A DNA stretch of 63,435 nt, filler included, from Ministeria vibrans ATCC 50519 (lineage: Eukaryota > Protista > Filasterea): NCBI GenBank assembly GCA_943704425.1. It is 4 parts of 4 records of this genome, joined end to end, with 100 filler letters (N's around TTAATTAATTAA, not from the genome) between each part and the next. Parts side by side here need not be neighbours in the genome. Positions count along the whole stretch, not along the records: positions 1 to 31,937 come from CALSCP010001633.1; 3 more parts are not named here. The stretch is one strand, 5' to 3'. The notes beneath the pieces were generated by a model. That model was not told the origin of the DNA, made no database searches, and was given only the letters and a program-made list of their open reading frames with translations. The position numbers and the translations under genes were made by a program. Positions within the stretch are counted from its first letter, which is position 1; each line of letters starts with the position of its first letter. Shown here piece after piece: positions 1 to 63,435 of this stretch.

Positions 1-35
<35 letters not shown>

Positions 36-263
36 GAACGCACAAAAAAATGCGAGAAGAATTTTTTCGACTTTCGTCAATTGTCTTCACTTTTTTTCTC
101 TCTCTCGTCCCCTGCCCAATCATTGCCTCGTTGCCTGAGACCTCTTTTAAGTAGTGCACTGTTAGGTATTGACTGGTGCAAGTGAGTAGTGAGCGGAGGA
201 TTGCTAAATTTTCACGCTTTTCCTGAACTTTTCCTTTCCTTTTCCTCACAGGAAATCTTGAGA

Positions 264-1850
264 ATGGCACCGGTAGCCCCTACTGTCTGTCCCTATCCGG
301 ACTATATGAAAGAGAAATACAACAATGACCAGACTCGCCGTGGAAGCGTTGCGTTTGCAATCACTTTGGACGCAATGAGAGTGCGGGATATCTCAGGAGG
401 TGCTTTGCTGTATGCCTTGAAGGGCATGCAAGAAGGCTACGGTGACGTTCCAGTGGCTGAGTTTGCCAAGAAGGCCAAAACTGACAGCCCCCGAAAGCCT
501 GCTGTCAATCACAGGCTGACAGTGCACGACATCATCGACATCTATGCGCCAAGGGACAACGTAGGCGAGTGCGTGACCCACAGCGACTACTTGCACGCCT
601 TTGTCTACGACCTGTGGACTCACATTTACAAGTCCCTGGAAGACACGACTCCAGTCGCCTTGGCTAGATTTCATCGCGTCTCTGGCAAAGTCAACACCCA
701 GGCGTCGATCACCTACGGCACATTGGGAAATATCAGCATCGAGTACAACAACGGGGTGGACATTCAGTTCAAGGTGTCGAAGCCTCGATCCACTGATGAG
801 GAGAAGACAAAGAAGAAACGCTCCAAAAACAGCAAGGAGATGTCGACCAGCACCGAGACCGCCGCCGCCGCCGCCGCCGCCGCCGCCCCCACTTTCACCA
901 CGTGTACCGCCCCTGCCAAGATGGCCATCGCCGCCACACTGGGCACACTCACACCCACTCCCACGCCCTCACCCACCGCCTCCGCCAATGACTACAACGG
1001 TAACCAAGAGTCGCGCACAAGCTCGGAGAGCCGTCAGGGAGATAGTCCAGCGGCGCCAGGTGATGAGTGGATCACCCGAGAGATCTCCCCTGGTTTGCTC
1101 GTGCTTGTTGACACATGCGCCAAGCCGGATGAAGTGCAGTCTGAGGACGACGGATGGACAAGCGGAAACACAGCTGCCAAGCAGGCACTCAACGAGCAGC
1201 CGAGGGACTCTGGCGGCCATCTCGAAGCGGGGGAAACACCAATGAGCTTGGACGAAGTGACATGGGAGGGCATGCTACTTGGCGAGCTCTCCGATGCAGA
1301 GGATGAATATCAGTGGCCAGTTAGCCCGTCGAACAAACAACACTTGGGCCCCAGTGACACCATCTCGACTTCAGCGCGCCCCCCTGCGGCCACTGACAAC
1401 AACAACGAGGACGACGACGACGAAGACGACGACGAGGAGGAGGAAAACCTGATTCCCATGGGCGCTGCGTTGGTGGGAAGCAAGCAAGGGTACCAGGACA
1501 GCAACAAGAACGAGAAAAAGGAGGAGCTGGTCGACAAGTCAGCAGAAATGGCGTCTCACCTGAGCAAAATGTTTATTAACGACAACAATGATGGTGACGA
1601 TGAGGAGGGCGGCGATGAGGATGGTGGCGATGGAGATGATGACCAGTCACCAGAGACGCTGCTGTCCCCAATGGCGAAGACGAATGGCACGGCTTCGGTC
1701 GCGCCCACCACAGCCAATGGTGCAGGTGAAGACGACACAGCCGATGGTGACGTCTTGGACGCCATGAGATGTCTCACGCTGGACAAGGTGGCCAATGTGT
1801 GTCCAGACGACAGCGACAACAACCCCAACAACTCAAAGGATAAGAAATAG
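264..1850 (+). CDS. Orphan protein A: ~165-aa N-terminal domain shared with the 2788-4395 ORF, basic NLS-like patch, long acidic low-complexity tail
   Basis: Single long ORF; first ATG at 264 follows a probable 5'UTR intron (GTGAGT 182, CAG 251). Shares MKxKYNxxQT, RL[TS]VxxIIDxxAPRD and C[VI]TxxxxLH with the next ORF. KTKKKRSK patch. Confidence 0.75.
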   Translation: MAPVAPTVCPYPDYMKEKYNNDQTRRGSVAFAITLDAMRVRDISGGALLYALKGMQEGYGDVPVAEFAKKAKTDSPRKPAVNHRLTVHDIIDIYAPRDNVGECVTHSDYLHAFVYDLWTHIYKSLEDTTPVALARFHRVSGKVNTQASITYGTLGNISIEYNNGVDIQFKVSKPRSTDEEKTKKKRSKNSKEMSTSTETAAAAAAAAAPTFTTCTAPAKMAIAATLGTLTPTPTPSPTASANDYNGNQESRTSSESRQGDSPAAPGDEWITREISPGLLVLVDTCAKPDEVQSEDDGWTSGNTAAKQALNEQPRDSGGHLEAGETPMSLDEVTWEGMLLGELSDAEDEYQWPVSPSNKQHLGPSDTISTSARPPAATDNNNEDDDDEDDDEEEENLIPMGAALVGSKQGYQDSNKNEKKEELVDKSAEMASHLSKMFINDNNDGDDEEGGDEDGGDGDDDQSPETLLSPMAKTNGTASVAPTTANGAGEDDTADGDVLDAMRCLTLDKVANVCPDDSDNNPNNSKDKK

Positions 1851-2787
1851 ACATATAAGTCAAACTATTGTGTCTGTGTGTGTCTGCGTGTGTGTGTGAA
1901 TTACTGTTAATCAGTGAAATGAGTGAAGCAACAATTTTCAAGATTTCTTTCGTCCAAAAGTATCAGCCTCTCTCTCTCTCTCTCTCTCTTTTTGTCTGTA
2001 TTGTGCGACATACATTGGACATCTATATCCAAGAATCCACTAGCGAACGGTTTACACTTTACAAACGAAACCCTCTCAAAAACAAACAACATTCGTTTTT
2101 AGGGTTACGCATGAGAATCACCGTGTGATCCTGCAAGACTGCAAGTTTGAAGTGGGCCTTACAATATGCTTGGGTGTGTGTAAACGTGTACAAACTGGGT
2201 GTGTGTAAACTGTGTGTGTTCAGTGAATGCAAATTAGGGAGAATCTTCGACCAAAGATCGAAAGTAAAAGTAAAGGGGTAGAAATCGGTGCAATCGCTTC
2301 AGCACCACACCCACAGCCTCACAATGGTCTCCTTATGGCCGTGCAATTAGTGCAAAGGTGCATAGGAGCTAGGATCGACGATAATATCAATAAATTCGCA
2401 TGTCATCCGTCCAAAGGAGATGACGGTCCGTCCGTCTGAGTCTAATGTGCAACATGGCCCGATGCCTAGGAGAATCTGGATGTAACCATGCGTGCCCATG
2501 CACTACGTCAGGTTGCCATGAGAAACAGGTCAGCGTAGACGTCGCATTTCGGGTCGTTAGTTTGGGTTGGAAAATTTTGCAACAATTTTTTCGCCAAGAT
2601 TATTTTGTCATATTTTCGACATTCGCTCCTTAGTCATTTGTATTTTGTCATGAGTCATCAGACTTTTTGCGTTGTTGTGGTCGTCTAAGTAGTAAGTTCT
2701 ACGGAGTGCGGAGTAGGATGGCAGCACTAAGCAGTATGGATTGGTGAATAGGGCGAGGAACTTCAAGAGAACACACAGAAACACACA

Positions 2788-4395
2788 ATGTGCGAGAATA
2801 TTCCGCCTTCGGAGCTGATGAAACGCAAGTACAACGCCTTGCAAACCTGGCATGGGGTGAAAGGGTTTATCGCATTCTGCCAGCACCTGAGCACGCACAA
2901 TATAAAGCCTTCGGCGATTTTCCACGCACTGCCGACGGACGGCGATGCGCCGGGGACAGTCCGCCTTGTCACAGTGGCAGAGAACACGCGTCTCTCCGTC
3001 GACAAGATCATCGATATGGTCGCACCCAGGGATACGCACTCCGATGGAGCGTGCATCACGTACGCGTGCGCCCTTCACAGCTATTCGTCGTGCAAGCACG
3101 AGTTTATCCTCGACCTGCTTCTTCACCTGAAGAGCCAACTGAAGGACAAGGTCTCGTCCTGCAATCGGGCGTCGGGCACCAAGAAAGATCTCGCAACGCT
3201 CACTTTCACGGCGAAACCTCCCCACGGCGGGACTATTGAATTGTGCTACGGCGGAGAAAGAGAGGTGAAGATTCAGTGGTCACCATGCAAAGCAACAGGC
3301 AAGCTTGGGCCGCAGGAAGCAGACCTGAAAGCAGTATTGGCTCTCATCAGGCGCCCCTCCTCACCGACAGCACTTGGATGTACATGCACATACATCACTA
3401 CTACCGCCGCCGTCAACGAAGACCAAAGCATGTGCACAAACCCAGAGCGTAAAAGACCCGCCCAATCGTTGGCACATGAGAGCGGAGAGGCACACCCTCT
3501 GAAAAAGCACCACGCCTTGGACATCGATGAATTTAAGCGCGCCTTAGATGCGCCAGCCTCCTTCACTCGAGAGACGACGCTAGCATCCTCCAGCACAACA
3601 ACAGACCCAAACAGTGGCAGTCGCAACGCATCAACAGGCGAAGACAGCAGTCCAAGTACATCAGTCGTCATACGAGACGACGACTCCTGCTACTCCAGCG
3701 ACGAGAGTTCCTTTACCTGCACGGCTAATGCAGGTGAGGGCGATTCTCTGCCGTTTGAACTCCCGCTCGATTTAGGCGCGTCTGAAATAAAGGCTTTGGC
3801 ATACTGTGCCGCCGTATCACTGGGCTCAAGTGTGGATGACGGCGCTGTAACCCCAAACAGTTGCGATAGGTCTCCTTCCATGGGCGCACGTCCTGTTTCC
3901 ATGGGCGCGCGCCGCACTGTTGCAACTGCTGCAGCGCTCCCATCCACAACTGTAGTAGAGGAAGACGACGATGGTGACGATGATGACGACGACTTTGGCC
4001 ACACCACGATTATGATGGGCGCACGTCCTTGTTCCATGGGCGCGCGCCGCACTGTTGCAACTGCTGCAGCGCTCCCATCCACAACTGTAGTAGAGGAAGA
4101 CGACGATGGTGACGATGATGACGACGACTTTGGCCACACCACGATTATGATGGGCGCACGTCCTTGTTCCATGGGCGCGCGCCGCACTGTTGCAACTTCT
4201 GCGGATGAAGACGCTGATGATGACGACGACGATGATCATGAGTTAATTGCAATGGGTGTGGCAATGGGCTCACTCAACCTCAGCTACGTCAACAAAAAGG
4301 ATGACGAAGATGACGACGAAGATGACGACGAAGATGACGATGATCCTGAGAAGTTGCTGCCAATGAGTACGGCGATGGGATCACTCAGCAAGTAG
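2788..4395 (+). CDS. Orphan protein B, tandem paralogue of 264-1850, with acidic repeat tail
   Basis: 535-aa ORF with the same N-terminal motifs as protein A; internal 45-aa tandem repeat; possible 5'UTR intron 2692-2734. Confidence 0.75.
   Translation: MCENIPPSELMKRKYNALQTWHGVKGFIAFCQHLSTHNIKPSAIFHALPTDGDAPGTVRLVTVAENTRLSVDKIIDMVAPRDTHSDGACITYACALHSYSSCKHEFILDLLLHLKSQLKDKVSSCNRASGTKKDLATLTFTAKPPHGGTIELCYGGEREVKIQWSPCKATGKLGPQEADLKAVLALIRRPSSPTALGCTCTYITTTAAVNEDQSMCTNPERKRPAQSLAHESGEAHPLKKHHALDIDEFKRALDAPASFTRETTLASSSTTTDPNSGSRNASTGEDSSPSTSVVIRDDDSCYSSDESSFTCTANAGEGDSLPFELPLDLGASEIKALAYCAAVSLGSSVDDGAVTPNSCDRSPSMGARPVSMGARRTVATAAALPSTTVVEEDDDGDDDDDDFGHTTIMMGARPCSMGARRTVATAAALPSTTVVEEDDDGDDDDDDFGHTTIMMGARPCSMGARRTVATSADEDADDDDDDDHELIAMGVAMGSLNLSYVNKKDDEDDDEDDDEDDDDPEKLLPMSTAMGSLSK
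3880..4197 (+). repeat. 135-bp (45-aa) in-frame tandem repeat, ~2.3 copies
   Basis: ATGGGCGCACGTCCT recurs at 3880, 4015 and 4150 with near-identical intervening sequence. Confidence 0.95.
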
Positions 4396-4664
4396 CATGT
4401 GTGCTTCGACAAAGATGATGACGACAAAGACGACGACGATGATGATGATCAGTGCCACGCTCATGCGAATCAGAGAGCAACTTAAAGAGTTGAATGTGTG
4501 TTTGTGTGTAGGTGTGTCTGTGTTTATGAATATGAGTAAGTGAGTGTGTTTATATATATATGTGTGTATGTGTGAGCGAGATGGCTAGTGTGAGTGGACG
4601 AAATGCAAAGATGAGACATACTTAAGAATTCGATACAATCATTATATTTTATTACAATCCTTTG

Positions 4665-7600
4665 TTATTTGGACAACTGAGTGATTGGCTCCCAATTGGC
4701 GGGCAGGGGCGAGTCAACGAGAGGACGACAGATTTTGGCCATGCGCGCAGATGGGGGATCGCCCTCAAAGCGCACGACAAGATCGTCAAAGGCGGCAAGA
4801 GCCGTGGCAAAGTCACGACGACGGTACGCTTCCAGGGCCAAGGCGTAATCGCTGCAGAGACGGTCGTAGTACGCGACGCGTTTTTCGTGAGCGGCTGCAT
4901 CACAGGCATCGTCGGGAAGGGGTTCGCTGTCGACAGGGGTCACAACAGCAGGACGCTGTGGCGTTGTCGCTGGTGTTGTTGTTGCTGTTGTCATTGTCGT
5001 CGAAATGTCATCATCGTCACTGCAGAACGGATCAGACGTGCGTCGATTTGACGAGGCAGCTCGCTCGCCGTGCCAGACGCGAGGACAGATGAGCTCGTAA
5101 AACGCAATGGCTTCGCTCTTGCCGGCGACTCGGCACCGGTCGACCTCGCGGTACACAAGTTTGCTGGGTCCGGCCGCGCGGATCGTCGCCTCAGTTGCGA
5201 GCACAAGTACCCCAAAGAACTTGGTGAGCGACTCGGTGCGCGCCGCAAGGTTGACCGTGTCACCAATCACGGTGTAGTCAAGGCGTTTGGTCGAGCCAAT
5301 GTTGCCACAGGTGAGATCACCTGTGTTGAGTCCGACGCCAACGTGGATCTCACGCAGGCCACGACGACGACGCTGGACGTTCATACGACGCCGCACCACC
5401 ACTAGATCAAGCGCAGCCAGACACGCGTCAAGAGCATCGTGCTCGCCGGCAAAAGGAACACCGTGTGCCGCCATCAAGCAGTCGCCAATAAAGCTCAAAA
5501 CAACGCCACTGTGATGTTCGCTCACCGCCACTGCCACATCAAAGTGCTCATTCAGTAGCTGCACAACCTCGCCCGAGTTCATTTCCTCGCTCAACGACGT
5601 AAAGCCACGGACATCACTAAAAAGCACCGTTGCATGCTGGCGCACCCCACCCAGACACACGTCGGCATCCGCCATCACCTTGGACAGAACCTGCGGTGAC
5701 AGATAGCGCCCCAGCGCCTGTCGTGCGCGCTTGGCCGCCGTAATATCCTCAATGCAGACAATAACGCCCGAGAGCTGTGTGGGCACGCCGGAAGAGTCAT
5801 CTGTGTTGTGCTCCAGGTCAGGCATGAGCAGAGGTGAGACGGAGTAGCTGATGGTGACGCGTGTCCCGTGTGGGGTGTCGAGATCGTAGATGACGTCGCT
5901 GATGGGATTGCCGGTGCGGTAGACGGCATGCACGTCAGCCAGGAGCGTCTTGTGGCCGCGCATAAGACGCCGAAACGTCACACCACCAGAGGATGCGTCG
6001 GTCGTGCTGTCGTCGGCAGTCGGGAAGTGAAAGAATTGCGAGAGGTGCTCGGGATGGTTAGACGAGACGTAGCGGCCAAGCGCATCAAAGGTAGTGACCG
6101 TCGTCGCAATGGCCTCAAGCACCGTCTCCTGATGCACCATCGACGAAACACCTTCGGCGTGCATGCGTGCGTGATGGAGTGCAATATGCGTCTGCGACGC
6201 GACCAACGTCAACAGATTTTCGTCGTCGTCGCTCAGCGGGACTTCCCCAGCACGCATGACCACGAGCACGCCCATCGAGCCACTGTCCACACGACTCTCG
6301 GCCGAGACACTCGTTGATGCGCCCACCGGCACAAGACACATCGACGTCGCCTTATCCAACATCGTCGTGAACATGTCGCGGTCATCTGCTCCCCCATCTC
6401 CCATTGGCAATGTACGCAGACGCTCCAAGTCCATAGCGCATTCCCGCTCCATCGACATACGATCTGTAACCAACAGCGACTTGCCCGTATGTGCCACCAG
6501 GCCCACTGCAAACCCCTCCGCTGCTCCTATAGGCATATGCACCGATGCAAACAGCTCAGGCTGGTTGGCACGCAGCTGCTCACGTCGTCTCTCCAGCTGC
6601 GCCGCGCGCCCCCTTTTCTCCATCACTGACTCTGACTCACCAATGCTCCCACCAAAGCCAGAAAGTGAGTGCATTGACGCATTGACGTTGTCCCTTGCGT
6701 CGTCACCAAAGCCAGAGAGTGAGTTCATTGACGCATTGACGTTGTCCCTCGCGCGACTGCTAACGTTGTCGTGAATGTCACAGAGCGAGCTCATTGAAGA
6801 GCTGACTGATGGTACAATGTCGTCCGGAAGACTCTCGCCTATTTTTGTGGCGGTGGTTGAAGCGGTCGCTGTTGTGTTCCGTGGCGCGAATACACCACCA
6901 AAGAACCGTGCCTGGGCGCTGTCGGGAAGTACGCACGCCTCGGAGGCCCACAGGCGATCACCGTCACGCAGAAACAGCACGCATGTGTCAGCACGTACCA
7001 GACGACAGGTTTCGCCCATAACGTGACGCATGAGTGAGCGGAGGTCGCGACCACTGGCGAGCAGCGACGAAGTGATATCCGCGAGGCGTTGCATGCGACG
7101 GTAATCGGCGGCACGGTAGTGCAGAGCGTCCGTCTCGTGTGCGATGTGCATGCTAACCTCTTCTTTGATTGTCACTGTGGCCGGTCGCACCACAAGGTAG
7201 TTTTGGAGAGCAACGCCGACGAGTGCAGCAAGTGAGAGAAGCAGCAAAGCAAAGCGTGCGGAGGAGAAGTCGTCGCTGGTGGCGTCCCCGTACTCCTCTG
7301 CAAACTCGCGCAGCTGCTGTGCTGCGAGTCTATTGTCGCCATTGTGGATCGCCGTTCCAATCCGAGAGAGAGTCTTGCGCTGTGCGGGCGACATTGCGCC
7401 TTGGCTCAGACGTGTGCGGTGTTCGTCGTCAAGCACACCCGTCACAAGCGACACATGGAGTGCCTTGAGACGACTTACGCTCGTCGTGTGCAGCGTCGTG
7501 TGCACCTCCGAGCCAGCTGCAGCACTCGCAAGGTGCACACACGAGTCTAGTTGGCGCAAGGCCGCCACGCGTGGCATGTAGTCGCGAGCGAACACTGAAT

Positions 7601-8008
7601 CAAGGAAGTGTAATAAATAAGCGAATGTGTCAAACCAAAAAAAATAAAACAACCCAAAAAGAACCCAATAAAAAAAACAAAAAAAAAACGGAAGAGATGA
7701 GAATGGGTACCAAGCTGAAACCAAAGCTGAGAGAGAAGAATGAAGAGGATGATGGCGGCAGCGGTGACGTGGTGGCGCGTGAGCAGGGCGTCGACGCCCG
7801 ACAGCCGTCCGCGCTCCCTGTGGGCGAGCGCAACGAACGCGCGCGCCGTGACGAAGTCCTTTTCGCTGGGCAGCTCTGTGCGCGTGCCCGTGCCGCGTTT
7901 GGACGCGGAATGCTGCCCAGGGAGCTGAAATTCTTCGTCGAAGACTGACGATGAAAAGGAATTCGTTCCGGCGCGTGGACGCCGTATTCGCAACGACCCC
8001 ACCGACAT
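4665..8008 (-). CDS. Membrane-anchored bacterial-type class IIIb adenylate/guanylate cyclase (2TM-GAF-PAS-cyclase-TPR-like tail); exons 8008-7711 and 7594-4665, 1075 aa
   Basis: Cyclase motifs VLFSDVRGFT, FIGDCLMA, GVGLNTG and DYTVIGDTVNLAARTE; GAF ends (LVRADTCVLFL ... DENLLTLVASQTHIAL); PAS-like segment; C-terminal ALEAYRRRDF...PLPANWEP tail typical of bacterial CyaB-like enzymes. The GT-AG intron 7710-7595 restores frame and adds the first TM. Confidence 0.9.
6650..6755 (-). repeat. 54-bp in-frame tandem duplication (ARDNVNASMxSLSGFG x2) in a GAF-domain insertion
   Basis: Two near-identical 18-codon units visible in both DNA and protein. Confidence 0.85.
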
Positions 8009-8225
8009 GGCGCAAGAGTGTGTCTTTCTGGACTGTGCTCCGCCGCCGTGTGTAGCAGATTCAACGGCGCGTTGACGTTTCTGCCGAAAAAGAAAAGACA
8101 ATAATTGTTTATTAATTTTATTTTGTCGATACTCAATTTGTTTAGATCGACTTTAATCTGTCAGTTCCCGAATTGTGCTTTACCTGAGTTTACCATCCAT
8201 ACTTCTTTTTATTATTTGATATTGA

Positions 8226-8949
8226 ATGATGGAGGGAGCTCGGCGTCGCCGCGGAGGAGGGATGGAGACGGTGGACCAGTCTTCGGGCGGTGATGCTGAC
8301 GGCATAGGCAAACACGGCGACAAGAAGGTGTGACGCCTGCCACGCGTGTCCCGCGCGATGCTGACGTGGGGGGGTGGTGCTGTTCTAGGTGATGAACGTA
8401 CTCGTGGGCTCGATATTTGCGCTGTTGGCTGGTTTTTTCTTCTTTACGGTACGAACTCAAGTGTGTATTTGTGTTTGGACAGTGCAACAACAAAACAGCC
8501 GGCTTAGCTGTGCTTGTGAAGCCATGCATGAGTGCGGTGGGGTGTCTATCGGGCCGAGTGGTGGGCGACAGGCTGTGCTGAGCCGTTGTTTTTTTGATTA
8601 CAGAGTCTCCGTGAAAATGTTGTGTCGTTGACGCGTCAAATTCTGAGGACGTCAGTGGATCCCGTGACGGGACTCATCACGGAACACATGACCGTCGAGC
8701 ATGTGTTTGATCTCAACATCCACTACAGTAAGTGCAATGATGGGCTGTTGTGTTGGATTGGGACTGAGACAGTGACTCTCTAAGGTGTTGCTCTGTACAT
8801 GAGCATTGCCGCTCTTGGACACTTTGTGCTGTGTATTCCCATCGTGTTCAAGCGGTACACGTCGTTCATCGAACGTGGTATGGGTCCTCATCGATGGATT
8901 GAATACTCCTTCTCGGCCAGTCTCATGATGGTACGCCAATCAGTCAGTC

Positions 8950-8987
<38 letters not shown>

Positions 8988-9543
8988 TTTTTTCTCTCTC
9001 ATTTTTTCTCTCTCTCTTTCACTCACTTTTACTTTCTCTCACTTCTTTCTTTCTTTTTCTCACTCACTTTCTCTCTCTCTTACTTTCTTTCTCTTTCTTT
9101 CTCTTTCTTTCTTACTTTCTTACACTTTCTTCTAGGTTGTGATCGGTGTATCGGTAGGAATCCGTGATATTGCAGCCTTGGTGCAAATGGCGGTGTGCAT
9201 GAGCACGTGCATGCTCTTTGGCTGGCTCGCTGAGGAGGGCATTGCGACGCAGCACCCTCTCGGCCTGCGCGCTCACGTCTTTGCCTGGCTTCCTTTTGTC
9301 GCTGCCTGGACCACCATTGCTCATGCCGTTTGGTGCCTTCCCGCTGATGTACTTGCCGCGTCGACTGTGCCAATGACTGTCGCTGCCATTTTTGCTGGCT
9401 TTTGTGCCTTTGGCGTTGCACAGTCGGCTCACTTGTTTGGGTTCGTGTCCAATGAGGCGATTGAGCGCACCTTTGTCGTGCTTAGTTTATGGGATAAGGC
9501 GTTTCTTGCCACTTGCGTTGCCTTTGGCCTTTTGTCTGCCTAG
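8226..9543 (+). CDS. Heliorhodopsin (279 aa); exons 8226-8327, 8389-8448, 8604-8727, 8785-8930, 9136-9543
   Basis: All introns are GT-AG and phase-compatible. Spliced product has heliorhodopsin hallmarks: VALYMSIAALGHF (TM2 His), RWIEYSFSASLM (TM3 Arg and Glu counterion), GIRD, MLFGWLAE, and ERTFVVLSLWDKAFLA (TM7 SxxxK retinal Lys). Basic N-terminus and long loop after TM1. Confidence 0.9.
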
Positions 9544-9609
9544 ATCAAGCCTCTGTATTAAAATTGTGAGAAATAGTTTCACCACAAACAAAAAGTCACA
9601 ATAATTAAT

Positions 9610-9857
<248 letters not shown>

Positions 9858-9877
9858 TAGTATTAGTATTTTCTTAC

Positions 9878-11400
9878 ATGTCGCTCGTTCTCTACTTCGT
9901 TCTGGCTGCGTACGCTGCGGTCGTCTCGTCCCATCCCCTCACTGACTCAACCCTTGGGCTTAATGAGGTGGTGTGGCTGCCAGAGCACCAGGCGTTCGTC
10001 GGATCGCCGTCGCTTATTCGGCTCGACTCAGGTGTCATTCTTGCGAGCCACGACAAGTTCACCAGCGGCCCCAAACCCGTTTGTTCGTCTCCCGCCTATG
10101 ATAAACCCAACGCAACGAACGTGCCACATACACTTCTTAAGAGTCTGCCGGCCGCTGATCTTGGTAACGAGCTGGGACTTTTCAACAGCTTTCGTTTGTT
10201 TACTCGTCAAACTCGCACTCAGGCACCGTTTACGTCTACGAGAGTCGTGACAACGGCACCACATGGAGTGCGCTGTCGACTGTCCCCGGCTACTGGGCTG
10301 CCTTCTTTGTGAGTCCGTACGACGCTGGCGCCGTCTATCTGATGGGCACGACCAACAGCGACTCGCCAGCGCGAATCAGCCGCAGCACCGACCACGGCAA
10401 GACGTGGACGACCAAGGCGCTGTTTGGATCAACAGTCTTTGGTACAGGCCCCGTTCCCGTGGTGTTTACGGAAGCCGGATTTGCCTACCGCGCCATGGAG
10501 GTACTCTTTGTTTCTTGTTGTTTCTCTTCTGCGCCGTTGTGGCACTCCGCTCTCTCTCTCTCTATCACTTTGTTTCTTTCTCCTCTCTCTCTCTCTATCA
10601 CTTTGTTTCTTTCTCCTCTCTCTCTCTATCACTTTGTTTCTTTCTCCTCTCTCTCTATCACTTTGTTTCTTTCTCCTCTCTCTCTCTGAATTTATACACA
10701 CAGGTGGATCACAACCACGCAGCTCTTGTGTGGGCAGACGCGCGCGGAGGCAATTTGCTTGAGGCAGACTGGAAAATGAGCAACGCAGTGCCATTTGATC
10801 CACTGTGGTGGAATCACGGACCGTACTCGAACTCACTTTCTCCGACGCACGACTCACCCGCTTACTGGTCTATCGTGTAGAGGACATATCATTGAAGGAA
10901 ACGCAGTGCTCTCGCCCACCAACACGTCTGAAGTGTACAACATCTTGCGCATTGAGGCACTGCCCCAAGTGAACCAGGCTGTGTCGCTCGTGCTCGATAC
11001 CACCACGAACCATCTGCGTTTCGATCGCATCTTTGCGCTTCCCGGAGGCGCTTGCAAGTTTACAATCCGTCGCGATGCAGTCACGGGACTGTTTGTGACG
11101 CTGAGCAACAACGTGACGGACCTGTCGTGTCCCTCAATGCGCTGTGTTCTCACTCTTGCAGTCTCGTCAGATCTTTTTCACTGGCGCATCATTGAGACAC
11201 TGCTAACGGACGACACTGGAATGGAATGGGCCGATGTGCTGCGCTATGTGGGCTTCCACTATGTCGACTGGCAATTTGATGGTCCCGACCTGCTCTATGC
11301 CGTGCGCACGTCGTATCGTGGAGCCAATTCGTACCACAATGCGAACCGACTGACCGTCAAGAGAGTGCCCAATTGGCGTCAGCTGTTGAATGGAGAATGA
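9878..11400 (+). CDS. Secreted BNR/Asp-box beta-propeller (sialidase-like glycoside hydrolase); exons 9878-10078, 10142-10163, 10223-10500, 10704-10822, 10881-11400
   Basis: Signal peptide; Asp-boxes ESRDNGTTW, RSTDHGKTW and VSSDLFHW; motifs GSPSL, IEGNAV, LPGGACKF, GFHYVDWQFDG and ANSYHNAN. Splice phases are consistent, including a 22-nt micro-exon. Confidence 0.8.
10548..10687 (+). repeat. Intronic minisatellite (TCTCTATCACTTTGTTTCTTTC units)
   Basis: Four copies within intron 10501-10703; the same unit occurs in many other introns. Confidence 0.9.
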
Positions 11401-11410
11401 AAAACAATTT

Positions 11411-12253
11411 TCACTGACTGCCTCGCCACGATGCGCTCTTGTTGTTACAGTCGCGCTTGCCCCGGTCGGACGCCACAAAGGCAGCAACCTTGGGCAGAGC
11501 CCCGACCGCAGCGTAGTGACGCTGGATGTTGGCGTGCTCGCTGACAATGCCGGGTGAGTACAGCTCCAGCTGCGCACACAGCTCGAACAGCACAAAGTCA
11601 ACGCACACCAGCGCAGCGCCCGTCAGGAACGCCTTGTCGCCTAGGTAGGCGTCAAACGCCTTGAGGTGCGCATGTGCTTTGGCAATGAGTCCCGCCTACA
11701 GAGAGAAAGGAGGGAGAAACGAACAAGAGAGTGAGAAAGGAGGGAGAAAAGAACAAAGACGTGATCAGGGCATGAAGAAGAATCATGACGAATATAACAA
11801 TCCCCATTTCCACCTTCAGCTCGTCCGTCGGCGACGACGAGTAAAAGACGTTGACCATGGCGTTGCGCAGGTCCATAAGCTGGTCGGCCAGCATGTGGAC
11901 AACGGCTCGCTCGGCGTCTGTGCTTCCGGCAAGACCCGTTTTACTGCCAAGGTACATCAAAATGGCATTGGACTGCGTCAGCTTCACATCGCCATCAATC
12001 ACGTAGGGCAAGTTGGGAAAGTCCAGCCCCAGCGTGTACTTGACATCGGACCACTCCTTGCGCGTCAGATCGTCAGCCTAGACGCACACAGTGACAAAGT
12101 GAACAATAATTTGCGAAACCGCAGAATCGACAAACTTGTCCAAACCTGAGTGTACACACGATCCTCGTAGTCGACGCCAGCATGTTCCAGGATCATGCGC
12201 AATGCATTTGCAAGTCCGCGGATGTTCCAGTACGCAAGGATCAATTTGGTCAT
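11411..12253 (-). CDS. Mu-class-like glutathione S-transferase (218 aa); exons 12253-12146, 12077-11814, 11695-11411
   Basis: LAYWNIRGLA, LGLDFPNLPYVIDGDVKLTQSNAIL and DFVLFEL motifs. Confidence 0.92.
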
Positions 12254-12358
12254 GATGAAGAGAAGAGGGCAAAAAAAAAGAGACTAAACAACCAAATAGC
12301 GATCGCTGCATTCGCGTCATTCGCTTAGTGTTGATCATATGGGCGTGTGTATTTTGCC

Positions 12359-12540
12359 TCAAACGGTGTCCAAAGGGACCATTTTAAAAAGGGTCGGCAC
12401 AAAGGCGCCAGTCGCAGTCGCAGCAGCACCTCCCTCCTTCTCCTTCTCCTTCCAGTTCACTCCCAATGCCTCCAATTTCTGCTCGCGTTCCCGCGTCATT
12501 TTACCTGTTCTCTTATCACTGCGCTGGCGGGTTAACCAAC

Positions 12541-12634
<94 letters not shown>

Positions 12635-13876
12635 AAAGTGGTAGAGAGAGGGAGAGAGGAAGAAACAAAGTGATTGAGAGAGAGAGAGAGAAAAGAAACA
12701 AAGTGAGAGAAAAGAAACAAAGTGAGAGGAGAAAGAAACAAAGTGAGAGGANNNNNNNNNNNNNNNNNNNNNNNNNNNNNNNNNNNNNNNNNNNNNNNNN
12801 NNNNNNNNNNNNNNNNNNNNNNNNNNNNNAGTGAGAGAGAGGAGAAAAAAACAACGCATGCACAAAAATACACACACAACTTACCTAGCCAATTTCTCAT
12901 TCTGGTCCCACTTGACAGGCACATCGCAATGGCCAAATCGCTTCTTAAAGGCACACAGTTCGTCATAGCGACGCTCCCACAGGGGCACCACAGCCGCCTC
13001 CCACGCCACTCCCAGACTGTTGAGCCGATCAATCCGATCCGCACTCAGTTTCTTGGCCTTGTAGTCACGACGCTATATGAACACAGAGTGTGAAGATATG
13101 ACAGACAGCACACACACACCTGGCGAAAAGAGACGAATACGATTGCAGATCACACTCATACACAACCACAAGGAGAGAGTAAGAGTGACAAACAATGGAA
13201 GTTGGACACGCACAAGAGAGTCGCACACAAGAGAGCACGACACATAAGAAAAGCACGACATATAAGAAAGCACGACACATGCACCACAGACACAATAAGC
13301 ACAATAGTGCAAACACACCACATACACACACACCACACGCATACTTGGCGGTCCACCCAGGCACTGAGCTTTGGGTTTGCAGCGGACGACACGGTTGGGT
13401 CTCCTCCATTGGCTCGCGCGTGCTTCTCAAGCTCATTAAACGTGTCGTCCCACATCAGCGACACGTGGTTCTTGAATTGGAATCCCACACTCGACAGTTT
13501 CTCTTGTCGCTCTATATCAAAAAAAAACACAAAGTCAATCACAAAATTCTCTCTCTATCACTTTGCTCTCTCGTTTGGATCTTTAACCCTCCAAACTCTC
13601 TCTCTCTGACCTTTATCGAGTTTTCCCGCTGCACAGTCAGTCCTCTGCTGTGCAACCCACTTGCCCAGCAGTGGATTCGGTTCCCATCCTCGTGGTACGT
13701 TGCAATTTCCATGTTCCTTTGTCAAAAAAAAGAAGAAATTAACACACATCAGAGCGAACCGTTCTACTCTTACTTCTTTGTACGCACACATTTCTTGGAA
13801 CCTTCGCTCCCAACCCGCTCCCGGAAGAACCGCTTGATGTACAGACCTACATACATACCCCACCCCACCGCCCAAA

Positions 13877-13910
<34 letters not shown>

Positions 13911-14586
13911 GTGCAAAACATACAAGACGTCATCTCAGTACTCACAATAATAATTATAATAAGTATGTCGTACGTGTTGTCAACTTTCCATTCAAATCCC
14001 ATCGATTCCAGTCGCAATCCGCGCTCAACCGGTAACTGGTCCGCCGTGTACAGCTTCCGCTGGTCTCGCACCCACGTTGCCAACTGTGAGTTCTCCGACC
14101 AGTGTCGCGGTACGCTGGTGTGTCCAAATCGCCTACAGAAGCAAAAGCAAAAGGCGTCACAAACACCCCCCTCACAAGAATGCAATAAAATACGTTTTGA
14201 AGGAATGCAGCTTCTCAAGCCACGCCGACCACTCCCGCTCCTCGTCATCGTTCTCGTCAACTGCAGACTCCACAATGAGCGCGTCGTTGGCATTGCCAAC
14301 AGTCGCAGGACCGGCCGAGACAGCAGCAAGGGCTTCGGCAAGTCTTCGCGCCTTTTCCGTCATTTGCTCGCGCGCAAGCACTGACTCGGCCGGCGTAAGG
14401 CCGTCGTCCTCAAACAGAAATGCATGTTCGCCCTTTTGGAAGGCGGCGAGGCGGGCTGGCGCAACAGCGTAGCCGTGAGTGCCGGGCACAAAAGAGGCGG
14501 AGCACCGACCGTTGACACAAAAGAGATCCAACGTATTCGCTTCAGAGTCGTGCACAGCAGGGCCCTACACTCACAAGGAGAGAGAA

Positions 14587-14617
<31 letters not shown>

Positions 14618-14818
14618 CGGGGAGAAGCCACGGCAAACGATGAGTCGAGGTGAGGTCAGTGGGTGCAGACGGTCAAGAGTGACTTCATATATATATATAC
14701 ATACCTGGCAAGTCGCGCAAAGTTCGCCTGCCGAACCTGGCGAAAAGCGAGGTATTAGCGACACTTGAGCAACCACGGCATTCAGCTGGGCAGTGCCCTC
14801 AGCAGAAACGGTGGTCAT
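12359..14818 (-). CDS. Helicase-associated (HA) domain repeat protein with 4 HA repeats and no helicase; multi-exon, one intron contains an N-gap
   Basis: Four W..(F/L/Y)..L..(F/Y)K..(F/H)G...VP......L..WV..QR......L....L..(L/M/V)G..W units after splicing. Confidence 0.8.
12543..12751. repeat. (AG)n microsatellite plus GAAACAAAGTGA(TA)GAGA minisatellite, ending at an N-gap
   Basis: Read directly from the sequence. Confidence 0.9.
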
Positions 14819-15112
14819 AGCACAAAATAATATGAGAATACTAAATAATATTATTCAACTTGTGAGTTGACTATTGACTAATGAGTTCAGCTGCTTTCCA
14901 TCAATAAGATGTATCACTGCGCTTAAAAACCTGAAAAGCCTCAAAACTCCACTCTAAGTTCTAACGTACAAGATACTAATTTCTAAGCAAGGCAGCTGTG
15001 TTGACAGGTTTGCGGCCAAACTGTGAAACCGAACAAAGAACTCACGTTTAAGTGTCACAGAGAGAAAACAAAACATCAGTTTCAGTTTCACTAGCTGTAG
15101 TGCTCACATTCG

Positions 15113-16907
15113 TCAATCCTTCTTGACCTTCTTTTTCTTAGAACAACTACAACACCAACACCAACAACAACAGCGAGCGCCGCAGAAAGAAACAAAGAGC
15201 GTCACGAGCACAGTAAGCGCACAAAACATGGCAATCAGGTCAAGATTGAGACGCTGCACAATGGGCCAGTCAAAGTTGACGGGACGCAAATGTCGCGTGC
15301 CAATGTTCGCCGCCTCCTGCACAATATCAGCCGCACGCTTGACGCCACCCGCACGGCGCGCCAAGTGGCGATGGCGCGCCATGTTACCCACTAGTCGTGC
15401 GTACTCGTGCGCCTCCAACGTCTTCTCTAGTGTCTCCACCAGTGTTGGGGCTGTGATGGGAAAGGGCGATGCATGTCCCACACCCGCATAGTCCAACAGG
15501 TGTGCCTTGCCCATCTGGTCCGCCAATGCCGCCGCACCTACCATAGGAAGACCCGCAGCAATCGCTTCAAACGGCGACGACTGTCCACAGTGCGTCAAAA
15601 ACACACGCACTCGCGGATGGGCCATTGCCGCCATCAGCGACGGTCTCAACCAGGTCACAATGCGCAGGTTGGGGATGGTACTGGCGTCCACCCCCGCCTT
15701 GGCCAAATCCTCCTGTTGCCACTCTGGCATCCGCCACAGCACGCGCATCCGCAGTGTCGATCGTGACCCGCCCTCTCCGTCGCCATTAAGCAGACGCACG
15801 GCCTTGACCATTTCCAGCATGCGCGATAACGGTAGAAACCCGCTCGAGCCAAAGCTCACCAGCGCCACTCCATCGTCCGTTGCATTGCCCTCAACAAACG
15901 CCCGTGTGTCTGCATCGAGTTGCTTCCAGCTGCCCGCGTCAAACTCGTCCTCGGGAAGGGGAATGGGACCAACGTAAAAGTGATTAGAGGGGACAGCGTG
16001 GGGCCACATGAAGCCAATGTAAGTCGGATGAATCACAATGCCGCTTTCAAGAAAATCTTGAACTCCGGTGTAGGTCAAGCCCACGGTCGCAAAGAGCGCT
16101 TCCAGCTCAAAAACGTACCGGCCCACAAGGTCAAAGTTGATCAAAAGTACATTCTCAAGCCAGCGACCCAAACGCAGCCAGGGAGAGCGCAGTTCGTCAG
16201 CCGAGCGGGTCGTCAGACCCCCTGGCGTTGAAAGGTCCATCATCATTGTCGGCTAAACAAGCAAAAAGAAGAAAAAAAATCAAAAGAAAAACAATAAGTC
16301 AACACTCAACAGCAACCACTTAGAAGTTAGACGTTAGAAGACGTGACGTCAGCGATAAAAGCACACTCAAGGAGGAGAGGTGATGAAAAAGTTTTAACGC
16401 CAAAACAAACATTACCAAGAGCGGATGATTGAGCACGATGGGGATGCCGGCCGCTTTTGCTGCAACGCCAACTGAATTCGAGGTGGAATCAATGTAAACC
16501 ACGTCGGGTTTGAACTTGGCAATCTGCTCTTTTGCGTCGTGGTACACAACAGAAAAATTCTTGTACATGATCTGGCCAAAGGCAAGCTTGCCAAAGCCCA
16601 CCTGGTCGTTCATTTCAGCCAGCCGGCTCGCATTGGTGCAGAATGCACGTTCAAACTCCCGCGTGTACGAGTCGCCGCGCATCACGTGCGTCGGAATGCC
16701 TTTGAGAAGGCGTTCGTTGGTGTACGCGTCGGGTGCCAGCCACAAAACGTCTTCGCCACGAGCAATCAGCTCACGTGCAGTCGGTGCCAACGTCTGAACA
16801 TGCCCCAGCATTCCAAAGCACGACATGAGAATGCGCCGTGGGCGAACAGGTGCCTCGTCGGCGCGACAGAGCAAAGCGAACGCCACAACAACACACACAA
16901 TCAACAT
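15113..16907 (-). CDS. ER-type UDP-glycosyltransferase (GT1/UGT); exons 16907-16416 and 16252-15113
   Basis: Signal peptide, catalytic His (MLGHV), signature WLRPSLMAAMAHPRVRVFLTHCGQSSPFEAIAAGLPMV...ADQ, C-terminal TM and dilysine tail KKKKVKKD. Confidence 0.92.
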
Positions 16908-16954
16908 GAAAAATTTGTTTTAGTTTTAGTTTTATTCTCTTTCTTTTTATATAT

Positions 16955-18256
16955 ATGCACTCAAATGGACATGCCCGAATCACCGCCTTTATTGTTTTGG
17001 TTGCGATAACGCTCTTCCTTGGATCTCTGACATATCTGCGAGGGTCCTTTTTCACCCGATCCGTTTCGACTCTCTCTGCCATCACTGACTCGACCCACAC
17101 CAACGAAATCACCCGCATTCCCACCCCACCGCCCTCCTCACACTGTTACCTCATGCCTGCCTGCGATGTTCGGTCGTCAACGACGACGACTCTCTTTGAA
17201 GAATCGCTCAGTGAATCTCTCAGTGTCAAACCTTGCGGCCAACTTGTGAACTCTTCGCATACGCTCAAATGGCAACAAAAACGCTCGAAACTGGACAAGT
17301 GCGGTAGTGGTGGTGGAAACATCGGGAGCACCAGCATGGTCGGTGGCCAGTGGCGCTTGCCGTGCCGTCCAGACACCTGTGCGCCAGTATCAGCCACCTA
17401 TTCCGTGCCGCACTTTGAAGAGGTCCAACGCGATCACGAAAGACTCGAAAGGTCGCTCGTGTGCGACTGGACGCGCGCCGTGTGGGAGCCCGAACAGTGT
17501 GTGCTGGAGCATGACCGTCGTCCGCACGAAATGAGGCGATGTAGTCGCGAGATGCACAACGTCGCAGCCGTTTTCGTCTGGGGCGACTCCACCGTGCGCG
17601 GTGCTCTCAATGGCCTCCTCTCCTTCCTCAACGTCACTCTCACCGAGAAACGACTTAAAACTCAGGCTGTCTGGCAACCTCACGAGCACCCCACTTTGCC
17701 CTGGCCCTTGCTTCACTTCGCCTATCAACATTTGCACACGTCAACGCAGCTCTCAGACTTTCCCCGCCCCGATTTCGGCATCGACTTTGCCGCGATCGTT
17801 CTCGACGCAGCACGCACCAACCGCACCGTCATTGTGGTGTTTGGCGGCGCGGGTTCCACCTGGTACACTCCCAGCATGCTTACGCAAGTACGTCCGCGCC
17901 TGCAAGCCATGTACCCATCACTCAACTCCACTCAACTGCTGCACCACACACTCCGCTTCGTCTTCAAGTCTCCTCAGTTCAGCGCCACCTTCCACGCCCT
18001 GTCCACCCCCACCGCACGCACCGCCTACCTTGCCTCCCTTCACGCAACCCAACAGCAAGCGTATCACGAGCAGATGATCTACATGGACTCGTGGAACATC
18101 ACCGCACCCGTCTGGCCTATGGCGCGCCCCTTCAACACCAATTGCTTTTGCCACACCTTCACTCGTCTTGCTCCTCACGACTCCCGCATCTGGGGACCCG
18201 TCAACGAATGGCGCGCTCTCATGCTCGAACGCGCCCTCTGCGTCGCCTCGGCATAA
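16955..18256 (+). CDS. Type II membrane PC-esterase/SGNH-like protein (CPED1/NXPE/TBL-like glycan acyl-esterase or transferase)
   Basis: N-terminal TM anchor, W.P..C motif, VFVWGDSTVRG (GDS) and C-terminal CFCH; intronless 433 aa. Confidence 0.7.
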   Translation: MHSNGHARITAFIVLVAITLFLGSLTYLRGSFFTRSVSTLSAITDSTHTNEITRIPTPPPSSHCYLMPACDVRSSTTTTLFEESLSESLSVKPCGQLVNSSHTLKWQQKRSKLDKCGSGGGNIGSTSMVGGQWRLPCRPDTCAPVSATYSVPHFEEVQRDHERLERSLVCDWTRAVWEPEQCVLEHDRRPHEMRRCSREMHNVAAVFVWGDSTVRGALNGLLSFLNVTLTEKRLKTQAVWQPHEHPTLPWPLLHFAYQHLHTSTQLSDFPRPDFGIDFAAIVLDAARTNRTVIVVFGGAGSTWYTPSMLTQVRPRLQAMYPSLNSTQLLHHTLRFVFKSPQFSATFHALSTPTARTAYLASLHATQQQAYHEQMIYMDSWNITAPVWPMARPFNTNCFCHTFTRLAPHDSRIWGPVNEWRALMLERALCVASA

Positions 18257-18343
18257 TTATGTAAAATTGCAGAGTAAAATTGTCATTACTGCTAGTATTA
18301 TTACTATTATTAGTAAAATGTTGTGTATAGAGTAGTGTTACAT

Positions 18344-19336
18344 TTAGGCCTGAAATCGTGAATCGCCCGTTGAAAAGCGATTTGAAAGATCTCTTTGAGC
18401 GAGTTTGCTGCGCTCAATCTCGTTCACCTTGGGTCCAATGGACAGGTCGCGGTCGCGGTCCCACGCGCGATACGTCGACGCTCCCTCAGCCTTGTCGCGT
18501 GCCTTCTTGTCCGCAAGCTCCTTTGTGTGCTGCGCCAGAAGCGACTCGGTGCGCGCCGACGCATTGTACGCGTCCACCTGCGCCTCCAGGGCCCTTTGCT
18601 TCTTGCTTTTCTTCTTCTTTTGAACGTCTTTGGCCGCCTCAATCTCTTGCTTGGCTCGGTAGGCTGGATCCGACTCGCGTAGCTCTCGTTCACGTCGTGC
18701 CTCGGGCGACTCCGTCCACACACCTCGTTCGCCCATCTCCAGCGCCGCCTTACGAAAGGTCCGCGGTGCAAGCGCATCAATGCGACCCTCCTTTGGCAGC
18801 TCCAGCATCCATGTCTCTCGCTTCTTCTTGCCATCGTCCGCGTTGGCCAGACGTTCGCGCTCTCGCTCAATCATCGACTGCATTGCAGGATTGTAGTCGG
18901 CAAACGCGCGTTGCTCGTCTTCCGTCGGCGGCAACGGCCCCACGTCCTCGTGATCATACTCATCATCATCGTCGTCGTCATCGTCGTCGTCGTCGTCTTG
19001 CGGCGGGGGCAGTGCTGGGCCAAGAATCCGTCGCTTTTTGATCGGCTGTGCACTGTCGTCGTGATCTTTGGCGTTGTCGTCCTTGCCGTCGTCGTCCGAC
19101 CTTCGTCGCCGAAACCCAGGGGGTAATGCAGGTCCGGCAACCATGCTAGGGGGCAAGGAGGGAGCGGCGCCGGCTGGTTGCAAGTGAGGCGGGAGTGCTG
19201 GACCAGCAACTTGCGGGGGCAATGCAGGGCCCGCTGTGGGGCCAACGCTGCTCTGGGTGGCTGAAGATGATGGGTTGGGTGAACTCGAACGCGATCGGGG
19301 ACGAAAGCCCGGAGGAAGCGAAGGGCCAAAGCTCAT
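18344..19336 (-). CDS. GPALPP1: GPALPP motif-containing protein 1 (DUF3752)
   Basis: Repeated GPALPP motifs, RETWMLELP, WTESP, SLL..H, WDRDRDL and L..RFS.G. Confidence 0.9.
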   Translation of the reverse strand: MSFGPSLPPGFRPRSRSSSPNPSSSATQSSVGPTAGPALPPQVAGPALPPHLQPAGAAPSLPPSMVAGPALPPGFRRRRSDDDGKDDNAKDHDDSAQPIKKRRILGPALPPPQDDDDDDDDDDDDEYDHEDVGPLPPTEDEQRAFADYNPAMQSMIERERERLANADDGKKKRETWMLELPKEGRIDALAPRTFRKAALEMGERGVWTESPEARRERELRESDPAYRAKQEIEAAKDVQKKKKSKKQRALEAQVDAYNASARTESLLAQHTKELADKKARDKAEGASTYRAWDRDRDLSIGPKVNEIERSKLAQRDLSNRFSTGDSRFQA

Positions 19337-19386
19337 TTCAAAAAGTGTGAATAATAAGAATTATAAGACAAAATTATTATTAATAC

Positions 19387-19430
19387 AATAGAGAATCGAG
19401 AGCTGTACTCAATGTCAAAACAAGACAATC
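19387..19430. mobile_element. Short copy of the dispersed AATAGAGAAT...GTACTCAATGTCAAA element
   Basis: Matches the AT-microsatellite-adjacent end of the copies at 48156 and 63152. Confidence 0.55.
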
Positions 19431-19540
19431 ATAAATATAATTATAATAATTATTAATGTTTAAAATATAATAATAATTATTACTGTTATTATTATTATGG
19501 TTGTGTATTAAGAGCAAACTAATGCAAAAAATAATTCTGG

Positions 19541-22500
19541 TTACAGGTGGACAGACAAATTGCGAGAGAGACGCGTCGGCTGGGTACCGGTGCCTGTGGA
19601 GGAAGGCGCAAGGTCGCCCAGCTGATCGACAGTGTCGTCTTCGTCGTACCCCGCGGTGTTCTCGGGGACAAAGAGAGGGTTCACCACGACGTCGTCGAGG
19701 CCGAGGTCGTTGGTGGTGCCCCCGCTGGGGTTGGACTGCGACAGCACGCCGAGAAAGTCGGCAGGTGACAAGTGCTCCTCCGTCGTGAAACTGCTGCTTC
19801 GCGACGGGTTCATGACCTCATTGTTGTTGAAGGAGTCGACGGGGAAGAACTCGTTGAGAATGTTGCGCGTCGCACGTTGCTTCTTCCATTGTACCACACC
19901 AAAGACAACGGCAATGAGCAGTACAATGACCACAACGCCCACAACGCCTCCAATGATGCCGATGCTCATGCCCCCGCTGTTGCCCTGGCTGCCCGTCGCC
20001 GTGGACGCCGCCGTGGCCGAGACAAACGTCATTGTCCCACCCACGGCCGCAACAATGCTTGCCTGTGCCGCCGTGACACTATCGGCCACAATGGTTCCCA
20101 TCACAGGCGCACTACCGTCGTTCTCGTTTACCACATACGTGACACGCACTCGCCCATTGGACAGCGCTACAATCGACAGGTATGTCACATCGGCACCCGA
20201 CACGGGCGTCGGCGCCGCCGCACGGCGACGCACCGACGCTGTCGTGTTGTCGCGGTACGTATTGACAGCGTTTGCAATGGCATCCGACAGTGCCGTCTCG
20301 TGGTCCATCACACCGTTTGTCGTCGCACTACCCAGAATCATCAGCACACTGTTGGTCGACTCTTCCGAAGTCGGCACAAACCCATTGCATGCGTCCACCG
20401 CATCCTCCACCAACGTGTAGCCAAAGACGCACTGGCTGCACTGCGAGTTACTCGCCGACGTACACGTCAGCTTCGTCGAGCGACAGTTGGCAATGGCGGT
20501 GCACGGTACACATACGCCTCCGCTTAGGAAGTAGCCCTGGCCACACGCCGCGCACACCGCGTCCGTCGTGCCTGCACACGTCGTGAGCGTCGTGCAGCCG
20601 GTGAAGTCGCTCAGAGTGCTGCACGCGGTGCATCCTAAAGCATCGCCGTAAAAGTTGGTCGCGCAGGTGCACGTGTATGCATGCACGCTGTCCGCACACG
20701 TGTTGGCTGCATCGCCACACGGCGACGACGCACACTCGTCAATGTCCACGGCGCAGTCAGAGCCGCCAAAGCCCTGCGCACACGTGCACGTAAATGACCC
20801 CACGGACTGGGTGCACGTCGCGCCGTTGGTGCACGGCGACGACGCACACTCGTCAATGTCTGTCTCGCATGTCACACCCGCATAGCCCGTCACACATGAA
20901 CACGTAAAGCTGTCAATGCCATCGGTGCACGCTGCTCCGTTTAAGCACGCACCGGATGCACACTCGTCCACGTCAGTCGCACAATCGTCGCCCATAAACC
21001 CAGACGCACACAAACACACGTGGCCATTGAGACCATCCACACAGGTGGCGCCGTTGGTGCAAGGACTCGACACACACTCGTCAATATCTGACTCACATGT
21101 CACGCCCGTCGTGCCGGCCACACACGCACACGAAAAAGCATTGGGAAGATCCAAACACGTTGCACCATTCTCGCATGGACTCGACACACACTCGTTCAGG
21201 TCGTCGGCGCACAACGTCCCGTCAAATCCACTGCCACACACACACGAAAAGCCGCCGGACCCGTCCACACAGGTGGCCGTGCCATGACACGGCGTCGAGG
21301 CACACTCGTCTACGTCCGTCTCGCATCGTGTGCCCGCGAAACCGGGCGCACAAGTACACGTGAACGTGTTGATAGCCTGCTGGCAGTTGGTCGCGCCGTT
21401 GGAGCACGGCGACGACGCACACTCGTCAATGTCCTCCTGGCATCGATCGCCCGTAAATCCTGGAAGACACGCACACGAGTAGGCATTGAGAGCATCGCCA
21501 CAGGTTGCTCCATTCAGGCACGGATTTGACGCACAGTCGTTGAAGTTGGTCTGGCACCGTGTGCCCTGGTAGCCAGCAACACACGCACACTGGTACGAGT
21601 TGATTCGGTCGAGGCAAGTGCCGCCATTTTGGCAAGGTGCCGAAACACACTCGTCAATGTTGTTTTTGCAGGTGAGGCCGGTGTAGCCGGCGACACACGT
21701 GCACGTGTAGCCTGCAAGGCTGTCCGTACAGGTGCCGCCAAATTCACAAGGATTCGACAGACATTCGTTGATTGCCGACTCGCACACGGTGCCGGTAAAT
21801 CCATCGGCACAGGTGCACGTGAAGCCGTTGGTCACGTCGGCACAGGTGGCGCCGTTGGAGCACGGAGAAGAGGCACACTCGTCGACGTTGCTCGTACATG
21901 TTGGATCGAACAGACCGGCAGGACATTCGCAACTAAAGGCGTCAACCAAGTCGGTACAGGTGCCACCGCCGGCACACGGGTTAGGCGCACAATCGTCAAT
22001 GTTTGTCTCGCACAAGGTGCCGGTGAAACCGGCGACACAGACACACGAGTAGGACGCAACCTCGTCGTTGCAAACAGCCCCATTCTGGCACGGCGTGCTC
22101 GCACACTCGTTGACGTTGACAGCACACGTGTCGCCCACATAGCCAGCGGCACAGTCGCACGTAAACTTGTCAATGCCGTCGTTGCATGTGCCGCCATTGT
22201 CGCACGGCGACGAGGCGCACTCGTCAAGCTCCGAGGCACAGTCGGAGCCGGTAAAGCCGCTGGGACACAGGCACGAGTACACGTTGGGCAACACGCCCAC
22301 AGTAAGCGTACCCGTCATGGTGGTGGGGTGCACCGTGCACTGGAAGGTGACCGATCCAAGCGCGGTGACCCGCTGCTCAAAAACGCCACCCGACGGCGAC
22401 ATGAAGCCCGAGTCAAACGACTGTGTACTGCCCGCCGTCGTTGTGACAGTGTGCGTCGCGCCATCGGTGGCAGTCCAGCGCACAAGGTCGCCCTGGTGCA

Positions 22501-25500
22501 CTTGCACTGACAGGGGGAAAGGACCGCACGCGAGACACCAGTTGATGTTGCGCACAGTGGGCACCGATTGCACACACATGCCGCCGTTGGTGCACGGCGA
22601 CGAGGCACACTCGTCAATGTCCGACTCACAGAGCACGCCCGTGTAGCCAGACACGCATGCACACGTGTACCCATTGATACCATCGGTGCACTCGGCACCA
22701 TTGAGACACGGCTGCGGCGCGCACTCGTCGATGTTCGTCTCGCACCCAACGCCAACAAACCCGGTGACACACTGACAAGCATACCCGTCGATCTGATCAA
22801 GACAGGTGGCGCCATTCGCACACGGCGACGAAGCACACTCGTCAATGTTCACCTGGCAGTTGGTACCCGTAAAGCCCGCCTTGCACTCGCACGTGTACAC
22901 GTCGGGAGCACGCACCCCTACTTCGAGCTTGCCCACCATAAATGGATGCAGAGAGCACTTGTAGTCGATAGCACCGGCCGCCGATAGTGTCTGCTCGTAG
23001 ACGCTGCCTGGTGGAAGCTCGCCCGAGTCAAAGCTCATAGCCCCGCCCGCCAAGGTAGTCACCGTGTGCGAAGACGAGTCGGTGAAGTCCCAACGCACCG
23101 TGTCACCCAGAGTGAGACCCGCCGTTGTCACGGGAAACGACCCGCACGCCAGACACCAGGGCACGGTGACCGTGTGTCGCGTGCCCTCCTGACACGTACC
23201 GCCATTTTGGCATGGATTCGACGCACACTCGTTAATGTCCGTCAAGCACTGGCGGTCGGTGTAGCCGGCAACACACTCGCACGAGTACGAGCCAATAATC
23301 TGTGTGCAAGTGCCACCATTTGCGCATGGATTCGAAGCACACTCGTCGATGTCACTTGCACAGTGCACACCGGTAAAGCCTGTCACACACATGCATGTGT
23401 AGCCCGCCACAACGTCGTTGCAAGTGGCACCGTTGGTGCACGGGCTCGATGCACACTCGTCCGTGTCGGTCTGGCAAGTGACACCATGCCACCCCGTGAC
23501 GCACTCGCACACAAAACTCGCCACCCCATCGTGGCACGTTCCAGCGTTAAGACAAGGCGGCGGACTGCACTCGTCAACGTTGGTTTCACAACGGACACCA
23601 GTGAAGCCGGATGGACAGGCGCACTCAAAGGAAAAAGCGCCATCGGCACAGGTGCCGCCATTGCTGCAGGGAGAGGAGTCACACTCGTCTTCGTTCGTGT
23701 CACACTGAACCCCCGAGAAACCCGCCGCGCAAATGCACGAGAACTTGTTGACCCCGTCCACACAGGTGGCACCGTTGCTGCATGGCGACGAGTCGCACTC
23801 GGGGATGTTCGTTTCGCAGACGACACCCGTGTACCCGGCAACACACACACACACGTAGCTGGCAAGACCGTCGAGACACGTCGCGCCGTTGTTGCACGGA
23901 GTGGAACTGCACTCGTCAATGTTCGTTTGGCAATGAGTACCGGTAAAACCGGCGGCGCAGGTACAGGTGAACGAGTCAATGCCATTGAAGCAAGTGGCAC
24001 CATTGCTGCACGGCGACGAAATGCACTCGTCAATTTCAACGCAAGTCGGCATGGAGCGAGACCAGACGGCAACCTGCCGCACTGCACTCACGACGTTGCG
24101 CGAGCGCTCAAACGGCTGGCAGGTTGAGCTGCTCGCACCGACCAACTCGTAGCCGGCGTCGCAGGTGAACTGGCACTCGCTTCCCACGGCAATGCCCGAC
24201 GTGCAGCTCACTGCACCATTGGGTGGTGCCGAGAGTGGCACGGTACAGCTGTGCTTGTCGGCACAGCAGCGCACGGCGGCCGTTGTGGTCCACGCCGAGC
24301 AGGTCAGCGGGAAACTGCCAATTTGCGAGGCGACCCCGGCCAGGCGGTAAAACATGTTGGTGCCACAGCTCGTTTGAGTCCATATCGACGCGGAGTCATA
24401 ACTGCAGCCTGTGCCCGCAGCCACATTATCTTGAACCTCCTGAAGCGTACACAATCGCGCGCCAACATCGAGGCACGCGGAACGAGCACTCGTCCATGTA
24501 GCAGCACTGGGAAAGCACACGGAGGCGCTTTCGTCGGCGAGAACAAAGGACTCGGCTTCGGCACACTGATCGGGCGAGGTTGGCTGCTTAAACTCAAAGT
24601 TGATGGCGGTGCAGGACGAGACGGAAACGGGTCCGTCGGCACAGCAACGGACGCGCGCGACGGCAGTCGATTGACCCGGCGTGCACAAGGGCGTGCCGGA
24701 GCCGGCTGTACTAAGTGTGTAGTAGCCCGAGGCGCACGAGGTCGAGGACCAGGTGACCGTGTTGCCACAGCTGCTCGCGTCGTCCGCTTCGCCGTTGGCA
24801 AGCTCGTGAATGGTGCACAATCGTGCTCCTAACGCACTGCAGGCAGTCTCGGCGGCGGTGTGGGTGACAAAGTTGGTATAGCACGTGCCACCGGTGTCCT
24901 TGCCCAAAGCGCACACACGGTGAGCACCAGGCCCGCTCCCGACGCCCAGGACGTCGCACTGTTTCGCGGAGGGTACAGGAAAGGCACCGAGGGTTGTCGG
25001 ACCCGACGCCATCGAGCCAGTCACCAGAGGCACGCACTCGGTGGTACCACTCCATGCGGCAGTGGCACGAACAGTCTTGCGATAGGCCTGCTCGGTTTGA
25101 GCGACGCATGAGACTGTCTCGTCGCCCAACAGGTAGTAGCCATTGTCGCACACTGTGGTACATGCCGAGTCGGTGTTCGCCGAGTTGCTGCAATATACAC
25201 TGCCATGCGCAACAACAGGCACCGCCTTGCAGGCGGTCACGTCGCCACAACACCGTACGTTGGTCGTGGACGTCTCGGCAACGCAAGAGGTGGCACACAG
25301 AGAAGGATTGCCACATTCGCTGCTGCGCTTTCCAGCAGCGCACATGGTTGACGTAAAAATAGAGGTAGAGTCATAATTGCACCCGGTGCCGCGCGTGGCC
25401 GAGTTGGTCATCTCTTCCAAGGTACACACACGTCCACCGACTCCTTCGCAGATGGAGGTTGCCTGTGCAAACGTCTTGGCTGCTTGACATGCGAAATTGA

Positions 25501-28500
25501 CGTTGTCCGACTCGCCACACAGAGTTGTCTTGACCCACGAAGGTCCATTGACGGGCGTGGTAAATGCCAGGGCGGGGCCGCACGAGACTGGACTCACTTC
25601 AAAGTAGCTACAGCACACCGTGGTCACGGTAGTGTCGAGTGGTGAGGAGCACTCGAGCGGAGTGGTGCCCAAGTTTGCCGTGTTGCCCGCCGCCGTGTAG
25701 TAGCCGGAAGAGCCGTCCGCGTTGAAGCACGTCGTCTGCGACCACACGCGCTTTGTGTCAACAGCACACGATGTGGCGCTCTTGGCTTCGTCGCCGAGAA
25801 TCTCGCCAATGGTGCAAAGGCGTGCTCCCAGATTGGAGCAGGTTTGTGCAGCGTCGCTGTGTAGCTGCGTGCCAAGGCACGATGTCAGCATGTCCGTGCT
25901 ACTTGCACAAATGCCCCTGGAGCCCGCTCCCGATAGGTAATTGGTACCAATGTTGGCACAGGACTTGGTTGTCGCCAATTTGTGCACGATCAGCACGCAT
26001 TCTGGTACTCCAGCGGTCCAGCGACCCCAGCGTTGCGTGGAGGCACGCTCGAGGGCCGTCATGGTGCCACACTTGGTCGAGGGGTCACCGACGAGGCGGT
26101 AGCCGGCGTCGCAGGTGAAGGTACAGACCGAGCCAATGGTGGTACTGGATGTGCACGAGACGGAGCCATGTGCGGGGGCGAGTGGAGTGAAGTAGCAGCG
26201 CGCCTTGTCGGCGCAGCAGCGGATAGCATTGGCGGAAGTCTTGGGGGAGCACGTGGTGGGAGCCGATGTGGTAGGGGAACCATTGCCACGCATGGTCCAG
26301 GTCGAGCTACCGCCTACGTCGCAGGTAGTGGAGGAAGTAATGATACTGTTGTCAAAGCTGCAGCCGGTGCCGCTCGTGATCAAGCCCGTCAACGACTCAG
26401 TTTTCGTACACAGCCGGGCGCCACGGCTCTCACAGGTTGACTCGTACGTTGCATAGTTGGCGCCGCTGACACAAGGTTCGGATTCGCCACAGAAGACATC
26501 CCAAGGTGCGGGCCTGACGAGCCAATTTTCGGCGGTGAGTGGTGAAACGCCACAGGCACTTGTAGAGATGACATCGTTGGCACAACAGCGCACGTGAAGG
26601 AGCGTGGATGCGGTGGGGGGCGTACACTCAAGGGGGTTGTCGCCCATGCCATTCGCGGCACCCGCAAGCGTGTAGTAGCCGTTGACACCGTCACGCACAC
26701 ACGGCGTCTGTGTCCAAATCCGGGCGGTGTCGTGGCCGCAGCCGGATGCTCCGGGGATTCCTCCCTCCACTTCGGTAACGGTGCACAGACGCATACTGTT
26801 TGCTTGGCACAGATGGTGGGCCTCACGCAGCGTCACGCCCGGGGTAGCACCGTTTGTGGAGATGCCGTTGATGCAGTTGGCATTGCTTTGGTCACTTGTG
26901 TAGAGAGGGGGCTTCTGGCTCGCTCCACACGTTTGCGTGACGCCAACACTGGAAAGACCCAGGGCGGGACAGGACAGCTTGGAGCGAACAATGTAGTCGT
27001 CGGCCTTGCCATCTTCGGCACAACAGCGGTAGAAGAGCTTGCTGTCGCGCGAAGTGCATGCAAGCGCGTTACCCGAGTTGATCGACTTGGTGAGAACACC
27101 AGAGCCGCCGTTGGGGAGCTTGCACGGCGTCGAGCTCCAGAGACGCTCGTAGTCGTAGCCGCAGCCAGTGCCCGTTGTTTCGCCCACGTTGATTTCGCCA
27201 ATGGTACACATACGAGCTCCAACGCTGCGGCACGTGTGCGAGGCAGTCACGTAGTTCTGCATATTGGGCGGGCCGAAACTGGCGACATTGTCTACCGTCC
27301 CGCTCAGGTAGGTGCCGGCAAAACACTTTCCATTTGCAAATAGAGGCGAGCTGCAAATGGTAGCTGCGTTGTCGGTGCTAGTGTACGTGTCTAGAGTCCA
27401 GCCAAGGGCGGTGCACGATTTGGCAGACCAGGCGAGAGTAGCCGTGAGCGGCTTGACGATGGTGTTGCAGCAGCGGACACTTGCAGTCGAAGATGTGGCC
27501 GGGGTACACTGGCGAGGCACGGTGGCCAAGTTGGACGCTCTGCCTGACTGAGTCCAGAGTGAGATGGTACCGTCGACAGCGACGTCGCACACGGAGCTGG
27601 ACCAGATGCGCCTGTTGTCGTAGGTAAGGCAGCCGCCGTTGACGGAGGCCGCCTCGTCATTGGCAATTTCGGTGATGGTGCAGACACGACCGCCAGCTTC
27701 GCGGCACTCGTCGTTGGCCACGTCAAAGGTCACATCAGCCGTGCCACACTCCTTCATGACACACGTGCTATGACTGGTGCTGGAAGTGTCCCAGCCCGTT
27801 CCCAGCGACGAGCAGTGGTTGGGTGTGACGTAGGTGGCGGTGTCGGCGCAACAGCGAATACCGCCAGCGCCAAAAGAGGTGGGAGTACACGTGCCGAGAC
27901 CGGAACCTCCGCCGCCGAGCGTGAGCATCGCCTTGGTGGGAAGACCGGTCGACGAAGACTCACACACCGTTTCAGACCAGACGCCACGCGAGTCGAGGCC
28001 ACAATCGGCCGAGGCCGCCTCGCCATTGTCAAGTTCTTCAGATGTGCACAGGCGTGCGCCGATTGAGGCACACGCTGCCATGGCGTCCGAGTGGCTTCCC
28101 ACACCGAAGCAACGTGATGAATTTGGCGCGAGTGACGAGCCGCAAACATTTGGGAATCCTCCGTGAGAATTCCAGCCCAGTTCCGCACAGGTCTGATCGC
28201 TCGAAAGGGGTCCCACTGTCTCGTTGTAGAAGTACTGGGACTCCGTTGCTTGCGCGGGGACCGAGCGACGCGACATTTTTAGAACAACAGCTTCTTGGGC
28301 ACGCCCTTCGCGAACAAGGACGAGGCGAGCGTCGCGATCAAGACGAATGGGGTGATGTTGAGACAGCTCGACGCATGAGCGTGCGACGGAGGTCGGCGAT
28401 GAAGACATGTCGGCGAAGTGAGCAACCGCAAGAATCTCACTAGATGCTGCTGATGATATCCAAAGGGAGTTACCGTGAATGCGCACGGGACCGACATGCT

Positions 28501-28651
28501 GCGCAGACGATTGGGACTTGATGTAGACATGGGAGGCTGACAAGTGTGCGTGTGGCAGGTCGCACGGACCCCGCATCGCATCTGCGGTTTTGGTGCTCAA
28601 AAGCAAACACTCTGCGAACATGACTAGAAACATGCCGAGGGTCGCTCGCAT
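19541..28651 (-). CDS. Giant single-exon type I membrane receptor (3036 aa): signal peptide, 9 Cys-rich GARLCT...RCC modules, 3 Sushi/CCP domains, 25 calcium-binding EGF repeats (two containing cupredoxin inserts), Cys-rich TNFR-like segment, SEA-like stalk, TM, short tail
   Basis: Domains counted in the translation: (D/N)(I/V)DEC.S.PC.NG.TC repeats; HTV...C..HP.(.)M copper sites; [26 protein letters not shown] followed by KKQR. Confidence 0.92.
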
Positions 28652-29033
28652 CGCCGGTGTGGTGTTGAGTGCACGCTAATTAGAATATCGGGAGGGAGAT
28701 GGAGATAAAAAAGACGGCGGTTTGACGGCGTTTCGGTGACAAGTGAAGCAGACAAAAAAAAATATGTTTTGTAGATTCGAAAAGGAAACGGAAGAATTAA
28801 TTATTTTGTGGTTTTTGGTTACTAAAAAAATTGACAATTGTCAAGGGCGTGCACTGTTAAGGTGAGTGACGAGTCACGAGTGTCGCTGTCTGTCGCACAG
28901 TAAGTCAGTAACGGGTCTGTCTGAGTAACCTGATCAAGGTTGACTTGACTGAATAATGACTTTCAATTCGACGGCCGGGTGAGTCAATCACTTATTCATT
29001 TTGTGTGTGTGTGTGATTTGATTAGAATTCTCA

Positions 29034-31595
29034 ATGGGACGTACTGTGGTACTCGAGGAGAGCGAAGTACCGCAACAGATCAAGCTATTGCAAAAGTCAA
29101 GCGATCCAGTCATTGGACTGATAGTTGGCCAGCGCGCTCGCGACTCGCAGATCTACGTCGTCTCTCTCGTGGCAACTCCCGAGGGTGAGGATGAGGCTGA
29201 CCAGCAGACGCCTCGAAAGACCGACGACGGTACGGGCGATTCTTTTTTTATGATCTCGCGCTCTCTCTCTATCTCTCCTTTTTGCCCCCCACACACACAC
29301 TCTCGCTCTCTCTGTCTTTCTCTGCTTGGCACCAACAACCCCTGTCCCTCTCCCGTCTGATCTCCTGCTACTAGCCATGGCGATACGTGTGTGTTTGGCC
29401 GCAGGGGCCGCTCACAAGCAGAACGACTTGCACAGTTCGCATGCAAGCGCACTCTGCGCTTCTTCATGCGTCAATCCGCTCCCTCTGCTAGCCCCCCTGT
29501 TGCCATCTGCCCATTTTGCAGCTCTGCGCTTTCTGAATTGTCTCGTGTAGGCAAGTCGAAAGGCAAAAACGCGGCGGGCGATGCGTCGACCACCTTTGTC
29601 GCCACTCTGGACCCGTCGTTAGTCGAAGAGCACGCTCGTCAGGTCAGCGGATGCAAAGGACACGAACAATCCCCCGTTTATACCCCGTTCTACTGCAGGT
29701 GTCGCGCATGCTGCCGGGTGCTGTTGACATTATTGGGGTTTTCAGCTATCTCACTCAGACTGTCTTTGACGTACAACGTTGCTTTTTGTATGAGTTTTTT
29801 TATGCTAATTGTATGTCTATAGGCAAAACAATCTGAGCTGCGTTCCCTTCTTAATGTGGTCGCAGCAGCGTCGACAGTCACGCACGACCATTCGTGCAAA
29901 GACCGACTGCTCTTCAACATTTGTCCGCAAACTACAGTGTAAGACCAACAAAAAGAGCTCTATATTGTCCAATAATGTGTATGAATTGTGTGTGATGGGG
30001 TTTTACTAGGCAAACAATGCGATTATACGACACGTCGCCTTTCTCAGTACGGAACCCCATTCACGCCAATCACACCAACAAAAAAAAACAATCAAAGTGT
30101 AATTTTATTTTCCTTTAGGGGAAGCAGAATGGGACGTCCGTGACAGTGAAACAGAGTGAATTTGTGGGGAAATGGCTGACGGTGACGACAGATGTGACAG
30201 TGAATGGCAGTGGAGTGTTTCCCAATGGCGCAAGTCACACGCAATTGGTTTCCCTTATCGACGTAGGACGATGGCTGATTAGTCGCAGTTGCTCTGCTAA
30301 TTCTGTGTGTTTGAATAGAGCACTTTAGATCCGATTTGTGAGCAGTATGAGAACTCGATGGGAACCATTGAAGGACATGTTGTTAATGGAGCGAAAGCTC
30401 TTTCGTCAGTGCACTCCAAATCAGACGTAACCAACAAACACACTCAACAACAAAGAGACTGATTGAGGGCGAGAGAGAGAGAGAGGGGGAGAAAGAAACA
30501 AAGTGATAGAGAGAGAGAGAGAGAGAGGAGGGGGAGAAAGAAACAAAGTGATAGAGAGAGAGAGACTGACAGTATATTAATTTGTAATATATGTGTAGAG
30601 TGGAAGAAAGAAGACTGAGTTTAGTGCACAATTGTTTGTGCCATTGACTCGAAAAGATCAGCCAAAGGACAAAACAGTTCGCTCAAAGGTAGTGCTAAAA
30701 AATAGTATGATACGCATTAAATGTGTGTGGTTGTGTATGTGTGTGTTTTTAAGGCATTGTGTGCGGTGAGCATACACGGGCACGTGCACGGGCTTGCATA
30801 TGTGCACCACAAAGCAACGGTGGACGAGGCACTGAGTGCTGTGCGGGCTGATCTGGTGCGGTCGCTACGTGCTCGCTTTCACTTGTTCTGTGAGGATGTA
30901 TGTGCGCAGGAGGAGGAGGAAGAGGAGCATGATGTGTCCCGTCGTCGTAATCCTTCTCGCAAAGGTAGTATATGAGATAATATATAATTGTGTTTGTGTT
31001 CGTATTTGGAGAGTGTGATTGTGAGCGTTGTTGGCATTTTTTATAACGGCTTTAATAATCTGTGTAATTGGAATAGAGTTCCATGTGGGCACTCCGCGTC
31101 GTGTTGTCTGCGCGTTTGCAGGGCCCATCAAGGCGAGTGACTATGTTCTCACTGCTGACGGAATTGAGGTACTTTACAATCCACTGCCTCATTCAGTTCA
31201 TCATCTTAATGTTATGATATTAGAGTTCGCAAGAGCGATTTACTACCATGCTGGGAGTGATTTCTACGCCCGAGTTTATCGAAGGAGAGCAAGACATGAA
31301 GCTACTTGAGTCACTGATGGCGCGTGCACGACGGCGTGCGCAGGACGGACCCACTCCCGCGGACACTGCAGGCCGCGTGAGTAGTTCTAGTGCGTCTGCT
31401 GCTGAGTCGTCGCCGTCGTCGTCTTCTGCTGCTTCTGCCGTGTCCAACCGCAGTACGAAACGCAGTGCGTCCAAGCCACCACTGTCAGACCACGATGGCC
31501 CTGCGCCTTCCATTGCCACCAGTCCGCTTTGCGCTGGCTTTATGGCTCTTGTTGCCTCCGCTGCTTGGCTCGTTTTCAACGGTTGGTTCGAGTAA
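29034..31595 (+). CDS. ODR4: Odorant response abnormal 4 (ODR-4) homologue, tail-anchored, multi-exon
   Basis: MGRTVVLEE, GLIVGQ, EHARQVSRMLPGAVDIIGVF, DLVRSLRARFHLFCED, PRRV and a C-terminal TM. Confidence 0.85.
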
Positions 31596-31737
31596 ACTGT
31601 GAAACTTAGTATGATGCAGTCTTTGATGCACACCGTTTGAAACAACACCAAGAGTTTCCAAGAGTTTTTTTTTCCATGTTTTACACTATAATAACGTATT
31701 TTTTATTGTTGTTGATGGCACACACAAGTTTTAGTTT

Positions 31738-31937
31738 TTAGTCCATCTCTTCGACGGTTGGACCGCTTTGCTGGGGCGCACCCTGACCGGCCTCGGTGCC
31801 GCATCCGCCTGCCTGCTGTTGGTACATTTTGCTCATGATGGGGTTGACCACCTGCTCCAGTTCCTTCTGCTTGGCCGCAAACTCGTCGGCCTCGCCCAGC
31901 TGGTTGGAGTCGAGCCAGTTGAGGGTCTCGGTGGCGG
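31738..31937 (-). CDS. HSP70: Cytosolic HSP70, C-terminal fragment (5' part lost in the gap)
   Basis: [37 protein letters not shown]...SGPTVEEMD*. Confidence 0.9.
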
Positions 31938-31981
31938 NNNNNNNNNNNNNNNNNNNNNNNNNNNNNNNNNNNNNNNNNNNN

Positions 31982-31993
31982 TTAATTAATTAA
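31982..31993. other. Artificial contig linker TTAATTAATTAA inside an N-run
   Basis: The identical palindromic 12-mer with stops in all six frames is flanked by Ns at 31982, 59943 and 62006. Confidence 0.95.
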
Positions 31994-32037
31994 NNNNNNN
32001 NNNNNNNNNNNNNNNNNNNNNNNNNNNNNNNNNNNNN

Positions 32038-32079
<42 letters not shown>

Positions 32080-32235
32080 AGTGATAGAGAGAGAGACAAA
32101 GTGATAGAGAGAGAGACAAAGTGATAGGGAGAGAGACAAAGTGATAGAGAGAGATTCAAAGTGATAGAGAAACAATGTGATAGAGAAACAATGTGATAGA
32201 GAAACAATGTGATAGAGAAACAGAGTGATAGAGAG
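32038..32235. repeat. (AG)n plus GAAACAA(A/T)GTGATAGAGA minisatellite array
   Basis: About 9 tandem units. Confidence 0.9.
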
Positions 32236-32324
32236 AGGATAATGGATAATTTGAAGACAAGAAGAAAGGAGTTGTGTGTCAGACAAGAATCAAGATAAAT
32301 TTTCGTTTGTTCTTTTCTCTCCAG

Positions 32325-33057
32325 GCGGAAATTGGGGTGGAAGGAAAACAACTTGTACACTTTTGGAATGGCGAACGATCGAGCATGCGTGTACCTTTGG
32401 ATACATCGGCGTTGCATCAGCAGGGGCCTGTGCGGTATGCGCGTGCACAGACACTAGGACCCGACCTGAAGCAACAGGGGCTGCAGGCCAAAGACCGCGA
32501 CTTGCAGGTGGACCGGCCACCCTATGTGCCCGCCTATTGCCCTGCCTTCCCAGCCAGCCACAGCTTCCTTGACACACCCGTCTTTGACGAGCGCGAAAAG
32601 GGCTACTCTGAGCTGGAGACGAAGAAGCGCCGTCTCAAGCTGGAGGGAGACCAGTCACTGGCGGGTCTGGTCGGGCGCACAGCCCACGCTACGCACTCCG
32701 CAGTGCCGGCTCCTGCTCCACCCAATGCGCATGGGCGCGTCACTGACTCAGGTGAGACTAAAGGGAAGGGAGCACAAGCGACTGAGACGAAGACGTGTCG
32801 CGTTGTTCTCTTTTTTTGCAGTGTGCGTTGCGCCTATTCCCACAGTACCCACTCTTGTCGCACAAATTACTTCCGAACGGGGTCCTGACGACGAGGTATG
32901 AGACTGAGAGAGACAGGGAGAAGAACTCATGCTGTGGATTGTTTTTATTGGTTGACAGGCGAAAGCACTCGCAGTTGCCAAACGCGCTCAGTGGCGGGCT
33001 GCAAAACACGATCCCTTCCTCAAACCACCCACAAAGATGTCCACTGTAACAAAATAA
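32325..33057 (+). CDS. TAF8: TFIID subunit TAF8, C-terminal exons (5' part lost in the gap)
   Basis: PPYVPAYCPAFPASHSFLDTPVF...Y matches the TAF8_C pattern; ends DPFLKPPTK. Confidence 0.75.
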
Positions 33058-33474
33058 ACGAGACTCGTATGTCGAATATATCATTTACGCTGCCATGCTT
33101 TTAAAACCCCATCACACATGAGTGCATGATTAGCATAACAATCAATCAAGCACCTCCTGCTCGTAGCTTGTGGTTTTTATGGAGTCTTCTTCCTCATCAA
33201 AAAAGCGCGGGAAAATGTGTTGTCCTGCAACTCAGACCACTAGAAACGTAATTACTTACAAGTTAGTAAGCGACAATGTGTTGTTTTAGTGTTTTGTCAC
33301 GACGGTAGTCGAATCGTTACGGTGTGGTTGCTTGTCGTGTCTTTGACTCGGGCGTTTCAAATCATTAATCTATAAATTCAATTAATTTTTCCCAAGACGC
33401 TACTCCGATCTGTATCCCGGCTAGCACGCCAAGGTGGCTGCTCGATCTTTTGTGCAAGGCGAAGTTGGGCAACA

Positions 33475-35285
33475 ATGGCGACAGACACTCCGTGTGCCTC
33501 GATCCGGACGGTCGGGTACGTGACGGACGTTGAGGGTGACATTGATTTCTTCAACGGCTACATTGATCGCTCACGCGTGCTCACGCGGGATCCCGTCGAC
33601 GGCCGACTTTCCCTACGTGACAATTGCGCATTTGTGTTTGGTGGCGATGTCTGTGACAAAGGTGAGAAAACAAAATATTCTTTCAATCGCTGAGTCATCG
33701 TCACGTCTCATCGACTGCACTGATGGATCTGATCCACACGACTCTCTGCTGTGCATTGCATCGGAATGCATGCGCTGCCTTGCCCCCTCCCCCCTTCCCT
33801 GATCCTCCTCCGTAGGCGCTGGCGACGTTCGAGTGGCGCGGGCGTTGGTCGACCTAAAGCAGCGCTATCGCAAACGTGTGTTTCTGCTCATGGGCAACCG
33901 AGACATCAACAAGATGCGGTTTACAAGCGAGCTCAGCAGCGCTGAGATGGCGCGTGGCGTCGATGCGGTCCCTTCGCAACAGATCTATTGGGTGGAAGAA
34001 GCGAATCGAGTGCTTCCTCGCGACTACCTTGCGCGTCGCGCCCAGTGCACGCACGATGACGACGCACGGATCCGCGCCGATGACACGCGCGTGAATCGTC
34101 TCCGCTGGATGCTTGAGGAGACAATGGGGGCGCCGACGGCGTTTGAACTGCGTCGCACCGAGTTGGCGGAGATGCGTGAGTGCGACGCAAGCGCCGTTGG
34201 CGACGACGCAGTCGTCGAGAGCTTTGTGGAGAGCACACAGGCTGGTGGATTCATGCGCGAATACTTGACGCATGCACAGATTGGCGTGGTGCTGGGGAAG
34301 ACGCTGTTCGTACATGGGGGGTTGTCACGACCAGACTGCCCCGACATGCTCGGGTGGGTGCCTGGCGTGCACTCAGAGCCGCTCGACAACAGCGATCGTG
34401 AGGTGCAGGGTGAGCCGGCGCGCGTGGATGGAGTTGAGGCGTGGATGGCGGCATTGAATGGATGGGCGGCGGGCCAACTGGAGGAGTGGATGGCACAGCC
34501 GGAGTGGAATGCAGCGCGGAGCGCACGCAAAGGTGCCGAATTGCTCGAGTATGCGATTGGAAAGATGCGGGATGGAGTCACCAAGAAGCGCACAGTGGTT
34601 GTGAATTGGTTCAGTGACGAGGAGGGAGTGCCGCACAGTGTGGATGGGCGAACCCGGGACTATTTGTTGCGCAGTGGCATTGAGCGGGTTGTGGTGGGGC
34701 ACAAGCCACACGGAGATGCACCAGTTGTGCTTAAGAGTAAGGAATATTTAGGGATGTATGAGAGAGACAAGAGTGACCAACAGCGACGAGAGACACAGGG
34801 AGAGAGAGAAGCGGGCGACATGGCCTATATTTTTTTGGTCTGTGACTCACTGTGTCTGAGTAGGCGATGCGGACGAGAGCGGGCGGCGTGTGGAGGTGGT
34901 GATGGCCGACACGAGCTACAGCAACAACGCCATTTATGTCGAGTCATGTGGTGCGCGCACCGACTCGGGAGTTGACGGGCTCGTGCCCCTCGACACTGTG
35001 AGGCGCACCGAGGGCCGCAATGTTGCACGTGGCTCAGTCTGCTTTGAACTGCTGGTGGATTTGCAGGGTGGCACGGGGGTCTCGGTACATGGGGTGCTCA
35101 AGGACGGCTCTGCCTACGACTGCTCTGTGTCTGCCGACCCTTTCATCGGATTGCGTCTCAGCGGTCGCGATAACGCCTGGACCGTCAAGCTGAAGACCTC
35201 TGACGGTCGCTATCTCGTCTCACGTTCCCACCATTATCGTGTTTTCAATGCTTATGTCACCGATCAAGAGCGAGAGTCAGAATAG
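33475..35285 (+). CDS. Calcineurin-like metallophosphoesterase, multi-exon
   Basis: YVTDVEG, FGGDVCDKG, LMGNRD, FVHGG and VVGHKPHG motifs. Confidence 0.82.
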
Positions 35286-35404
35286 TAAAGAGAAGATTGC
35301 GCCACATCTGATTTCAGATTTCGAAAATGTGTTAATGTGCCGACTGGCGACTGCCAAGTGCCGACTACTTTTTTTTATTCGACCTTAGTCTACTCCCCTT
35401 TACC

Positions 35405-36326
35405 ATGTTGCGACTCCTCACCAGGCGGCACGTCTTGACCACCCCCGTGCACATGATGGCTCCCGCCGTGCGCGCAATGGCGACCAAAGGCAAGAATGCT
35501 CTCGACCGCGGCCGCTTTCCCGTCCCTCCCGACTTGACCGATCCCGACTATACGTGTACTTGCCACGTGAACTGTCTCTTGGATCGACCTTTTGTGTGCA
35601 TTTTGAATTTTTTTCTTCTGTTTTTTTCTTCATCTCTTGACGTATCTCTCATTTTGTGCCTCCACAGTCTACACGGAAGACCACGACTGGGTTGCATACG
35701 CAGACAAGATTGCCACTGTGGGCATTACCCAGTTCGCTGCGAACGCTCTGGGCGATGTGACGCACGTTGACTTGCCGGAAATTGGGGATGAGTTGGACCA
35801 AGGTACGAACTTGCCAAGGCCTGGCACTGGCTGCGTCCCCAGCGCATCGACCGCACCCCCCTCCCCCTCCCGCGCACGAGCCGCCTGCTGGTCTCTGTTG
35901 CTGCATCGCATAGACTGTGCTTCCCGCGTGCCCCCCTAACCCCCCCCCTGAGCCGTAGCATGGACCGTCCGCTTGACGGCCGTCGGTCTGTGTCTCATAT
36001 ATGTTTGTGCATTGCGTTGTAGGCGATGCGTGTGCCGTCATCGACAGTGTCAAGACGGCGAGCGACCTGATTTCTCCCGTCACGGGTGTGGTGAGGGACA
36101 TCAACGAGGATCTTGTGTCTGACCCGTCGCTGCTGGGCACAGACCCTGAAGGCACTGGTGAGCTCCAGAGTGGTCGATCCGTGCACACAGCCTGTCTTCT
36201 GACTCTTTCGTGTCTCCAACCGTAGGATGGGTGTTCAAAGTGGAGATGAGCAACAAGGCCGAGCTGGAAGCGCTCATGAACGAGAAGGAGTACAAGGAGT
36301 TTTGCAGCAAAGAGGACGCCCATTGA
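35405..36326 (+). CDS. GCSH: Mitochondrial glycine cleavage system H protein, multi-exon
   Basis: Presequence MLRLLTRR; YTEDHDWV, TVGITQFAANALGDVTHVDLP, IDSVKTASDLISPVTG (lipoyl-Lys) and GWVFKV. Confidence 0.93.
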
Positions 36327-36595
36327 TCTCCCATCTCCCGATTCATTCGACCCCCTCCTCTTCTTCTTCTCATATACACAATCGCTAAATCACACATTAC
36401 TCGCTCACTCGGCACTCCGTCTTTAGTTTACCAGGTAGATCATAGACATGAGACTACCTCAGTCGTTGACTTATTACTCTTGTCAGTCACCGCAATGCAA
36501 CAGCACAACTCAAATAGTCAATAGCAACTTCATAATTCTTTAATCTTTTTACTTTTCTTTTGTTTGCTGACGTCGCCCACTCTTTGAATTCTACA

Positions 36596-37885
36596 ATGGA
36601 TGGCGTTGGATCGGGCAGCCGTGTTGCCCTTGCGCTGCTGCTGCTGGGCTCGCTCGTCGCTGCGGTCTCCTCCTCCTCCTCCTCCTCCTGCGGCTACACC
36701 CACAACGGACTCCACGTTGACTTGACGCCTCTCCAAGCCGCAGCCCCGTATGCAATACCTGTCCCCGACACGACTGGCACGTCCACAGGAACTCTCTACT
36801 ATAACTTCGTATGGACCAATAATCGTCTCTCTCTTTTTCTTTTGCTGCAAGCGAAAAGCTAACCGAACGCTTCTTCTTTCGTATGTAGTGCAAGGGGGCA
36901 CAAGGCCCCGGGGGTACATTTGGAATCGACCCCCCGTGTCTTGGTGCAGGGGTACGTCTCATATGCTTCAAACGTCCAGTTTTATTATATTTAATGCCCA
37001 CATTCGTTTTTGTTTCTTCCCTCTGGCAGGCTTGTTTCGTCAGCACCAGCGGCACGCACACCGACGTGGGCTTCCTGGCTACCCAGTCGTTCTTATTGAT
37101 CGACCAGCCCGTCGGAACACTCCACATTGACGAGCTGACGGTACAAGTTCACACACATCGAATGCATGCCGCACTAACCAACTCTGTCTCGCATTGCTCT
37201 GCTCTTGCTTTTCTTATTGCCTCGCCGCAGGCCTTTTACATCAACCCCATCACCGCCTCCCTTACTATTGTGGCCATGGTCTGCAACCCGGCCAAGACGT
37301 CGCCAACCCCCATCATGACAGGGGGCACCCTCACCGTCCCACAGCTGCCCAGCGCCGTCAAGAACATTGACATTGCCAAAATCCCTGGCATTCCTGCTTC
37401 CGCTCTTGCCGCCATTACCTCGGGCGAAACTATTGCGTCTCTCATCAAAAATGTCTACGTACGATTCAAAGAAAAAGAAGAAACCCGAACTTACGTATTT
37501 TTTTTTTGTTATTATACTCTTTCAGTCTATCAGCTTTCAATCCTCGTACATCTGTCCCCTCCGCCCCAGCACAGCACCTCCGGCCGCGGCCACCTCAGCT
37601 CCCGCGGCACCCCTACCACCCTCCGCAGCACCCACAACCAGCAGCAGCAACGCCAACAACAACAACAACAACAACAACAGCAACTCTAACACAGCCGCCA
37701 TTGTCATCCCCATTGTCATTGTTGCCGTCGCGCTTCTCATAGCTGCTGCTTCCTTTGCCATCTACCGCCACCGCCGTGCTCGCTCTCCCGCCCAGGACTT
37801 CTTCCGCACCCTTGACCCGGCCAATGCGCCCGACGTAACCAACCTGCTGGCACACGCCGACGACGACGACATCATGCGAGAGTAA
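36596..37885 (+). CDS. Type I membrane protein with a possible mannose-6-phosphate-receptor-homology-like luminal domain
   Basis: Signal peptide, C....G...DLTPL...YYNF pattern, Pro/Thr/Asn stalk, TM AAIVIPIVIVAVALLIAAASFAIY, and a tail with dileucine and acidic cluster. The domain call is tentative. Confidence 0.55.
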
Positions 37886-37954
37886 ACGACCCCCTCATCA
37901 TCATATTTTATTCATACTCAAGCGAAATAGAGAAATATTTGTATATGTGTGGTG

Positions 37955-41691
<3,737 letters not shown>

Positions 41692-41876
41692 TCTGTTGCC
41701 GACACGTGTAGGCTAATCTGAGAAGATTGCTGGCAGCAATTACACCGAGGAGCAAAGAAAAGCAACTAAGATTCGCCAAAAGTCAAAAGTCAAAATGTAA
41801 AATATCGGCTTTTCCTTTATTTTAGGATCAATCAAATCCTCAAATTGTTTTGGTTTGTTTTGTAAGTCCTCGTCGG

Positions 41877-44553
41877 ATGGAATCGCGCGTTGTCTTTCGC
41901 GTCAGTCCTTCGGAAGATGCGGCGCAGAAACGAATCGAGGTAGGTGAAGGGATGTGCGTCTTGTGGTTGTGCTGGTCGTTTCTTCACGTCTGTTCATGCG
42001 CAGGAACTGATCGAAGAGCTTCAGAGCAGTCCTACAGCCGGGCTGCGGTCTACCGATGCAGATCAGAGACGATCACGCTATGGGCGAAATGTTATGCCGG
42101 TGAGTGGGCGAAGGAGAGCGAGGAGAGAGGAGAGGAGGAAGCAGAATTGAGCGAGTCTGACCGTTGTTGCCTCGCTGCTGCGCCCAGGCAAGTGCCAAGG
42201 AGTCGCTCGTCCTCAAGTTCGTCAAGATGTTCAAGGTAGACGCACACACTGTCCCACGACGCACACGCATGCCCGCCCGCACTGTGTACTGACCCCTTGG
42301 CATTGCGTGGCAGGATCCGCTGATCGCCCTTCTGCTGGCGTCTGCGCTCATCAGCGTGTGTTTCAAACAGTACGACGACGCCGCGAGCATCGCCATTGCC
42401 GTGACCATTGTCGTCACGGTTGCATTCGTCCAAGAATATCGAAGCGAGCAGGCGCTCGAGGCTCTCAATACGCTCGTGCCACATCGGTGCAACTGTTTGC
42501 GCGACGGAGTTGTGTCGGACATTCTCGCATCCGAATTGGTTCCCGGTGACATTGTTGTCTTTGCCTCGGGCGATCGTGTTCCGGCCGATGTGCGTCTTAT
42601 TGAGGTAGATCAGTATACGGAGGGAGGATTTTGTCGAATGCATTCTCTTAGGCAACGGACTTTTCGGTGAACGAATCGAGTCTGACAGGCGAGACCAATC
42701 CAGTCTATAAGCAATGCGACGTCATTACACGGCCATCACAGCAGCGTAATTGAAGAGAGAGAGAGAGAGGAGGAGGAGGAGGAGGGAGGGAGAAACAAAG
42801 TGATAGAGAGAGAGGAGGGAGGGAGAAACAAAGTGATAGAGAGAGAGGAGGGAGAAAGAAACAAGTGATAGAGAGAGGAGGGAAAAAGAAACAAAGTAAT
42901 AGAAAGAGAGAAAGAAAGAAGTGATAGAGAGAAGGAGACTGAAAAAAGTAATAGAAGAGAGAATGAACAAAAAAACTGTCGCGTGTAGAGTCACTTGGCA
43001 TCCCTGAACGGACCAATATTGCGTTTCTGGGGACACTGGCGTGCAATGGACACGCGCGCGCTCTTGTTGTGGCGACGGGTGCTGAATCAGGTCAGTATCA
43101 ACATGAGATAGAGAGAGAAACAGTGATGGATGAATGTCATAACACACTCAATATATGGACACACACACAACAGAGTTTGGCGAAGTGTATCGGATGATTG
43201 ACGAAGTGGAAGATCGGCAGACACCACTGCAGCTCAAGATGGAGGAGCTTGGACGCAAACTAACCATCTTCTCGTTTGGTATGCACTTGCGCACAACGGG
43301 GGAGGTTCACTCATTGCTGTCATGTAGGGGTGATTGGAGTGATTGTGGTGATTGGGATGCTGCAGCGACGACGGTTCATTGAGATGTTTACCATTGGAGT
43401 GGGCCTTGCAGTGGCTGCTATTCCTGAGGGACTCCCTATTGTGGTGACGGTACGCTCGTCGACTGTTTTTATCTTTTTCCTTGATCTCTCTCCATTACTT
43501 TCTTCCCCTTTTCTCTCCACCGCTTTGTTTCATTCTCCCTCCTTCCTCACTCTATCACTTTGTTTCTTTCTCCTTCCTTTCTCTCTGTATCACTTTTGTT
43601 TCCTTCTCCCTCCTCTCTGTCTCCCTCTCCCTCCCTAACACTTTCTTTTTCTTAATTTTCTCCCTCTATCACTTTGTGTCTTTCTCATCTGTTTTTGTTT
43701 TTTCTTCCTTCATCCTCCCTTATTACGTCTTTGTGAATTCCCTCTTCTCTCTCTGCAATTTAGGTCACTTTAGCACTAGGTGTGCTCCGAATGGCCCGTC
43801 GCAATGCCATTGTCAAGCGGCTACCTGGTACATCTCAATATTTCTCTCTTTCTCTTTTGTCTCACCCTCCGCCCTGTCTGTTTTCTCTGTTTGTGTGTAT
43901 GGTAACAGCGGTTGAAGCCCTTGGGGTCGCGTCGGTTGTGTGTTGCGACAAGACGGGCACACTCACGCGCAATGAGATGACGGTGGCGCTGCTGCATGCG
44001 GCGGGGAGCGAGCAGTCGGCCGTTGTGACAGGCAGTGGCTATGACCCCTCCATGGGCGAGGTCCTGGTGGGCGGTGTGCGCGCCGACGTCAATGTTCATC
44101 GCCACCTGACCAATCTCTTGACGGTCGGTAGTCTTTGTAACAACGCAAGGTCCGCTGAATTTCATAGTCGCCTCTCCAACTGACTGGATATTGTGTGTAT
44201 GTGTGTGTGTGTGTGTGTGGTTGTAGACTGGGCGACGGGTCTGTGGTGGGACAGCCGACGGAAGGGGCTATTTTGGTTGCAGCCCGCAAGATGGGTCTCA
44301 ACGACCCGCGCGAGACGCAGTATTTGCGTGAAGTTGAACTGCCTTTTAACCCCGAGCGAAAGGTCCGTTGAGAATCACACCTCAACGCTCACATACAACG
44401 TTCACTAACCCGCACACAATATTTTCTTAGTGGATGGGTGTGGTGTGCAAGCGACGCGACGGACATGGCTCAGCGCGCTGGTACGTCAAAGGCGCCACGT
44501 CTGTTCTACTCTCCATGTGCTCCACATACGAAGACGCTAAGACCGGTGGAAAG
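41877..44553 (+). CDS. ATP2C1: SPCA/PMR1 Ca2+/Mn2+ P-type ATPase, 5' portion (A domain, TM1-4, N domain)
   Basis: [56 protein letters not shown] and YVKGA. Confidence 0.92.
42755..42960. repeat. GAAACAAAGTGATAGAGA minisatellite in a SPCA intron
   Basis: Read directly from the sequence. Confidence 0.85.
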
Positions 44554-44607
44554 GTAAACTTCATTCTCGTTCTTCTCTCAGTCACACACACGCACGAATC
44601 TCTCATT

Positions 44608-44658
<51 letters not shown>

Positions 44659-44834
44659 ACACATAGAGAGAGAAAGAGGAAGAGAAGAAAAGTGATAGAG
44701 AGAAAGAGAAACAAAGTGATAGAGAAACAAATAATAGAGATATAAAGTGATAGAGAGACAACGTGATAGAGAGACAACGTGATGAAACACAGGGAGTGGA
44801 TTCTCTTACTGACTCCCCTTTTCCCTTCCACCAG

Positions 44835-44968
44835 CCGAGTATGTAGTGCTGCAGTTTGGACGAGTGGGCGAGGAGTCTTTCACGATGGACTTTCAGTACC
44901 CGATGAGTGCCATTCAGGCTTTTGGCATTTGCCTCACCAGCTTCGACTCAAAACTCTTCTGTGAGTAG
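44835..44968 (+). CDS. Tubby-domain protein, last exon only
   Basis: After a CAG acceptor, [43 protein letters not shown], the canonical Tubby C-terminus. Not in the ORF track. Confidence 0.88.
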
Positions 44969-45077
44969 TACTAGTACACAAGAAACCGATCGAAGAAGAG
45001 AGAGATGGTGCCAAGAGAGAGAGAGAGGTGGAGATAAAAAAAAATGCTCAGTTTGTGTCGTTGATACTGTGACCACG

Positions 45078-46281
45078 TCACATGTGGCGCGAGTTGCCAA
45101 TGTTCATGCCGGCTTGCGTTGCGCCGCCGGAATACCCTGCCATCTTGGGAACAACCGACTCGTCCGTCTTGATCTGCTTGCCCGCCGTGCTGTTCAGCTG
45201 GCCCTTGCCCTCCGACTTAAGCTTCAGCTGGTTGATGCACAGCACAACCTGTCCAATGTCCTGCTTCTCGTACAGCGACACAGTCTAGAAAATGAAACAA
45301 TCATTTAGTATAATTATGATTGTGATACCTTTTCGTTTTGTGTGTGTACCTGGAAAAGATGCAAGTTCTTGACACCATACTTCTCGGCCGCCGTAAGGAA
45401 CTGCTGGATTTGCTCCATCTACCATAACAAACAAACCGAGTCAGCAACAGTGGGTGGGAGAGAGTGAGAAATAGAGCAAGAGGGTGAAAAACAAAGTGAT
45501 AGAGAGAGAAAAGGAAGAAAGCAACAAAGTGATGAGAAACAGGTGAGCGCCTCTCGATCGGTACCTTTTGGAAGGGCATTGTGGATGCCTTGATCTTCTT
45601 CACCGAATCGGGCGCAAGGGAGTTAATCAGCTTGCAGAGGGCAGTGCCATCCTGAAGAGCAGCGTGCACCGCGTCCTGACCCTCCGCAATGTCAAGACCA
45701 ATCTTTCGAAAAAGTAATATAATAATATTAGAATAACAAAGACATAGACACAATTATGAAAATAATAATAATAAGAATAATAATAATAATAATAATAAAC
45801 CGAAACTCCCAAAACAAAAGACGCTCAAAGACGCCAGACCAGCGTCTGCAAAAACAACCCATCAAACAAAAACAGGGACTACGAGTCGGCGGCATGCAGA
45901 CACAGCGGCAGCATCCGCCCCCGTCGCCCGCACGACGTCATCGTTTCGGGGTTGGCGCCCGACAGCCGTCTCTGTGCCAGCGGCGACTGCGCCACTCCGT
46001 CCAGGCGACGTGTCCAAGCCCATGCTGCACGCACGGCCCACGGCACGCCGCGTGGGCCGTGCGATGTGGGCAAGGCAAAGCGCAGTCCAGAAACACCCAA
46101 AAAAAGAATCCTCCTCAAAAGGCGCATCGCCCGCACGCACACCCGCACACACACACCATGAGGCCCTCACCTGCGCCTTGATGAACGCCCGCGCCGCCGC
46201 CTCGGCCCCTGAGTCGTACTTGGCCGCCTTCTTCTTAGCCAAATCAGCATCAAGGCCCATCTCTGAAGGTCGGTTCGCCAT
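45078..46281 (-). CDS. Transgelin/myophilin-like calponin-homology protein, multi-exon
   Basis: MANRPSEMGL...KYD, LQDGTALCKLINSL, MEQIQQFL, SLYEKQDIGQV and the calponin repeat AGYSGGATQAGMNIGNSRHM. Confidence 0.9.
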
Positions 46282-46472
46282 CGTATGCGTAGGTGTATGT
46301 GGTGCAGAGAGTGTGTTCGAATCAATAAATGAACTGAATCAGTTCATCGCATTTGAGAGACTGATCGAATGATTGTAAGTTTTGAATTATTTTTTTTGAC
46401 AGCTCAGTGAGCTCACATTCAATCAATCCAACTTGTCGTCTCCTTCATACCGTCCGCGCGTGAATCGCCTTC

Positions 46473-47146
46473 ATGATCAAGCGTCGTCAAACGTACGCGT
46501 CGGGCGAAGGCCGAAAGGTACAGAGAAAGAGTCGAAAAAAAAAATAAGATGAAATATTTGATGACGACATTGGTTTGATTCGTTTTCTCGGTATAGAAGG
46601 CCGCTAAATCGTCATCTGGCGTCGTGCCCATTGACGGCGATACGGTCACTCCTAGTGGGGCCGCCGATAGTGGCGGAAAGAGCATCATGGGCCTGCTACG
46701 TCGCATGACAACTCGTCGCGGCCGCAACTCAACTTCATCCCGCTCCTCCACTGCCTCCGCCGCCTCGTCGAGCGCTCTGTCGTCGGGCCCCACCTCGTGG
46801 CTCTTTGGCGAAGAGGACTTCACCCCGCCGGGCATCAACTACACCATCAAAGTTCGTCTTTTCCCCTCAGACGTTTCCCTTTCTCGTCTAACCCACCTTT
46901 GTCTCTCTTGTCCTCTCTCTCTCTCTCCCTCTCTCTCTCTCTTTCTCTGTTCGTCGTCTTTTTTTTCATCCACCAGTACCTTGGCTCGGAGCTCGTCAGC
47001 GATCCTCGCAACGACGAGCTCGTTTTGCATCGTCTCGAAGAGATTCGGTTTGTGTCCTACAAAGGAAAAAACAAACACAAACGACCCGTCAAGGCCTTCT
47101 TCAACGTCTCCCTTTCGGGCGTCACCATCACCAACGCCAAAACAGG
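46473..47146 (+). CDS. PTB-domain adaptor (Numb/Dab/CED-6-like), 5' part, truncated by the gap at 47314
   Basis: GINYTIK|YLGSELVSDPR...VKAFFNVSLSGVTITNAKT PTB pattern; phase-0 exons 46473-46517, 46597-46851, 46977 onward. Confidence 0.7.
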
Positions 47147-47319
47147 CGTACGCAATGCCAATGTGTCTCTGTGTATATGTGTTTGTCTTTCTGCGTGTTT
47201 TCATTCGCTGTGATATTATTCATCACTCTTACCTAAATTTTGACGAAATTTGTGTGTGTGAAACTCTCAGTGTTTCCCTGTGTTTCCATCTTACTCATGC
47301 TGGGATTGTTGTCNNNNNN

Positions 47320-47455
47320 CAAAGTGATAGAGAGAGAGAAACAAAGTGATAGAGAGAGAGAAACAAAGTGATAGAGAGAGAGAAACAAAGTGATAGAGAG
47401 AGAGAAACAAAGTGATAGAGAGAGAGAAAGCGATAGAGAGAGAGAGACAGAGATC
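47320..47455. repeat. GAAACAAAGTGATAGAGAGAGA minisatellite array next to an N-gap
   Basis: About 6 tandem units. Confidence 0.9.
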
Positions 47456-47570
47456 ATGTGTTATATATATAATTATATAATTATAATAATAATTATATGT
47501 GTGTGTCAGAGAGCAGGAGAGTCAGAGCGGGAACCCCAATAGGGCGCGATACTAATTTTGTTTATGTTAG

Positions 47571-48086
47571 GCGATCATTGACCGGCCGCTGCTCGCACGA
47601 GTGCTTGTCTCAGCGTCGCTCATTGTGGCGGGCACCCTCTTTATCTACGTTCGCGAGATGGGCGATGACACGCCCAGCACTGCGCGCGACCGCACCATGG
47701 CTTTTACGACCTTTGTTTTCTTCGACATGTTCAATGCGCTTGCGTGTCGTTCGCAGAGCAAGAGTGTTCTTGAGATTGGCATCTTCTCTAACCGTCCGTT
47801 TGTCGTTGCCGTCGGTATATCCATTCTCATGCAATTCGGTACAGCTCACCACAACTAAAACACCCGTATTGTTACACGACACTAACACCCCTCCCTTCCT
47901 ACCCACCTCCCTTCAGCTGTCATCTACGTCCCTCTCTTTCAGTACATCTTCCAGACAGAACCCCTCTCCCTCGCTGACATCCTCCTTGCGACCGTCGTGG
48001 CCTCGTCCGTCCTGCTCGTCAGCGAAGCCCGCAAGTGGAGTGCCGCCGATTCACGCCACTCCCACTCGCCAATCCGCCACATGTAA
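47571..48086 (+). CDS. ATP2C1: SPCA/PMR1 ATPase, C-terminal exons (TM7-10)
   Basis: [36 protein letters not shown] and [16 protein letters not shown]. Confidence 0.9.
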
Positions 48087-48155
48087 ATTTAGTGTTCCCA
48101 ATCGTATTACAAAGTTAAAATTAATAACAAATTAATTACTCAAAAAAATTATAAT

Positions 48156-48278
48156 AATAGAGAATTGAAGCTGTACTCAGAGTCAAACCAATACATTATA
48201 TACAAAACAAAGAGCAGCACGATACTTCCGCCGTAGACTTCTAGACGAAAATGTTCCGAAAAAAGCCCATTGAACAAT
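48156..48278. mobile_element. Dispersed ~120-bp element, SINE or non-LTR 3'-end-like
   Basis: Aligns over its whole length with 63152-63266 (core CAAAGAGCAGCACRATACTTCCRCCGTAGACTTC). Confidence 0.6.
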
Positions 48279-48366
48279 CAAAATCAAAATCGGTCATTGT
48301 TATCATTAGTATCATTGAGGAAAGGAAATCAGTTCATTTTTGTATTAATTGCTTCAGGTTGGTTGG

Positions 48367-49972
48367 TTAGTCCTTGGTGCGATAAGCCAACTTGCGGTTC
48401 TTGACATAAGACCAGCGGTGGCGCTTAGCATACACAGACACAACCAGCGCAATCGTCAACAGTGTCATTGCTTTGAATCCCATCAGCTTGCTACACATCG
48501 GAGAAAAAGAGAGAGAGAAAGGAGGGAGGGAGGGAAAAAGAAAGTGAAAGAGAGAGTGAGAAGGGAGGGAGAAAGAAAACAAAGTGATAAAGAGAGACGT
48601 AAGAAAGTCGTCTGAGAAGTCCCCCGACCCTTTTTGCCCCTTCTTACCGCTCATCCTGTTCGCGGTTGGACACCCACGAAAGGAACGTAGTGACATCCTT
48701 TGCCATTTGCGACAAGGACGCGGGAGTCCCGTCCTCATATTCGAGGATTTCGTTGTAGAGGGGCGGCTGCATGCCAATCTTGCCGCCGGGGAAGTACGGG
48801 TTGTAGTGTTGGCCTTCACGGATATCCTCGCCTGCAGGTGCATCCACATAGCCCGTGAGCAGTTGGAAGACGTAGTCTTCGTGACCGTGTCGTGCATTGA
48901 TAATCAGCGACAGGTCCGGGGGAAGTGCGCCATTGTTGGCAGCACGCCCAGCCTCCTCGTTGGGGTACGGGTCTTTGAAGTAGTCTGAAAGCTACAACAA
49001 TAAAAAGGAAGAGAACACACACGTCGAGTTACTGACTGCACAAAACTCAAAAGAGTCCGCTGCCCCTCCAATTAGCGCAATAATATACCTTTCCGGGTCG
49101 CTCAAAGTACTCGCCCGTCTCGTCGGGTCCGTCCCGGTACATTTCCTCGGCTGCCATAGCCTTGGCCTCCGCCTCGGTGTGTGTGTTATTGACCAGGTGG
49201 CGGTACGCAACGTATTTCAGAGAGTGGCACGCCGAGCAAACCTCCTTGTACACCTGAAAGCCGCGACGAACGCTAGCAGCAGACACACAGCCCAGGAGAG
49301 AGAGAGATAGATAGATAGATAGATGGATAGAAGAAGAAGAAGAGAAGAAGAGAAGAAGAGAAGACGGATGAGTCGTTGGGCACTCTGTACGTTCATCATT
49401 GCGTCGCGCCGCTCACACACCATCGGCCGACGGCACGAAACCAAAACATAACACAAAACACACCGCACAACCATGTGCGATCGTGGTGGAGCCCCATGAG
49501 GGCACCACAACGGCGTAAACCGACCGTGAAACTCTGATCCTTTTTTTTCGAGTCAAAAGGACCCTTTTACACGGACGTCCAGCCCGACATCAGGGTGCGC
49601 CCCGTTCGCATCGGCGCATGCTATGGCATTTACACCGGAAGACAGGCGGAAGAGAGCGAGAGACGAATCATAACGTCCGAAACGAGAGAGAGCGAGTTTT
49701 TTTTTTTTTCTTTTTCTTTTTTTTTTTTTTGACGACTTCAAAAAAAAAAAGAAAAAAAAGGGGAAGAAGTAGAAAGAAGGAGGAGGGATGAGGAAGGGGT
49801 ACCTGCTCATATCATAGGTGCTAAGGGGGCCTGCGTGGGACCAGGGGTAGCTTGGGAGATGGGCATGGTCGTCGGCATGCACTGCGCCAATGTCGGATGA
49901 TCGCGGCGCAAATGCAACGCCTAGTGCCACGCCTGCAGCACTGCCCGTTGCCAGTGCGAGTCTTCGGAACAT
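48367..49972 (-). CDS. CYC1: Mitochondrial cytochrome c1, multi-exon
   Basis: Bipartite presequence, [24 protein letters not shown] (CxxCH), [12 protein letters not shown] and [10 protein letters not shown]. Confidence 0.96.
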
Positions 49973-50000
49973 TGCGAGGATCAGCACAGAGAGATTACTG

Positions 50001-50056
50001 TTTGACTCTTGACTAATGACTACTTGACTTATGACTTTTGACTTGAGTTGACTACT
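50001..50056 (-). promoter_or_regulatory. Cluster of seven TGACT/AGTCA motifs immediately upstream of CYC1
   Basis: Seven TGACT copies in 56 bp, 30-85 bp from the ATG; the same motif occurs upstream of several other genes. Confidence 0.45.
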
Positions 50057-50161
50057 CATTCTCAATCTCATTATCTCAAAGACATTTAAATCACAAATTT
50101 TCTCCAATGCAAGTCGGCGGCACCCTGTCGTCGATTACAAGTATATCCACTTCGTCGTCAG

Positions 50162-53100
50162 ATGGCAGTGTCCGTGTCTCTCATCGCGTGAGTTTTTTTT
50201 TTTTTTTTTTTTTTTTTGGTCGACAACTTTGACCGAGTCCTCTGTGAAAGCGGCCACGCCAGCGCCTGTTCTGCCATTGCCATCCCTTTATATCTATGGT
50301 ACACCCGCCTCCTGTCGGCTGGGGACGGGGGGGGGGGGTTGCAGTGCTCTTCTGAGAGACAGTCGCTGTGCACAAGTGAACTTGTTGAGTGTCATTTCGC
50401 CTTCTCGCGCACACCGATGCCCTTGCGTCATCGCCATTCTCTTCCTTCCTTCACTATTCTGCCGAGCTCTGGAATTGTCTGTCGCATTGTCTTGCTACAC
50501 GCTGCAAAACCCCATTCACAAGAGGTCTGAAACTTTTTTTCTCTCAACCTTTCCCTTTGCAGGAAAAGACACGGTCGGGCCTTCGCGACCTCTTTGTGCC
50601 ACCAGCTAAACGAGAGAAGGAAGAGGTAAACAGCGAGAGGCCGTGGAGCCAACACTCCGCCAGAGTCCCCATTTTTGACGCGATGCGTTTCAGACACTGC
50701 CAAAAACTAAAAATTCTTCTGACGTGCAGACCCATCACCACCAACCTCTACTAATTTTTTACTTCTTTTTCTTCTTCATTTGGCAAGGCATTACTTGTTC
50801 GTCAGGTATTGGCGACGGCGGCGATTGAGTCGCAGTTGGAGTTGGCCGAGCGCGATATGGACGAGACGGAGGCGAACTGCAGTGCGACACCCGAAGACGT
50901 CGAGGAGGACGTACAAGTAGGGGACGTTGGGGACGATGCAAAGGAGAATGGGAAGGATGATGAGGACGATGTGGATGCAGCGAAGCAGCTGCTGGCCGTG
51001 GTGGAAGAGGAGGCGGGCCAAGGACTCGTGAAGTTGTTGTCGTCTGAATCGGTACCTTCGTCGTCATCCTCGTCTTCTTCGTCGTCATTTTGCGAGTCGG
51101 ACGATGAGATTCCATCGTCGTCTTCTTTTGACGACGATGACGAGGATACGACGGTGACGGTGAAGGACCAGCCGATGGTGGCCGAACAGATGCAACAGAT
51201 GCAACAGGAGGGGATCAATGTGGCGCATATCGCTGGGGAGGAAGCATTTTCCTACCTCGAGGGTGTGATGGATGAAAAGCTGAGACTGCTCGAGGTGGCG
51301 CGGGAGCGAGAGGAAAAGGATGCAGAGGAACAGCGACGACTCGTCACCAATGCCACAAAGCAGACCAATGGTGGGGTGTCGTTGGAGGAAGTCGAGGGCG
51401 ACTACGTAGAGAACGACAGTGAATCGCGTGGAATGGACACGAACGAGAATGGGTGTGATGCAGTGGACGGATTTCCTGCAGCAACTTCTGATCCAAGCGA
51501 CCAGGCAGCGTCCGCACCAGTGCCAGTGAGCGCCCAAAAGAAAGTGTCCTATCTCAAAGACGTGCTTGTGCTGCAAGACGAACGAGTGCGCGCACGGGAG
51601 GAGGAGATGGAACGAGCACAACGAGAACAACTAGAGATGTTGAATCGCATTGTGCCCATTGACCTGGGCGAAGAAGAAGAGGAAGAAATTCGAGAAGAAG
51701 ATGAAGATGAAGAGGAGTACGGAGAAAAAGAATGCTCTGAGGTTGCCGGTGCGGCCAACGCTGGTGCGGGCACTAGCTATGACGAGGACGTAGACATGGC
51801 GCAATTTGACAACAGCAAGGAGGAGTGTAAGTCGCTCGTGTTGGCCTTACTGGTGGGGGCTGAGCATGGACCTCCGCCGCCACTTCCTCCACCACGTCCG
51901 CCTCTCCCCGCAGCGCGCATGCCCACGACGGAAGCACAACTGAGCGATGCTCTGTCTACCCTGTCGAGATTATCATCATCGTCGTCGTCATGGCGGCGTC
52001 GCAATGTACGTGATAATCGACGGCCGTCGTTGCGTGTGCGAGCCGGGTATCCTGGCGCGCTGTCGTCGGAGCGTCAAGCGATGGCTTTGGAAGCGGCCGG
52101 TCACCATGAAGGGAAGGATGAAGAGGAAGAGGAAGACGACGAAGAAGAAGAAGAAGAAGAAGAAGAAGAAGACGATGCAGCGGGCGCGTTCACGTCATCG
52201 TCGCTGGTCTCATTGCGTGTCCCCACTTCCCGCTATCGTTTTCACGACTTTGACCTCAGCGACGAAAGATCTGACGACGTGGCATCCTCATCAACCACCG
52301 CCACAGGTGCCGTTACAATCGCCACGATACAAGCAGCTGCATCACGCCGCCACCGTCACAGCCGGTCACGCTCGCACACCATGGCTCCCTCCTCTACCTC
52401 ATTCAACGGTGCCTCTGCGTCCAAGCCATGTCCCATCTGCATGGAACCCCTCGCCTACAACAAAGTCCACCGTGTCGGCACCTGTCGCTGCACCGTCTGC
52501 CTTCCCTGTGTTCAAACCGCATTTACTATTAAAATCAAGGTATGGCTGTGTGCACAGCGTGTGCGCTGTGGAGATGTAACAAATATGTGACATAGGAGGG
52601 CTCGGTGAGCAACATGTGCTGTCCTGTGTGCCAGATGGCGTGCACTCGCCACGCCATTTCCAGGGTCATCAAAGATGAAGCACTTCTTACCAGGTACCAC
52701 CCACCTATACATTATTTAGCCCATTGAGAAGGACTCACATAACTATGATGTTGCATCCTATATAGAATGGATGAGCTCCAGTTTGCGGCCAAGGTTGACA
52801 GAGACCCCACCATGGTGTGGTGTCCCACACCCGACTGCAACACAGCCGTGCAGCTGAGCGCCAAAGACGCGTCGGGGACTACGGATAACGACGGTACTAC
52901 AAGTGGCGCGTCCACTCTGAGTGTCATTACCGCTGGCGTGAGTCCCCATGCCGCCTGTCCGACGTGCCATCTTGAGTTTTGCGCCGACTGCCGTTCTCCC
53001 ACCTGGCACAAGGGCTCCACCTGTGACTCCCACGCGCGCCACGACAAGGACAAGGACAAGCGTCGTTTCCTTCGATGGGCGCACAAGCGCACCCGCACCT

Positions 53101-53605
53101 GTCCCAGTTGCAAGGTAACGCGTATTATGTCAACGCACAGCGTTTTGCAAGTTGAATACGATTTTAAAACTTGTGTTAGGTCAAGATTGAAAAGATTGTC
53201 GACGGCTCATGCAACCATATGGTGTGTTCGCGGTGCCAGTGTGAGTTTTGTTGGCTGTGCGGGCGCGACATTCCCCCCATTGGTCACTTTGATCGCAACA
53301 ACCTTCGAGGCTGTCCTGGTCTACAGTTTGGTGGAGATAGGTGAGCTTCGAACACCTCTGCAATGGCAGCGCAGCTGTACATCTGCCGATGCTTTCTTGT
53401 TGCTCATTCTTTTATATGTAGTTTTGCACCCATGCGGCGGTTTGGCGCGAAAAGTCGCGTTGTCGGTCGGTATACGGGCAAAGGGTTGCTGTACGTGGCG
53501 CTAACACCTGTCGTTGTCGCCCTCGCTCTGCCTGCCCTTGCCGTCTACGGCAGTGTCGCTATTCATCAGCGCCATCGTCGGCGGCGTACCCAGTCAAATA
53601 CTTGA
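50162..53605 (+). CDS. RBR (RING1-IBR-RING2) E3 ubiquitin ligase, RNF217/RNF144-like, with a long acidic N-terminus and C-terminal TM; 5' exons tentative
   Basis: CPICME...CTVCLPC, WCPTPDC...CPTCHLEFCADC...WH...C, CPSCK..IEKIVDGSCNHMVCSRCQCEFCWLC and a hydrophobic tail. Confidence 0.88.
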
Positions 53606-53980
53606 AACCCTTTCAACTGTTAATATATATATATATAATTATTATATAATTATTATACTCATGAATCTGTTGTTGTTCGTGTGTTTTGGTCTTTTTCATC
53701 CGAAGAACGAAAAAGTGGATTTTGGGGAATCACAATCAAGGCTGATCAATACTGAATAAGAGGAGTATACTGGTATAGTCACTATAGTACTCGATCACTA
53801 CAGTACACTCGAACTATAGTATGAAGCAAGCATATATCCTTCTTGAGTTTCTTCAGCTTCGAGATTGGAAAATTAGATCGAATTACGAATAATATTATTA
53901 TAATAATTAATAATAATAATAATTATTATTGTTACTAATTAATTTTATATATTTTTATAATTAAAAAATTATTAGATTGT

Positions 53981-56684
53981 ATGAACCTCGCTCCAACTAT
54001 CCCGATTATCCCTTTAGAAAATGCAGTTCTCCTCCCTGGCTGCATTCTACGCGTGTCCATAACAAGCGCTGAAAGTGGTAATAATTTGAACTTTCGTCTC
54101 TCCTAGTCGGTAGAGACGCCACCCTCACCCATTCACACTCTCTCCTCGACAGTGCACCTTGTGTCAAGTACCCTGTGGCAAGTGGAAGAAAGGGGGCTTG
54201 TGGGATTTGTGCCACAGGCGACCAGTCTCTCCGATGCCACCAACCCCCTGTCCCTTTTGCACTGTCGCGGCACAGCAGCGCGCGTGATTCGCGTCGCTCG
54301 CACCGCACGCCCGAGTCCATCGTTTTTATTGCTTGTCCAAGGCACGTGTCGCTTTGAACTCACTGCCATGGAGCGCACCAAGCCATTTCCCGTCGCCAAA
54401 GTGCGTCAACTCGACGAGTTCGCTGCCATCACCGCCACTGACCAGCCCGCCGATGCCGAGATGATTTCAGACCTTGCTGATCAGCTTCGTGCCCGTGCTC
54501 GTGAACTGGTTGCTCTCTTGGGCAACGTGCGCTACGCTCAGCGCATTCAAGAGCTCATTGAACGCACTGCACCGCCCCGTCTTGCAGACATTTTCATGTC
54601 AATGGTTGAGGCGAGCTACGACGAGCGTCTTGCCATGCTCGATGCAGTCCAACCAGTACCACGTCTTAAGCTTGCGCTGGAGTTGCTTCAGCGACAAATG
54701 CAAATGCTCTCTCTGACCCAACGGCTCAATCACCAAATGGAAAGCTCCATGAATCGTTCGCAGCGCACCCAAGTACGATCATATCGCTTCCCCGGTACAC
54801 CACCTCACGCTTGTTATTTCTTTGGTATAGAGCTTACGTGAGCAGCTCAAGGCAATACAAGAGGAGCTTCGTCAACATGGTGGACTTCCATCGAGCCGTC
54901 CTGGCAATGGCAGTGCCTCTGGATCAGCAGCATCTGCAAGCGACGAGGACGATGGTGCGCTGAGGGATCTCGAAGCCAAGCTACAAGAGGCCGCACTGCC
55001 TGAGGAAGTGCGTGCCGTGGCCGAGCGTGAAATGGCGCGACTTCGACGGATGAACGCACAGCAGTCTGAGTACAGCGTGACACGCACCTACCTCGAGTGC
55101 ATTGCCGAGGTGCCATGGACGACGGAAACCGAAGACAGTCGCGACCTAGCAGCCGCACGTGCTGTGCTGGACGCGGACCACTGCGGTTTGGACACCGTTA
55201 AGAAGCGCCTTGTCGAGTTCCTTGCCGTGCGCTGCCTTGCTCCTCACTCGCCTGCACCCATCTTGCTTCTCGTCGGTCCCCCGGGAGTTGGCAAAACCTC
55301 GTTGGGTCAGAGTGTCGCGCGTGCACTCCAGCGCAACTTCCAGCGAGTGTCACTGGGTGGCGTGCGTGACGAGGCCGAAATTCGCGGCCACCGGCGCACC
55401 TACGTGGCTGCCATGCCCGGCCGTCTTGTCGCCGCCCTCAAACGCGCTCGCTCGCGCAATCCTGTTTTGCTTCTCGACGAAGTCGACAAACTCACGCGCG
55501 ACTCGGTGCGCGGCGATCCTTCCGCTGCACTCCTTGAAGTGCTCGATCCCGAGCAGAACAACTCCTTCACCGACCACTACTTGGCACTTCCGCTCGATCT
55601 CTCGCGCGTCCTCTTCATCGCCACTGCAAACGATACCTCGTCGATTCCCGCGCCGCTTCTCGATCGAATGGAGCTCATTGAAGTCAGTGCTGCATTTCTT
55701 ACACGACGAGATGACACCGCGCACTTTGTTCACTCACATTTTCTTTTTCATTTTTTTTTTGCACTTTTTCTTTTGACGATATAGATTCCTGGCTATACGG
55801 TTCGCGAAAAGATGGAGATTGGACGAAAACACTTGTGGGAGCGACAGGTGAGCCGACACGGACTCAAGAGTGCGCAAGTGCGTATGAGAGACGACGCACT
55901 GGAGATGGTTATTGAGCGGTACACGCGCGAGGCGGGTGTGCGAGGACTGGAGCGGCATTTGGCGGCGTTGTGTCGGATGCTGGCGGTGGACGCGGCGGAG
56001 CACATGGAGGAAGAGACACAATATGTGATTGACTGTGAGGCGGTTGAGCGGTGTCTGGGTGCTGGGATGTATGAGAATGAGCTGGCGTCGCGGGTGGGTG
56101 TGCCTGGCGTGGCAACGGGGCTGGTGTGGACGACGGTGGGTGGGAAAATTATGTTTGTTGAGGCGACGCAAATGGGTGGTGGCAAGGGGGCGCTGACGCT
56201 GACGGGGAGTCTGGGCAAGGTGATCAAGGAAAGTGCACGCATTGCGTTGAATTGGGTACGTGCCAATGCGTTTACATGTGGTCTTGCTGCGTCCGACGCG
56301 GAGAATGTCATGGACGGCGTCGATGTTCATGTGCACTTTCCCTCCGGTGCGGTGCCCAAGGATGGTCCGTCTGCGGGTGTGACGCTCGTGACAGTGCTTG
56401 TGTCGCTACTGAGCGATCGAGTGGTGCGTTCGGACACGGCCATGACCGGTGAAGTGACTCTGACGGGACGTGTACTTCCTGTGGGGGGCGTGAAGGAGAA
56501 GGTGATTGCAGCACACCGTGCGGGTGTAAAGCGCGTGATTCTGCCCCGTCGCAACATGAAGGACCTTAAAGAGGTGCCCGACTGCGTGCGCGACGACATT
56601 GTCTTCATTCCCGTCGACATCGTTGACGATGTGCTTGCCGCCGCCTTTGACGGTGGCTTCCGTTTGCTGCACGCCAAGTTGTAG
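53981..56684 (+). CDS. LONP2: Peroxisomal Lon protease
   Basis: VLLPG N-domain, [25 protein letters not shown] (catalytic Ser), VGGVKEK and C-terminal PTS1 AKL. Confidence 0.96.
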
Positions 56685-56904
56685 ATTTTCATATACAGTA
56701 AAATATCAATAAGTATAACGTCTTAACTCTCAAGAGTCTAAGTTATTGGCTGTTTTAATTACTAAATTCCCCAATACTCAATAATCAAGTAATAGTCCCC
56801 GACAAATGTCAAATGATACTACTCATCAGACAATGATCTCAAGATTTAAAATGTGAAAATTCTGAATAATTTATTATGACTTATAATAAGTTTTTTGTTT
56901 TCTT

Positions 56905-56916
56905 TTTGGCGGGAAA
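56905..56916. promoter_or_regulatory. Overlapping double E2F-type site TTTGGCGGGAAA just upstream of DSCC1
   Basis: Matches TTTSSCGS on both strands, 16 bp before the ATG of a replication/cohesion gene. Confidence 0.55.
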
Positions 56917-56932
56917 AAGACAATCAAAGAAA

Positions 56933-58763
56933 ATGGCAACAGATTTGGGGTTGGCGGGATCACAACGAACACTTCTGGTGATGGATGAAGCGGGCGTGAG
57001 TGATGCTGTGCCGTACCAGCTGTTAGAAATGGACGATGCAGTGATGGAATCGTTGCGCGTTGGTGACAGGTAAAAGTGCGTCGCGTCCTCTCTCGCGCCC
57101 TGGCTCGCGCACACGCATTCACGCACTCGCGTTCAATAGAGTGTACATCAAGGGACCCGGTGTTGACGAGGAGGCGGTCCTGTGCACCTCGTCATCGACA
57201 TACCAACTCAAGTTTGCCGACACGTCCAACTCGCTGTTGCTCGCCACACCAGCCTCGCCCGCCGTTGATGCTGCCGACCAAGAGACAGGTATGTATGTAT
57301 GTGTGTGTGTGTGTGTGTATTTGGACGCCAGGGGAGGGAATTGACCGCTTCTTGGTGGCGCAGCACCCGACGGAAAGCCCATCACCCACCTGCAACGCAT
57401 CCATGGCAATCTTGGTGTGCATCTTGAGCTTAAATCAATGCTTCCACGGCTCGACACACTCTATAAGCTGTTACACGAGGCGCCGCGAGCTGGCGGGAAG
57501 GCCAGCGGTGAAGAAAGCAATGTACAACGAGACGAGGGACGAGAGGGTGCTTTGCTTTTGTTGACAAGTGTGTTGCTCTCGATTTTGGCATAGCTCACAT
57601 GGGACTATCTTTTGGCACACGTACAAGCGAGTGAAGAGGAGCTGCGAAATGCGCTAGAGTCTCTATTTGCAGTGGAAGTGGACGGTACGTCGTTGAGATG
57701 GAGGGATACAGAGGAATGATGGTGTTCTTGCGCAGGGCGGTACTATTTGGTGGACGAGACGCTGGAGGATAAGGCCTTTGATTTGATCCTGACAACAGCC
57801 GAGGCAGAAAACTGGGATTTTGACAAGGTGTCAGTGGCGCAGTGCATTGCTGCTCTAAAGGTATTGGAGACAATAAAAAATCGACAATTACACACTAATT
57901 ATTTTGCATAGGGGCATGACATTCCGTCGTTTGCGATCCGACACGCGCTGCTGGTACATGGACAACGACGGAACGAAGAGAGCACGACTGGGACCGCTGA
58001 CAGCAGCAACGGCGCAGCAACAGAATATGGGAATGCGCAGAAGGGAGTGGTGCTGCGGGTGAGCACTGGTGGGAGCACTGGTGACACTTGTGTGGATGAT
58101 GGCGGCATTGGTGACGATGTACCTTGCTGGGTGCTTGCTCAGGAACCTGTTTGTCGATTTCGCGCTGAGTCTCTTTTGCGCTTGGCTCATCCTCAGGTCT
58201 GGAGATGGCATTTGCTATTAATTTTTATTTATTTTATTTTTTGCGACACGCTCACCCTGCTCTAAATTAGACGTGGAATCGCGATGAGTTTCTTTCGTCC
58301 TGGGACAACAGTGTGCCACTACCTTTTAAAGTGGATCCAAAGTACCTTGCGGTAAGACATACACACACACGCACACACGTAAAATTCAGCCAAGGGCGAG
58401 CGCAGCATTAAACCCTCACACGAAGCACGCCAAGTTACATATTATATACATAATATGTAATACACAGACGACACGCCAATGAGCTCACCAAAACCGGCTT
58501 GTTAGGGACTGTGCATTGAACAGAGCGAGACGGACAAGCAACTGCCTACCCTGCGCTATTTCCCGGCTGCCCAGCTCAGACGCACCCATGCACTCGCCCA
58601 AGATCGCTTCCGTGCGCTCTTTGAAGCACAAGCCAAGTGGCCTCTCGACGCGCTCATTCCGTACGTGTCCGATTTGTGTCAGCGCACCAAACTCGATGTG
58701 CTGCTCCTCAAGTACGCGCGAATGAGCTCGTCAAAGAATGGCAAATTGTATTCTGCCAAGTGA
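56933..58763 (+). CDS. DSCC1: Sister chromatid cohesion protein DCC1 (Ctf18-RFC subunit), multi-exon
   Basis: YQLLEMD, IKG...EEAVLCTSSSTYQLKFADTSNSLLL, RFRALF....KW and LLLKYAR. Confidence 0.88.
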
Positions 58764-58994
58764 CGTTTCACAGTTTTCCTCCCGATTCACATTCACCCAC
58801 CAATTTGTTCATTGTAGCCTCAAGTTTGTACACACACATACATATATAATAAATATTTTTTCTCGTTCCCTTTTCCTTCGTTTACTTGATCTTCAAACTG
58901 AAATTAATAATAATAAATCGTCTCGAATCAATTAAATCAAAAGTCAAAACAAAAATACTCCTTCCCCCCTCCCCCTCCCGCCCTTCCAATTGCT

Positions 58995-59704
58995 ATGGCC
59001 TCCACCGAGGAGCCATCAGACAGTCCCGGCGGCAGCGATTACGATGATTACGACGAAACGCCTGGTTTAGACGAAGATGAACTTCGCGACGAGGAGGTGA
59101 GTCCATAGCAGAAAAAAAAAAAAAGGGAGGAAAGAGGGGCGAAGGGAGCGATGCGGGGCGATCGAGTGAGTGCGAGTGTGGCTTATTGCATGCTGTTGTT
59201 GTGTTTCAGCTGCGGATGATGTCGATGTCTTCGTCGTCGGTGACGCGCGACGATGCGATGGACGCCTTCTTCGACGAAGACACCACACAGTCGCCTCCTC
59301 CGCTTCCCTCGCTGCCTCCCCCGCTGCCGTCGCTGCCTCCACCCGGACCAGTCTCCACCACACCCTCGTCCGCAGCCCCGAGTCGACCAGCAAGCCTATT
59401 TGCGCCTCCGTCAACCATGTCGTTTCAGAGCGCCTCGTCGCTCCCGCCCCCTCCCGTCCTTACACAGCGCTCCCCAAGCCCAAGCCCGCGCTCGACGCTC
59501 CACGAAGACTCCGATACCATCTCGAGTGCATTGCCCTCGTCGCAGTCACTCGGCAAGTCCACCAAGGCGCCGCGCAGAGGGCGTCCTCAGAGTATGCGTG
59601 TCGATCGGCATGTCGCATCGGTCGGCACTCTCGTTGTCAAAGTGCTCAATCCAAACGGTGTCACGCGCGGCGCTGTCACCATTGAGACGCACAATACTGG
59701 TCGC
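58995..59704 (+). CDS. 5' exons of an unidentified Pro/Ser-rich protein, truncated by the gap
   Basis: ATG at 58995, GT-AG intron ~59097-59209, open frame to a GTAAGT donor at 59705. Confidence 0.5.
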
Positions 59705-59709
<5 letters not shown>

Positions 59710-59762
<53 letters not shown>

Positions 59763-59853
59763 CTTTGTTTCTCTCTCTCTCTATCGATCACTTTCTCTCT
59801 ATCTATCACTTTGTTTCTCTCTCTATCACTTTGTTTCTCCCTCCCTCCCTCCT

Positions 59854-59897
<44 letters not shown>
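59710..59897. repeat. (CT)n plus TCTATCACTTTGTTTC minisatellite ending at an N-gap
   Basis: Read directly from the sequence. Confidence 0.9.
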
Positions 59898-59898
<1 letters not shown>

Positions 59899-59942
59899 NN
59901 NNNNNNNNNNNNNNNNNNNNNNNNNNNNNNNNNNNNNNNNNN

Positions 59943-59954
59943 TTAATTAATTAA
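59943..59954. other. Artificial contig linker TTAATTAATTAA
   Basis: Within an N-run. Confidence 0.95.
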
Positions 59955-60019
59955 NNNNNNNNNNNNNNNNNNNNNNNNNNNNNNNNNNNNNNNNNNNNTT
60001 TTTTTTTGTCCTGTTTCAG

Positions 60020-60780
60020 TTACGGACTCGATGGCTCACATATGTTCTTCCACGCATTCGCGTACGACGGGAGAAAGTTTGCTGTGGGGGATTGTATCCG
60101 GTTGAAGATGGACGAGGACGAGCCCATGGCGTTTGGCGAGGTAGTGAATGCGAGCGGTGTCATACTCATCGTAATAATACTAATAATTATTATTATTACT
60201 ATTATTACATTATGTAGATTTTACAGTTGTGGTCCGATTTGCCCACGAGAGAGATGCGTGTACTTGTGCAAATGTATTACTTCCCCGAAAACAGTCCGGT
60301 GGGACGACTCAATCATCACGGAGAGGTAGGAAAGACTAAAACCAAACGTCGGTTTGTTGTATAACGCTGTTCAAATAGGACGAAGTTCTTGCGGGTTGGA
60401 CGCTCGAGAATATACGGTGTACACAACTTGCAAGACTGGAGGTCTTTGGTATGTTGCAGAGAGACGATTGAATGGAATGGATCACTGTTCATTGTGGTGG
60501 TGTGTAGACCGCGAGAATGCAGATGAGGCAATGCTCAAGCGACCGCTCTTACTGCGCTACAACGCCTACTGTCGCTTCAAGGCGTCCCAGAGAAGGTAGT
60601 GTTACAACATTTTCGTTGTTTACTTTGTTGTTATTTGCACCACAGCATATTTATGTATAACTGACCTGGTCTGCTTTTTACAGAGCGGAGGCGCATGGCG
60701 CAGAGACTGTGGGTGGACGTCAGGTCATTTTCTGTCGCACGCAGTTTCGCGGTCTTGATGTCACACCTTTACGCATCTGA
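60020..60780 (+). CDS. BAH-domain protein (ARID5B N-terminal type), 3' exons
   Basis: Spliced product YGLDGSHMFFHAF...VGDCIRL...GEILQLW...YYFPENSPVGRLNHHGEDEVL...RYNAYCRFK...VIFCRTQF...*. Confidence 0.75.
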
Positions 60781-62005
60781 CAACCAGAGCATCGAGCCAT
60801 CACAAATAGGCACCTTCCACGCGACATAATCTCTTTGTACCAACATAAAAATTTCACAATACTATACTCCCTTGGAAGCGGCGGAGCTTCCTCATTCTGC
60901 CTAGCCATCTACTTCTACTATCAAGTCGGTTGAAGTGGCGGAGATTCTTCATTCTACTTGGCCATCTACTTCTAGCGGCGCGAGATCGTGAGAGAGCACG
61001 ATGAATATTAATAATTATGATACCTTAGAGGAGAACCGCGAACTTCCAGCGAACTCCCAAACAAAGCATTGTTCTTCCCTTCATCCTTCCTGCCGCGTCC
61101 TTCTTCTGTTCTGGCACTTATGTGTCCAGCATCATCATACCAATGGCATTATTGATAAACAGAGGTACGTAAGTTCTATCTCGTGCTCATGTCTCATGTC
61201 GATTTCGCTTATTTGCTAAAAAAGGCAATTCGATATTTTACCGACCGAAGAGTCGAAACGCTCTCTGTCTCCGTAGCGTTTGCACCCACGACCTACCACA
61301 CACCATTCATAGTGTGTATTCATTGTTTCACCGCCTCACGAGCCACTACCGACACTCCGCTTTGTGTTTTCTTTTCGCTCCGTCTCTTAGATCTGACGCT
61401 CAATATGACGCCCGCTCGCTTATTATTCTATATCGCATCGGCAAATCGAGTTAAAATTAAATCAGAATTCAGATCACTCCATTTTCCCTCTCTCTCCAAC
61501 CTGAACTTGCCTTTCCGCCCTCTTTATTCCCGACTCTTTGTGCCCTCGAGAGTACCACCCCCCCCCCACTTGTCACTTGACCGCTCTCAGCTGCGCTTGC
61601 CTTTCCTTTTCATGTAATTTCACCGCAACCCGTCCCGTATCGCCCCGCTCGCGTCTCGCCGCGAACCCTCCCCACGCGAACGCTTCATGCTTACCTATTC
61701 TCCTTAGGGGCTTCTCTTGGGGTCCCTTCTTCAAGGGCTCCAGCCGCTGCTGCGCGTCCTCTGCCAAGTCGCTAGAACACCTCTCCTCCTCTCTTGTCTT
61801 TCTCCTGCTCCCAGACAACGATTCTCAGCTACCTGCACCATCTACGTCAACCCCATGGGGTCGCGATAAGGCGCCGGCGTTGGTAAGTCGCTTCTCTCGT
61901 GTCATTTTTTCCCTTCCAAAAACAAGCGAACGAATCTCGACAAAAAAAAAAAAAAAAAAAANNNNNNNNNNNNNNNNNNNNNNNNNNNNNNNNNNNNNNN
62001 NNNNN

Positions 62006-62017
62006 TTAATTAATTAA
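62006..62017. other. Artificial contig linker TTAATTAATTAA
   Basis: Within an N-run. Confidence 0.95.
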
Positions 62018-62061
62018 NNNNNNNNNNNNNNNNNNNNNNNNNNNNNNNNNNNNNNNNNNNN

Positions 62062-62168
<107 letters not shown>

Positions 62169-62189
62169 TTCTTTTTTTTCTTGTCATAG

Positions 62190-63095
62190 TTGGAATCCAG
62201 CTCATGAACTGCAAGCTCAAGATCGGGCGTTTCGCCTGGGTCAACGGCGCAACGTTGACGTGTTTCGTTTGATTTCACGCGGCACGATTGAGGAACTCAT
62301 TTACGACCGACAAATCTACAAGCAACAGGTGCCCTTGTTCGCTTTAGATCTGATCGACATGAACTGACTGTCAACCTGCAAAATCCATGCCTTTCTCAGA
62401 TTGCCAATATGGCACAAGAACAGACTCACGAGCTACGTCTTCACGAAGGTGTCCAGAACGACAAGACGAAGAAAGGACAGCTGTGGGGTCTGGTGAACCT
62501 GCTGTCACGACGGCCCGTCGACACAGAGGCAGCGGTGAGGTCGGTGAAAGACTTGATTGACGGTGCAAAGCCACTGGATGCGAGTGACCTTGCAGAGGAC
62601 GCGCTGTTGGCCGGCGTGGGCGACGACCATAGTACCGATGCTGGTGGTGATGTGGAAGGCTGCCATACTCACGAAGAGGCGACGAGCACCAGTGAATGTC
62701 ATCCGACGACGACAGCGGACACCTTTGAGAAGATGCTGGAAAAAATTGGTGTCAATTATATGCTGCAACATGGTGATGTGGTTGGTGACAATGAGGAGGA
62801 CAAACGCGTGACAGAGGAGGCACGGCGCGCGGGTCATAAAGCCCTTGCAGCAACGGAGACTGCATATAGTTTTTATGGCAAGGTACGCAAGCGACGCGCC
62901 AAGATGGGCGAAGTGCACCTCAAGGACATGATTCGGCGTGGACTTGTTCCCGACGCAATTAGCACCATCGATGCCGCCTCCTACTTCTTGTACACACTCA
63001 CAGACGATGTGGCGCGTCAATATTTCCTGGATGCCTACTACGCGCTGCTAGACGCGGAGTTGCAACAGCTGGACAGCACGAAGAAAGGAAAATAG
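62190..63095 (+). CDS. ERCC6L2: SNF2-family ATPase, ERCC6L2/Rad26-like, C-terminal exons
   Basis: [50 protein letters not shown]...[10 protein letters not shown] and the VIGSSK-like [13 protein letters not shown]. Confidence 0.8.
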
Positions 63096-63151
63096 CCCAT
63101 TGTACAATAATAATAATACTAGTAATAATAATAATAATAAGAAAAATAATT

Positions 63152-63266
63152 AATAGAGAATCAAGGTACTCAATGTCAAAAAAAACTACTATATAAAAAA
63201 CAAAGAGCAGCACAATACTTCCACCGTAGACTTCCAAACAAAAATGACCCGAAAGAAGCCCATAGA
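63152..63266. mobile_element. Dispersed ~115-bp element, second long copy
   Basis: Aligns with 48156-48278; bounded on one side by (AAT)n. Confidence 0.6.
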
Positions 63267-63435
63267 CCCACTGATGCACCCATGAAAAGAATGTACGGAG
63301 GCACAGGTAATGATAAATGATAATAATAATAATAAGAATAATAAGTATAATAATAATAGTATAATGATAATAATGCTAATAATGATAATAATGATAATAA
63401 TGATAATAATAATAATAATATTTATTATTAATAAT

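Follow-up and report, generated by a model that had tools for sequence, protein, structure and literature searches.

The heliorhodopsin-cyclase gene pair and its transcripts

The window, i.e., the whole analysed stretch of 63,435 nucleotides from Ministeria vibrans, holds a predicted heliorhodopsin (HeR) gene on the plus strand (ATG 8226 to stop 9543, 5 exons) and a predicted membrane-anchored nucleotide cyclase gene on the minus strand (ATG 8008 to stop 4665, 2 exons). The two genes are arranged head-to-head and diverge from an ATG-to-ATG spacer of 217 bp (8009..8225, 39% GC). Both start codons, their strands and the spacer length are as given in the first-pass annotation, every coordinate of which holds.

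Exon models were checked against RNA contigs from four public runs (X1, X2, X5 and X6), and all five introns (four in HeR, one in the cyclase) were confirmed. The HeR introns all have GT..AG borders; the four are spliced out in the contigs of X1, X2 and X5, and the first two also in X6. The HeR transcript extends past the stop codon to the contig end (3'UTR 9544..9594), directly ahead of an (AAT)n array. For the cyclase, the single GT..AG intron (7595..7710, 116 nt) is spliced out in contigs of X1 and X2; record 1 of X1 spans 4600-7594, and the exon 1 side is covered at 7711-8081. The genes are separate transcripts on opposite strands, unlike enzyme rhodopsins (RhGC, Rh-PDE, HKR), in which a type-1 rhodopsin and the enzyme domain form a single polypeptide. 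The locus is a real, expressed and divergently transcribed eukaryotic gene pair.

RNA contig ends in X1, X2 and X6, together with the sequence, subdivide the spacer. The cyclase 5'UTR (minus strand) covers 8009 to at least 8081 and the HeR 5'UTR (plus strand) 8152 or earlier to 8225; between them lies a core that is AT-rich (8082-8151, ~70 bp). The contig 5' ends at 8081 (cyclase) and 8151/8152 (HeR), which mark minimal transcript extents and not mapped start sites, are only ~70 bp apart. This short distance and the presence of both transcripts in the same RNA assemblies (X1, X2 and X5) support a promoter region common to the two genes, as had been thought probable beforehand. Tight divergent spacing is also seen elsewhere in the window, where two further ORFs (16320-16907 on the minus and 16955-18256 on the plus strand) start 47 bp apart; it agrees with the earlier remark that short head-to-head spacing is common in this genome.

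Such a promoter could simply ensure joint expression of two members of one physiological programme (e.g., light or surface behaviour) that never touch each other. The ~70 bp between contig 5' ends and the occurrence of both transcripts in the same runs fit this explanation, while contig depth is unable to measure co-variation and run X6 contains pieces of the HeR transcript but none that clearly belong to the cyclase. We consider co-regulation of this kind quite unlikely to be the full account of the pair.

The heliorhodopsin

The HeR product comprises 279 residues. According to ORF, RNA contigs and hydropathy, exon 1 (8226..8327, 34 codons) encodes a basic, cytoplasmic N-terminal tail and exon 2 (8389..8448, 20 residues) helix A; exon 3 (8604..8727; ORF and RNA contigs) encodes a long A-B loop. 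Exon 4 (8785..8930) runs from helix B via the B-C loop into the first part of helix C, as judged from the Pfam profile PF18761 and alignment to 6SU3/6UH3, and exon 5 (9136..9543, stop 9541-9543; PF18761) continues from the remaining helix C through helix G. The basic charge of the tail, read from hydropathy, is in line with the positive-inside rule and an N-terminus inside, i.e., the sequence is consistent with the inverted (N-in) HeR topology.

PF18761 matches exon 4 with profile positions 60-106 (E 3.8e-12, 46.5 bits) and exon 5 with positions 107-241 (E 8.9e-12, 45.3 bits), each well above the cut-off of 26.7 bits, and the two matches abut exactly at the exon 4/5 junction. The Schiff-base Lys of helix G (K241 in 48C12) is present (codon AAG, 9496-9498). 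Within exon 5, the column of K121 is invariant across 14 HeRs, as are those of S117 and E110. Exon 4 aligns to residues 69-115 of 6SU3, with His at 80 and Glu at 107; that is, both His80 and the helix C counterion Glu107 (48C12 numbering; GAA 8901-8903) are found. Exon 2 is without a profile match; read by eye, the position of 48C12 His23 in helix A appears to be Phe, which is also seen in P0122 and P0125, the nearest homologues. Based on the profile matches on exons 4 and 5 and on His80, the Schiff-base Lys and the Glu counterion, the proposed identity is borne out: by its sequence, the product is a retinal-type heliorhodopsin.

It is a highly divergent one: apart from one 83-aa fragment, no match exceeds 37% identity. 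Searches for relatives of both genes were queried by single exons. HeR exon 5 retrieved only 25 matches among 1.84 billion representative proteins. The one close match, P0121 (57% identity; assembly GCA_025491055.1), lies on a 1530-nt contig that holds the last exon only, and further matches, including P0125 (from JGI sample 3300018932, presumably a metatranscriptome), are on contigs ~1 kb long. JGI metagenome contigs, scanned twice, revealed no relative. Some of the nearest full-length homologues (32-35% identity) are encoded on dense, intronless, virus-like contigs, on which no cyclase was found nearby.

The last observation also bears on the possibility that the protein is an ion transporter like the proton-transporting viral V2HeR3 and needs no transducer. 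Ion transport by a viral HeR has been reported (cited in PMC12873467 and PMC11109279), and virus-like contigs are the source of some of the nearest full-length homologues. On the other hand, identity to these HeRs is low, and ion transport is absent from most HeRs characterised so far (PMC11109279). We regard a transport function as very unlikely.

The cyclase and its purine pocket

The cyclase product of 1075 residues is ordered as cytoplasmic N-terminus, TM1, helical extracellular domain, TM2, long helix, GAF, PAS, catalytic domain and C-terminal helical motif (all features on the minus strand). Exon 1 (7711..8008; translation, hydropathy and RNA contig) encodes a basic N-terminus, inferred to be cytoplasmic, and TM1 (residues 74-99, about 7712-7789). 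Exon 2 (4665..7594, 975 codons, coding to 4668, stop 4667-4665), which is supported by ORF, RNA contig, Pfam and BLASTP, holds TM2 (exon-2 residues 109-136, 7185..7268). Hydropathy yields exactly two hydrophobic segments in the protein, one of them in exon 2, and the all-helical extracellular domain has ~108 residues. The GAF domain (6177..7088) gives a weak Pfam match (E 2.9e-5) and is interrupted by a long low-complexity insertion, which contains a 54-nt tandem repeat (6650-6753; tandem-repeat search) and for which the fold model has low pLDDT (residues 232-354). The PAS domain (5733..6134) is supported by collinear BLASTP alignment to the PAS region of the Pfam-annotated bacterial homologue P0001 and by an alpha/beta fold in the model (pLDDT 80-92). 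A C-terminal helical, TPR-like motif (4683..4850; BLASTP, pLDDT >90) is common to the bacterial homologues.

With the Pfam threshold relaxed to E 10, there was still no match for exon 1, the N-terminal module or the PAS stretch, and at the same threshold no HAMP domain was found after TM2. Atlas look-alikes of the N-terminal module fall into CHASE3 and PilJ clusters (0.85 or below), a likeness that we take as a lead only. The extracellular, GAF and PAS domains could supply inputs to the cyclase without any HeR.

The catalytic domain (5100..5639, pLDDT >90) matches PF00211 (Guanylate_cyc) with E 7.5e-25 and 88 bits (cut-off 21.9) and, in a second search, with E 3.7e-25; its best solved relative is 2W01 (E 1.3e-32). 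When aligned to solved cyclases, the motifs FSDVRGFT, FIGD and VNLAAR provide the two metal-binding Asp as well as the transition-state Asn and Arg. The second substrate-specifying position is Thr (YTVIGD), as in 164 of the 166 scored homologues, which places the enzyme in subclass IIIb. Together with the two hydrophobic segments and the collinear BLASTP alignment, these results uphold the initial description as a 2TM-GAF-PAS-class IIIb cyclase; on sequence grounds we classify it as a receptor-type, membrane-anchored class IIIb nucleotide cyclase.

At the site of the purine-binding Lys, which precedes the second metal Asp by four residues, the cyclase has Ser (codon AGC, 5493..5495, for which no difference between RNA and assembly was reported). 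That is, the cyclase has LSFIGD where homologues have DKFIGD, and Lys is found in all 222 scored homologues. In guanylyl cyclases, this Lys is replaced by Glu (PMC4215837). With Ser in place of the canonical Lys, 'cAMP' is not a safe assignment of the product nucleotide. Of the light-to-cAMP output proposed in the first-pass annotation, the class III cyclase stands while cAMP as its product is weakened. On the present alignments, the protein is best filed as a class III cyclase without assigned nucleotide specificity and not as an adenylyl cyclase.

The closest architectural relatives are bacterial HAMP-GAF-PAS-class IIIb adenylate cyclases (P0001, P0002), with which the GAF end, the PAS and catalytic domains and the C-terminal motif are collinear (32% identity to P0001, BLASTP E 1e-68). 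These homologues have a multi-TM/HAMP N-terminus (PF00672) and the canonical Lys, whereas the window cyclase has a 2-TM helical sensor module without HAMP, contains an intron and a large insertion in GAF, and has Ser at the Lys position. The Synechocystis guanylyl cyclase Cya2 (2W01) differs in its purine pair, which is Glu/Gly instead of Ser/Thr. No close eukaryotic orthologue was found in searches with the cyclase protein and its catalytic region; the closest eukaryotic homologue comes from Fabomonas tropica and keeps the canonical Lys, but its N-terminus is long and non-membrane.

Proposed readings: independent neighbours or a two-gene photoreceptor

We consider it most likely (probability about 0.55) that HeR and cyclase are independent neighbours. 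They would share one bidirectional promoter, as is common in this compact genome, and would not form a dedicated sensor-effector pair: the cyclase would respond to inputs through extracellular, GAF and PAS domains of its own, and the HeR would be a slow light sensor acting on some other partner. The recurrence of short head-to-head spacing within the window (47-bp case) and the three potential sensor modules of the cyclase argue for this reading, as does the Fabomonas homologue, which combines a canonical pocket with an N-terminus outside the membrane. The phylogenetic spread points the same way. Cyclase homologues come from diderm bacteria (Alphaproteobacteria, Acidobacteriota, Myxococcota) while prokaryotic HeRs are reported in monoderms only (PMC8612252), which makes it unlikely that HeR and cyclase were inherited together as one bacterial unit. 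Furthermore, there are no nucleotide cyclases among the ten frequent neighbour groups in a survey of 448 HeR genes (PMC11109279), and the virus-like HeR contigs add no cyclase either.

Other observations stand against independence and would suit a two-gene photoreceptor, in which light-activated HeR binds the cyclase and alters its catalytic dimer and thereby the cNMP output. The contacts would lie either in the membrane with TM1/TM2 or between the cytoplasmic tail or loops of the HeR and the post-TM2 helix, GAF or PAS of the cyclase. A genome profile search of the 29.7-Mb genome detected a single HeR locus, which adjoins one of the three cyclase loci found in all. Given a gene about every 2.7 kb, a cyclase would be the neighbour of the HeR by naive chance with a probability of ~5e-4, an argument that becomes weaker once post-hoc selection is allowed for: the window was chosen after the fact, and many signalling neighbours would have been equally eye-catching. 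Both genes share a promoter region and are expressed together in X1, X2 and X5. The presumably cytoplasmic N-terminus of the cyclase and the basic HeR tail would fit one membrane with the signalling parts in the cytoplasm. The genome also encodes an RPE65-type carotenoid oxygenase and at least 10 cNMP-binding loci, which makes chromophore supply and downstream readers plausible. A genome search for type-1 rhodopsins gave no match, and its control likewise matched nowhere.

Each of the bacterial HeR partners proved so far, i.e., glutamine synthetase, photolyase and an ABC transporter, was recognised through its gene position beside the HeR (PMC9529153, PMC9769723, PMC11109279), which by analogy may favour a link between the window genes. 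Like AbHeR-glutamine synthetase, TfHeR-photolyase and OcHeR-OmrDE, the window offers a neighbouring gene as candidate partner. However, those pairs are prokaryotic operons with biochemical proof and no cyclase partner, while the window pair is a eukaryotic candidate, and gene adjacency is a weak predictor of interaction in eukaryotes. The relatives provide no case of conserved linkage, given that their contigs are short or virus-like, and a HeR-cyclase fusion or neighbourhood is absent from the HeR surveys consulted. A complex prediction for HeR exon 5 and cyclase exon-2 residues 1-180, done for fragments folded without alignments, scored 0.00, a value that bears on binding in neither direction.

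In haloarchaea, the genes of sensory rhodopsin II and its transducer HtrII are adjacent and co-regulated. The window pair resembles this system in that a 7-TM retinal sensor is accompanied by a separate 2-TM protein from the adjacent gene, and the initial comparison to such a transducer stands with regard to the two TM helices and the position beside a rhodopsin. It does not extend to HAMP, which follows TM2 in HtrII and was not found in the cyclase. Further differences are the rhodopsin type (type 1 versus a HeR of presumably inverted topology), the gene order (an operon versus divergent genes) and the output, which would be a nucleotide cyclase instead of a CheA-coupling domain. The rhodopsin-guanylyl cyclases BeRhGC and CaRhGC of zoosporic fungi (PMC5967339, PMC10622942) share the class III cyclase, in their case under retinal light control, and the search for solved relatives of the window cyclase also retrieved their catalytic domains (6AO9/6AOA). 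They are built as one polypeptide in which the rhodopsin is of type 1 and the guanine pocket is E/C, in contrast to two genes, a HeR and an S/T pocket here. Taken together, we judge direct coupling to be unlikely and favour independent neighbours.

To our knowledge, few cellular roles have been assigned to heliorhodopsins, and none to eukaryotic ones. The locus offers a minimal, clean case in a marine protist: there is a single HeR, and among three cyclase loci one shares its promoter region. If the coupling is false, the pair calls for caution on reading function from head-to-head genes in compact protist genomes; the Ser-for-Lys cyclase is of interest for substrate specificity whatever its link to the HeR. 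If the coupling is true, a eukaryotic HeR would for the first time have an assigned signalling output, and the pair would be the first rhodopsin-cyclase system that does without a fused type-1 rhodopsin; it would convert light into a cyclic-nucleotide signal via an effector with a Ser/Thr purine pocket, and would provide a new two-part optogenetic design.

Two expressed genes with a common promoter region

The heliorhodopsin gene (HeR) lies on the + strand and runs from ATG 8226 through five exons (8226-8327, 8389-8448, 8604-8727, 8785-8930 and 9136-9540) to a stop codon at 9541-9543; its four introns of 61, 155, 57 and 205 nt are all of the GT..AG type. The cyclase gene on the - strand starts with ATG 8008 in exon 1 (8008-7711), followed by one GT..AG intron of 116 nt (7710-7595) and exon 2 (7594-4668, stop 4667-4665). 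We checked both exon models against contigs from four public RNA runs (X1, X2, X5 and X6). All HeR introns are absent from the X1, X2 and X5 contigs, the first two also from those of X6, and the cyclase intron is removed in X1 and X2 contigs of 3.5-3.8 kb. For instance, the 980-nt X1 contig of HeR spans 8152-8325, 8387-8447, 8603-8727, 8785-8929 and 9135-9594. Given the sequence and these removed introns, the coordinates of the first-pass annotation are exact for both genes.

The two ATGs are separated by 217 bp. Cyclase contigs extend to 8081 (two runs) and HeR contigs begin at 8151/8152 (two runs, different studies), so that some 70 bp of AT-rich core lie between them. Since contig ends are minimal extents, these positions are no mapped start sites; the RNA evidence consists of assembled contigs throughout, and start sites, strand and expression levels lie beyond such data. 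These are two real genes, both expressed, with a common promoter region of at most 217 bp. That both are co-regulated in one programme, without contact of their products, is quite unlikely.

RNA contigs and assembly differ at five positions. At 8665 (HeR exon 3), contigs of all four runs show A where the assembly has T (Val to Glu, A-B loop), and at 4973, within a low-complexity linker of the cyclase, they show T versus G (Pro to Thr); both could be strain variation or assembly error. The other three (6231, 7278, 7808) are synonymous.

HeR intron 4 (8931-9135) is dense in (CA)n and TC-rich degenerate repeats, as is 10552-10687, and TC-rich 31-nt repeats resembling those of the intron also occur in the next gene. 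An isolated 52-codon open stretch (9684-9839) follows shortly after the HeR 3' end, between an (AAT)n microsatellite (9600-9682) and a TAT/TAC run after 9840; by eye we take it to be the GTP-binding region of translation elongation factor 1-alpha. It may be a pseudogene, a fragment of a gene or a chimeric join in the assembly.

A divergent heliorhodopsin

Exons 4 and 5 match positions 60-106 and 107-241 of the Pfam Heliorhodopsin profile, both above cut-off, and the matches meet without gap at the exon junction. Aligned to the solved 48C12 heliorhodopsin (6SU3 residues 69-115), exon 4 keeps His80 and the counterion Glu107. Aligning 13 heliorhodopsins with the protein places the exon-5 lysine (AAG 9496-9498) in an invariant column, which identifies it by homology as the family's Schiff-base lysine, and the serine four residues before is invariant as well. 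The N-terminal tail of 34 residues is strongly basic, which is compatible with, though no proof of, the family's N-in topology.

Protein searches were run on single HeR or cyclase exons. For HeR, they yielded 25 relatives at E < 1e-3 among 1.84 billion representative proteins. The best one, an 83-residue fragment, shows 57% identity and shares the unusual "WDK" at the Schiff-base lysine, while the others range from 27 to 40%; judged by its sequence, the protein is very divergent. It is very unlikely that HeR is an ion transporter like the viral V2HeR3.

A putative receptor-like cyclase with an altered purine pocket

The cyclase product has 1075 residues (from summed exon lengths) and exactly two hydrophobic segments, at the end of exon 1 and at exon-2 residues 109-136. 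The roughly 108 residues in between are modelled as all-helical with low confidence and have no Pfam match. CHASE3 and PilJ-type periplasmic sensor modules are their atlas look-alikes, which, given scores of at most 0.85, we treat as a lead only. The second segment is followed by a long helix, GAF, PAS, the class III catalytic domain (PF00211, E 7.5e-25; pLDDT >90) and a C-terminal helical motif also present in bacterial homologues. An insertion of low complexity, about 120 residues long and with a 54-nt tandem repeat, splits the GAF domain, whose Pfam match is weak. The PAS domain is missed by Pfam; it aligns to the stretch that Pfam annotates as PAS in a bacterial homologue, and its model has a PAS-like alpha/beta fold (pLDDT 80-92). 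No HAMP domain was found with Pfam.

The closest homologues are GAF-PAS cyclases of Alphaproteobacteria, Acidobacteriota and Myxococcota that share 32-36% identity (46% in the catalytic part) and in several cases carry a HAMP at the N-terminus; one eukaryotic transcript, from Fabomonas tropica, also belongs to this set. No close orthologue was found in the protein collections searched.

The cyclase keeps the two metal-binding Asp as well as the transition-state Asn and Arg and the IIIb-type Thr. At the purine-binding position, four before the second metal Asp, the cyclase has Ser (AGC 5493-5495; no mismatch to the assembly reported by RNA contigs), while 222/222 scorable homologues have Lys. 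The preceding residue is changed as well, i.e., 'LS' versus 'DK' with loss of the Asp. This position holds a conserved Lys in adenylyl and Glu in guanylyl cyclases (PMC4215837); Cya2 (2W01), its best solved relative, carries Glu. Classification as an adenylyl cyclase is therefore not warranted, and the proposed "light-to-cAMP" function goes beyond the evidence. Of the other two cyclase loci found in this genome (G000), C1606:43855-44530 has several exons and the canonical adenylyl Lys/Asp pair, and C636:33329-34753 is an ORF of 1525 codons that encodes two catalytic domains.

Neighbours or partners

Genome searches (29.7 Mb, 2860 contigs) found one HeR locus, three cyclase loci as a lower bound, at least ten cNMP-binding loci and one RPE65-type carotenoid oxygenase, which could serve as retinal source. 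No type-1 rhodopsin turned up in a search whose control was uninformative. About one gene per 2.7 kb implies some 11,000 genes, and the naive chance of a cyclase as either neighbour of the single HeR is about 5e-4, given three cyclase loci as lower bound.

This low chance favours direct HeR-to-cyclase coupling, as do the cNMP-binding loci available as signal readers and the fact that all bacterial HeR partners proved so far are neighbouring genes (PMC9529153, PMC9769723, PMC11109279). On the other hand, the pair was picked post hoc, and equal interest would have attached to a kinase, phosphodiesterase, channel or G-protein component. Eukaryotic gene adjacency also predicts interaction far worse than operon membership, and very short head-to-head spacers, which the first-pass annotation had called common in this genome, recur within the window (ORFs at 16907 and 16955, 47 bp between). 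Weighing the adjacency chance against these points, we consider such coupling unlikely. We rather regard HeR and cyclase as independent neighbours, with a probability of roughly 55%. The cyclase would then be a receptor-type enzyme under its own extracellular helical domain, GAF and PAS, and HeR would signal to something other than the cyclase.

Within the pair that is 47 bp apart, 16955-18256 (+) is a 433-codon orphan ORF. The divergent glycosyltransferase comprises GT28-like N-terminal and UDPGT C-terminal halves in two ORFs 73 bp apart (15113-16246 and 16320-16907, -), probably a single gene with an intron. Further along, 19541-28651 (-) is a single 3036-codon ORF with over 20 EGF-like repeats, plus a weak copper-binding match of plastocyanin/azurin-like type. 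ORF 2788-4395 (+), an acidic, Asp-rich orphan with no Pfam match, carries a 135-nt unit 2.4 times at 98% identity (3880-4202).

Near-identical sequence occurs in seawater samples, so the organism is marine. As for conserved linkage of the pair, the one close relative is represented by a 1530-nt contig carrying the last HeR exon only. No relative was found in the JGI metagenome contigs scanned and no cyclase near related HeRs on longer, virus-like contigs. Surveys tie prokaryotic HeRs to histidine kinases (PMC8612252), and the ten frequent neighbour groups of 448 HeR genes include no nucleotide cyclase (PMC11109279). Joint acquisition from bacteria is unlikely, since the cyclase relatives belong to diderms and reports of prokaryotic HeRs are confined to monoderms (PMC8612252).

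In layout, the pair resembles SRII-HtrII, i.e., a 7-TM sensor with a candidate 2-TM partner in the adjoining gene, but Pfam finds no HAMP domain in the cyclase. It does not qualify as an enzyme rhodopsin either: rhodopsin and cyclase are encoded by separate genes, and the former is not of type 1. The literature searched holds no HeR-cyclase fusion. Taken singly, HeR and the cyclase are new and divergent members of known families; their pairing is previously unreported.

What the first reader, a model, noticed from the sequence alone, without database searches (positions are those of the whole stretch)
22285..23190. Type-1 blue-copper (cupredoxin) domains nested inside EGF repeats of a Notch-like receptor
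Seen: EGF repeats 8 and 11 are each split between their 3rd and 4th cysteines (...NGGTCQEG[insert][11 protein letters not shown] and ...NGGMCVQS[insert][11 protein letters not shown]) by a ~92-aa plastocyanin-like domain. Each insert has a complete His/Cys/His/Met ligand set (HTV...CSLHPFM; HTV...CTVHPTTM) and a WCLACG CxxC motif. Known: cupredoxins are electron-transfer domains. I do not recall insertion into an EGF hairpin of a calcium-binding EGF array. Inference: an extracellular redox- or copper-sensing adhesion receptor.
Basis: partly seen in the sequence, partly recalled or inferred. Interest (0 to 1): 0.82.

Follow-up and report, generated by a model that had tools for sequence, protein, structure and literature searches.

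The report
Blue-copper domains nested inside EGF repeats
A giant cell-surface protein of an unidentified protist (probably a single-celled relative of animals) carries two complete blue-copper (cupredoxin) domains, each spliced into the hairpin of an EGF repeat; the same genome holds at least 13 such composite modules, and I found the arrangement described nowhere else.

Summary
Window 19541-28651 (minus strand) is one 3036-aa open frame. It encodes a signal peptide, Cys-rich repeats, Sushi domains, 25 EGF repeats, a transmembrane helix and a short tail. EGF8 and EGF11 are each split between Cys3 and Cys4 by a ~91-aa insert.

- **Sequence:** the inserts match Pfam Copper-bind and solved amicyanin, plastocyanin and archaeal cupredoxins (E down to 1.9e-8). 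His/Cys/His/Met align to the known copper ligands.
- **Recurrence:** the genome (29.7 Mb; integrin-beta and T-box genes present) holds at least 13 nested copies on 11 contigs. All share the insertion point, keep all four ligands, and group together in a tree.
- **W-C-x-x-C motif:** it is W-C-x(2-6)-C across copies, so more likely a disulfide staple than a redox motif.
- **"Notch-like":** true only of the EGF array.

No nested EGF-cupredoxin turned up in protein, metagenome or literature searches, but those searches had real limits. Copper binding and redox function are inferred, not shown. Verdict: a new variant of known kinds, of moderately high interest.

The parts
19541..28651 (-). Single-exon gene for a 3036-aa type I membrane protein (the stop codon is included in the coordinates)
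   Evidence: ORF list and translation; Pfam EGF, hEGF, EGF_CA and Copper-bind
28577..28651 (-). Predicted signal peptide (aa 1-25, [25 protein letters not shown])
   Evidence: Read from the translation; inference, no predictor was run
24038..28576 (-). N-terminal ectodomain: about nine Cys-rich repeats (GARLCT..E motif, weak Link-domain signal) and Sushi domains
   Evidence: Pfam Sushi E 6e-12 and Xlink E 0.0014 and 0.00062, both below cut-off; only 3 distant homologues were found
20621..24037 (-). Array of 25 EGF repeats (aa 1539-2677), most with the D/N-x-D/N-E/Q-C calcium-binding N-terminus
   Evidence: Pfam EGF E 1.1e-151 and EGF_CA E 1.2e-31; regex counts
23183..23239 (-). EGF8, N-terminal half (Cys1-Cys3; aa 1805-1823)
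   Evidence: in the model this strand still pairs with the C-terminal half
22910..23182 (-). Cupredoxin insert 1 (aa 1824-1914). Putative Cu ligands His1862 (23066-23068), Cys1899 (22955-22957), His1902 (22946-22948), Met1905 (22937-22939). W1832-C1833-x2-C1836 loop
22850..22909 (-). EGF8, C-terminal half (Cys4-Cys6; aa 1915-1934)
22565..22621 (-). EGF11, N-terminal half (aa 2011-2029)
22292..22564 (-). Cupredoxin insert 2 (aa 2030-2120). Putative Cu ligands His2067 (22451-22453), Cys2105 (22337-22339), His2108 (22328-22330), Met2112 (22316-22318). W2038-C2039-x2-C2042 loop
   Evidence: Pfam PF00127 24.9 bits, above the 21.2 cut-off; PDB phmmer E 1.9e-7; 47% identical to insert 1
22232..22291 (-). 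EGF11, C-terminal half (aa 2121-2140)
19892..19969 (-). Predicted transmembrane helix (aa 2895-2920)
   Evidence: Hydrophobic stretch [26 protein letters not shown] followed by KKQR; inference
19544..19891 (-). Cytoplasmic tail (aa 2921-3036) with no recognised domain; contains an NPLF motif
   Evidence: Pfam found nothing significant; the motif was read from the translation

Best explanation
The two inserts are intact type-1 (blue) copper cupredoxin domains of the amicyanin/plastocyanin/halocyanin kind. Each replaces the turn of the main beta-hairpin (between Cys3 and Cys4) of a calcium-binding-type EGF repeat. The copper domain therefore sticks out sideways from an otherwise uninterrupted, Notch-like EGF rod on the outside of the cell.

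This 'EGF-with-cupredoxin' unit is a lineage-specific composite module. It most likely arose from one insertion event and then spread by duplication into at least 11 giant surface-protein genes of this 29.7-Mb eukaryotic genome.

Each domain most likely binds one copper ion through His/Cys/His/Met (His1862/Cys1899/His1902/Met1905 and His2067/Cys2105/His2108/Met2112). It would then act as a one-electron redox centre displayed in the cell coat. In that role it would relay electrons between the cell surface and extracellular acceptors or donors. A possible partner is a protein elsewhere in the genome that joins two cupredoxins of the same family to a cytochrome-b561-like membrane domain.

Shown by computation: the sequence homology, the predicted fold, the nesting geometry, the invariance of the ligands, and the recurrence of the module. 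Inferred: copper binding (about 0.75), the W-C-x(2-6)-C disulfide, and electron transfer as the function (about 0.4).
For: - Homology: Pfam PF00127; NCBIfam amicyanin, halocyanin and plastocyanin models, all below their cut-offs; PDB sequence hits at E 1.9e-8 to 1e-6 with all four ligands aligned.
- Recurrence: 18 matches in the own genome. Thirteen are nested at the same Cys3/Cys4 site on 11 contigs.
- Selection: His, Cys, His, Met and the Trp-Cys are invariant in 17 copies that are only 31-51% identical.
- Single origin: the 13 nested copies, plus one non-nested copy from the same genome, form a clade apart from prokaryote-type domains (support 95/94).
- Redox context: on contig C1296, two domains of the same family precede a four-helix membrane region. 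The protein atlas places that region with cytochrome b561 (score 0.88, ten of ten best hits) and Pfam gives DUF2427 at E 0.012.
Against: - No experiment shows copper binding.
- Insert 1 alone scores 19.9 bits, just under the Pfam cut-off of 21.2.
- No electron donor or acceptor is known.
- The cytochrome-b561 reading of the C1296 protein is weak. PF03188 did not pick it up, PDB sequence search found nothing, and its single-sequence AF2 model is unreliable (pLDDT 52).
- Model coordinates could not be read, so the orientation of the copper site, the N-to-C distance of the insert and the W-C...C disulfide were not measured.
- Animal ephrins show that a cell-surface cupredoxin fold can serve recognition alone.
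Confidence: 0.6

Rival explanations
1. Recognition or adhesion module. The nested cupredoxins act mainly as protein- or ligand-binding knobs on an adhesion stalk, as ephrin receptor-binding domains do. Copper serves only as a structural cofactor, or is not bound at all.
For: The host is a giant EGF/Sushi/Link-like surface protein of adhesion type. Ephrin receptor-binding domains have the cupredoxin fold and are proposed to derive from single-domain cupredoxins on the animal stem (PMC6485061). The genome carries integrin-beta and T-box genes, which suggests a relative of animals. Laminin L4 domains, nested at the same Cys3/Cys4 position of LE modules, have no known catalytic role (PMC5338690).
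Against: All four copper ligands are invariant in 17 of 17 copies at 31-51% identity, whereas ephrins have lost them. Pfam gives only Copper-bind for the inserts, not Ephrin.
Confidence: 0.22
2. Copper buffering or sensing. The many copper sites in the surface coat sequester or report extracellular copper rather than transfer electrons.
For: There are at least 17 copper-site domains in surface proteins of one small genome.
Against: Type-1 sites are rigid, buried, high-affinity sites that are not known to exchange metal readily (established knowledge of cupredoxins). The cytoplasmic tail has no signalling domain. One copper per ~90 residues, within proteins of thousands of residues, is a poor store.
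Confidence: 0.12
3. Artefact. The inserts are retained introns, assembly chimeras or bacterial contamination, not part of the mature protein.
For: The nearest relatives of the domain outside this genome are prokaryotic.
Against: Both inserts are in frame, without stops, in a 9.1-kb ORF. They score as cupredoxins at E 1e-8. Thirteen paralogous nested copies on 11 contigs share the exact insertion point. They form their own clade with a family-specific W-C...C motif that is absent from all 150 best database hits.
Confidence: 0.03

Closest known systems
Single-domain type-1 copper proteins (amicyanin, plastocyanin, pseudoazurin, halocyanin; Pfam PF00127), and the C-terminal cupredoxin of the Nitrosopumilus maritimus multicopper oxidase/NirK-like protein (PDB 9cck) and purple cupredoxin (5fc9)
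   Different: Those proteins are free or lipid-anchored electron carriers, or terminal domains of enzymes, in bacteria, archaea and plastids. Here the domain is nested inside an EGF repeat of a eukaryotic surface protein. It also carries an extra W-C-x(2-6)-C pair that none of the 150 best database hits has. It scores far below the equivalog cut-offs for amicyanin, plastocyanin and the rest.
Laminin L4 domain inserted in a laminin-type EGF (LE) module
   Same: [quoted passage not shown]
   Different: The guest domain there is CBM35-like, not a cupredoxin, and has no metal redox site. The host there is an 8-Cys LE module, not a 6-Cys calcium-binding EGF. It is found in animals only.
Ephrin receptor-binding domain
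   Same: A cupredoxin-fold domain tethered to the outside of the cell membrane in the animal lineage, proposed to derive from single-domain cupredoxins (PMC6485061).
   Different: Ephrins have lost the copper ligands, are not nested in EGF, and have their own disulfides. Pfam Ephrin did not match the inserts here.
Notch, Crumbs and Eyes-shut type EGF arrays
   Same: Long tandem calcium-binding EGF repeats; 22 O-glucose (C-x-S-x-P/A-C) and 21 O-fucose (C-x4-S/T-C) consensus sites; 47-50% identity to Notch EGF11-13 over the EGF parts of the model.
   Different: No LNR, NOD or ankyrin domains are present. None of the 120 best EGF-array proteins from the database lists PF00127 among its Pfam domains.
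Ascidian Tuphoxins (cbEGF - TSP1 - tyrosinase - cupredoxin-like)
   Same: EGF-like and cupredoxin-like domains occur in one secreted protein (PMC9395347).
   Different: The domains there are in line, not nested, and the copper chemistry is that of a tyrosinase, not a type-1 site.

Membership tests
Cupredoxin / Copper-bind (PF00127), type-1 blue copper domain | Sequence match to the family profile above the curated cut-off | tested here: met
   Whole protein 30.4 bits against 21.2. Insert 2 alone 24.9 bits. Insert 1 alone 19.9 bits, just under the cut-off, but E 1.9e-8 to PDB cupredoxins.
Cupredoxin / Copper-bind (PF00127), type-1 blue copper domain | Greek-key beta-sandwich fold | tested here: met
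Cupredoxin / Copper-bind (PF00127), type-1 blue copper domain | Ligand set: an upstream His plus Cys-x(n)-His-x(m)-Met in the C-terminal loop | tested here: met
   The ligands align in register with amicyanin and 9cck and are invariant in 17 genome copies.
Cupredoxin / Copper-bind (PF00127), type-1 blue copper domain | Binds copper, with a ~600-nm band, a type-1 EPR signal and a reversible Cu(II)/Cu(I) couple | not testable with these tools
   Needs expression and spectroscopy.
Amicyanin, plastocyanin, pseudoazurin or halocyanin proper (NCBIfam TIGR02657, TIGR02656, TIGR02375, TIGR03102) | Score above the equivalog or subfamily cut-off | tested here: not met
   The best score is 32.1 bits against a cut-off of 110.2 (amicyanin); the others are lower. 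The inserts are related to these families but are not members of any of them.
Calcium-binding EGF (host repeats EGF8 and EGF11) | Six cysteines in EGF spacing and a D/N-x-D/N-E/Q-C N-terminus | tested here: met
Calcium-binding EGF (host repeats EGF8 and EGF11) | Asp/Asn (hydroxylation and Ca-ligand position) two residues after Cys3 | tested here: inconclusive
   The host repeats have Glu or Gln there (CQEG, CVQS, and most paralogues) instead of Asp or Asn. Calcium binding could not be assessed.
Notch receptor | LNR repeats, NOD/NODP heterodimerisation region and intracellular ankyrin repeats | tested here: not met
   The Pfam scan of the whole protein lists only EGF-type families and Copper-bind. 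LNR domains occur on other contigs of the genome.
Ephrin | Match to the Ephrin profile; loss of copper ligands; ephrin-type disulfides | tested here: not met
   A Pfam scan of the inserts at E up to 1 returned only PF00127. The copper ligands are retained.
Cytochrome b561 (for the C1296 cupredoxin fusion used as context) | Match to PF03188; four-helix core with two His pairs | tested here: inconclusive
   Atlas feature search: all ten best named hits are PF03188 clusters, score 0.88. Pfam DUF2427 E 0.012. The PF03188 genome search did not report it. AF2 pLDDT 52.

The most novel reading that the evidence does not exclude
The nested blue-copper domains form a eukaryotic cell-surface electron-transfer system. 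Copper centres held out on EGF stalks would be fed across the membrane by the cupredoxin-cytochrome-b561-like fusion. Alternatively or additionally, they may preserve a 'pre-ephrin' stage, in which copper-binding cupredoxins had already been recruited into membrane-tethered, adhesion-type surface proteins in a unicellular relative of animals, before ephrins lost the metal.
Probability: 0.15. Interest if true: 0.85.

Novelty: new variant of a known kind. Interest (0 to 1): 0.68.

Why it matters
Type-1 copper domains are classic soluble electron carriers of bacteria, archaea and chloroplasts. Finding them with intact ligand sets, built into the hairpins of EGF repeats of giant eukaryotic surface proteins, and amplified at least 13 times, points to an unexplored use of blue copper at a eukaryotic cell surface.

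It is also a clean natural example of domain nesting in a very small host module. It parallels laminin L4-in-LE and could guide protein engineering.

If the organism is indeed a close unicellular relative of animals, it bears on the proposed descent of ephrins from copper-binding cupredoxins. The claim is directly testable with a ~90-residue recombinant domain.

Tried and rejected
- Word search with the EGF8-EGF11 region. It was swamped by animal EGF-array proteins. None of the 120 listed carries PF00127. It said nothing about the insert.
- Word search scored on insert 1 alone, among proteins of 1670-5313 aa. 506 candidates, none at E <= 0.01. The method is word-based, and records of the window's own genome may be hidden.
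- Full HMMER search of 1.84 billion representatives with the two inserts. 9976 hits at E <= 0.001. The 150 listed are ranked by summed score, so prokaryote-type tandem cupredoxins dominate. None has an EGF pattern or a W-C..C motif. Single-domain eukaryotic hits scoring below about 93 bits could not be seen.
- Two metagenome scans. The first confirmed no hit. The second gave 52 loci; the ten inspected, including all four that cover the N-terminal part of the domain, are bacterial stand-alone cupredoxins. Those four carry a C-terminal sorting-tail-like sequence and have 'DW' where this family has 'WC'.
- The 17-sequence alignment was too diverse for a metagenome scan.
- ESM Atlas with the 206-aa module. 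It returned only a generic EGF cluster at 0.76.
- Exact look-ups of window proteins and cluster names for distant N-terminal homologues.
- Organism identity. LHC and elicitin were not found; integrin-beta (3 loci), T-box (2 loci), LNR and GT90 are present. This fits a unicellular holozoan of about 30 Mb, of the size reported for Capsaspora (from memory), but the identification is not proven.
- Cytochrome-b561 test of the C1296 fusion. Pfam, PDB sequence search, the PF03188 genome search and single-sequence AF2 were negative or inconclusive. I did not run a fold search on that low-confidence model.
- Literature. 12 papers mention both cupredoxin and EGF-like. The titles and abstracts, and the passages I read in two of them, give no sign of nesting.
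Full report
**The gene.** Window 19541-28651 on the minus strand is one uninterrupted 3036-codon frame. In order, it reads:
- a hydrophobic signal-like N-terminus;
- about 1500 residues of Cys-rich repeats, with two Sushi domains (E 6e-12) and weak, sub-threshold Link-domain signals;
- an array of EGF repeats from aa 1539 to 2677 (Pfam EGF E 1.1e-151, EGF_CA E 1.2e-31);
- a Cys-rich juxtamembrane stretch;
- one hydrophobic helix (aa 2895-2920);
- a 116-residue tail with no recognised domain.

The neighbouring genes are eukaryotic: a GAF-cyclase, a UDP-glycosyltransferase split by a short intron, and a DUF3752 protein.

**The observation.** A regular-expression count finds 23 uninterrupted EGF repeats and two gaps in the series, at the eighth and eleventh positions. 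In both gaps the first three cysteines of an EGF ([19 protein letters not shown] and [19 protein letters not shown]) are followed by about 91 residues. Then comes the second half of the EGF ([17 protein letters not shown] and [17 protein letters not shown]). With the insert removed, Cys3 and Cys4 are 8 residues apart, as in the neighbouring repeats.

**What the inserts are.**
- Pfam finds Copper-bind (PF00127) in the whole protein at 30.4 bits, against a cut-off of 21.2. The isolated inserts score 19.9 and 24.9 bits.
- Against the sequences of solved structures, the best hits are the C-terminal cupredoxin of the Nitrosopumilus maritimus copper protein 9cck (E 1.9e-8 and 1.9e-7) and amicyanin (E 3.5e-7). 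Plastocyanin, pseudoazurin and the N. maritimus purple cupredoxin follow.
- In the printed alignments, the His of HTVT and the Cys-x2-His-x2/3-Met loop fall on the known copper ligands.
- NCBIfam models for amicyanin, halocyanin, plastocyanin and pseudoazurin match only far below their cut-offs. The domains belong to the superfamily but to none of those named families.

**Predicted structure.** I aligned EGF7-EGF8[insert]-EGF9 with 12 paralogous modules and folded it. Mean pLDDT is 89.1, and 92-97 across the insert.
- The strand before the insert and the strand after it are both kept, so the cupredoxin replaces the hairpin turn.
- Foldseek finds both Notch EGF11-13 (target TM-score up to 0.80) and plastocyanin or amicyanin.
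- Both folds are therefore predicted to be intact, and the EGF rod is not broken.
- I could not read the coordinates, so distances within the copper site and in the W-C..C loop were not measured.

**A recurrent module.** Searching the window's own genome (29.7 Mb, 2860 contigs) with the two inserts gave 18 matches, most of them inside open frames of 1000-3700 codons.
- Reading the flanks shows 13 copies nested at exactly the same place: after Cys3 of a C-x-S-x-P-C-x-N-G-G-x-C half-EGF, and before an x-F/Y-x-C-x-C-x-x-G-F/Y-x-G-x-x-C half. They lie on 11 contigs.
- Other copies lie in line between EGFs (C1426) and in a Thr-rich stretch that follows an SRCR-like motif (C2390).
- Two further copies lie in tandem in front of a four-helix membrane region (C1296).
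- Across 17 copies that are 31-51% identical, the four ligands, a Trp and the Cys after it are invariant. Every copy has a second Cys 2-6 residues later.
- Invariant ligands at this level of divergence argue that copper binding is under selection.
- The variable C-to-C spacing argues for a small disulfide-stapled loop rather than a thioredoxin-like CxxC. This is an inference.
- In a maximum-likelihood tree, the 13 nested copies, plus one C1296 copy on a long branch, form a clade apart from prokaryote-type domains (support 95/94). That fits one insertion event followed by duplication of the composite module. The alignment has only 86 columns, so finer branching is unresolved.

**Relatives elsewhere.**
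- The exhaustive HMMER search found 9976 proteins at E <= 0.001. The 150 listed are mostly tandem cupredoxins of prokaryotic type. None has an EGF pattern or the W-C..C motif. Because the list is ranked by summed score, single-domain hits under about 93 bits were not visible.
- A word search scored on insert 1 alone, among proteins of 1670-5313 residues, found nothing.
- None of the 120 best EGF-array proteins lists PF00127.
- Of two metagenome scans, one confirmed nothing and the other returned 52 loci. The ten I inspected are bacterial stand-alone cupredoxins.
- Twelve papers mention both cupredoxin and EGF-like. I judged ten of them from titles and abstracts and read passages of two, and saw no sign of nesting.
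'Not found' therefore means not found with these means.

**The organism.** No name could be obtained. The genome has three integrin-beta loci and two T-box loci. It also has LNR domains and GT90 glycosyltransferase genes. No light-harvesting proteins or elicitins were found. From established knowledge, T-box together with integrin-beta points to a unicellular holozoan. The 29.7-Mb size and about 55% G+C are close to what I recall being reported for Capsaspora. This remains an inference. Krishnan et al. (PMC6485061) surveyed single-domain cupredoxins in holozoans and scored Capsaspora as zero. Their survey excluded multidomain proteins.

**How it most likely works.**
- Shown by computation: an intact cupredoxin with a full type-1 ligand set projects from the hairpin of a calcium-binding-type EGF, in the ectodomain of a membrane protein. 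This module has been amplified.
- Inferred: each domain binds one copper (about 0.75) and serves as a surface-displayed one-electron centre (about 0.4).
- Only context speaks for redox. The C1296 protein joins two domains of the same family to a membrane region that the protein atlas places with cytochrome b561 (score 0.88; all ten best named hits) and that Pfam links weakly to DUF2427. PF03188, PDB sequences and a single-sequence AF2 model did not confirm this.
- The main rival is a recognition role like that of ephrins. The retained ligands argue against a purely structural use, but they do not exclude copper-dependent binding.

**Comparison with what is known.**
- The guest domain is a known kind (type-1 cupredoxin) and so is the host (cbEGF).
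- Nesting a globular domain between Cys3 and Cys4 of an EGF-like module has a precedent in laminin L4-in-LE (PMC5338690).
- What appears new is the combination: a redox-metal domain as guest in a six-cysteine cbEGF, its family-specific W-C..C feature, and its expansion in the surface proteins of one protist.
- The protein is not a Notch homologue (no LNR, NOD or ankyrin). The inserts are not ephrins.

**Verdict.** It is a new variant of known kinds. Interest is 0.68.

Noticed in passing
L019:2896-3978 (-) = G000:C1296: An open frame with two cupredoxins of the same W-C..C family in tandem, a Thr/Ala-rich linker and a four-helix membrane region with conserved His residues. The protein atlas places the membrane part with cytochrome b561 (0.88) and Pfam gives DUF2427 at E 0.012. 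PF03188, PDB sequences and AF2 (pLDDT 52) did not confirm this. ORFs that look like an NADPH-oxidase/ferric-reductase membrane domain (judged by eye) lie at L019:512-1214 (-).
   Followed up: partly
window 24038-28576 (-), aa 26-1538: About nine ~150-residue Cys-rich repeats with a recurring 'GARLCT..E...E' motif and only weak Link/C-type-lectin-like signals, interspersed with Sushi domains. Only three distant homologues (26-36% identity, all unnamed and from environmental assemblies) were found among 5.8 billion clusters. This may be an undescribed domain.
   Followed up: partly
window 20621-24037 (-): Of the 25 EGF repeats, 22 carry the O-glucose consensus C-x-S-x-P/A-C and 21 the O-fucose consensus C-x4-S/T-C known from Notch. 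GT90 (POGLUT-like) genes exist in the genome. POFUT1 was not looked for.
   Followed up: partly
window 19544-19891 (-): The cytoplasmic tail contains an NPLF (NPxF/Y-like) motif, and the ectodomain has a tribasic VRRRA site about 90 residues before the membrane helix. Both were read by eye only.
   Followed up: no
G000:C2097:26677-27084 (-) and C2583, C386, C985: LNR (Notch) domains, including three in tandem in a 1322-codon open frame. The genome therefore has LNR-containing proteins distinct from the window's gene.
   Followed up: no
G000:C1426:5399-5638 and 6602-6877 (-): One open frame holds both a nested cupredoxin (inside an EGF) and an in-line cupredoxin (between two EGFs, with W-C-x5-C). 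Both arrangements therefore coexist in one protein.
   Followed up: partly
G000:C2677:68617-69990 (-): A second locus with two nested EGF-cupredoxin modules about 1.1 kb apart. A stop-containing stretch just before the host EGF of the second module looks like a short intron.
   Followed up: no
P0148, P0151, P0179 and others (representative library): Proteins of 1300-3700 residues with up to 12 Copper-bind domains plus PKD domains and about 3% Cys. My C-x2-H-x(2-5)-M pattern finds no ligand loop in them. Origin unknown.
   Followed up: no
window 4665-8015 (-), 15113-16907 (-), 18344-19336 (-): Neighbouring genes: a GAF + adenylate/guanylate cyclase protein (1116-codon ORF), a sterol-glucosyltransferase-like gene (GT28 N-terminal domain + UDPGT) split by one short intron, and a DUF3752 protein.
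   Followed up: no
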